Part shown: piece after piece, positions 1 to 64,000 of the stretch
How positions within the stretch are numbered: the stretch's first letter is position 1
Layout of the letters: each line of letters begins with the position of its first letter
Assembly (NCBI GenBank): GCA_012295275.1
Contig: CM022668.1
Span: 682,001-746,000, forward strand
From: Chrysomallon squamiferum
Lineage: Eukaryota; Animalia; Mollusca
Reading direction: 5' to 3'
DNA length: 64,000 nucleotides
Program-made: the position numbers and the translations under genes
The notes under the pieces: model-generated
The model's database searches: none
Told to the model about the DNA's origin: nothing
The model's input: only the letters and a program-made list of their open reading frames with translations

Positions 1-371
1 AAACTGCTTGTGTTCTAACATGTAAATGATTGAATAACAGCACTGAGATAAAAGATGATCTGAACAGAGGCAGGAAAGAAAGTTGACCTAAGTTCATACA
101 TTACAGTGGTGATCATTTGTCCAGATAAATTGTGTCATTCATGTCAATTACTGCTGTCAGCAGTGCCACACAAAAATTTGGAAAGCATATTTTGGTTCTT
201 TAATTTCATTTTCCTATCTGCCAGTAATTCATTTATGGCCTCTGCAGGACTTGGTGGCAGCCATTTTGAATTTATACAAATTTTGTACTTGCAGTTGAAA
301 CACTTCCGTCAACACATTTTTAAAATATCAGAGTAGATATAATTTAAAAATATTTACTTTTTAAATTTCAG

Positions 372-1248
372 GAGGTTTCAAGAGGGTTAAAACATTTTGT
401 ACTAAAAAAGATAAGAAGGATAAAGGTAAGGAAATAAGTGGAAACTAAAGATGCTGTATTTATGTATATATTGATATTACCATATTATACATTTATATAT
501 ATGAACTGGTGTGGCTCTGTGTGTAAGTCAGTGTTTGACATCAAACATTTTGAGCATATCCCAGTTGGATACAAACATTTCAGAATCATATATCTGACTG
601 TAAGGTATGATTACATGGCTGATGTTCAAAGGTCAAGCAAACCAATTTTTAGTTTTTTAAGTTTAAATATGGCCGAATTAGTTGAAAACATTTTATAATG
701 GTTACTTTGCCTTTCTGTGTCTTTGTCAACTTAATCAGTAGGCCTAAGGAACACGTAGACTGTTTCACATCATTACTGGAATACCAGTTCATTCAGACTA
801 ATATAACATTTGCGGTTTCAGTTAGGCGGTTGTGATCAAATTGTTATTACCCATCAAATATTGGTTACAAGCTAAAACATACTGTTACTTGACTTTGCCT
901 GCAAATAATATCTATCATTGCTTCAGCAAAAAGTAAAAATTCAGATATTATAACATATCCAGCTGGCATACTGATATTTTGATCTCTGGCACCCAAAAAT
1001 AAAATCTCGGATACTGGGTAAACATTTCTCAAACACTTTACATGCATTAATTAAGACTGCTATTTATTTGTTGATGTATGTGTTTGATGGATACAGGCTG
1101 TTACGTGACCAAGGTTATTAGTTTACCTAAAGAGTGTTGTAATTACAAGTAAAACAAAACTAGATTATCATCAGTGTGCTTGAGGTTTTGTGTGGTTATT
1201 TGATCTATATATATATATATATGTGGTGTGTATGTATGAATACATTCA

Positions 1249-1279
<31 letters not shown>

Positions 1280-2067
1280 CATACATACATACATACATAC
1301 ATACATACATACATACATACATACATACATACATTGTTGTTTATACATACATACAGTATACATACAGTTTCATACATAGGTTGTGTTTTTGTTTATTGTT
1401 TCTATATATTGTGTTTACATACATACATTGTGTTTTTTTGTTGTTTTCTAGTATAGGTTTTTGTTTTTGTTGTTGTTTCTAGTATAATACAGTTGTTGTT
1501 TCTGTAACTTGGGATAAGTTTTTGTTGTTGTTTTTTTTTGTTGTTGTTTCTAGTATAGGTTGTGTTTATAACGTGGAATAATGGGTTTTTTTTTGTGTTT
1601 TTGTTGTTGTTTCTAGTATAGGTTGTGTTTTTGTTGTTGTTTCTATGCATGGTTGAAAGATTTGACCCATTGTTTTTTATGCAGGGTGAAAAGATTAGGA
1701 CTCATTAATTTCTTTACCAAGCAGGATATTCTTTGTATTATTTAAAATAAAATAAAATTTATAAATATCTGAAAATATAGTGTTCCCATAAAAATTCTAA
1801 AATATATGGTTTTTAAATAAAAGTATTCTAAAGTTTTGTTAATTTGTAGGATATTGAGAAAATGTGGAGGTTATTTTTCTTTTCTTCTCATTTAAGAGGA
1901 AAATATAATTAACAACTCTTCTGATTTTGCTATTCAGGTAAGACGAAGGTGATCAACATAGTGAACAATGGAGGAACTCAGTATGTTCAAACTGAAAAGA
2001 ACCAAAAACTGATATATAAGGTATTAGAGCAATTTGTTCTTTCTTCTTTCTTTTCATTTTCTTTTTC

Positions 2068-2098
<31 letters not shown>

Positions 2099-5000
2099 TT
2101 TTTTTTAATTTTTTAATTTTTTGTTCTCTTTTTTAAGTTTGCTTTGGATGGTTTGGTGATAATAAAAATGATTTAATGTTGATTATTAATATAAAATAAT
2201 AATAATGACCACTGTATAGATAACTAACAATGATAGTATATATACATATAATGATTTATACATAGAAACACAGAGATACTACAAGTACTATAATTCCCTT
2301 TTATTTTGTTTATATACATATTACATTTACTAACTTTATAACTGTTTCAAACTTCAGACTTGTGATGGTGACACTAAGGAGCAAACATTATCTGAGGTAT
2401 TTTAATTCATATTTTTCTGTTACTGATACTTTCCAGTTTACAAATTGTTAAATCATTTTTTGGCAAATAAACATTTACACACCAATACATACACACAGAG
2501 AGACACCTATATATCATTATCATAGTTAAAAATAAATTCAGTTCATACATACAGACTTATATTTTTATTTACTTAAATCACTTTAATTTATTTTTCAGCC
2601 TTTGTTGCCTGTTAATCATGATAAACAGACAAGCACAGTAAGTTTTCAAGTAAGAAAACTCAAAATAGTGTTACCAGATACTCAGAATATTGTTTATGAG
2701 TTACATTAAATACTGTTTATCACTTACTCAAAATGTTATTAATTAATCATTGAAATAGCACTGTCAGTTACTCAAAACAGATACTACCAGGTAATCAATA
2801 TACTGTTTATTAATTACTCAAAATACTATTTGTTAGATAATCAAAATACTATTATCAGATACTCAAAATACTGGTTATCAGTTATTCAAGTAATTATTTT
2901 TTATCAGATGTTCAAAATGCTGTTTATCATTACTCAAACCAAAATTTAGTCATTACTCAGAATATTATTTAATAGTAAATTACTGAGTTAATAAAAATAG
3001 TACTTTATCTACTACATGAAATATTAATCAAAATACCATTTTCCTACAGGTACTGCTATTCATTATATTTCAGACTGTAAAAATAATGTTTCATATTAAT
3101 GAGCATTGAAGTAGTTTCTGAGCTATTACTCAAAATACCATGTTATGAGTTCACTCAGAACAGACATTACCATTTGCTCAAAACCAGTTTCATATTACAT
3201 TTCAAGAGCTGACTTTTTGTTTTTTTTAGAGTTGTATGTGACTCAGTTGTTAGAGATATCTGTAACTAAACTTAGTTGTCTGTGACTTAGTTGTTAGAGA
3301 TATCTGTAACTAAACTTAGTTGTCTGTGACTGTTGTTAGAGATATCTGTAACTAAACTTAGTTGTCTGTGACTGTTGTTAGAGATATCTGTAACTAAACT
3401 TAGTTGTCTGTGACTTAGTTGTTAGACATATCTGTAACTAAACTTAGTTGTCTGTGACTTAGTTGTTAGAGATATCTGTAACTAAACTTAGTTGTCTGTG
3501 ACTTAGTTGTTAGAGATATCTGTAACTAAACTTAGTTGTCTGTGACTTAGTTGTTAGAGATATCTGTAACTAAACTTAGTTGTCTGTGACTGTTGTTAGA
3601 GATATCTGTAACTAAACATAGTTGTCTGTGACTTAGTTGTTAGAGATATCTGTAACTAAACATAGTTGTCTGTGACTTAGTTGTTAGAGATATCTGTAAC
3701 TAAACATAGTTGTCTGTGACTTGGTTGTTAGAGATATCTGTGACTTAGTTCTTAGAGATATCTGTAACTAAACTTAGTTGTCTGTGACTGTTGTTAGAGA
3801 TATCTGTAACTAAACATAGTTGTCTGTGACTTAGTTGTTAGTGACTTGTTGTTAAAGATATCTGTAACTAAACTTAGTTGTCTATGACTTAGTTGTTAGA
3901 GATATCTGTAACTAAACTTAGTTGTCTCTGACTGTTGTTAGAGATATCTGTAACTAAACTTAGTTGTCTGTGACTGTTGTTAGAGATATCTGTAACTAAA
4001 CTTAGTTGTCTGTGACTTAGTTGTTAGAGATATCTGTAACTAAACTTAGTTGTCTGTGACTGTTGTTAGAGATATCTGTAACTAAACTTAGTTGTCTGTG
4101 ACTCAGTTGTTAGAGTTGTATATGATTCAGTTGTTAGAGTTGTATGTGACTCAGTTGTTAGAGTTGTATGTGACTCAGTTGTTAGAGTTGTGATGTGACT
4201 CAGTTGTTAGAGTTGTATGTGACTCAGTTGTTAGAGTTGTGTGATGACTCAGTTGTTAGAGCTGTATATGACTCAGTTGTTAGAGTTGTATATGACTCAG
4301 TTGTTAGAGTTGTTTGACTCTGTTGTTAGAGTGTATGTGACTCATTTGTTAGAGTTGTATATGACTCAGTTGTTAGAGTTGTTTGACTCTGTTGTTAGAG
4401 TTGTGTGTTACTCATTTGTTAGAGTGTATGTGACTCAGTTGTTAGAGTTGTATGTGACTCAATTGTTAGAGTTGTATGTGACTCAACTGTTAGAGTTGTA
4501 TATGACTCAGTTGTTAGAGTTGTTTGACTCTGTTGTTATAGTGTATGTGACTCATTTGTTAGAGTTGTATGTGACTCAGTTTTTAACATTGTACAAAACA
4601 TGGGCAGTCTGACTGAAGTCAAATTACAGTACTGATGATTACTACCAATATCCAACATGTAAAGAAAATACTGCACTTTGAGGATCATAGTATAACAATA
4701 AATTTATAGCATAGCATTAAGTTTGTGGTACACATCAGTTGTTACATTCTGACTACAAATACTAACAAAGAGGCATAACCAATTAACAGTCAAGAAAGAC
4801 ATGTTCTGCTTTCTAAAGTTAATTTTAGGACGATTTATCCGTATTTTCTACCTATTACCAGTATGCATACTTATATACACATAGATAACATTTCTAAAAA
4901 CACACGTCTTGGGATAGACATACATATAAATAGACATGGAAACACACAGATACTACAGATACTACAGCTCACTTTTTTTTTTACCTATATGTTTACTGAT

Positions 5001-5141
5001 ATATTTACTAACTTTATAACTGTTTTAAACTTCTGACTTGTGATGGCGACACTAATGAGCAAACATTATTAAAGGTATTTTAACTTATATTTTATTGTAC
5101 CTGATACTTTCCAGTTTACAAATTGTTAAATAGTGTTTGTA

Positions 5142-5178
<37 letters not shown>

Positions 5179-5369
5179 GTATATCATCATAAATAAAAAA
5201 TAAAATCAGTTAATACATACAGAGAGAGAGAGAGAACGCTAACAAATACACATACATACACATTAAATAATTAGATTGTTAAATTTTGATTAGTGTCTGC
5301 TACATGATGGTAATTAAGTTATTTCTATTTCAGGTTCCTACATTTGGAGGAAATATATTTATAACTTGA
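372..5369 (+). CDS. TNFR-superfamily receptor paralog, copy 1: 3' (cytoplasmic) exons only; 5' part lies upstream of the window
   Basis: AG/GT-bounded, phase-compatible exons homologous to copy 2: 372-425 (GGFKRVKTFCTKKDKKDK), 1938-2020 (GKTKVINIVNNGGTQYVQTEKNQKLIYK), 2358-2396 (TCDGDTKEQTLSE), 2599-2637 (PLLPVNHDKQTST), 5334-5369 (VPTFGGNIFIT*). The stop codon is at the same position as in copy 2. Confidence 0.75.
1250..1334. repeat. (TACA)n microsatellite
   Basis: Direct perfect tetranucleotide run; it produces the MYVC/HTYI artefact ORFs. Confidence 0.95.
3228..4585. repeat. Intronic minisatellite: 42-44 bp unit (3240-4100) switching to a 24 bp unit GTTAGAGTTGTATGTGACTCAGTT (4100-4585)
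   Basis: Units read directly from the sequence. It lies in the last large intron of TNFR copy 1. Confidence 0.95.
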
Positions 5370-5539
5370 GTCTTTGACTGCAGGATTACATGTTTTACAG
5401 TGAAATAAAAAAAATATATATTATTTACTGTAAATATACTATATATATGTCATTTAAAATTCCTGATAAAGCAGGAAGTTCTCACACACGTTTGTCTCGT
5501 ATAAATTTCCTCATCAGATTCGTTGTGTTTTTTGTTTAC

Positions 5540-6705
5540 AAATTCTTTACTGTAAATATATATACTTGATGAGGAAATTGTCAAAGTCCGATGAAACGTA
5601 ACCAAGCGGAAAATTATTAATGTCTGAAGATAAGTCATCAAATGGAATATTGTCAGATTGGATCTTGTGGAATGGAAAGTCATCAATGTCTGAAGAGAAG
5701 TTGTACCTTCACTCATTCAGTATCTGACAAAACATCAACCAAAGTCATTTGTTCTTTCTTATGATGTGTTGTTGGCTGTTCAGTGGATTAGATCTTGAGT
5801 TAACTTCCGCATCTGAAATCCAAATTGTTTATTATTTTGTTTGATTATATTTCTAACTTACAGAGTGTTGATAGTGTCAAGGTCTCCCAGTTACAACATA
5901 CATGCACTCAAACACACACACACACGCACACACACACACACACACACATACACATCAAATTATTTGTTTTTGTTTATTAGCATTCAGATCAACGACAATT
6001 AAATGATTTAAAATTACTCATAAACTGAATGAAACTGTCAGTATCATGTAATTGTACAATACTTTAAAGTTTCAAACAAACTTGGAAAATAATTTTCACA
6101 TCAGACATAAGGGGACATAAATCTGTAAGGTGTAAACATCAGTTACATTTGTTATCAGATCTAGTAATGTGTATTAATATAAAACTTTGTTATAAAGTCC
6201 TTGTGCAATTTAATTTTTTCATAACTTCTGATCTATGCATGGAATTAATCTGTTGAAAGGTTAAGAGAAAAATGATGATATTTTTAATTTCAACATGACC
6301 TCTGCGTTATGGGTACAAATCATAAAATTCAAGCTGTTTGTGCTGACCCCTTCCATCTCGAGTTATAGAAATTTGAAACACACACACACACACACACACA
6401 TACACACATAAAAAAGAAATGAGTAAAACACCGGATCCTGTAAGTAATTAAGTATCAGTTTTACTTACTTTGTATGCTTTGATATATATTTATGTTTGAT
6501 AATAATATGACGGTAAACCGTTTTTCATCTTACATAGTAGGGCTCATAACCTACCTCCTAACAGTATATATTCCTAACAGTATGTATTAATTAAATATGT
6601 ATTGTTTGTTAGTTAATAAAGTTTTCAAAGCGATAGTTAGATTATGTTGTTTTCTGTATTTGTTTAAGTTAGAAAATTGGCCCTACTTGTAGAATATACT
6701 TATTC

Positions 6706-6749
<44 letters not shown>

Positions 6750-8838
6750 AAATAATTATATTATTGTGCTATTAAGGTATACAGTTTATGAAAATGTCCG
6801 TAACATACTGATTATTTACCTATAAACCTTACTTTCATACGGTATAACATCTCGGAATTAATAGTTTCCTGGAACCGCCGCTATTCATATTCCTCAAAAA
6901 TGAATTGTTGGAATTCTTCCAAGCAGCCTTTTTACCACTGCCTCTTTCTTTTTGAATGTGCTATAAAAATAAAAACAACAACAACAACAATAACAATAAC
7001 AACAACAACAACAGTAACTTAATAAAAAGAGTTACTCTAAAATCTACTTACTGTTTTGTTTTTTTATATTCTTAATATTAAAATATTCTGCTACCGCTAA
7101 TCTATCATTCATTCAATCATCCTTTCATACTACTGCTATTACTGCTGGTGGTAATACTATGGCTTTCACTACTATAACTACTGCTGCTATTACTACTACT
7201 ACTACTAGTTCTACAGCTACTATATTGCTACTACCAGAAGAACTACAACTACTAATAATAATTTTCATCAACGACAATGGCACACCCGTTCCCCTTTTCA
7301 AAATCTTCGATCTGACTGGATACCTTCTTTTTTACATATTTTGAGTTTCTGTCGCAAGCAGCGAAACACTCGGCTATGGTGTCGTCTATGGTGAAGTTTT
7401 GTACCAGTGCATCAATGTCCGATATCATCGCACACGTCAGCGGTTTCTGGTCAGAATGTCGTTGTCGCAGAGCCTGAATTGCAAGCATATCTAAAAGAAA
7501 GAAAGAATGAATAAATTGGTAACTGGTAATAAAGGAATGATTAGATGAATAAAAGAATGAAAGCTAGATGAATAAAACAGCAAATTAATAAATGAGCGAA
7601 AGAAAAATATAAATGAGAAAAACAGTGAATTTATAAGTTTAAATGAATACTTGAGAAAATGAACAAAGGGATGAATAAATTTAGTTATCAACACATCAGT
7701 TCTATTCAGTATTCACTGTGAGTGTAGACAGCAAACTCGCTCGAAACACAACCACTCGAGATCAAAAGAAGAAAGGAGAAAAAGTATTCGACAAAAGTGT
7801 CCAGAAGCATTGGTTGTAATAAACTAAAATACACTGAAATAAAATAATGTTTGTTAGAGGATTTAGTTTCGACCTTTATTTATTTCAAATTATTAGTACT
7901 GCTGTTACTACAACTATTACTACTACTACTACTCTATTATTTCTGCTACTACTCATATTCCTACTCCTACTGCTACTACTACTATTAATAATAACAATAA
8001 CAACAACGGCATCAGCAGCAACAATAATAACAACAAGAGTAAAACTGGAAACATATTAAAAAGAAGAAGAAAAAAAAAAACGAATTACAAAAAATAAATA
8101 AATGGAAAAATTATACTTACCTAGCAATGCTTCGGGATTCCTATTCTGTTTCAAAGTGGGACGTTCCATCTCTAGATGGTCCTTCTTTCTTTATCGTGTA
8201 TCTGTTAATATAATTCCAAATTACAATACATTTAATATCAGAAACAGCAACTGTAGGAAATAGAGTACTGGCGGTACTGTGGTGGTAATACAAGATATAG
8301 TTGTAATATTAGTTTGTCTGTAATAGCTATATAGCTCAGTAATACTGGTGACCGTAGTAGAAATAATAGTACTATTAGTAGTAATAGTAGTCGTCTTCTT
8401 CTTCTTTACACATGTAACTCTACACATTAAACAAACATAGACATGCTAAAATACGAAAAATATTGTGCAAACACAAATATACATTTAAAAAACTGCAGAG
8501 AATTAAATGGATATAGAGAGAAAAATAGGTACCCAGACAGACATATATAGAGTATATATTTTTATATTAAAAATACATACCTACATATATATATACACAC
8601 ATACATACAAGCATACATACACATCCACATACATTCACGCATACATGCATACAAACATACACACACATATACATACTTACATACATACATACATACAAAA
8701 GTTAAAGAAAACAAAGTAAAGTTAAATAACAATAATAACAACAACAACAACAACAACAATAATAACAATAATAATAACAATAACAACAACAATAATAATA
8801 CTAATAATAATAATAATAACAGTAATAATAATAATAAT

Positions 8839-8881
<43 letters not shown>

Positions 8882-9640
8882 TAGGTCGAGAATCCTTTAT
8901 CCGGAATGCTTGGGACCGATTGTGTTTCGGATTTTCGAATACAAGGAGATAGCATGAGAACAGAATCTACGTCTAACTATGAATTCTATTTAATTTTCAT
9001 ATACAGTTTATACAGATAGATGCAAGATTATTTAACTAATATTTTTAATAATTTTGTGCATAAAATGACGTTTGTATGTGCACAAAAGTCCGAAAACTGA
9101 CAGATATTATTATTTCATGTCATCGGAAAAGTTTCTGATTTCGAAATTCCGGATGAGGAATCTTCAACTCATAATAATAATAATAGTAAAGAATAAACAC
9201 AGTAATGAGTACAATATTAATAATGAAATATTTTGTGAGTGACGTACAACAAACGCGTCACACAGTTAAAACAGTGCTAAGTGAGAATGATCTTGTTCAC
9301 ATTTGATATACTTCACGACGACTTTTACCTAAGAAGTTAAATTTATTGTTGTTTCTGTCCAAGAGGTTTTGTCGTCCGCATCTGCAGTGCGAGCGAATGG
9401 TTCCGTGCCTTCGAGTTTCGTCGTCACTGGACTTTGCTCTCCCGAATATTGTTTATCTCCAGTACATACGGCAACAGGATATTTATTCCTAAATGCATAA
9501 ATATAAACACACACATACATCCATACTATAAGTATAAATCTCTAACAATTAACAAGAATCAAGTTAAATGGAATGTCATGAACGTACCTGGATTTTGAAA
9601 ACTTGTTTTGTAAAATTTCTTAAATCTATTTTATGCCTTG
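5540..9640 (-). pseudogene. Decayed multi-exon gene of unknown family between the two TNFR copies
   Basis: Minus-strand AG/GT-bounded exon-like blocks at ~9588-9640, ~9328-9488, 8121-8201 (ATG at 8169, MERPTLKQNRNPEALL), 7324-7490 (DMLAIQALRQRH...SKYVKKK, phase-compatible with the previous exon), 6833-6960 (128 nt, needs a frameshift and has stops) and ~5550-5812 (SDIDDFP-like repeats). TATA-like TTTATAAA near 9670. Confidence 0.5.
8882..9170. mobile_element. Tigger/pogo-like MITE remnant
   Basis: Imperfect terminal inverted repeats (AGGTCGAGAATCCTTTATCCGGAA ... TTCCGGATGAGGAATCTTCAACT). They resemble, from recall, CAGGTTGAGYATCCCT-type Tigger ends. A similar end, CAGGTTGAGCATCC, occurs near 50079. 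Confidence 0.55.
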
Positions 9641-10088
9641 GGAAGAGACGACAGAACTATAAATTATGTTTATAAAGAGCACGCGCTGTCAAGTTTCCTA
9701 GACGACGGTAATCTATCTAACTGGGTATATGCTGATATTCGATACCATCGAGTCGTAAATAAATTGATTTTCAATCTGCAGGCTGGTGTGTCATGCAAGT
9801 GTGGATGAGTAAAATTACCAATATGATAGACAGGATAAACAAAGTGACTAGAATGTCATTCTTCTGTGGTTAATATGCTGCGATGATCTGCTTAAAATGC
9901 ATTTCTCTCCCCAAGAGGAATTTTTAAAACGCTGCATACGCCTTTCCGCCAAAACTGAGAAACCTTAATAAGACTGTTCCGTTTTGTAGTCAAACGAGTC
10001 ATTACACCACGTACTAACTTAATCCAAAACGAATGTATGTGTGTATGTATGTATGGGTCTGTGCATGCATATATATACTGTAGTACGC

Positions 10089-10140
<52 letters not shown>

Positions 10141-10442
10141 TATTGCTTCAAGTGGCCTGTAACCTATTTTAGACAGAATGTTATATAGTATATCGCCAAT
10201 CACACCAGCAGTTTTACTTTTAACGTTGACTCTAAGTTGAGATGTCCTAAAACATGAGAAAAAAAACCTGAGAACCACAAAAGGGAATAAAAGAAGCGGC
10301 GCGGTAAAATTGCAGCGCACAGAAAAACTTAATGTGTTAATGCTTCCCCCCACCCACCACGTTGAACCAGATGCTATAGCACTCTGTTATCTGGACATCA
10401 GTAAACCTGCACAGGAAAACCGCACTGGAACAAACATCCACA

Positions 10443-10514
<72 letters not shown>

Positions 10515-11780
10515 AATTAATTAATTAATTAATTAATTAATTAATTAAACCACTGAAAAGAAGTGTTGCTCTCAAATATTTTCTTTATTGTTTTATCTTT
10601 TTATTTTAGGCTCTGTTGATTGATATTATGCTAATGAAACCAATAATGATAATATCAGTTGTTGATAACATCATGCAGTTGCTAATTACGTCCTAATCGA
10701 CTAGTATATAAAACTACAATTCTAAGTTCAGTCTCTAGTGTCACATACTAAATATGTTCTGATATATTACACATATACACTTCGATTCAGTCTTTATGAC
10801 TAATCACTGCATCTGGTCCTGTCTTTATATTTGTAACCATCTTTCATTTTATCACTGTGTGTTTTTATATAACACATTCCCCTGTCAAGTATTCTCACAT
10901 CAAAAGTAACATTCCTGTAAGGAAACATTACCAGTTTAAATTACATATCTATAATTTCGGTTTTAAAACAATATAATATCAGTCACACAAAATAACATCG
11001 CAGAAACTTACGTACCAAAACTGCAAAGCCAACGCAGTGAATAAAACGGACTTAAAAACGTTACTTTCGTGTCATGAAAATGATAAAAACATGTCGGCTA
11101 AAAAATATCTTTTGACAAATAAAAAATTCGACCTAGTTTTAGCTGTATGCGAGACCTGGCCATTGTGTTTGTATTTCATGCATCAGTCGCCACAAACAGA
11201 TTTTCTGTCGTGTAGAACTGACGTCAGGGAAGGTGGACACGCAGGGTTTTACTGTATAACTTGTGTCTGCTTCTTAATTTATTAACTGTATTCTTTAATT
11301 CAGAACCAACCAGCAATGTGGGGTTTTTTTTGTTGTTGTTGTTGTTTGTTTATTTTTACTTTTATATATATATATTTGTAAATATATTTTGTTGTTGTTG
11401 TTGTTTGTTGTTTGTTGTTGTTGTTGTTTTTCACATCTGACTGCTCGATACATTGAAAGATATTATTAATTGTGATTGACTGTAATTTGACTGATGATCA
11501 TCTTCAGTAACGTTACCTGATAGACAATGTATTGCTGGTATAATGATCAGTAAATCGGAATTAAAGTATATTGCAGCAAACAAATCTGTTACAAATTCGT
11601 AATACAAATTCACTTGGTCCTCTGCAGTTCTTGCTGGTTTCGGTAAAAATTAACCGCGGTACATTAGTATAAAATTAATTAATAATATATTCGTAATTGC
11701 TGGTTCGCAAATTGTTTGAAGTAAACTTTTACAAATACTGACGACGACCGCTATGACTTTTCATTGGTTGGTAATCATTA

Positions 11781-11791
11781 GGGGAATCCCC
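11781..11791 (+). promoter_or_regulatory. Palindromic NF-kB site GGGGAATCCCC in the putative promoter of TNFR copy 2
   Basis: Exact 11-bp kB consensus, 57 bp upstream of a CAG|GTATTT donor (11847/11848) that may end a short first exon. Confidence 0.65.
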
Positions 11792-12929
11792 ATCGTAAAA
11801 ACCAAAACACGAAAATACAAGAAATAACCTGAATTCCGAATGTGCAGGTATTTATTTATTGGTTTCTTTACTACTTATTATATTTTTTTATTATTATTAT
11901 TAATACAATTTTTTCCACTGTTAGCAAAATAAGAAGAAATAAATCATAATTTCATTGAGCGTTTTAAATAGTTTACATGAATGATAAATATAGCCAAAAC
12001 AAAGCCAAAAATATTTAATATTATTATTATTTATTTATTTTTTTTTTTTTAAATATATTTATTATTATTACTAATGCAGGTTCATTTTCATTTTGAAATA
12101 TTTTTCTAATCAGACAAGATTCATATTTTAAACAGGTTTATTATTTACTATTAATATATATGTAACTAAACAGTAGCTCTAGTATAAAACATGTACAGAC
12201 TACTCATTTATGATGAAATATATTTATAGCCTGTACAAATTTATATATATACAGATTTGTTTCTTATTTTATAAAATCTTCCTGTTTCTATAGTGATCAT
12301 TCTCCCATCACATTGAGTGTGTGTTTACAGCAATTAACAAAGAAATCTCTGCATGATGAACTGGAAGGACAACATACTTATTTTAACAAAATAATCCTTT
12401 CTGTCAAAAATAATTGCTAAAATACCAATATAATTAAATATGATTCTTAAAATTGATCATGACATAATATTTATTGTTATTTTCTTGTAGAAAAAACTGA
12501 CTGAAGAACTTATTCTTGTTCGCTTCTTCCAGAAAGCTGTCATCTGACAACACAGAACAGAAAGATTTAATTTGTCAGATTTAACTATGACAGTTGTACA
12601 TGTACAAAATAATATTTGTACATGTAAAAAGTGGCAACTGTATGTGTAAAAAGTGACAACAGTATGTTTAAAAAGTGACCACAGTAATGAGTACTAATAA
12701 AAAGAGTTCTTATAAATTCCTTCTCCACTTTAATTTTTTCATAACTTCTGATCTATGCATGATATAATTAATCTGTTAAAAGTATAAGAGAAAAATGCTG
12801 AGCTTTCTAATTTTCAACACGACCACTGCATTATGGGTACAAATCATAAAATTCAAGCTGTTTTTGTATGTTAAAATTAGTGTACATGTAAAAAGTTACA
12901 ACTGACTGTGTAAAAAGTGACAACTATAC

Positions 12930-15900
12930 ATGCAATCAGTGATGTTTGTCCAGACAAAATGGAAGAGTTGTTCAGGTGAAATAGTCTGTGTATTGTTTGT
13001 TGTAGTAGTTTTGTGTGTTGAGAACTTGGATTGTGTCAATGTGTTAGGTTTAGACTACTGCCCAGCTGTAGGAACACAACACTACAAGGGTCTGGAGTGG
13101 AAATTTTGTCAGAAGACTGAGAGACTGCATTGTCAGGAGTCTAGTGATTCCAGCGTTATTTCATTTTGTCACCAGCCACGAGATTGTGCTCCAGGTCAGT
13201 ACTGTGTATCTACTTCTTTTTGTCAAAGTATCGATAATAACAAGTCACTTTAGGTTATGTGACTGACTAACTCAGATGGTGCTGAGAAATATTCGCCTAC
13301 AATAAATTAGTCTGGTTAATTAATTAATTAAAATTCATGAGTTTTAGCAACTTGTTTAGAAATACAATACAGGTTTAGAACTCATAAAATGCTTCATTTT
13401 GATACATAATACATGTATAGTGGACTGAAGGTATAAGACATATTCAGTGTTTATCGTGCAAAATGACAGAAATAAATCACACTTTGTCCAAATAACTGCA
13501 GATTTTATTCTGATAACAATTTGTAACTTTTTTCATATCAATACTATCAAAGAGATTCTGGTGTCATTTTAAAAGTAATTTTTTTGTTCTTTCTAATGAG
13601 GTATAATGTTTGAGGAAATTAATAATTTTGAAAATTTTGTCACGTACCTACATATAAAATAGAGCATACAGAAACAGAATAACCATTTGTCCCTCCTTCA
13701 GACTTCAACAAAAATAACACAAAATATAGTTGCCTAATATGGTAATGGTAGTAGGAAAAAAATGGCACCCGGAAGAAATGACACTGTGCAGATTTGGAAA
13801 AAATGGCACCTTATTTTTTTTTTCTGTATAGTTGCTTTGATAAAAAAAATAAAAGTACTTTTGAAAATACAGTTTATTCAAGAAATAGTGTTACATACAT
13901 GCATATTAATATATAGCATCACTTAGCCACTTGATTTTGCTTAACAAAGTGTACAATATTATATCAGAGTTTAATATTACACATATACACATATATATAC
14001 ACAGAAATGAATGGGTACATATTTACTGACTTTAATTATGCATACCAGTTAATTATGAGATGTTGGATGGTACTGAAGTAAGCTATTTAGGTTAATAATC
14101 AGTATGTTACCGGTATTTTCCAAAACTGTTCCTTAATAGCACAGTAATATAATTTATTATAATAAACAAAACAAACAAAAAATTATACAAGAGGTATAAA
14201 CTAAATTGTGATTTGTGGTTTAATAAGTTAGGATCAATTTTCTAAGTTAAATAAACATAGCAAACAGTATCTCTAACTATCACTGTGAAAACTTTCCATA
14301 GCTTGATCAAGGCCCTATTAGGGTATGGTTAAGGGCCCTACTGTGTGAGATAAAAACAGTTTACTGTCATAACACACACATACACAGATATATGTTTTTA
14401 CTATTTTATTTGCAGGATTGTATGCTAGACTCTATCCAGATAGGACTATTAAGTGTGAATTGTGTCCTGCCGGGTCCTATCAGCCAGTGGGGGGAGCAAC
14501 ATACTCGTTTATCATTCCTGAGTGCAGCCACCGTCACAGGACATGTGAAACGAAGGGCAAAAAGATGTGTAAGGAGGGTACACCTATAGAGGACACAAAG
14601 TGTAGCTGTGACTATCAACAACAGTATGCCCCATCACCAGAAAACTGTCACTGTTTTACCTTCAATGAACCATGCAAGTGCTTAAAAAGTAATTGTGAAG
14701 GGAAACTCAATTCAAGTGAGTTTTATCTTGTAAAACCTGATTATTAAAAATAGGCAAACTCCATGTTGAAGACAAAGTTCTGTACTGGAAAAAGATTTAC
14801 ACTGATATTATTAACCTTTACTGAAATAAAATAATAATGTGTGACACATAAATGTGATGTAATAAATAGTCTAAATACATTTTCTTTTAAATAACTGGCT
14901 TGTTGTATTAAAAACATTTTTATATGTATACATTACTGTTTTATTAATTTCTGTTATCAACTTGAAAATGTTTATAGTTTGATGTTAGTTGTCCAAAAAT
15001 AAATAAATAAAATAAAACCAATTTTAACATGTACTGGTTTTTAAATTTAGTTTTTGTTTATTCAAAGGTTTTCACTGTGTTCTTGATACTACAACAACTG
15101 AAAAAACAGCTGAAAAATCAACAGCAGAGACTGAAAGGTTTGTTGTTGTTTTTTTGTATGTGTGTGTTTATGCATGCATGAATATGTACATATTTTGTTG
15201 TAGATGAAGTGATAGAATTAATGTGTACATTGTTTCTGTAGATATAGGTTTGTATATAGTTTATGTATGTAATGTGTGTTAAGATAGTTAATTTATATAC
15301 AGACATGTGATTAAGATATTGAAAAATACCATTTTCATAGTAAATATTTTAGAATTTGTTGACTGACATTTTTTTCTTCTTTTTCTTCTTCTTCAGGACA
15401 ACCAGAAAGCCATCAGTATCTGGTAATATCAAACTTCTTTACCTTTTGTTATCTCTCTTTTTTATTTTGTATCTGTCTGTCAGTCTGTCTATTGATCTCT
15501 GTTTGTCTGTCTATATATCTATTTGTCTGTGTGCATGTAAACAGACATCATGTTGAATGTTAATAAATGTCAAATGTTTTGTTGGTTGAATGTGTAAGAG
15601 GATTTGACAGAAACTGATGGCACAACTACTAATAACATGAACAATGACTGGATGATGATACATTCTTACTTAAATATATGACATTAATTTTTAGTGTTAT
15701 TAAATATCTTATCGCAAACCCTTGATGACTGTGAGCAGCAGTATCATCTACATGTTTTAAGAAATCAAGGTGTAGGCTAATTCCTGCTCCAACAAGAAAT
15801 ATAAAGCAGATGTGCCTATCTTAGTGAATTCTTTTTATTTTATTTTATTTGTTTTCCACACAACTTGTTATCACCATTGTAGGAAATACCTGAGAGTGTT

Positions 15901-18676
15901 GACTTGAATACATCATAGTCAGTCTTAATGCAAAATGTTAACTCAGTTAATGCAATGTTCATTTCATGTTAACAAAGAAAACTCTACTGACAGATGTATG
16001 CAGTAAATGTGGGAGTTGTTCAAAGTGTTTAATTTGTTGTGAGACTGTTTACAAATAAAATTATTTTAATTACAGAAATGATGGCATGCTTTTGATCAAA
16101 AATATTTTTAAAATATTACCAGTAAACAATGTTTTTCAAAAATAACATCAGCCCCAATGATCACAAATTGGTCAAGACTGGTAAAAAGAGAACATTTTCC
16201 CAGCACTGATATTATAAAATATAGTTACTTTTTTTAATAGTTTGTAATATTTATTAGAAATAGACAAATCACTTTCTTCATGTTCTGCTTTTATGCAAAA
16301 AAACATTCAGTTCTTTTCAGTTCATTTTTTAACAGGAATTTGATAATTACCTTTTTTAATTATTTATTATTTATGTTGAAAACATTTTTCAATTAATATT
16401 TAAATACTTCTTCAATTTTATTTAGAAACAGAAGAAAGAACTAATACTGTTGGTCTGATTGCTGGTATCATCACTGTTATTGTTGTTGCATTTATCACTT
16501 TTGGAGTAATATGTTATAAAAAAGGTAAGAATATCTAACTTCTTAATTAAACATTTATTTTGTAACTAGTCCATTAGATGTGTGCCAAAAATGGCATATC
16601 CTGTAACAAAATGGCTGCTTCTGGTTAGACTTGAGAGCAGGGCAATCTGAATATCTACATAAAGTTCTGATGATTTTGGGTAAAAAAAAGTGCATAAAAT
16701 GTATTATTGGTGAACAAAAATGTGCCTTCAGAATGACATAATTATGATGTTCCAGAGAGACAATGAGCATGCTAAAAAGCAAAGGATGATTAAAATTACT
16801 GCACAAATTGAATACTCAACACTCTCATTTCAGTTAAGATCACTTGAATTTAATTTAAGGTTTCTGCCTGAATCCCTTTGGTACCTTTTCTCAGATCTCA
16901 AAGTTGTTTTTTCAGAAGGTTTAAGAAAAAATGGCCACCTGTGTGAAGTTTGTTTAGATTCAGAGAAACATCACTTACAAAGGTTTTCTTTTCAAACCAG
17001 GTTTGAATGGGTTCAGAAATAAATATTGAATACATGTCTGACAAATATGGATACGAAAGTATCTCATGAATAAAATTGAAGACTGTGATACTCTACACAA
17101 CTGGTTCATTATGGAGTAATACTGCTTGTGTTACTGTTGATGCTGAACATGAAGATTCGGAATAAGTGTAACAAGAGGTTCTTGAAAATATAAGCATTTA
17201 TGCCATCCCCCTCTGTGCCTCTAATGATGGGTCAGCATTGTATATGTAAAAGTGAATGAAACTGCTTGTGTTCTAACATGTAAATGATTGAATAACAGCA
17301 CTGAGATAAGAGATGATCTGAACAGAGGCAGGAAAGAAAGTTGACCTAAGTTCATACATTACAGTGGTGATCATTTGTCCAGATAAATTGTGTCATTCAT
17401 GTCAATTACTGCTGTCAGCAGTGCCACACAAAAATTTGGAAAGCATATTTTGGTTCTTTAATTTCACTTTCCTATCTGCCAGTAATTCATTTATGGCCTC
17501 TGCAGGACTTGGTGGCAGCCATTTTGAATTTATACAAATTTTGTACTTGCAGTTGAAACACTTCCGTCAACACATTTTTAAAATATCAGAGTAGATATAA
17601 TGTAAAAATATTTACTTTTTAAATTTCAGGAGGTTTCAAGAGGATTAAAACATTTTGTGCTAAAAAAGATAAGAAGGATAAAGGTAAGGAAATAAGTAAA
17701 AATTCAGATATTATAACATATCCAGCTGGCATACTGATATTTTGATCTCTGGCACCCAAAAATAAAATCTCGGATCATTTGTCACCATAAATTGTGTGTT
17801 TCATGTCACCTGCATCTTATCTGCTGTCTGCGATGCCACACAAAAATTTTGAAGGAACATTTTTGTTCTTTAATGACACTGTCCTATCTGCCAGTAATAC
17901 ATTTATGGGGTCTAGAGCAGGCTGTTTAAGAGATAATGGTCTCTACAGGACTTGCTGGCAGCCATTTTGAATTTATATAAATAGTGTACTTCCAGTTTAA
18001 TGGCTTCCGTCAGCATGTTTTTTAAATATCAGAATATGCATAATGTTAAAATATTTATGTTTCAAATTTCAGGAGGTTTCAAGACAGACAAAGCATCTGA
18101 TTCTAGAAAAGGTAAGAAGGATAATGGTAAGGAAATAAGTGGAAACTAAAGATGCTGTATTTATGTATATATTGATATTACCATATTATACATTTATATA
18201 TATGAACTGGTGTGTCTCTGAGTGTAAGTCAGTGTTTGACACCAAAAATGTATTTTAGTATAAATATCTTAAAATATAGTGTTGCCATAAAAATTCTCTA
18301 TTAAAAAAATTGTAAAGTATTGTTAATTTGTAACGAAACATTTCTAGGATATTGAAAAAATGTGGATGTTATTTTTCTTTTTTCTTATTTAAGAGGAAAA
18401 TATAATTAACAGTTGTTGTAATTTTGATATTCAGATAAAGAGACAATGATCAACATAGTGAACAGTAGCGGAACACAGTGTGTTCAGATAGGAAACTACT
18501 CACAAATTAGAATTACGGTATCAGAGGAATTTGTTTCTTTGTTCTTCTTTTCTTTTTCTTTTTAGTTGTCTTTTTTAAGTTTGCTTTGGATAGTTTAGCG
18601 ATAATAACTTATTTAATGTTGATTATTATGATAAAAATAATGATAATGACAATTGTACAGATAATTATCAGTGATA

Positions 18677-18710
<34 letters not shown>

Positions 18711-21700
18711 ATGTAAACGATTTATACATAAAAACACACAGATACTACAGATACTACAACTCACTTTTTTCATTGCCTACACATTTACTGATATATTTAC
18801 TAACTTTATAACTGTTTCAAACTTCAGACTTGTGATGGTGACACTAAGGAGCAAACATTATCTGAGGTATTTTAATTCATATTTTACTGTTACTGATACT
18901 TTCCAGTTTACAAATTGTTAAATAATTTGTTGGTAAATAAACATTTACATACCCATACATACACACAGAGAGACACCTATATATCATTATCATAGTTAAA
19001 AATAAATTCAGTTTATACATGCAGGCTTATATTTTTATTTACTTAAATCACTTTAATTTATTTTTCAGCCTTTGCTGTGTGTTGATCATGATAAACAGAC
19101 AAGCACAGTAAGTTTTCAAGTAAGAAAACTCAAAATAGTGTTACCAGATACTCAGAATATTGTTTATGAGTTACATTAAATACTGTTTATCACTTACTCA
19201 AAATGTTATTAATTAATCACTGAAATAGCACTGTCAGTTACTCAAAACAGATACTATCAGGTAATCAATATACTGTTTATTAATTAGTCAAAATACTATT
19301 TGTTAGATAATCAAAATACTTGTTATCAGTTATTCAAGTAATTATTTTTTTATCAGATGTTCTAAATGCTGTTTATCATTACTGAAACCAAAATTTAGTC
19401 ATTACTCAGAATATTATTTAATAGTAAATTACTGAGTTAATAAAAATAGTACTTTATCTATTACATGAAATATTGCTCTGAATACTATTTTTTTAATGTA
19501 CTGCTATTCGATATATTTTTCATGTGCTTATTACTGATTGTAAAAATAATATTTCATATTAATGAGCACTGAAATAGTTTCTGATCTATTACTCAAAATA
19601 CCATGTTATGAGTTCACTCAGAACAGACATCACCGTTTGCTCAAAATCAGTTTCATCTTACATCCATCACAGTTCGAGAGTTACTGACGTATGTTACTCA
19701 GTTGTTATAGTTGTGTGAGTTGTGTGTTACTCAGTTGTTAGAGTTGTATGTGACTCAGTTGTTAGAGTTGTGTGAGTTGTGTGTTACTCATTTGTTAGAG
19801 TTGTATGTTACTCAGTTGTTAGAGTTGTGTGAGTTGTGTGTGACTCAGTTGTTAGAGTTGTGTGAGTTGTGTGTTACTCACTTGTTAGAGTTGTATGTTA
19901 CTCAGTTGTTAGAGTTGTGTGAGTTGTATGTTACTCAGTTGTTAGAGTTGTATGTTACTCAGTTGTTATAGTTGTGTGAGTTGTGTGTTACTCAGGTGTT
20001 AGAGTTGTATGTTACTCAGTTATTAGAGTTGTATGTAACTCAGGTGTTAGAGTTGTATGTAACTCAGGTGTTAGAGTTGTATGTTACTCAGGTGTTAGAG
20101 TTGTATGTAACTCAGTTGTTAGAGTTGTATGTTACTCAGTTGTTAGAGTTGTATGTTACTCAGGTGTTAGATTGTATGTTACTCAGTTGTTAGAGTTGTA
20201 TGTTACTCAGTTATTAGAGTTGTATGTGACTCAGATGTTAGAGTTGTATGTTACTCAGGTGTTAGAGTTGTATGTAACTCAGTTGTTAGAGTTGTATGTT
20301 ACTCAGTTGTTAGAGTTGTATGTTACTCAGGTGTTAGATTGTATGTTACTCAGTTGTTAGAGTTGTATGTTACTCAGTTATTAGAGTTGTATGTGACTCA
20401 GATGTTAGAGTTGTATGTTACTCAGTTGTTAGAGTTGTGTGTAACTCAGGTGTTAGAGTTGTAAGTTACTCAGTTATTAGAGTTGTATGTAACTCAGGTG
20501 TTAGAGTTGTATGTAACTCAGGTGTTAGAGTTGTATGTTACTCAGGTGTTAGAGTTGTATGTTACTCAGTTATTAGAGTTGTATGTAACTCAGGTGTTAG
20601 AGTTGTATGTTACTCAGTTGTTAGAGTTGTATGTAACTCAGTTTTTAGAGTTGTATGTTACTCAGTTGTTAGAGTTGTATGTTACTCAGGTGTTAGATTG
20701 TATGTGACTCAGTTGTTAGAGTTGTATGTTACTCAGTTATTAGAGTTGTATGTAACTCAGGTGTTAGAGTTGTATGTTACTCAGTTATTAGAGTTGTATG
20801 TAACTCAGGTGTTAGAGTTGTATGTAACTCAGTTGTTAGAGTTGTATGTTACTCAGGTGTTAGAGTTGTATGTAACTCAGTTGTTAGATTGTATGTTACT
20901 CAGGTGTTAGAGTTGTATGTTACTCAGTTATTAGAGTTGTATGTAACTCAGGTGTTTGAGTTGTATGTTACTCAGTTATTAGAGTTGTATGTTACTCAGT
21001 TATTAGAGTTGTATGTTACTCAGTTGTTAGAGTTGTATGTGACTCAGTTGTTAGAGTTGTATGTTACTCAGTTGTTAGAGTTGTATGTTACACAGGTGTT
21101 AGAGTTGTATGTAACTCAGTTGTTAGAGTTGTATGTTACTCAGTTGTTAGAGTTGTATGTTACACAGGTGTTAGAGTTGTATGTAACTCAGGTGTTAGAG
21201 TTGTATGTTACTCAGTTATTAGAGTTGTATGTGACTCAGTTGTTAGAGTTGTATGTGACTCAGTTGTTAGAGTTGTATGTGACTCAGTTGTTAGAGTTGT
21301 ATGTTACTCAGTTGTTAGAGTTGTATGTGACTCAGTTGTTAGAGTTGTATGTGACTCAGTTGTTAGAGTTGTATGTTACTCAGTTGTTAGAGTTGTATGT
21401 TAGAGTTATGTTACTCAGTTGTTAGAGTTGTATGTTACTCAGTTGTTAGAGTTGTATGTGACTCAGTTGTTAGAGTTGTATGTGACTCAGTTGTTAGAGT
21501 TGTATGTGACTCAGTTGTTAGAGTTGTATGTGACTCAGTTGTTAGAGTTGTATGTGACTCAGTTGTTAGAGTTGTATGTTAGACAGGTGTTAGAGTTGTA
21601 TGTTACTCAGTTGTTAGAGTTGTATGTTAGACAGGTGTTAGAGTTGTATGTTAGACAGGTGTTAGAGTTGTATGTTAGACAGGTGTTAGAGTTGTATGTT

Positions 21701-22354
21701 AGACAGGTGTCAGAGTTGTATGTTAGACAGGTATTAGAGTTGTATGTTAGACAGGTGTTAGAGTTGTATGTTACTCAGTTGTTGGAGTTGTATGTGACTC
21801 AGTTGTTAACATTGCCTATGACTTCCAAAACATGGGCAGTCTGAGTGAAGTCAAATTACAGGGATGATGACTATCAATATCCAGCAACATACTGCACTTT
21901 GAGGATCACAAAGTAACAATAAACTCATCGCATTAATTTTGTGGTATGACAGCAATTGTTTCATTTTGACTGCAGACAACAACAAAGAGGCATAAACAAC
22001 ACAGCCTAGAAATATATGTTCTGATTTGTAAAGTTAATTTTAGAACTATTTATCCATGTTTTCCATCGATTACTGGTATACATACACACATATACATGCC
22101 TAACATTTCTAGAAACACAGGTGCCATAGATACAAATATAAATTGACCAGGTTATCACACATTGAAAACACCCAGATATTACAGATACTATAACTCACTA
22201 CATGTTTACTGATATATTTACTAACTTTATAACTGTTTTAAACTTCAGACTTATTGTGAAGCTGATGAGCAAACATTATTAAAGGTATTTTGAATTATAT
22301 TTTATTGTCACTGATACTTTCCAGTTTACAAATTATTAAATAATTTTTAGTAAA

Positions 22355-22408
<54 letters not shown>

Positions 22409-23088
22409 AACACTGGCAAAGAAACATAAACAATTAACACAATCAAGAAATATTTTTTCTTATTTGTAAAATTCATTTTAGAACTAGATACCCATTTTTT
22501 CCACCTTTTACCAGTATACATACACACATACACATACATAACGTTTCTAAAAACACAGGTGTCATAGATACACAAATAAACTGACCAGGTTTTCACACAT
22601 AAAAAACACAGATACTACAGATACTATAACTCACTACATGTTTACTGATATAGTTACTAATTTTATAACTGTTTCAAACTTCAGACTTGTGATGGTGACA
22701 TAAAGGAGCAAACATCATTAAAGGTATATTAATTTATATTTTATTTTCACTGATACTTAGCAGTTTACAAATTGATAAATATTTTTTCTAAACACACACA
22801 CACACACACACACCAATATAGCATTATTATAAATAAAAATTAATTCAGTTTATATGTAATATGGACACACACAAACACACACACACACACACACCAATAT
22901 AGCATTATTGTAAATAAAAATTAATTCAGTTTATATGTAATATGGACACACAAACACAATGATTAAATATACATACATTCATACATGTCAGTTAATTAGA
23001 TTTTTAAATTTTGTTTAGTGTCTGCCACATGAACTTAATAACATAATTTCAGGTTCCTACATTTGGAGAAAATGCAGTTATTACTTGA
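12930..23088 (+). CDS. TNF-receptor-superfamily type I membrane protein, copy 2 (~379 aa): CRDs, TM helix, cytoplasmic RHIM, no death domain
   Basis: Hand-spliced exons: 12930-13194 (start uncertain: 12930, 12942, or acceptor at 12953), 14416-14715, 15068-15137, 15397-15422, 16426-16524, 17630-17683, 18073-18126, 18435-18517, 18828-18866, 19069-19107, 22249-22284, 22685-22723, 23053-23088. All introns are GT-AG with compatible phases; the total is 1140 nt and open. Hydrophobic N-terminus IVCVLFVVVVLC; TNFR-type CRD CELCPAGSYQP...C..HRTC..EGT...DTKC; Thr-rich stalk; TM VGLIAGIITVIVVAFITFGVICY followed by KK. Confidence 0.85.
14416..14715 (+). CDS. Cysteine-rich domain exon of TNFR copy 2
   Basis: Matches ORF 14418-14747. 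Phase 1-1 exon (TGCAG|GA ... TCAA|GTGAG) with the TNFR CRD cysteine spacing. Confidence 0.9.
16426..16524 (+). CDS. Transmembrane exon of TNFR copy 2
   Basis: TTTAG|AAACA ... AAAG|GTAAG; encodes ETEERTNTVGLIAGIITVIVVAFITFGVICYKK. Confidence 0.88.
16560..17625. mobile_element. Probable decayed DNA-transposon sequence in a TNFR intron
   Basis: Higher-complexity, broken coding-like sequence (ORF 16720-17022) with inverted motifs CAAAATGGCTGC (~16607) and GCAGCCATTTTG (~17515). No intact transposase is visible. Confidence 0.3.
18435..18517 (+). CDS. RHIM-encoding exon of TNFR copy 2
   Basis: TTCAG|AT ... ACG|GTATC; encodes DKETMINIVNSSGTQCVQIGNYSQIRIT, with the VQIG core at 18482-18493. Confidence 0.8.
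19688..21810. repeat. 24-bp intronic minisatellite (GTTAGAGTTGTATGTKACTCAGKT), ~2.1 kb
   Basis: Direct tandem units. Because the period is a multiple of 3, it produces the YVTQLLEL artefact ORFs. Confidence 0.97.
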
Positions 23089-24304
23089 GGCTTTGAGTAT
23101 AGGATTAGTTATTCTATTATACTATATTTCCTCATCAAATGAGAAGTTATAAAATGATGAAAAGTCGCCAAGCAGAAAGTTATGAACGTCTCAAGAGAAC
23201 TTGTTAAATGAAACACTGTGAAACAGAAAGTCATCAGTGTCTCATTCAGCATCTGACAAAACATCATCAACCAAAGTCGTGTTTTTCTTGTTCAATGGAT
23301 TGGATCTTAAATTAACTTTCTATGAAATCCAAATGAAATTCCCTGTCAAATCCAAATGATTTTTTTTTTTTTTCCCACAGCACCAAATTTTTCAATCAGA
23401 CCAGTTATTATTTTAACATTTTTTGCCAAAATGGGTGAACCCTCATATCATATTGATAAAGGATACCAAATCTGCCATTTTTGTTTAGCTTGGAAATATT
23501 GGTCCTTTTGACCCTGAGTGACACACCACACTTGAGATGACCTTTATTGAAATTTAATCCCAAGTTGATTTTTTCCTGGGTGTAATATTTTTTGTTTAGC
23601 CACAATATTTTAAAAATGCACATACATAAATAACATTTTCACATCTGAATAAAAAATGATCATTCAGGTGAGCATTGTACAATCCATGCAGGTATGCATT
23701 TTTTAAAATTATTCATGTTATACCCATTTTATATGTGAACATGCATACATATGCAAATGTCTTACTTTGATCAAGAGAGATTTTCCTAGCATCCAGAATT
23801 TTTTTTAAATGAGAAAATGAATTTCACATCAGACATAAGGGGAAATAAATCTGTAAGGTGTAAACATCAGTTACATTTGTTATCAGATGTAGTAATGTGT
23901 ACTAATATAAAAGATTTTTATAAAGTCCTTGTGTAATTCTTTTTTTTTCATAACTCGTGATCTATGTATGCTAGAATTAATTTGTTAAAAGAATAAGAGA
24001 AAATTGAGATTTTTAATTTCAACATTGTTGTATATAAATGGTGCTATGGTTAACATTGTTACAGTTTACAATGTTTAGGGGAACCGGAATAAGGGAGATA
24101 ATATTATATGACGTCACCGGGTGCATGCGTTAGTTTTTGTTCGTAACCATTTTTTAAACGTTTGAAAACTGAAAACTGAAATGAACTTTATGTTTTAATG
24201 TTAAAACATAACAAACATGACTACTGCATTATGGGTACAAATCAAGAAATTCAAGCTGCTTTTTCAGACCCCTTCCATCTGAAATTATCGAAGATTGACG
24301 CGCG

Positions 24305-24349
<45 letters not shown>

Positions 24350-26559
24350 TAGGAAAGAAGTAAGTAAAACACCAGATCCTCTAGGTAATTGCCTATCAGT
24401 TTCACTCACTTTGTATATGTTGATATATGTTTTTGTGTGTTTTTGTTTTCTTCTTCTTCTTGTTTTGGGGGGAGTTCGGATATAAATTACAATTTAGTAT
24501 TGAGAATTGTCTTTTCATAATTAGAAATAGCTAAATGACTGTTGATCTGCTTTTCAGACATAAGGACCAACTCAAAAACAAAAAGAAAGATAATTAAGTT
24601 TGGTTTAAAATTAAAAAGAGAGAGAAAAAGAACGAAAGCATTAATAGACCCGTCTATTATGCACACTGAATGCGTAACACATGCAATTAGATTTTAAAAT
24701 ACCTATGACTACAATGTTGTCTTTTTAGACTGATTCATAGAGACAAATCTATTTTAAAACCAAATACACTTTCGTTTACATTTACCCCCAATCTGGAAAA
24801 TTATCTTCAGAAAAAGGCCCTCTATTGTGTATTATTTTAAATGTAACATTCATCTGTTTAAACTGGTTCCCTCAGAATAAAACCTGGAATATTTATTGAA
24901 AATCCAGTGGAATTTTACTTGTATTTTTTAATTCGTTTTGTGAAGCCCACGTAATAAACAAGGTCGAAGTAAAACATTTTTCATTCAGCTTGTGCTAGCT
25001 TTCGTCGTTCAACCAATGAAAATTACTGTTACAAACAAGCTCTACTTAAGATGTGTACTGAAACTGCGTTCATGTCAAACCACGTAACACGTTATTTCGG
25101 GATATAGGCCACTAGGGCAGACCAATAACCCCAATAGCACAGGCCCTTCTTAATTTATAGACGTGCTCTGTTCATGTCATCTATGTAAGGGAGACAACTG
25201 GAAAATTATAATATTTTCGGTTAGTGTTATAGACAAGCAAATATAGGTTAGTGGGAGTATAACAAAAACAACTTTATTAGAAACGACGAAGTGAGAGAGA
25301 GAAAGTCTCAAAGGATAATGGTGATTAAACCTATTCCTTTTTTTAGACTGTCAGAAAATCAATAGTTAATTTAAAAACTGTATATTTTTATCTCTCATTC
25401 TTTTTTTTTTTTTTCTTTTTTTCTTCGCTATTTATTATTTCTGATATTTAAAATAACATTATAATGTCAAAAGTATTAGATTTGAACACATTTTTAATCT
25501 TTTATAAAAAAAAATCTCTCTCTATATATATATATATACACACACACAATCTTTTTTTTTTTTTTATCTGTTTTTTTTTTTTTTTTTTTTTTTGGGGCTT
25601 TTTAATTATACTATATTTTATTCTAGTCTATTTATTCTAATCTATTTAAAGTAAAATTACTTTTCTTAGACGAGGAAAGTTACTTTATTTTTGTCCTATT
25701 TTATAAGATTTTACCTATTTATTTTTCTTACCATGACGCTCACGTTAGTGCTAAATATGTATCTCATATTTGTTATTAACCGATTTCGTCTGTGTTTTAA
25801 CTTAATGTTCATTCTGTTTCTTTTCGACTTTCTTCACTTTGTCTTCTCTGATCTGAATACATTTATATCTTTTTTTCTTATTCTTATTGTTGTTTTATTA
25901 TTACATTTTATTGCTTTTGTTTATCTGTGTTCTCGTTATATTTTTTTAATTCTATATAAATTGTTCTCCTTAAATTCGTTTTCTTCATGTTTTTGTTGCG
26001 TTCTTTTCCGTAGTCTTTAGTTTTATTATTATTATTGGGTGGATTTTTTTGTTTGTTTGTTGTTAGGTTGTTGTTTTTTTGTATTTACTTTTCTTGCTAT
26101 TTCTGTTCTTGTATTTCTATTGTGTAGTTATTTTCCCCTTGTCGGGGTTGTTATTTCTATTGTTCTAATTTTTTAATTCGTTTTACTTCTTATCGTCGTT
26201 GATGTTCGAATTCTTAACTATACGTCTTGTTCTTGTTCTACATCTTCTTTTATTATTGTTGTTGTTGTTGTAAATACTGATTTTGACTATAAAGATAATG
26301 AAATATGGCACAGGACAATATAATAATGATAATAATAATAATAATAATAATATTTAGATGCCCCTGACTTCCTATGCAGTTTGACTGTTAAGTAAGTACA
26401 ACGTCAGTAGAATGACTAGTAGTGTTGTAAGCACAATTTGTTTTATACTGGTCCAAGCATAATTTGAATTGTTGTGCGGCTCAGTGTTGCATCATAAAAT
26501 CGATTTCTTTAGTTTCCTCGCTAGTATACTACTACTACGATTACAACCACTACTATATC

Positions 26560-26614
<55 letters not shown>

Positions 26615-26704
26615 AATTTTATAAAAATTGCAAGCAATATTTCATTAATCGGTTGCTAATGGTTTGTCTGTCTGGATGGCTGTCTACCTGATTATGTTTA
26701 TATT

Positions 26705-26706
<2 letters not shown>

Positions 26707-26779
<73 letters not shown>

Positions 26780-28048
26780 GTGGAGCAGCGTGATAAAACT
26801 GGACTTACTTAAAAATTAAACTGTAGTTGATCCGTTCATGCTTTTCCCGTTCCAAAATTTCCTTTACCTCTGTTTAACGTCACCCAGGCAGCGGCAGAAG
26901 CGGTTTACTATTTAATGTTACATTAACATTTTATTTATTTATGTATTTTTTTACCTTCGATTGAGCTAGCAAATATATAAATATATATCATTTTAATTCT
27001 TGCATAAAAACAAATGTATTTATAATTAATATGTATATATGTATGAGTGTATGTGTGTGTATATATTGATTTTTGTCGTAATTTATAAGTTTTATCATTG
27101 AATAATTTTTATAATGAATTTTATCATCTAGTCTTTGATAACCACTCATCACAAGGCTTTTGTTGTTTCTTTGATTAATTCTTCTCTTTCTGCTAACCAT
27201 TACTTGCTAAATGTAATGCTTTATTACATATTTAACTCTCTCTTTTTTTTAACCAAAACAAATAGCAAGGAATAAAATCAGTTAAACAATAAAATAAATC
27301 ACAAATAATCTTTAGATTTCGATTATGTAAAAATATTCATAATTTTCTCTACATGACAAATTCGCTTTTTATGTAAATGAGAATTATCTCCCTTTAGGAA
27401 ATGTCGAAGCTAGAAAGTAAAATAACGTAGTATTCAGTTGATAACATACGATACGTATAACGATTTTGTTACATGAACAATGATACGACACCATGTATTC
27501 TGTTTACTAGACTGACAAAAGCGCCGGCACGAATCCCAATGTCTGTCTGTTTCAGTGCCCACTCTTCTGTTTCCGCTACAAAAGCCTTGTGATGAGTGGT
27601 TTTCAAAGACTAGATTATGTATTTCCGAAATATATTCTGTTCTGTTTGTTGACAGCAGCTTATACATGTAATTAACATAACATAATCATTCTGTCGAATT
27701 CATTCATTCATAAAATATGTATTCAATGATAAAATTCTTATAAATTACGACAAAAATCAATATATACATACACATACACTCATACATATATACATATTAA
27801 TTATAAATACATTTGTTTTACTATGCAAGAATTAAAATGATATATATTTATATATTTGCTAGCTCAATCGAAGGTAAAAAAATACATAAATAAATAAAAT
27901 GTTAATGTAACATTAAATAGTAAACCGCTTCTGCCGCTGCCTGGGTGACGTTAAACAGAGGTAAAGGAAATTTTGGAACGGGAAAAGCATGAACGAATCA
28001 ACTACAGTTTAATTTTTAAGTAAGTCCAGTTTTATCACGCTGCTCCAC

Positions 28049-28093
<45 letters not shown>
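26707..28093. repeat. Large inverted repeat: arms ~26707-27120 and ~27700-28093, bounded by (CT)n/(AG)n
   Basis: CGTTAGTGGAGCAGCGTGATAAAACTGG... at 26775 is the reverse complement of ...CCAGTTTTATCACGCTGCTCCACTAACG ending near 28053. The arms are nearly identical over ~400 bp. Confidence 0.92.
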
Positions 28094-28117
<24 letters not shown>

Positions 28118-30249
28118 AAAGATTGTTGTTTCTTTGATTAATTCTTCTCTTTCTGCTAACCATTACTTGCTAAATGTAATGCTTTATTACATATTTAACT
28201 CTCATTTTTTGAAACCAAAACAAATAGCAAGGAATACAATCAGTTAAACAATAAAATAAATCACAAATAATCTTGATGTCATTATTTCGTAATATTTTTG
28301 TAAATACTGCAACGACAGTTAAGTAAAGATAACAGAGAGACGTTACCAAAATTAGCTGTTCACCGACAGTATCGATTTGCATGAGATATCCCAGATTTCA
28401 ATGTGATGCGCCATCTTGATACACTACATAGTATTGGTTAACATCAGAAACAACAAAAATTCCGAGTTTGTGGCATTCATTCTACCATTTATATCCAAGA
28501 CTTGAAATATTTGTTTAACAATATTTATTGTCGTAAAGGTCGATAATAAATATTATATTTTAACAGCCAGTTCAGCGAATGACGCATTTATTTCATCAGT
28601 TAACCCGTCTACCAGTAGATACTGTTTGCAATAAAGAAAACCACGTTTTAAGAACTAGAAATTTCTTAATATCAGTATTTTTATAACTATTCCTATTATT
28701 ATTTCTTAATATTAGAGATAAACAATCAAAGAAGTAAATAAATTAATAAAAATATGTAAATAAATAAATATTATTTGCGATCGATTAGTAATATTATTTA
28801 AGTATTTAAACGCTTCAAACAATAATACTAGTTCATCTGCTATACTATATTGTACTAAATTAAACTATACTATACCATACCATAATATAATATACTTGTC
28901 AGGATGACTAGTCTGAATGTACTAATACCTAAAATTTGTCTCGTCCCGTCTAAAGGATGACAGATTATAATAGCGTCACGTGACAAGTTAATAATTATCT
29001 GAGACAGCTTAAGCTACCAAATGACTATTCTGTATCCACTAGAGAACAATAACACAGACACGAATTCAGTATGGATAATTGTTTTATATATAAAAATTTA
29101 AGGATGTATATATATATGTAGTTTGCACAAATTAACCCTAAAGGGTAATATATAGTTATATAGTTAAATCGTGCGATTCGACGATAGGTTATCAAAGCAA
29201 ACAGTGTTGACAAATAATACAAAACTAATTCAGACCAGTTGGTTACTTGATCGTTCTAAATACTCTTTTTAATTATTAAAATACATTAAGTGGGTTAACC
29301 TTAAATGTACCACAGAATATCATCATAAAAATTCAACAGTAATAGATTTAGCTATCTTAAATTATTCAATATGTATGTTACATATACAAAACATTAAAAC
29401 ATATTTACCATTGTCTGCGTTTTCCTTTGTCTTGTACAGACGGCGCACAGACAAAGACTCTCAAGAAGGGCACCGATCAAAGAGATCCCGTTCAAAACGC
29501 GTGCCGCTACTCATATACCGATCGCTCGGGTGTTCAGTCTACACCTCTGCAGACAGCCTTTCTGAATTTACTTTGCAACTTTTAATGCCAATTTTGAGTT
29601 TGTTAAACCTCAGTGTTTCCTAGTTTATTAAATAACGAAATTTCCCCTAATTATATAATACAGCTTCTAAAGAGACCTGTACATCTGCATACGCTCTGCT
29701 CTTTAGTTTTTGTGTATTTAGCCCCATTTTCTGTCATTAATTAGATAAACGGTTAAGACCTGTACAAATATAAATTATAAACAGGATTATACAAGATAGC
29801 TAAATAAATATTAACGTAATATAATAAGATATTTAAGATAACAGGTAGCAGACATTCTGCTTTACCTGGATATATAAAAATGAAGATTTTGTGAATATTC
29901 TATAATTCACTACAAAGAAAACCAAATTACAATTAAAAAGGTCTTGCAAAGAGGCACTAATGAGGTTCCATCACAATACTATACGATATTGTCTTAATGT
30001 TCTCACATAGTTTCAGCAGACATTATCTACTTTATAGGGTTTATAATCCTCCAAAATGAGATTAATTATTTATAATTTTATATACACTGTAAACCATAAT
30101 TATACACAGACCTACTTCTTGTATTTTTGGTGCCAATATAAAATTCCTTTTAACTTTGTAAGGTAAAAAAGAAATAGGTGAAAAGAAGGATTGAAAGAAA
30201 AAGAAAATCATTTTAACCAGAACATATTGACGGTTGAGCGATGCTCCAG

Positions 30250-30510
30250 CCGTGACCTCAAATCAATGTGATACATGGCAAAAGGTCAAAACAACATGTA
30301 AACAACTACTGCGCATGTCAGAACCCCCACGCGCATTAACTGGGTCACAAATAGGCCTGCATCGAGGTCACAGCGCATTGTCCTGGCTTGAGACCGTGTA
30401 GTTCCGATATATCAGCGTGTTAAAAGCGTGTTGATCTGGTCTGAAATAATGGCTCATGCAGGAGGACGATTACACGTGTTGGCATAAACAAGTGTTGAGA
30501 GGGTCAGAGA
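30250..30510. promoter_or_regulatory. Putative distal enhancer of E75: RORE, several RGGTCA half-sites and an E-box
   Basis: TAACTGGGTCA at 30337-30347; further AGGTCA/GGGTCA/TGACCT half-sites at ~30253, 30283, 30365 and 30501; CACGTG at 30473-30478. The stretch is locally GC/CpG-richer than its flanks. Confidence 0.5.
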
Positions 30511-31498
30511 ATGACTTAATTATTTCAGAGTAAACAGTCATTAGCCCAGTGAAACTGCAAATCAGACACACACAGACTGACTGAGACACATGTACGAACG
30601 TATCAACACTCACCCTCAGAATTTCACGCAGATATACATTTATCAGCAACCAGTCCTCACTGATTGTCTGTGTCTTTACCACAGCACACGCGCCCCCACA
30701 TGCATGCATACACCCACGTAAATTATAGATAGATAGATAAATAGAGTATATGTAGATCCACACACAAATACATGCATGTGTGTGCATGTGTGTAAAATAC
30801 ATAAACGATCACGAAAACATACGTTGATACGAACGTACAAACATACAAACATATACATATAACGTACGCACGTACGTACATACAAACATGCATCTGTTAC
30901 TAATTATTATGATTAAATACTAGTTTTTCAATGTCTTCATTATTTGTAAAGGATTTAATATTGATTAATTAATATGCAGCTAATTATCTTAATTTATATT
31001 ATTTATTTATTTATTAAATTTTATTTTGTAATATAAATCTATATCAATCAATTATCTATGTATGTATGTATGTATGTATACGTATAAAATTATTTAACTT
31101 CTGTTCTCATAAAGTCTCTTTTTATCTCGTTGATTCAGCCATCTACTGCCATCAGTTCGCAATATGCACATGCGTACTGGTCATCGGTAAGTTCAACAAG
31201 GGGCCAACAGCTTTTGTGCTTCGGATACGCTTGGGTATGAAAGATTTTATTTTAATAAATAAATACTTAACATCTCAGTGAAATTCTAAAAATATCAGCA
31301 GAAGTACGCACTTACTGAAACACACCAGTAATTACACTTTACTTCTTTTGAATGCTGCATAATTTATTATTATTGTGCTTCTTGTTGTTTTACTGCCGCT
31401 ACTACTATTATTACTATTTACTATTAGTACTAATGTTACTATTACTACTAATACTGCTACTACTATTACTATTAACACGGTAACAACCACCACAACTA

Positions 31499-31535
<37 letters not shown>

Positions 31536-32458
31536 TTAAATTAATATTTTTATAATTATGTTTATACCGATTTGTACATATGGCTGTATTGTTTTTACCT
31601 TTTACATTTTGGGTGATGGGACATGTCGCGATCTTACAAACTTTCAGTGATAATCTAAGAAAATATGCCCCATTCACTCATTCCTATTTTTATTTTATGT
31701 TTTTTCTTTTTATTTTATTATTATTTTTTTTAATTTTATTTTTAATTTATTTATTAATAGTATTAGTATTATTTATTTATTTATTTATTTATTTACTTAT
31801 TTATTAACTATGTGGGTTTCTTTTCTTTTTTTTTTTTTTTTTTTTTTTTTTTTCTTCTTGTTTATATAGTTATTTATTTATTTTCGAATTCCGATCTTAT
31901 TGTGGAACCAGTTTCCCTTTCTGTTCCTCGTGAGTTCAAGGACGTAAACATGGACACTGGACATCAAAACAACTTGATACGGGCGCAGTTTAGCTGGAAA
32001 CTGTACCACGGCTCATGAATATTAATTAGGCCACGTCACTATTGGTGTGGCAGTGGTGTTGATGAACACGGATTTAAAGAGGTCAGCTTAGGCAGTCGTG
32101 TACAACTGTATCGTTGATTTACTCTCTCTACGTGCACTGAACTTATCAACTATATTTTTTAGGTACAAATACCAATTTTATTCGAAACTGTTTTGTCGAG
32201 ACAATAAAGACATGTTACCTTCACAAATTAGAAATCATTATTTTACTCGTATGCATTCATGTATTTATGTATGTATGTATGTATGTATGTATGTATGCAA
32301 GTTTGTATGATGTATATTTGTATGTATGTAAAGATACATCTACAAACGCATAAATATACACATTCATACAGATGAAAGACAAATCTATACATGTAATTTT
32401 GAATGTATTGATTCCTCCCACTGCAGTAGATAAGCAATGTCAAACATTATTACGACAA

Positions 32459-32592
32459 GTGGCAACCCGTGACGTCATTTATTGTTAACCGGACAGGTGT
32501 TGGTAACTGTATGATGTTAACGAGTATAAAAGGGAATCGTTCTGTCGTGAATTCAAACAGGAATTTTCCATAGTTTAGATGATCAGGTAATT
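32459..32592 (+). promoter_or_regulatory. Candidate upstream TATA promoter with a short non-coding first exon
   Basis: CRE TGACGTCA at 32470-32477, TATAAAA at 32525-32531, donor CAG|GTAATT at 32586/32587. Confidence 0.4.
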
Positions 32593-32887
32593 GTGGTTAA
32601 ATATAGTTCATTTGAATATCATCGATAATAAGGTAAAAACTTCATTTTCCTGAGAGGCATGACAGATAGACAGACACCAACATGTGTATGTTTAAATAAA
32701 TAAATATAGTACAGATAAATAGATATAGATAAATAGAAAAGAATAGATGGAAATGAAGAAAAAAAATAACGTAGATAAGTTGACAGCAGAGAGAGGGGAT
32801 GGATGGATAGAAGATAGACAGGCAGACATACACAGACAGACAGACATATAGATAGATGGGTAGTTACACAGAGAGATAAACAGAATG

Positions 32888-32934
<47 letters not shown>

Positions 32935-35900
32935 TCACGCTTGTTATAGTAGTTCTTGATTTAAAGTTATGGTGTGATAAGACGTATGATCAATAAAAAC
33001 GAAAGTGTAATAATGAACAATATCCCCGTCCAACCCATTTCTGTTAAATATTAATTTATAGAACATTCCAACAATGTGCACTGTAATTTTTTTCATTTCT
33101 CTGCCTACTTACATACGGGTACCTGCAGTCAGAGAACGATGCGATTGCGGTCAATCAAAGTGTTGTTGTGGCCGAATTACAGAATGACCGGTGCTGACCT
33201 GCGCCAGTTTAACTTGTTGAAGAGAGAGCGCGGACTGACGGATGCCGTGACTTACATAACTGTGTGACAAAGCGAAGTACTGACTGAGTTAAGCTGTTTA
33301 TTCTTGTCATCTCTGCTTTGTCTTATCATTTCAGTGTGAGGGGGTGTCTCATATACAGCCATCTTCTTTATTACAATTCATTATCACGAAAATATGTTTT
33401 TATTTAAAATATGTAAATAACAAAAAAACAATAACACACCAAAAAACACTCAAACACACACATATATATATATATATATATGTATGTGCGTGTGTGTATT
33501 TATATTTCTATATGAGATAAAACGTTTTCTTATATCCTGTTGCATTAAAGTATAATCTATGGTGATACGAGGAAATGGTCTAATAAAGCTATTTATGCTT
33601 TTTATTTTTATTTTCGGCGACCTGCCATTATTTATTTATTTATTCATTTATTTAATTATTGTTGATTTTTTTAACCACATTTGTACGAGAAACTTGTTGC
33701 TGTAAAAGTTGGCTTTTATGTGTTCTCTTAACAATGCTCTTGAGTTAAAACTTCCATGAAAATAAACTTTTATAGCTTCCTGTATATAGATGTAAGGAAA
33801 AATATTAGGTTTGTCTTGTACATTTATGCTTTTAAAGTGTCAATTATCCGTCATTATCTTAGTCAAAATAATTTCTGTTAATGAGCGCGTTTATTAATAT
33901 GCTAATATAAATTAAAAAAATTAGATTATTGTTACTTATACAAATACCCTTAATCATACATTATAACTAAACACTTCTACACTGTTACTATTTTCCTGAC
34001 AAGTGAAGAGACATAGATTTACTTAATCCGTGTACACGATGACGTCGCGACTATGAATGAAATAGTTGCAACCAAAATTATTTTAGATGTTCTGTTAATT
34101 TGTTTTTAATAAGTTTAAGTTGTGGGGAAGGGGAATAATAAAATAAAACAATAACGCGGAAGATTCAAACTATATTCAAACCGTTCCTTCATATAACAAA
34201 TCAAACATAGATAATTTATGTAAACATCTGTCCTAGTTCATTTTGGTCTGTCTATTTTACCTGGTAATAAATAAATAAGAATTTGCTGTGTATGAGCCAT
34301 TTGGCCCAATGCCCTAGCACGACCTGTCCTTGCTTTCGTTCCAGTCCGCCTCGTGCTGTTTGGCGGACAGTTAGTTGTAGTCCTCGGAAAACGTCGTTTG
34401 AATGAAATCAGCGTAGTGAAACAAACACGTTAGACCTAACACTGTTAGCACTTCTTGGTGTCCTGAACTATGTTTTTTTTTTGTTTTCTGATATTGTTGT
34501 CCACGTTGTTAACCACGTTGGGCAAAAGAAAATTATTTCTGGTTTTTTTGCATTGCTGATAATTTAATAAAACAATAAGAATTTTTCTACTCACATATAT
34601 ACGCGTAGATAGCAATAGGCGTCCATGCATTCTTTATGCAGGCCTGTACGCAGAACTTTATTTAGAGAGGTATAAGTTGTTAGCAGGGTTCCACCAATGA
34701 AAATTTTTAAAAGCTAGAATGCAGAAGATGCTTTTCCTTCATTCTGGGATGTAAATTGGCAAGGGAAATAATTAAGTTGGTGTATATCAGAACGAATCAG
34801 CGGTTAAATTAACGACATTGGTTAACTACATATTATGACTTTGGACCCGCCATAACTGCAAAAACTTCATACAGGAGCGGATCTATTGTGAACTTAATAA
34901 GCTTAAACTTCAGTGCCCGTAAACCAAAAGGTTCACAGAAGCGAATTCAATTCACTTAAAACTTTTAATCCAAATCTGTCACGGTTAAATTGTTAAAAAA
35001 CGTATGATGATCTGTCCTGGATCAACCCTATGAAGACGTTGACAGTGGTTACTCAGGCCTGGTTGATGCTTGCAAAGGGCCCCAAAACAGTTCAAGTTTC
35101 ATGGCCCTAAAACTGTAGGCCCGCCACTGCCAGTCGGAAAGTTTTTAATTTTTGATTATTTTGTTTTTACACATTCTCGGGCGGACCTCGGCAGACTCTG
35201 GGGGTGCATACGCACCTCTGCCACACCCTTGCGTACTACCTCGTGCATAAGAACGAGCATCATAATAATGTGAATATTTAGTGTTTTGTTATGAGCAAAT
35301 ATTATTTAACATTTATTATTAATAGTAACGATTACTTAAATCTTTATTATTAACAAAGATTGTTTAGTTGTTTATTAGCAGCAAAGATAGCTTAGTTTCT
35401 AATTAGTAACATTTTTACTATTAACAGATAAAACAGATACATCTTAAATATACAAAATGCATAAAAAAACTATATGAAAGATGTGTGATGAACACGGCGA
35501 CATCAGCGGAAACGTTTCAGTCGACAATCTGAGATCAATACAAACATTCGAGAGAAAACCACGAGTATACGATAGTAATGTGGCTGATTGCATAAATTAA
35601 ACTCTGCCTGAACTGGAGAAATATTGATTCTTTAATGAACGAGCAGGCTGCTTTCAAATACATTGTTGACATGCTTTTAGTTAATAGAGATGCGGCGATT
35701 GCTTGATAAAATGAATTTCATTCAGTGTCGTCATTTATCGATATGTCGACATAATAAAGGACAAATCTATTTTATTGCTCTGTATGTATATTTTATGTAT
35801 GTGTAAATTTTTATATGCAGATATGTGTCCGTATATGCATATGTTATATATGTTTTTAATACATATGTATTTCTTTACAATGCCAACAATTTAATGGATA

Positions 35901-36004
35901 ATATATTATATTTATAATGGTGAAAAATTAATAAAAGTAAATGTCGGTCTGACTGTTTCTCTGCAAAACCTGATAGCTGTGTCATAGTCACCAAACGAAC
36001 AATT

Positions 36005-36083
<79 letters not shown>

Positions 36084-36399
36084 CATACTCACATACTGGT
36101 GAGCTTATACGTATAAATACATATGCACACACAGAACACTAGCAGAAAGTATATGTAGTTTCTTTTGTTGTTTTTTTTATTTTTTCGTCGGAAAGGCTCG
36201 CAGGATATTCGAACAAGCCGAATCTTTCGAATGAGGAATATCATTTAAAATAACAGAAACAACAAACTGTTTACGAGACCATCTTTTCAGAACAAGATAT
36301 ACATTTTGTCTCCATGACAACAAGAAGCTAACTGTTAGATTGCCTGACATTTGTATCTTTATTGATCTACATGTAGTAATATTCCTATTTATTTCAAAA

Positions 36400-36715
36400 T
36401 ACACATCGCAATATTCACATTCTCTTATCTGTTAAAAATACACATAGCAAAATTCACATATATCCATGTTCACTGATGTGTTAAAAAACCACATATCAAG
36501 ATCCACATTTGTCCATCGTCACTGATACGCTAAAAACACATATATCAAGATCCACATTTGTCTATGGTCACTGATATGTTAAAAATATACATATAAAGAT
36601 TCACATGTGTCTAACTTCACTAATCTGTTAAAAATATACATATAAAGATTCACATTTGTCTATGTTCACTGATGTGTTAAAAACACACATATCAAAATTC
36701 ACATTTGTCTACAAC
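36400..36715. repeat. Degenerate ~45-bp tandem repeat
   Basis: Recurring CACTGAT..GTTAAAAA..CACATAT..AAGAT.CACATTTGTC units. Confidence 0.8.
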
Positions 36716-38058
36716 TTAAATCTATATGCGATTTTATTCAGCTTCATATCTCAGATTTAAATTTTTTATTTAAGTTTTTGTGGTAAATATTTTAACGAGA
36801 TTTGTGCAATGTTATTTTCGCTGACTGCTTATGGAATTATGATTACAGTAAAATTTGCTAACAATTATATATCCTTTCCTGCCTGTTTTTCCACTGTTGT
36901 TTACAAAGAATTCCAATAAAAGTAATAAAATTTATAAATAGACATTGTTGTATAATTGTTAAAAACTGCAAATCTGTATTAATAATTTCGATGTTCTTTG
37001 AATTATACACACATATTCTAAATTAATGTGGTCTGACAGAGAAACTGAAAATTAATCTTTATTTTATTTTTAAATGTTTACTATTAAATTTGTTTCACAC
37101 CTCTCTCTCTCTCTCTCTCTCTCTCTGTAGCGAGACACGACAAACTAAGCAAGGTTTTACCCCGGATCTGCAGTATGAACTCTGTGAGTACTGTGTGTAC
37201 ACCCAATCTATTTTTAGTTGTTTACAAGTTTCTGAATGCCGCATATTTTCTTAGGTTGCCGGCCTTACATGGCAGTAACGGTACTTATGATTGGTCGAAT
37301 ATAATTGACCTACATAGGGCCTCGATCAGTGAACTAATACTTTTTATTCACAACAGAACATTATTAGTCCGTGTAATGAATTACTAATCATTCTGTACCT
37401 TTCCTTTTACCAAAGGAAAAAGAACGAATATGTTAGGATGCCTCTGATTATGTAATATGGGTACCAATTCTTTGAATAAGTTTTATAAATGAACAGCCAA
37501 TGAAAATGCGGGACCTTGCGCTCGTATGTGGGTCATAGTTTGACGAGAATGTATGTCAGTCTGTCATTCAGAGTTCACGAGAGTAGTTACAATGTCCTCT
37601 CTCCCACTCGTTCGTATCTAGTCGTCTTGTAAATATGGACCCGTCACAGCACGTTAGTTTGTTTAGACTATTCTAGCAAAGAAGAAGAAAAGAGCTGGTT
37701 GTTTCTGAAAGATCCGACAAGCAGTGGGGTTCGTTACATGGAACTGAAAGTTGAATGAGTCAGTCTAGGAGGACTATTTTACCGGACGCCGGCGCCGTGT
37801 TTCCCCCGGCTTAGCAATTGGAAACTTTTTTTCTAGAGTGGTTTTCTTTGATGAAAATTACGATTACCTAATTCAAGTGTAAACTTTAGTAGTTTACAGG
37901 ATGTTGTTTTAAATGAATTATGACTTTACAAGAAGAATTCGAACCGAAAAACGTTATGAATTGGTAAATTGGCGTCGTAGCGGAGACGAAACTTAATAGA
38001 AAACTTCCTGTTTTAAACAAGCTGAAGAACATTTCCCAGACTTGACTGCCACTTTATT

Positions 38059-54396
<16,338 letters not shown>

Positions 54397-56019
54397 AAAC
54401 TTTGCTACTTCTTTTTTGTTCTGTGAATGGGATTGAGTCTCATAGAAAAACTTATTGTGCTGCCCTCAAAACAGAGACGTAAATAAATAAAACTGATTCA
54501 AAATAATAATGTCTCTTTGCAAAGACGATAAAGTTTATTTTTAAAGTGCAATTTTTGTAATACTTTTTTGTTTTGGGGTTTTTTTTGGCTTGGAAGGTAA
54601 ATGTTTGTGAATTATTTTCACACAGAAATGTTATTTTGCATATGCAAAGAGGTAACATTATTTATTGTGCAGTGGGGTAACATTTCTTTGCAGGTGAGAT
54701 AAATTAGTGCATAATTGTGAAGTAGGTAACTGTTGAGGTTACTGTTATTATTTAAGATGGTGTAAGGATGAAAATCAAACAGAAATAATCAGAACTACAA
54801 AACTAGGAGCCAGAATAGTCCTTGCTTTACATTTAATATATTTAATTTATTTGCTTTTCTTTTCTGTGTTGTTTGAATATTGTGATGAAAGATAATATTT
54901 ACATCATTAAGCAGATAAAATTTGCTGAAATGTATCACTGTATCTATAGGAATGAGAAATCCAAATACAGCAAATGTCAAAACATGGCAACTTGATGAAC
55001 TGTCATTCAGTTTGCATTATTTATTTATTTATTTTTTATTTTTTTATTTTGAATTTTTTTTAAATTATTAATATTATTATTAGTTAAAATGGAAAAAGAT
55101 GAAAAAATATATTAAATAGTAACAAAATGTATTGATTATTAATAAAAAAAAATATTAATAATTATTTATATTAATTTAGTTCTTTTTTTTCAATGAACGA
55201 AAATAGTGTTATTTATTTAGATTCAAGCTGCCAAATGTATTGAAATTATAATATGTGTTTCTCACTTGAAATCTTATTTTATTTTATTTTATTTTATTTA
55301 TTTATTTTCTCAAAGAGATATTAATAAAAGCAATCAGAATTTTAGGTTATGTAACTTTCTTTTATAAAACATCTATAATTTGGGCAAACGGCATTAATGG
55401 TTATGCAGGTTTGCATATTTATTTGTTTGTTTGTTTGTTTGTTAAAATTTGTAGACTTTGTCAAAAGATAATGAAACATTTAAAATTGTAAAAATAAAGT
55501 TAATTATTTCATTTAAATTAAAATCTTGAATAAAGAATAAATATTTGTTGGTTTATAAAACAAGTTACAGGTATTTTCGTTGTAAAGGATTTGAGTAGGT
55601 TTAACACAATATATAAAATAAACTTGTTCATGGAACAACATTTGAATATCCAGGAGCTGATATTAGAAATAGCATTGGACCAATGTTCAGCTGTTTCTAA
55701 CAAACCATGGAGGTATGTCTGTAGAACTTTATATTATAAAATTTGTTAGTATTAAAACTACACAGACACACATAAAATAAATTAATTAATTGTTTTGATT
55801 GTAATTATGTTAATAATGTATTTTGAATGCATGGAGATGCATATATTATATGGGTGTCAGTATTTGGTGTATGTTAAAGTAAGGATGTAATGTGTATTAT
55901 TAAATATAAATGATTTGTGTTATATTGTAAGTACGTAATGTGGTAATGTATGTATGTGGTGTATGTTATGTACATATGAAGTATGTGATATGAAGAATTT
56001 TCTGTGTAATAATGTAATA

Positions 56020-56335
56020 ATGAGTAAACATGAGTATATTATGTGAGTAAATAATGTATGCTGTATGAGTAAACATGAGTATATTATGTGAGTAAATAGT
56101 GTATGCTGTATGAGTAAACATGAGTATATTATGTGAGTAAATAGTGTATGCTGTATGAGTAAACATGAGTATATTATGTGAGTAAATAGTGTATGCTGTA
56201 TGAGTAAACTATGAGTATATTATGTGAGTAAATAGTGTATGCTGTATGAGTAAACATGAGTATATTATGTGAGTAAATAGTGTATGCTGTATGAGTAAAC
56301 ATGAGTATATTATGTGAGTAAATAGTGTATGCTGA
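56020..56335. repeat. 45-bp tandem repeat downstream of the E75 stop
   Basis: About seven copies of ATGAGTAAACATGAGTATATTATGTGAGTAAATAGTGTATGCTGT; explains the MFTHTAYTIYSHNIL artefact ORFs. Confidence 0.92.
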
Positions 56336-57724
56336 GTAAGGAGTATATTCTGTGACTAAACTGTATGCTATTGGAGTAAACAAAAGGTATGAAGTAAACA
56401 TGAGTATGACAGGTGATAAAGAATGGTGTGAGTAATTTGTGTTATGTATGAGTAAAGAAGCCTATGATGAGCAAGCAGTACATGGTTCGTGAGTAAACTG
56501 TTCTATGATGTGTGAATAATGTGTATATTGCTGGAATTAGACATTTGACTGATATTTTGTGGCATGTTAATATATTTTGATATAATTTCATGTTAATGTA
56601 GATAGATATCTTTGGTTTACACTTTACTTCCAGCCTACTCAGTACATATGTACACTATGTTACAGTCATCACTAAATACTGTCTGTGTGTCCTGTGTTTG
56701 TAAAATTTGCTTTCATTGTTAACTTATTCTCAGATTGCTGAAAATACAAGACATATCTAGTTCATCATCTGTAATTTTTCTTTCATTCTTTATTTGTTTT
56801 TTTGTTTTGTTGTTTTTTTCTTTATTTTGTTCATTACCACAGTGTATGTTAATATATACATATATATATACTTTCTTGTCTTTAATTACATTGTTTAGAC
56901 TGTGTTTTGGGTTGACCAGTATAAATAGGTTAGCTATAACAAGAAATCTTTTTCTCCCATTGATATTTAATATAAAACTATTTAATGAAAATGTAGGAAA
57001 CTTGAGAAATGTGGTTGCCTTTAGAATGAAAATTTGTCAGAAAATGTGAAATCCACATTATATTTTTGATAAATGCTTTCACATTGTCAAACATGTTTAT
57101 CTGAACAATCAGAAAAACATCCATAGTCTTACTCCTAGTACAGTATTCATTTTAATATATAAAAAAATACAACAACAACATCAATAAAAATAATAATTAT
57201 AAAACTAATAAAAATATTTGTTGCTTTTACAATGCAGCTTCTATGATACAATAATAACAAATGTGTTAGTTTTTACACAATGCTGAGATATTTGTATTCA
57301 TTTATGTTAGTTTATTTTGTAGCCCTCACTTCATATTTTTACAATGTTTAATAAGGTGGAAGAAATTTACAAAATAACATTTTCCCTATAAACACTGCAA
57401 ACAAGTTGTAAAAAATATGAGTTGAGCAGACATACTCCATGATTGAAATTTGCAATTAACTAATGTTGATGACATTGAATGGGAAGTTAATGTGAAAATT
57501 GTGAAAATTGTGAAAATTATTAAAGTTTGTTAAATGTTCAAAATGATTGTTAAAAACAGTTATATCTGAAATGTATCATTAACATATATATATATCTTTA
57601 TTTATTGTAGAAAGAAAGAATAAAAGCTCCTTTTTTATTGAATGGAAAAAACAAACATTTTCTTCATTCATGTTAATTTATATTCATTATACATATTCAT
57701 TGATAAAATGTTTTATTCAGTTCC

Positions 57725-57773
<49 letters not shown>

Positions 57774-59554
57774 TGTCATCTTGTTTTTGTCATTACGTTT
57801 CATAAAGTTTTTGTCCTAATCCAAACCAACATTCCTGTAGTTAAGTATTATTTAATTTTGTTTAGATATTAGGCCAAAAACATGTTTAAGAGTAATTTAA
57901 AAGTAATTACATCACTAAACAAATTATTAAAAACATCTTTTTGAAGTGTGTTTATACCCGATTTTTGTGATGGTATTTTAAGATCAATGTGTAACATGCT
58001 TTACACAAAGGAATCATTTTAAACACAATTTTGAGTAGATATACATGTAAAATTAGCCTAGCAGATTGAAATAATCTTTTTTTAGTTAATTTTTAAATTC
58101 TCATTTGTTGAAATAGTCACAAACACTTGAAAGAAACCATTTTCAGTTTAAAATAATAAAGCTGTTTGAAATCTAACTAAAAAACTAAAAATGTAATAAA
58201 TAAATAAATATTGCCCATAAAAATGTTTTAGATATCTAGAAAATATATATTTATAGATGTTTTTAAAATTTGCTTAAATAAAATTTTGTTAGGGAAATTA
58301 CTGAAAAGAAAAACAGAATTTAGCTGTAAAAGCTTTGTTTTATAATGTGTATGTTGTAAAATGGATGAAAGTAAAATTATGATTTGTTATTTCATGTGAA
58401 ATAAATATGATAAACATACTACTTTGTCTAGAGTTTTTTTTTTTTTTTTTTTTGGGTTATTATTATTATCATCATCATCATCATTATTATTTAAATTTAT
58501 ATACTTATATATTTTCTAAAATTGTTACTATTTTTATTTTTGGAAACATTTTAATTTTTTTATTGTTATAATGAGTCTTATGTATTAAATGAAAATTCTA
58601 CTTTAATAAATGAACAAATAAATCTTGAAAAATTTGATGGTAACCCTATCTAAATAAAACCTATCAACTACTTGAATTTTAATTGTGGAGGTTTGGAATC
58701 AATGTAATAAGTAAGTTTACTCAAAAACCTTTTGATGAATTTGTCACCGTTTTTTAACATGTAACAACACAGGAAAGAGCATAAAATTAAAAAAAAATGT
58801 ATGTTTGGTACACAGAAACTGCCCCTGAATTTCATAATGATGCTATGTTTCCAGAGATGACACCAGAAGGAAATCAAACAAGAAAGAACAAAGTTACATA
58901 ATATCAAGAATATAAATTTATTTTAGTTTATTATAACAATATCCAAAACTCTTAGAATTTTATTAAGAACAGAAATACTAAATGTTTATTAAGAACAGAA
59001 ATAGCACAATTTGTGTAACAGAAATTTCATAAATAAAAGCATCTGGTAATGTATATTTAGACTGTTTGATTTTCACTAATTCTTGCCACTTTTGCTATTT
59101 TCTCATAGTTCTAACGGCGATTTGGCCAATTACTTTTCTAATTTTTGTTTTTTTATTTTTTATTATTACAATATAACATTTTTTGGGAACAAACGTTTGT
59201 TTACACTCGTAAATCAGTGCATAGTCACCGCTTATCTTCTGTTTTCATTTTAAATACAGCAATTTTGATTTCCATCTCTAGAAACCTTTCTATTTCGTTT
59301 AAGATTCCATCTTTTTATAAATTAAAAAAAATAAAATGAAAAACGAAATAAAGAAAGAAAGGAAGAAAAAGAAGAAGATAGGAAGCAAATTTTTTTTGAG
59401 GGGGACTGGGGTGGTGTTATATTTTGAAAATGTCGGAAAGTTATGGAAACAAACTTGTGGATGTGACATGAAAAACTGGTTCCATCTGTGTTTCCACAGA
59501 GTTCACCATCATTTTACCACGTGTTTCCCTCATGTCAGTGTTATAAGAGAGTTA

Positions 59555-59607
<53 letters not shown>

Positions 59608-60489
59608 TATATATATGAGAGAGAATATATTTAAAAGTTTGTTGATAGGCTTATCTCTAGCTCGACGTTATTATTTAAGAGGTAAGCTTCTAACTGACGT
59701 ATTTTATTTATATTCTATTTAAAGATTACTTTATTTCCAACGATAAAGTTTGGATGTCTTGAAAATATATTTTGACAGTGACGTCACAAATATTAAGGAA
59801 AATGACGTAAAAAGAAAGTTAAAAAGCTAAGAAAATATGGTTTATATTTCTAGCTGGAAACTGTTGTTCATTACTGCAAGTTTTAGAATCAAGTAAGTAT
59901 CACCGCGGTCACGTAGAATTATAAACCAGTGGTTGGCAACCCACCAGTGGGCGTTTGATTGCCTACGATGGGTGGCTAGGCCTTTTTGGACCTATGGATG
60001 TGCGTCGAGCCATTCTTGTAGGTATGTGTAAAAAAAAAAATTTCGCTCTCGCGACATTTTAGCCCGATCCTGGCTGGGCGCACGCCAAAGTGCACAGCAT
60101 CAGCAAACTGCGGTCTTCAAAAATTCCCGTCTGTCGGTCCATTTGAAAAAACCTTTTAAATAAACTTAGTTTGATGACACAGTACTCATATCTTGCTACA
60201 TCCTCACGTCCGATTTGTTATTATTGATCAAGGAGACGTTTATCAAAAGTTTTGTGAAAATAATCTTTCTGAAAACATCTGCAAAGTCATCGATCGTTGG
60301 AAAAATATCGGGTGAATCAAACAATCAAAATATGTTCGCAGTATAGGTATGGTTATTAAGTGCTAGTGTGCTTAATTTCAACAAATTTTATGGTTGCGAA
60401 AGATTGCGCTTTAGAGGTTCGATCATGACGAGTCAGTTCAGGCGCTTTCTGATTTGCTCAGACCGGTGTAGCCAAATATTGTCATACGG

Positions 60490-60615
60490 TAAATTATTAA
60501 TTAAAATTCATGAGTTCTTGCAACTTGTTTAGAAAAAAAGTAAAGGTTTAGAACACTTAAAATGCTTCATTTTGATATATAATACATGTATAGTGGATAT
60601 GAAGGTATATAAGAT
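60490..60615. repeat. Dispersed repeat, also present at ~13318-13440
   Basis: ATTAATTAAAATTCATGAGTT..GCAACTTGTTTAGAA...AAAATGCTTCATTTTGATA..TAATACATGTATAGTGGA occurs at both sites. Confidence 0.8.
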
Positions 60616-61049
60616 ATCAGGAAATTAATAGTTTTGAAACTCTTGCCACACACGAATTCCTACTGAGTTAGTACAGTGTGTCTTTCAAGCCACAGATAAA
60701 TGGATATTCGTAGAAAGAAAAGAGTATGTTTCTCATGTATCTGCATTCAGTGTTTGAGTAGATAAACACACAGAAAAAAAAAAAAAGTTTGCCGGGGACT
60801 GAACTATTTGAGAATAATGATGCATAGATTCTGGTTAAGGATACTAATGAAATGTTCATTTGTCAATAACTCTCGGAAAAGGGAGACTTTAGCTGAGCAG
60901 AGCATTAACGTCTGGTTTTGCTGAAGCCAGTGTGAAGTAAGTTTTCGTTATTTGTCCACATACTTTTGTTACTGCATGACTGAACCATCGGCTTGACACA
61001 TCCACCTACGAAAATGTTCAGTTTGGCTGTTGGAGTTGGAGAAAACTGG

Positions 61050-61112
<63 letters not shown>

Positions 61113-61623
61113 TGTGAGTGCGTGTATTAATATAATTTTTAAAGTTTTTGTATTATTTAATGTAAAATGCTAAAGGTACAGAGGGCACAACTGCATTTCG
61201 ACATTCGCATAAAAGAGTAAAATTCTGGCAAAGCAAGAAGAAATGGCTATTTCTATTTTTATCTGTGTAAAATGCCGACGAAGTCGACCCCCGCACCACT
61301 TAACAAAAGAACTCCCATACACCCATGAGTTAAATGGCGCCTAGGTTAAGATAATGTGGTTTTTGTTACAGAATATGCTGTTCGTCTGTCATCGTGGTGC
61401 TGTGAACAACTGATCTATTTTCTAAAAATATGACTGCCATTTCAAAACGTGGATTCTTGTAGTATTTTGGTTTATCATACATTATCAAAGTATAAAAAAG
61501 TTCTGAATAATGATAACTGATAATGAATGAATTGTGAAAAACATATCACATTTCAACTAACAATAACCATAGTAATAATAAAGTAAATCAAATATAACAT
61601 TTTAAAACTAGTTTTCTTTTTAA

Positions 61624-61774
61624 TGATTATTTGTAAGTATTATTCATCATTAAGATGATTAGTTGGTTAATTTGTTATTAATCACAGTCTGGTAGTTGGG
61701 TAGCAAAATACTATTTCCTTTGACAAATTAACCAACTAATCATCTTAATGATAAATAATACATACAAATAATCA
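61624..61774. repeat. Short inverted repeat or MITE-like hairpin (52-bp arms, 47-bp spacer)
   Basis: 61624-61675 is a near-perfect reverse complement of 61723-61774. Confidence 0.85.
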
Positions 61775-62450
61775 ACACAATACAATTTCTTTTCAGATAT
61801 CCCAGTTACAATTCGTCCGAAATTTCTAAAAGGTTATTTCAGATATTAAAACGTGTTCTATGTAAAATATATTTTATACAATAAACTCATCAGATATGGT
61901 TACAGTGTTGACGGTACATATACCATGTTTACTTTAAATAGCTGCATTTATCTTTGCTATTATTTTCTGTACCTTTATCGATATTATCTCTGAATAGTTA
62001 TTTACATTTATCAAAATCACTCTTCTATATTTTTTATACCTTTCTGTATTTTATCGGCACTACATTTCTTCACAAATGTCTACGTTACTTCTCAGTAAAT
62101 ATATCTAGAATTCCTTTCTATAACGTGCCAGACGTTCCTGTTATGTACAGGTAAATGGTCATGTGCAAATAAACGAAATATACGATTTTTTAATTTATGT
62201 CAGCGAACAACGTGCTTCCGTAAACTGACAACAAAACTTCAGTAATTTAGGGAGCAATTATTCGTTTCTGCACGATCTGTCTACTTTTGCTTTACCTGTG
62301 TATCTATTCTTTACTTTACATATTTACTGTATATTTAATTCATTAATGTTATTTTTCAGTTAGTTTCTGCCGTGCAGATAATGATTTCTGGATCATACGT
62401 CAGTTCGATCGTTATGTGATTCTGGGAAACATATTATCAAACAAACAGCA

Positions 62451-63359
62451 ATGGCAAAACGTGGCAAAGGACCAAAGAGTTATTCATCTAGCTATACTAC
62501 TTACTATGCCAGTTCGGCTTACGTATCGAAAACTCCATCGACGTATACACAATATATATCTGGTTATGGATCGGATTATGGATCCTATCCTAGATCAGAT
62601 TATGGATCGTATACCGGATCAGATTATGGACCGTATCCCAGATCCGATTATGGATATAACTATGAACCTGATTATGGATCTAATTATGGATCTGATTATG
62701 GACCTGGTTATGGATCTGAATATGGGTCTGATTATGGATCTAATTATGGATCTGATTATGGATCTGGTTATGGATCTGGTTACGGTCCTAATAGTGGTCC
62801 TAATGAAGGTCCTGATAATGGACCTAATAGTGGTCCTGATAAAGGTCCTGATAATGGACCTGGTGGTAATGATCCAAAGAATCAAAGTACTGCATATTCT
62901 GACTACGATAGAGGCGCTCTGAATCCTAACAAACAATCCGCAAATAATTTCAGTTGCAATATATGCTGCTGTCCACCAGGTAACAGTAATTTGGTTCCTT
63001 TAGTAACCATGACGCCTCCGTCTCCTCCTGCACCTACCTATAGATACCAATATGTTGAGTGCTCACCGTCGTGTGTTGGATTACGAACTATGTGTCCACC
63101 AGTTTCCGGAGAAAACGGTCGTAAAAGTCTTCTGTCTAGCTGTTGTCCAGTCCAGAATCCGATGACAAGCAGGAACAGCGCTTATTTGGCTCTTGCCGCG
63201 GATATCATGTCCAACATTATGAAAAGGCAGATAATGTACACCTTATGTTGCTTGGACGGGGTCGCACCAACAGGAATCGACCCCAGACTTTTCGAAGATT
63301 TCTGTAAACGATATAATCCCGTTAAATTAACACCTCCTGGACAAATAAAAAAAGAGTAA
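62451..63359 (+). CDS. Uncharacterised 302-aa protein with G/S/D/Y tetrapeptide repeats, GPDN repeats and a Cys/Pro-rich C-terminus
   Basis: Uninterrupted ORF with coding-like composition. ATG in GCAATGG context, preceded by in-frame stops (62361 onward). Acceptor TTTCAG at 62359 suggests a 5' UTR intron; AATAAA signals follow the stop. Confidence 0.8.
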   Translation: MAKRGKGPKSYSSSYTTYYASSAYVSKTPSTYTQYISGYGSDYGSYPRSDYGSYTGSDYGPYPRSDYGYNYEPDYGSNYGSDYGPGYGSEYGSDYGSNYGSDYGSGYGSGYGPNSGPNEGPDNGPNSGPDKGPDNGPGGNDPKNQSTAYSDYDRGALNPNKQSANNFSCNICCCPPGNSNLVPLVTMTPPSPPAPTYRYQYVECSPSCVGLRTMCPPVSGENGRKSLLSSCCPVQNPMTSRNSAYLALAADIMSNIMKRQIMYTLCCLDGVAPTGIDPRLFEDFCKRYNPVKLTPPGQIKKE

Positions 63360-64000
63360 TAAGTAATTATTTCATCTTCAAATATATATTATATAGTATA
63401 ATAATAACATTAATATAATATTGTAATAAAAATAAAACAGTGTATAAAACATTGGGTATATGTTAATGTTATATACCAATATTGTAATAAAACATAAAAT
63501 ACATTAGTATATAACATTAACAGTAATATGTATTATTGTAATAAAACATAGAATAGATAAAACATTACCATTACAACATTGTAATAAATCATATAAGATA
63601 TATCTAGTATAAAGCGCTAACATTAACATGATATATTAATAAAACAGTGAAAGTATAATAGATAGACAGATAGTTTAAATAGGGCTGTGTAGATCAGAAA
63701 TTAGATGTAAAGTACAGAAAGGTATGGTATAAATGTATACATACATTGCGTATATATATGTACACTGACAACGATATACTTACTTTTGTTTTATTAATAT
63801 TATTGTTTTATATTAGATATATTTTTATATGGTTCATTACGGTGTTCTAATTAATATTAATGTTACGTACTATTGTATTTTGTGCTTTGTTGCAATATTA
63901 TATTAATGTTAATATCATATTAGTATTGTTTTGTTTTGTTAATGTTATACACTGATTTATTTTGTTTTGTTACAGTATTATATTAATATTAGATTTATTT

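Follow-up and report, generated by a model that had tools for sequence, protein, structure and literature searches.

Several paired leukocyte receptors (KLRC/NKG2, Ly49, PIR, Siglec-5/14, Siglec-11/16, and CD300A/C) are encoded by tandem genes that are matched by gene conversion and divergent in their transmembrane and signaling parts, the homogenization being restricted to the ectodomain (PMC3210942). In Drosophila, the membrane receptor PGRP-LC signals through a cRHIM amyloid and is restrained by its RHIM-less relatives PGRP-LF and rPGRP-LC, and by Pirk (PMC9496462). The genes for red and for green opsin have homogenized introns and a divergence peak around the functional differences in one exon, exon 5 (PMC3924837). 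The RHIM's core tetrad is given as (V/I)-Q-(V/I/L/C)-G and the cRHIM form as VxxG (PMC13506858). In vertebrate RIPK3, rapidly evolving sites surround the RHIM and the tetrad itself is conserved; a natural VQSG tetrad in RIPK3 gave no NF-kB activation and still supported cell death, and mussel RIPK1 has a RHIM (PMC12119088). Many amphioxus RHIM proteins were described by Kajava and colleagues, with transmembrane regions marked in a figure legend, and RHIM-bearing receptors of a similar kind may already have been noted there (PMC4262963). TNFR genes are numerous in the oyster (PMC4346834); in a preprint devoted to invertebrate TNFRs, the word RHIM occurs 0 times in the portion of its text available to us (10.1101/2024.07.27.603686). 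We found no report of a mollusc TNFR-like receptor with a RHIM in the open-access literature. Statements drawn from the papers cited here refer to excerpts of their text.

The locus described here resembles each of these systems in part. Like the paired leukocyte receptors it consists of tandem copies, apparently matched by conversion, with divergent transmembrane and signaling parts, but it combines a gastropod TNFR-like ectodomain with a RHIM-like tail in place of ITIM or ITAM motifs, and ligand sharing and opposite outputs are only proposed. Whereas the flies lack or replace the whole motif in PGRP-LF and rPGRP-LC, here the motif carries in-place substitutions, in a paralog under ongoing conversion and with an unrelated ectodomain. 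With the TNF receptor superfamily it shares a cysteine-rich ectodomain fold (predicted here) and a single transmembrane helix; unlike that family it has no Pfam TNFR hit, and its tail is too short to hold a death domain and bears a RHIM-like motif in that place. Vertebrate decoy TNFRs lack or truncate the death domain. As in the opsin genes there is a divergence peak in one exon under conversion, but the introns beside the exon are themselves 10–16% diverged here, and alleles of the exon vary strongly as well.

Both copies lie on the plus strand of the window, by which we mean the whole stretch of 64,000 nucleotides analyzed (Chrysomallon squamiferum, contig CM022668.1, positions 682,001–746,000). 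The window was compared with sequencing runs represented by DNA contigs (X1 and X3, from two studies), by RNA contigs (X8 and X9), and by contigs of a further run, X5; for the tables on the copy 2 side, this comparison covers 40 of 617 letter rows and 15 of 70 joints. The features are as follows.

372..425, plus strand: copy 1, 54-nt juxtamembrane exon, one unit where copy 2 has two (AG/GT ends; 2 of 54 nt differ from 17630–17683; spliced to 1938 in X9 RNA)
1938..2020, plus strand: copy 1, RHIM-like exon with the tetrad VQTE at 1985–1996 (AG/GT ends; present in X1 and X3 DNA and, spliced, in X8 and X9 RNA; no Pfam hit)
2358..2396, plus strand: copy 1, 39-nt tail exon, identical to 18828–18866 (RNA joints 2020>2358 and 2396>2599)
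2599..2637, plus strand: copy 1, second 39-nt tail exon, with an alternative in-frame donor after 2649 (RNA joint, loose ends, frame)
5334..5369, plus strand: copy 1, last coding exon with stop (matched by an X9 loose end behind 2639; AG acceptor, open frame)
12942..13194, plus strand: copy 2, first of the coding exons, encoding a predicted signal peptide and a cysteine-rich module (aligns with mollusc homologues; joined to 14416 by an X8 loose end; putative start codon)
14416..14715, plus strand: copy 2, TNFR-like cysteine-rich exon with a polymorphic patch at 14481–14555 (fold and profile searches; 10 of 11 differences in the X8 contig non-synonymous)
15068..15422, plus strand: copy 2, two Thr/Ser-rich stalk exons, 15068–15137 and 15397–15422 (AG/GT ends, open frame; joints not seen among the 15 of 70 listed)
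16426..16524, plus strand: copy 2, transmembrane exon (translation with a hydrophobic stretch; an X9 RNA contig and an X3 record hold a divergent counterpart)
17630..18126, plus strand: copy 2, two tandem 54-nt exons, 17630–17683 and 18073–18126, 24% apart (sequence comparison)
18435..18517, plus strand: copy 2, RHIM-like exon with the tetrad VQIG at 18482–18493 (11.6 bits with the Pfam RHIM family, E 0.21, against a cut-off of 20; other forms occur in X3, X5, and X8)
18828..23088, plus strand: copy 2, tail exons 18828–18866, 19069–19107, 22249–22284, 22685–22723, and the last, 23053–23088 (RNA loose ends, frames, splice ends; alternatively spliced)

Copy 2 is complete in the window, with 13 predicted coding exons from 12942 to 23088 and a longest model of 375 residues, whose layout runs from a predicted signal peptide through a cysteine-rich ectodomain and a stalk of Thr/Ser type to one transmembrane exon and a tail that is short. 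Its type I membrane topology was read directly from the N-terminal and internal hydrophobic stretches of the translation. The RNA uses 22249, 22685, and 23053 in several combinations; the full combination of tail exons is a model, with no single transcript showing all of them. For copy 1, RNA joints place an acceptor at 2599 and carry splicing onward from 2637 to the last exon at 5334–5369. The preliminary description had given both copies an intact frame and terminal stop: both frames are indeed open under the RNA-corrected model, but the stop at 2639–2641 is in frame only with an exon start at 2600; it overlaps the donor and is out of frame in the corrected model. At 5036–5074, copy 1 also has a duplicate of the 39-nt tail exon with the acceptor TG instead of AG, and the two matching duplicates of copy 2 (22249–22284 and 22685–22723) have intact splice sites and are found in RNA. 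Both last exons (5334–5369 and 23053–23088) encode TFG-x-N and, after it, hydrophobic residues; this stretch loosely resembles the latter half of the RHIM-like motif and could be a degenerate second motif.

Elsewhere in the window, exons of an E75-type nuclear receptor lie at 47261–54021 on the plus strand (the closest match is an abalone E75-like protein, 75% identical); short open stretches at about 7300–9600 on the minus strand, between the copies, look like exons of a minus-strand gene; and a 324-codon open frame at 62385–63359 on the plus strand, with Gly/Ser/Tyr/Asp repeats and a Cys-rich end, possibly encodes a structural or matrix protein.

Copies 1 and 2 belong to a gene for a gastropod receptor that passes the membrane once and has a predicted TNFR-like fold. 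Pfam returned 0 families on both ectodomain exons, with a TNFR repeat in 0 of the 20 homologues; a word-based protein search with the ectodomain exon gave 7 candidates, none of them significant, and the 2 hits of a single-sequence PDB search with the ectodomain were taken as chance. The fold model, of the 100-residue ectodomain exon only, has a pLDDT of 72. In a wide structural search with it, the top 24 of the 50 rows listed are TNFR-family chains (Z 3.7–6.1, each match weak), the family membership of some being what we take their titles to indicate; Foldseek likewise gave a weak TNFR-type match (best E 0.053), and 7 of 7 hits of a profile search were TNFR-family, also weak (E 0.19–3.7). The same exon is polymorphic: 10 of the 11 differences between the window and X8 change a residue. 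Within it, 14481–14555 holds 9 differences in 75 nt between window and X8, of which 8 are non-synonymous, and is a candidate ligand-contact region.

As the preliminary description had stated, the two genes are tandem paralogs, with the tetrad present in copy 2 (VQIG) and absent in copy 1 (VQTE). The former falls within the RHIM tetrad definition, as do 4 tetrads in total among the 127,996 six-frame codons of the window; the latter falls within neither that definition nor the cRHIM form VxxG. Pfam PF12721 scores copy 2 at 11.6 bits, below the curated cut-off of 20, and gives no hit for copy 1. With 28-residue queries and E up to 10, copy 2 had 0 sequence matches in the PDB and no solved RHIM chain was matched; the 2 matches of the copy 1 exon (a designed protein and a beta-helix adhesin) were weak and taken as chance. 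Judged by these letters, "RHIM-like" is a fair term for copy 2 and "tetrad lost" for copy 1, and we infer the copy 1 motif to be "dead."

An exhaustive homologue search gave 20 proteins, of which 10 were looked up and 7 are named, all from molluscs; the best is an uncharacterized abalone protein of matching layout, and P0045, a low-complexity false hit, was excluded from the alignments. In all three full-length abalone homologues aligned, the tail is otherwise variable and retains a hydrophobic VxxG motif; the pattern was chosen post hoc and also matched hydrophobic stretches in 4 of the 6 other proteins scanned. No tail motif of the VxxG kind was found in the shorter homologues, and neither RHIM-like exon matched the abalone alignment when the two were compared as profiles. 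The abalone tail motif suggests that the Gly state is ancestral, and thus that its loss in copy 1 is derived.

The RHIM-like exons are both 83 nt long, with AG/GT ends and equal phases, and differ at 27 of 83 nt and 17 of 28 residues; a recount again gave 3 purely synonymous codon differences. The tail exon that follows (2358–2396 vs. 18828–18866) is identical, and 1–371 differs from 17259–17629 at 3 of 371 positions. All these values agree with the preliminary description, which had called the exon a divergence hotspot. The peak is real: the exon (32.5%) exceeds the introns on both sides (49/367, 13.4%; Fisher p 8e-5), four downstream paralogous blocks (146/878, 16.6%; p 8e-4), and the three most diverged flank blocks (126/669; p 0.006), and the maximum among 1096 windows of 83 columns outside the exon is 16 differences. 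With the flanks lower than the exon, the objection that it merely belongs to a contiguous old block failed. The 0.8% block at 1–371 was, however, a misleading comparator, being a recently homogenized tract; the fair comparators are the adjoining introns (13%) and the downstream flanks (17%), so that the peak stands about 2 to 2.5-fold over background, not 40-fold, and the exon is not the sole divergent one.

Diversifying selection between the copies, which had been put forward for this exon, is not borne out: pathway counting gives 6 synonymous changes over 16.8 sites and 21 non-synonymous changes over 67.2 sites, a dN/dS of 0.84, so that amino-acid changes are not in excess. Compared with the flanking introns, both classes are raised (synonymous, 6/17, p 0.02; non-synonymous, p 0.0009), which fits an old conversion-resistant block better than a burst of amino-acid change; raised synonymous divergence is what a conversion-resistant island predicts (PMC3924837). 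The differences cluster at the ends of the exon (7/12 and 14/30 nt) around a conserved middle (6/41) that includes an 18-nt identical run (permutation p 0.007). Compensated frameshifts or small indels as the cause of the divergence received no significant support from a gapped alignment (gain 14 vs. a mean of 7.9 under the null, p 0.10). All forms of the exon that were seen have intact length, frame, and splice sites, and the adjoining introns carry 6 gap runs each.

Comparison of the window with itself gives a mosaic, with differences of 0.8% (1–371), 3.3% (426–548), 0% (2326–2400), and elsewhere 4.5%, 1.9%, and 11%; the introns touching the RHIM-like exon differ by 9.8% and 16.3%, and the four downstream blocks by 10–21%. 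Such a mosaic of near-identical and 10–20% diverged blocks is as predicted by gene conversion, which had been proposed to homogenize everything except the RHIM-like exon; this last part was overstated, as differences are also found in the transmembrane exon, in the introns next to the RHIM-like exon, and in the last exons. The single 54-nt unit of copy 1 is chimeric, 1–425 resembling the first unit of copy 2 and 426–548 the intron after the second, and shows exchange between the copies. In the comparison of 1–1012 with 17259–18249, 928–1005 again resembles the intron after the first 54-nt unit of copy 2. Long tandem minisatellite arrays (3222–4593 and 19689–21808) occupy an equal intron position and are about 74% alike between the copies.

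Copy 1 is transcribed: X8 RNA contains the joints 2020>2358 and 2396>2599, and X9 places the 54-nt exon directly before the RHIM-like exon. A break upstream, which had been named as a possible objection, does not appear as far as copy 1 can be read, that is, up to the transmembrane exon. X1 and X3 both hold the VQTE exon in their DNA contigs, with 1 other letter in either run; its presence in the DNA of two studies and in spliced RNA removes the objections that copy 1 is mis-assembled or silent. The divergence peak, with loss of the RHIM-like tetrad in an expressed paralog, is real and well supported.

Both exon types are spliced in the single RNA library X8, an observation at the level of the library, not of the cell, and X1 and X8 each hold both types; in X9 no VQIG-type contig was seen at 18467–18480, where contigs do not prove absence. 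None of the listed letters restores Ile or Gly to VQTE in any of 4 runs. The VQIG form in X8, whose pieces are tied mainly by a common depth of 20.9, differs from copy 2 of the window at no fewer than 11 of 83 nt, 10 of them non-synonymous and changing 7 residues (hand count). Against allele-like intron records (36/2696), taken from the 8 of 16 DNA records that are intronic and less than 5% different, this is an excess of non-synonymous changes (p 7e-8), and the exon still stands out against all 16 records (191/6039, p 8e-5). The ratio within the exon (10/11 non-synonymous, p 0.32) is not significant, nor is it when pooled with the ectodomain (20/22, p 0.15). An X3 DNA contig has five changes in common with the X8 VQIG form and, with only 20 differences over 18164–18654, looks like an allele of copy 2. 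X5 adds two more copy 2-type forms over the RHIM-like exon, and on the VQTE side X9 has a form with 4–5 changes at the 5' end of the exon and X1 one more. Among the forms listed, there are thus at least two further VQIG-side and at least two further VQTE-side forms across X1, X3, X5, X8, and X9, with nearly all changes non-synonymous.

The depths of X3 are 158.6 for the copy 1 exon, 67.4 for the copy 2-type exon, and 225.9 for the common stretch; contig depth gives no copy number, and these values hint that copy 2 may be present on one haplotype only. In a 211-nt X9 contig, 103 nt that were not placed on the copy 2 transmembrane exon at 80% are followed by the 54-nt exon and a copy 1-type RHIM-like exon, the lengths of these parts agreeing, and an X3 record over the transmembrane region has 58 differences; these two records, one of RNA and one of DNA, make the transmembrane exon a second divergence island. 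In the ectodomain, X8 has a single contig over 14443–14717 despite both tail types, and X3 has one contig (14515–14909) with a depth of 212, about the sum of the depths of its two RHIM-like exons; these contigs, which cannot phase ectodomain with tail, hint at an ectodomain common to both copies, that of copy 1 lying outside the window. A further X3 contig (17167–17897), of depth 174.5, leaves out 124 and 491 nt of the copy 2 sequence and may represent a third, more distant paralog with one 54-nt unit.

The two copies could be mis-assembled haplotypes of one locus, as some blocks differ by less than 2%, about the allele level seen in contigs. We consider this highly improbable: other blocks differ by 10–21% over several kilobases, X3 holds a copy 1 exon and a copy 2-type exon whose depths stand beside that of the common stretch as given above, X5 holds two copy 2-type forms, and both types are found in X1 as well as in X8. 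Among the runs compared, no read or contig was seen to span the two copies. A weakly constrained, low-complexity tail that escaped conversion by chance, its indel-rich flanks and accumulated divergence blocking exchange, would leave VQTE as drift with no regulatory role. The dN/dS of 0.84, with synonymous divergence as high as non-synonymous, agrees with such relaxed constraint, as do the unconverted adjacent introns (10–16%), a somewhat better gapped alignment (14 vs. 7.9) in which compensated indels may inflate the count, and the X3 depths, which with copy 2 on one haplotype would resemble birth-and-death turnover. We nevertheless regard relaxed constraint as unlikely, given that divergence in the exon is higher than even in those three flank blocks that are most diverged (27/83 vs. 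126/669), that its length, frame, and splice sites are intact in all forms beside introns with 6 gap runs each, and that changes at the allele level concentrate in the exon and not in its introns.

Both copies might instead signal, the exon encoding variants of a beta-arch motif that bring in different partners or evade RHIM mimics of microbes, under diversifying or balancing selection on the whole exon at both loci. Both copies preserve the motif in its N-terminal half and both ends vary, the further forms on the VQIG and VQTE sides (at least two each) differ by nearly all non-synonymous changes, the fast-evolving sites of vertebrate RIPK3 also cluster around its RHIM (PMC12119088), and the TFG-x-N stretch in both last exons could provide a second half-motif. 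Vertebrates, however, conserve the tetrad while the flanks change (PMC12119088), and the RHIM and cRHIM definitions both require the Gly that copy 1 lacks (PMC13506858); an altered specificity of this kind seems to us rather unlikely.

Our preferred reading, with a probability of about 0.45, is that of a paired receptor: the copies are homogenized by conversion except in their signaling exons, and copy 1 is the likely non-signaling partner of copy 2. Gene conversion or unequal crossing-over would keep most of both genes alike, apparently including the ectodomain, and conversion tracts over the RHIM-like and transmembrane exons would be rejected by selection, so that an old island of divergence persists there, synonymous sites included. 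Copy 2, clustered by ligand, would seed an amyloid of the RHIM type together with an adaptor like RIPK1 or Imd; copy 1, whose Thr and Glu take the place of Ile and Gly, would share the ligand and stay out of the amyloid, and could dilute receptor clusters or compete with copy 2, as rPGRP-LC and PGRP-LF do with PGRP-LC in flies, the residues around the tetrad meanwhile continuing to diversify among alleles. Against the paired reading stands the dN/dS between the copies, which is not above 1, and against a dead motif the conserved middle of the exon in copy 1 (6/41), which a dead motif need not show; by analogy, the VQSG tetrad in RIPK3, which favors a non-signaling copy 1 by its failure to activate NF-kB, also speaks against it in having kept cell death in that assay (PMC12119088). 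A much wider proposition is that gastropod TNFR-type receptors signal via a RHIM amyloid of their own, without a death domain, and that the locus is an invertebrate paired-receptor system in which ectodomains are matched by conversion, one tetrad is dead, and the flanks diversify as an amyloid-specificity code under microbial pressure; this we regard as doubtful.

The evolutionary pattern is of a known kind, and what is new is a gastropod TNFR-like receptor with a RHIM-like tail, together with the allelic variety of the exon. If the motif is inert, the locus is an ordinary fast-evolving duplicate of an immune gene. RHIM signaling in molluscs is known mainly from RIPK1-like kinases, and in a TNFR-like receptor that itself bears a RHIM-like tail the wiring would be different. 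The natural VQIG/VQTE pair and its allelic forms are a ready panel for the control of amyloid signaling by tetrad and flanks and, if the paired reading is true, the paired-receptor design, with conversion in the ectodomain and divergence in the tail, would be extended to an invertebrate TNFR-like family.

Follow-up and report, generated by a model that had tools for sequence, protein, structure and literature searches.

A candidate TNFR-type receptor with a RHIM-like motif in its predicted cytoplasmic tail in the mollusc Chrysomallon squamiferum

The receptor gene, its transcripts and its tandem paralogue

The window (the whole 64-kb stretch of Chrysomallon squamiferum DNA that was analysed) is AT-rich, eukaryotic DNA. 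It contains, on the forward strand, a receptor gene of 13 coding exons (Table 1) running from an ATG at 12930 to a stop codon at 23086-23088, with GT-AG borders at every intron and a 383-amino-acid frame free of internal stops. In the encoded protein, a hydrophobic signal-like segment (residues ~18-36, hydropathy 2.6) is followed by an ectodomain with 18 cysteines, a stalk rich in Thr, a single transmembrane helix (residues ~231-249, hydropathy 2.9) and a K/D/T-rich tail of low complexity, 133 amino acids long when counted from residue 251; hydropathy suggests a type I membrane topology (signal peptide plus one transmembrane segment). A sequence-only reading of the locus had proposed this spliced order of signal-like segment, CRDs, transmembrane helix and tail, and all the parts were found where it placed them, with a tail slightly longer than the ~125 amino acids claimed. 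AATAAA sequences lie downstream of the receptor stop at 23648 and 23844.

Table 1 Features of the receptor gene and of its tandem paralogue in the window.
Feature	Position	Strand	Content and evidence
Tandem paralogue, 3' part	1-5410	+	self-BLAST and sequence; 5' part upstream of the window
Paralogue tail exons	372-425, 1938-2020, 2358-2396, 2599-2649, 5334-5369	+	sequence comparison
Paralogue exon 8 counterpart	1938-2020	+	INIVN strand kept, core reads VQTE
Exon 1	12930-13194	+	start codon, signal-like hydrophobic segment, N-terminal cysteine-rich module; RNA joint to 14416
Exon 2	14416-14715	+	TNFR-CRD-like core; phmmer, profile and Foldseek matches; RNA joints
Exon 3	15068-15137	+	last ectodomain Cys, Thr-rich stalk; acceptor joint in 4/4 RNA runs
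Exon 4	15397-15422	+	stalk mini-exon; donor joint in 4/4 RNA runs
Exon 5	16426-16524	+	transmembrane helix and basic stop-transfer residues; hydropathy; RNA joints on both sides
Exon 6	17630-17683	+	Lys-rich juxtamembrane tail exon; model and RNA joints
Exon 7	18073-18126	+	copy of exon 6 with 76% identity; second, in-frame donor at 18111
Exon 8	18435-18517	+	RHIM-like; motif 18449-18508, core VQIG 18482-18493; spliced in frame in RNA
Exon 9	18828-18866	+	first of three related xEQT[L/S] mini-exons; RNA loose ends behind 18517
Exon 10 (predicted)	19069-19119	+	splice sites, phase; 92% identical copy in the tandem paralogue
Exon 11 (predicted)	22249-22284	+	exon 9-type repeat; gene model
Exon 12 (predicted)	22685-22723	+	exon 9-type repeat, 85% identical; gene model
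Exon 13 (predicted)	23053-23088	+	last coding exon, with stop; same exon and stop in the paralogue at 5334-5369

The receptor is a real spliced gene, whose CRD, transmembrane and tail exons are joined in RNA. RNA contigs from four runs of one study were placed on positions 12800-18525 at 88% likeness: the joints 14715>15068 (exons 2 and 3) and 15422>16426 (exons 4 and 5) were present in all four runs, 17683>18073 (exons 6 and 7) in three, and 13194>14416 (exons 1 and 2) and 16524>17630 (exons 5 and 6) in two; the joint 15137>15397 (exons 3 and 4) was absent among the RNA joints listed. Exon 7 was joined to exon 8 from its modelled donor in one of the four runs (18126>18435) and from the alternative in-frame donor in two (18111>18435), and loose ends behind 18517, found in three runs, match exon 9 at 18828. 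The three junctions singled out by the sequence-only reading (16524>17630, 18126>18435 and, as loose ends, 18517 to 18828) are all among these. In run X4 every joint from exon 4 to exon 8 was at depth 16, which suggests one contig spanning these exons.

One RNA contig leaves out exon 2 without a change of frame, and in-frame skipping of exon 6 was seen as well; exon 8 was kept in frame in all the isoforms seen in RNA, and the predicted in-frame inclusion of this exon in phase 1 was borne out by the joints. The RNA gives the inclusion and the frame of exon 8, the VQIG letters themselves being a genomic reading. Any other reading frame for exon 8 was ruled out: the two other frames hold stops, and phase 1 is the one consistent with the RNA joints. 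Some 4% of the exon 2 letters differ between the RNA contigs and the window, and the contigs may consequently be alleles or paralogues.

The lack of a death domain, also claimed beforehand, was upheld: none was detected in the modelled 133-amino-acid tail, no death-fold Pfam match occurred in 100 of the 122 downstream plus-strand ORFs of at least 42 amino acids (the 22 low-complexity ones were left out), and both gene copies share the same stop. Four patterns for canonical TRAF2/3/6 motifs gave no match in the tail. Consequently, the RHIM-like motif is the only recognisable signalling element of the tail, which also contains three repeated mini-exons (9, 11 and 12) with the word xEQT[L/S].

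The tandem paralogue at the start of the window had been overlooked by the sequence-only reading. An AATAAA lies behind it at 5404, its tail-exon copy at 5036-5074 has a TG acceptor, and one intron-plus-exon block is 98.9% identical between the two gene copies (self-BLAST). An RNA loose end in run X2 matches the start of the paralogue exon at 1938-2020, and the paralogue is apparently expressed too. Two further variants of the exon 8 start were present in runs X1 and X3, pointing to more copies or alleles.

The ectodomain and its molluscan relatives

Exons 1 and 2 had no Pfam match, TNFR_c6 included. With exon 2 as query, phmmer retrieved 19 matches at E ≤ 0.001 from 1.84 billion representatives, none with a TNFR_c6 match at the Pfam threshold; P0005, a repetitive protein of 1429 amino acids, was dropped from them as spurious. 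Seven of the ten matches looked up carried names, all molluscan, and the best match was an abalone protein. A word-based homologue search with exon 2 gave no matches, a PDB sequence search with exon 2 alone gave nothing relevant, and metagenome scans for the ectodomain and for the paralogue exons were without matches.

All 18 ectodomain cysteines align with the abalone relative P0001, including the five in the mature part of exon 1, and a local search matched the ectodomain to the abalone XP_046377158-type family with an E-value of 4e-27. The profile built from 15 family sequences matched OPG (E 1.6e-4), its other five matches being all CD40. For the model of the abalone relative, with ectodomain pLDDT values mostly between 70 and 95, Foldseek returned 12 matches at E ≤ 0.001, every one a TNFRSF member; VIA-align also put TNFRSF chains at the top, though with a weak score (Z 5.1, rmsd 4.4 over 92 residues). 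Our own model of exon 2 had CD40 and other TNFRSF as its best Foldseek rows (top E 0.012, weaker than with the abalone model), and the Atlas neighbours were TNFR_c6 clusters at 0.86 or less, to be taken as a lead only. The OPG/CD40 profile matches and the TNFRSF fold matches indicate an ectodomain of divergent TNFR-CRD type, that is, a cysteine-rich ectodomain which by profile and predicted fold is TNFR-type and has no Pfam TNFR_c6 match. The original assignment to TNFR CRDs was therefore sustained at the level of fold and profile and not by the Pfam TNFR_c6 scan.

The search with a mussel-type profile retrieved 223 proteins, 120 of which were listed; the tails of the mussel members among these 120 include ROC-COR, nSTAND3-ankyrin, HEPN, Ig and other domains. 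The receptor belongs to a family of mollusc proteins with interchangeable tails, whose ligand may be something other than TNF, and the short-cut past the TRADD/RIPK1 step put forward by the sequence-only reading is accordingly a hypothesis.

The RHIM-like motif of exon 8 and its conservation

The core of exon 8, VQIG in phase 1, fits the published RHIM tetrad (V/I)-Q-(V/I/L/C)-G (PMC13506858) and stands behind a hydrophobic strand. RHIM (PF12721) was the sole match of exon 8 among 24,736 Pfam families, with 11.8 bits (below the cut-off of 20) over profile positions 4-17 of 22 and an E-value of 0.19, equivalent to about 8e-6 per model (arithmetic over 24,736). In 200,000 shuffles of the tail, the tetrad alone appeared in 1.2%, the tetrad with the upstream strand in 0.15% and the full motif pattern in none, the two longer patterns having been written post hoc. 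There are four tetrads in the six frames of the window, and only the VQIG of exon 8 has the full pattern. The RHIM-like stretch is also the 17-mer of highest beta propensity in the tail. RHIMs are described in unstructured flanks (PMC4262963); the receptor tail is K/D/T/G-rich in composition, and the tail of the abalone relative is mostly below pLDDT 50.

The details of the motif are mixed. The spacer between the Asn of the strand and the core is six residues, against three in the RIPK1 and RIPK3 strings quoted by the sequence-only reading, and Ser takes the place of the Asn that PMC4262963 describes as conserved behind the RHIM core, with the apolar Ile of Asn-x-apolar kept; a hydrophobic residue lies five places past the Gly, as in the quoted RIPK1 string. 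A PDB search with exon 8 gave no match to solved RHIM structures, and the four-copy complex prediction for the motif peptide (32 residues, four of them from flanking introns) scored 0.02, which counts neither way. The resemblance of exon 8 to a RHIM beyond chance is supported by these sequence comparisons. The identity as a RHIM originally claimed is thus favoured by this resemblance and by the exact tetrad, and weakened by the score below the Pfam cut-off and the lack of the post-core Asn.

Exon 8 is 67% identical to its counterpart in the paralogue, compared with 86-100% for the other tail exons: codons 18-27 all differ, the I-G of the core being lost there, and the paralogue exon has no Pfam match. 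The pair is also more diverged than the flanking introns (67% versus 90% identity, Fisher p 1.3e-4, gaps ignored). Positive selection was not supported (dN/dS of the exon 8 pair 0.88 over the whole exon; codons 18-27 by themselves 3.6, p 0.4).

The nearest relatives, from three abalone species, have tails without a death domain that share the motif hydrophobic-x-I-x-A-x-N-V-I-[L/V]-G. In each abalone tail this VxxG motif has the highest beta propensity, and its core is like those of cryptic RHIMs; it had no Pfam RHIM match. Homology to the exon 8 motif was not detected (profile score -1.7, no BLAST alignment), and the likeness, by sequence, is one of analogy only. Two abalones share 65% identity over the motif and 44% over the whole tail, several other tail windows being better kept. 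A precomputed RHIM domain was present in none of the 120 family members listed of 223, mostly mussel, and the tetrad with the upstream strand behind the transmembrane segment was found in none of the 50 transmembrane-bearing proteins among the listed relatives, many of these entries being fragments. The lophotrochozoan search for the CRD, transmembrane and RHIM architecture suggested by the sequence-only reading thus yielded no canonical RHIM among the relatives listed. Conservation of the motif, which that reading had named as a refuting test, gave a divided answer: the INIVN strand is kept in the paralogue, and the core is lost to VQTE, with no canonical RHIM in the listed relatives from other species, among which no true orthologue had a tail that could be aligned. 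The divergence of the paralogue cuts both ways, failing a simple conservation test and yet resembling a paired-receptor arrangement.

Possible signalling mechanism and comparison with known systems

RHIM signalling exists in molluscs, as indicated by zebra-mussel RIPK1, whose RHIM is needed for maximal NF-kB activation (PMC12119088), and by a CARD+RHIM protein that a bivalve iridovirus encodes and that resembles proteins of bivalves (PMC12452177). By analogy, partners for a receptor RHIM are plausible in these animals. The mechanism that we prefer is one in which a ligand would cluster the single-pass TNFR-type receptor at the membrane, the clustered tail motifs would stack and seed a RHIM-type amyloid, and the amyloid would recruit a cytosolic RHIM partner (a molluscan RIPK1-like kinase, a CARD/RHIM adaptor or an IMD-like adaptor). 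Going by zebra-mussel RIPK1 and the IMD pathway, its output would more probably be NF-kB than necroptosis. The paralogue with VQTE would be a sibling that does not nucleate or has been re-specified, within a paired-receptor-like set. We consider it an evenly balanced question whether receptor clustering would nucleate a RHIM-type assembly with a cytosolic partner. The wider proposal is put forward tentatively: a mollusc TNFR-type cluster nucleating RHIM amyloid from the membrane, with VQIG as the RHIM-on and VQTE as the RHIM-off or re-specified form, possibly driven by viral RHIM mimics, and with gastropod relatives carrying the cryptic VxxG.

Exon 8 might instead encode a short beta-rich element for self-association or adaptor binding, similar to the IVVY of RANK, the match to the tetrad being a degenerate or chance likeness in a tail that evolves fast. 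RANK, a vertebrate TNFR that likewise has no death domain, oligomerises independently of ligand through a short hydrophobic motif in its cytoplasmic part (PMC4076115), both copies in the window and the further RNA variants share an INIVN-type strand but not the tetrad, and both the sub-threshold Pfam score and the deviating spacer and post-core position agree with this explanation. We nevertheless regard it as doubtful, given that an exact tetrad stands behind the expected strand (the combination reached by 0.15% of the shuffles), that RHIM is the only Pfam match of exon 8, and that the hydrophobic residue past the Gly is placed as in RIPK1.

Signalling, if any, could also run through other elements of the tail, for example the three xEQT[L/S] mini-exons as non-canonical TRAF sites, or the protein could be a ligand-binding decoy, the RHIM-like exon being dispensable in either case. 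The better preservation of the xEQT exons between the paralogues (86-100%, against 67% for the RHIM-like exon) and the frequency of death-domain-free TNFRs in oyster (PMC4346834) are consistent with such a role, which we judge unlikely: none of the four canonical TRAF patterns matches, every spliced form seen in RNA still contains the RHIM-like exon, and the identity of the xEQT exons may reflect recent duplication or gene conversion, because of the nearly identical intron-plus-exon block described above.

If the motif works as in the RHIM mechanism preferred here, RIPK/NF-kB signalling would be open to a TNFR-type receptor that has no death domain and makes no use of TRADD or TRAF. The TNFR ectodomain and the amyloid signalling of the PGRP-LC/IMD type would then be combined in one protein, connecting, in a lophotrochozoan, the TNFR-RIPK pathway of vertebrates to the PGRP-LC/IMD receptor-amyloid pathway of arthropods, and the receptor would be a candidate upstream partner for the molluscan RIPK1-like RHIMs. 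VQIG and VQTE would form a natural wild-type/mutant pair for a direct test.

The claim that no characterised TNFR has a RHIM tail agrees with the open-access literature searched, where none was found, an amphioxus precedent being possible (PMC4262963, whose Fig. 1B marks transmembrane regions in RHIM proteins); oyster TNFRs are described with no mention of RHIM in the available text of PMC4346834. Receptors nucleating RHIM amyloid are, on the other hand, known in kind, RHIM-like tails being reported for PGRP-LC, SRB2 and insect STING (PMC13506858; PMC4262963).

The receptor is like CD40, RANK, OX40 and the ectodomain of OPG in its CRD-like ectodomain, single transmembrane segment and probably unstructured tail, and the tail of RANK also has a short cytoplasmic self-association motif (PMC4076115). 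It differs from the TNFRSF members without a death domain by having no Pfam TNFR_c6 match, no canonical TRAF motif and additional, family-specific Cys modules; no RHIM is described in CD40-, RANK- or OX40-type tails in the papers searched. With the mollusc family (abalone XP_046377158 and the mussel members) it shares the ectodomain, signal segment, stalk and transmembrane helix, whereas the tails are not alignable: those of abalone are long and disordered with the VxxG, and those of mussel carry ROC-COR, nSTAND3-ankyrin, HEPN, Ig or other domains. The tetrad, upstream strand and low-complexity setting are common to the PF12721 RHIMs of RIPK1, RIPK3, TRIF and ZBP1 and to the molluscan RIPK1-like proteins; in contrast to these, the exon 8 motif is below the cut-off, has a longer spacer and no post-core Asn, is located in a membrane receptor and is not conserved in the paralogue. 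The closest parallel to the mechanism proposed here is offered by PGRP-LC of the Drosophila IMD pathway and shrimp SRB2, membrane receptors whose cytoplasmic RHIM-like motif is reported to form amyloid with an adaptor (PMC4262963; PMC13506858). These are pattern-recognition receptors with an unrelated ectodomain and a cryptic VxxG, whereas the receptor described here combines a TNFR-type CRD ectodomain with a canonical VQIG tetrad.

Tail exons and RNA forms of the receptor gene

Exons 6 and 7, two tail exons of the TNFR-like receptor gene, are duplicates of each other, and three mini-exons of the tail are likewise related; exon duplication is a way in which the receptor tail grows. Within window positions 12930-15137, exon 2 is skipped in frame in one RNA contig (joint 13194>15068), with loss of the CRD core. 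A backward joint (15132>12884), separate from the skipping joint, would represent either tandem read-through or a circular form.

Repeats and other genes

The long intronic arrays of tandem repeats occupy corresponding positions in the two paralogues, and the inverted repeat is likely a mobile element. The nuclear receptor gene is, judged by a motif, presumably E75/Rev-erb-like; the open exons downstream of its domains suggest a C-terminal extension of unusual length. The Pfam search returned no match for either the 324-aa or the 103-aa ORF.

Features of the window by position
Feature	Position	Strand	Character
Tandem repeat arrays	3220-4590; 19680-21810		long, intronic
ORF, 103 aa	7252-7563	-	protein-like; between the paralogues, strand opposite to theirs
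Tail mini-exons (three)	18828-18866; 22249-22284; 22685-22723	+	each with an xEQT[L/S] word
Inverted repeat, ~410 bp	26714-27119; 27702-28114		arms 97.8% identical
Nuclear receptor gene	45700-54021	+	C4 zinc fingers, ligand-binding domain
Open exons (two)	51721-52728; 52840-54021	+	long
ORF, 324 aa	62385-63359	+	Gly/Tyr/Pro/Asp repeat-rich, Cys-rich end

Receptor tails in mussels and abalone

Among the matches listed from the mussel-type ectodomain search (P0033-P0151), the cytoplasmic modules joined to the TNFR-like ectodomain in mussels are varied (ROC-COR, nSTAND3 with ankyrins, HEPN, GTPase and Ig strings); these mussel proteins with swapped tails are a large, unnamed family of modular receptors. 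A beta-rich VxxG motif is kept across the tails of the abalone receptors (P0001, residues 374-390; P0031; P0032) and is a candidate cryptic RHIM.
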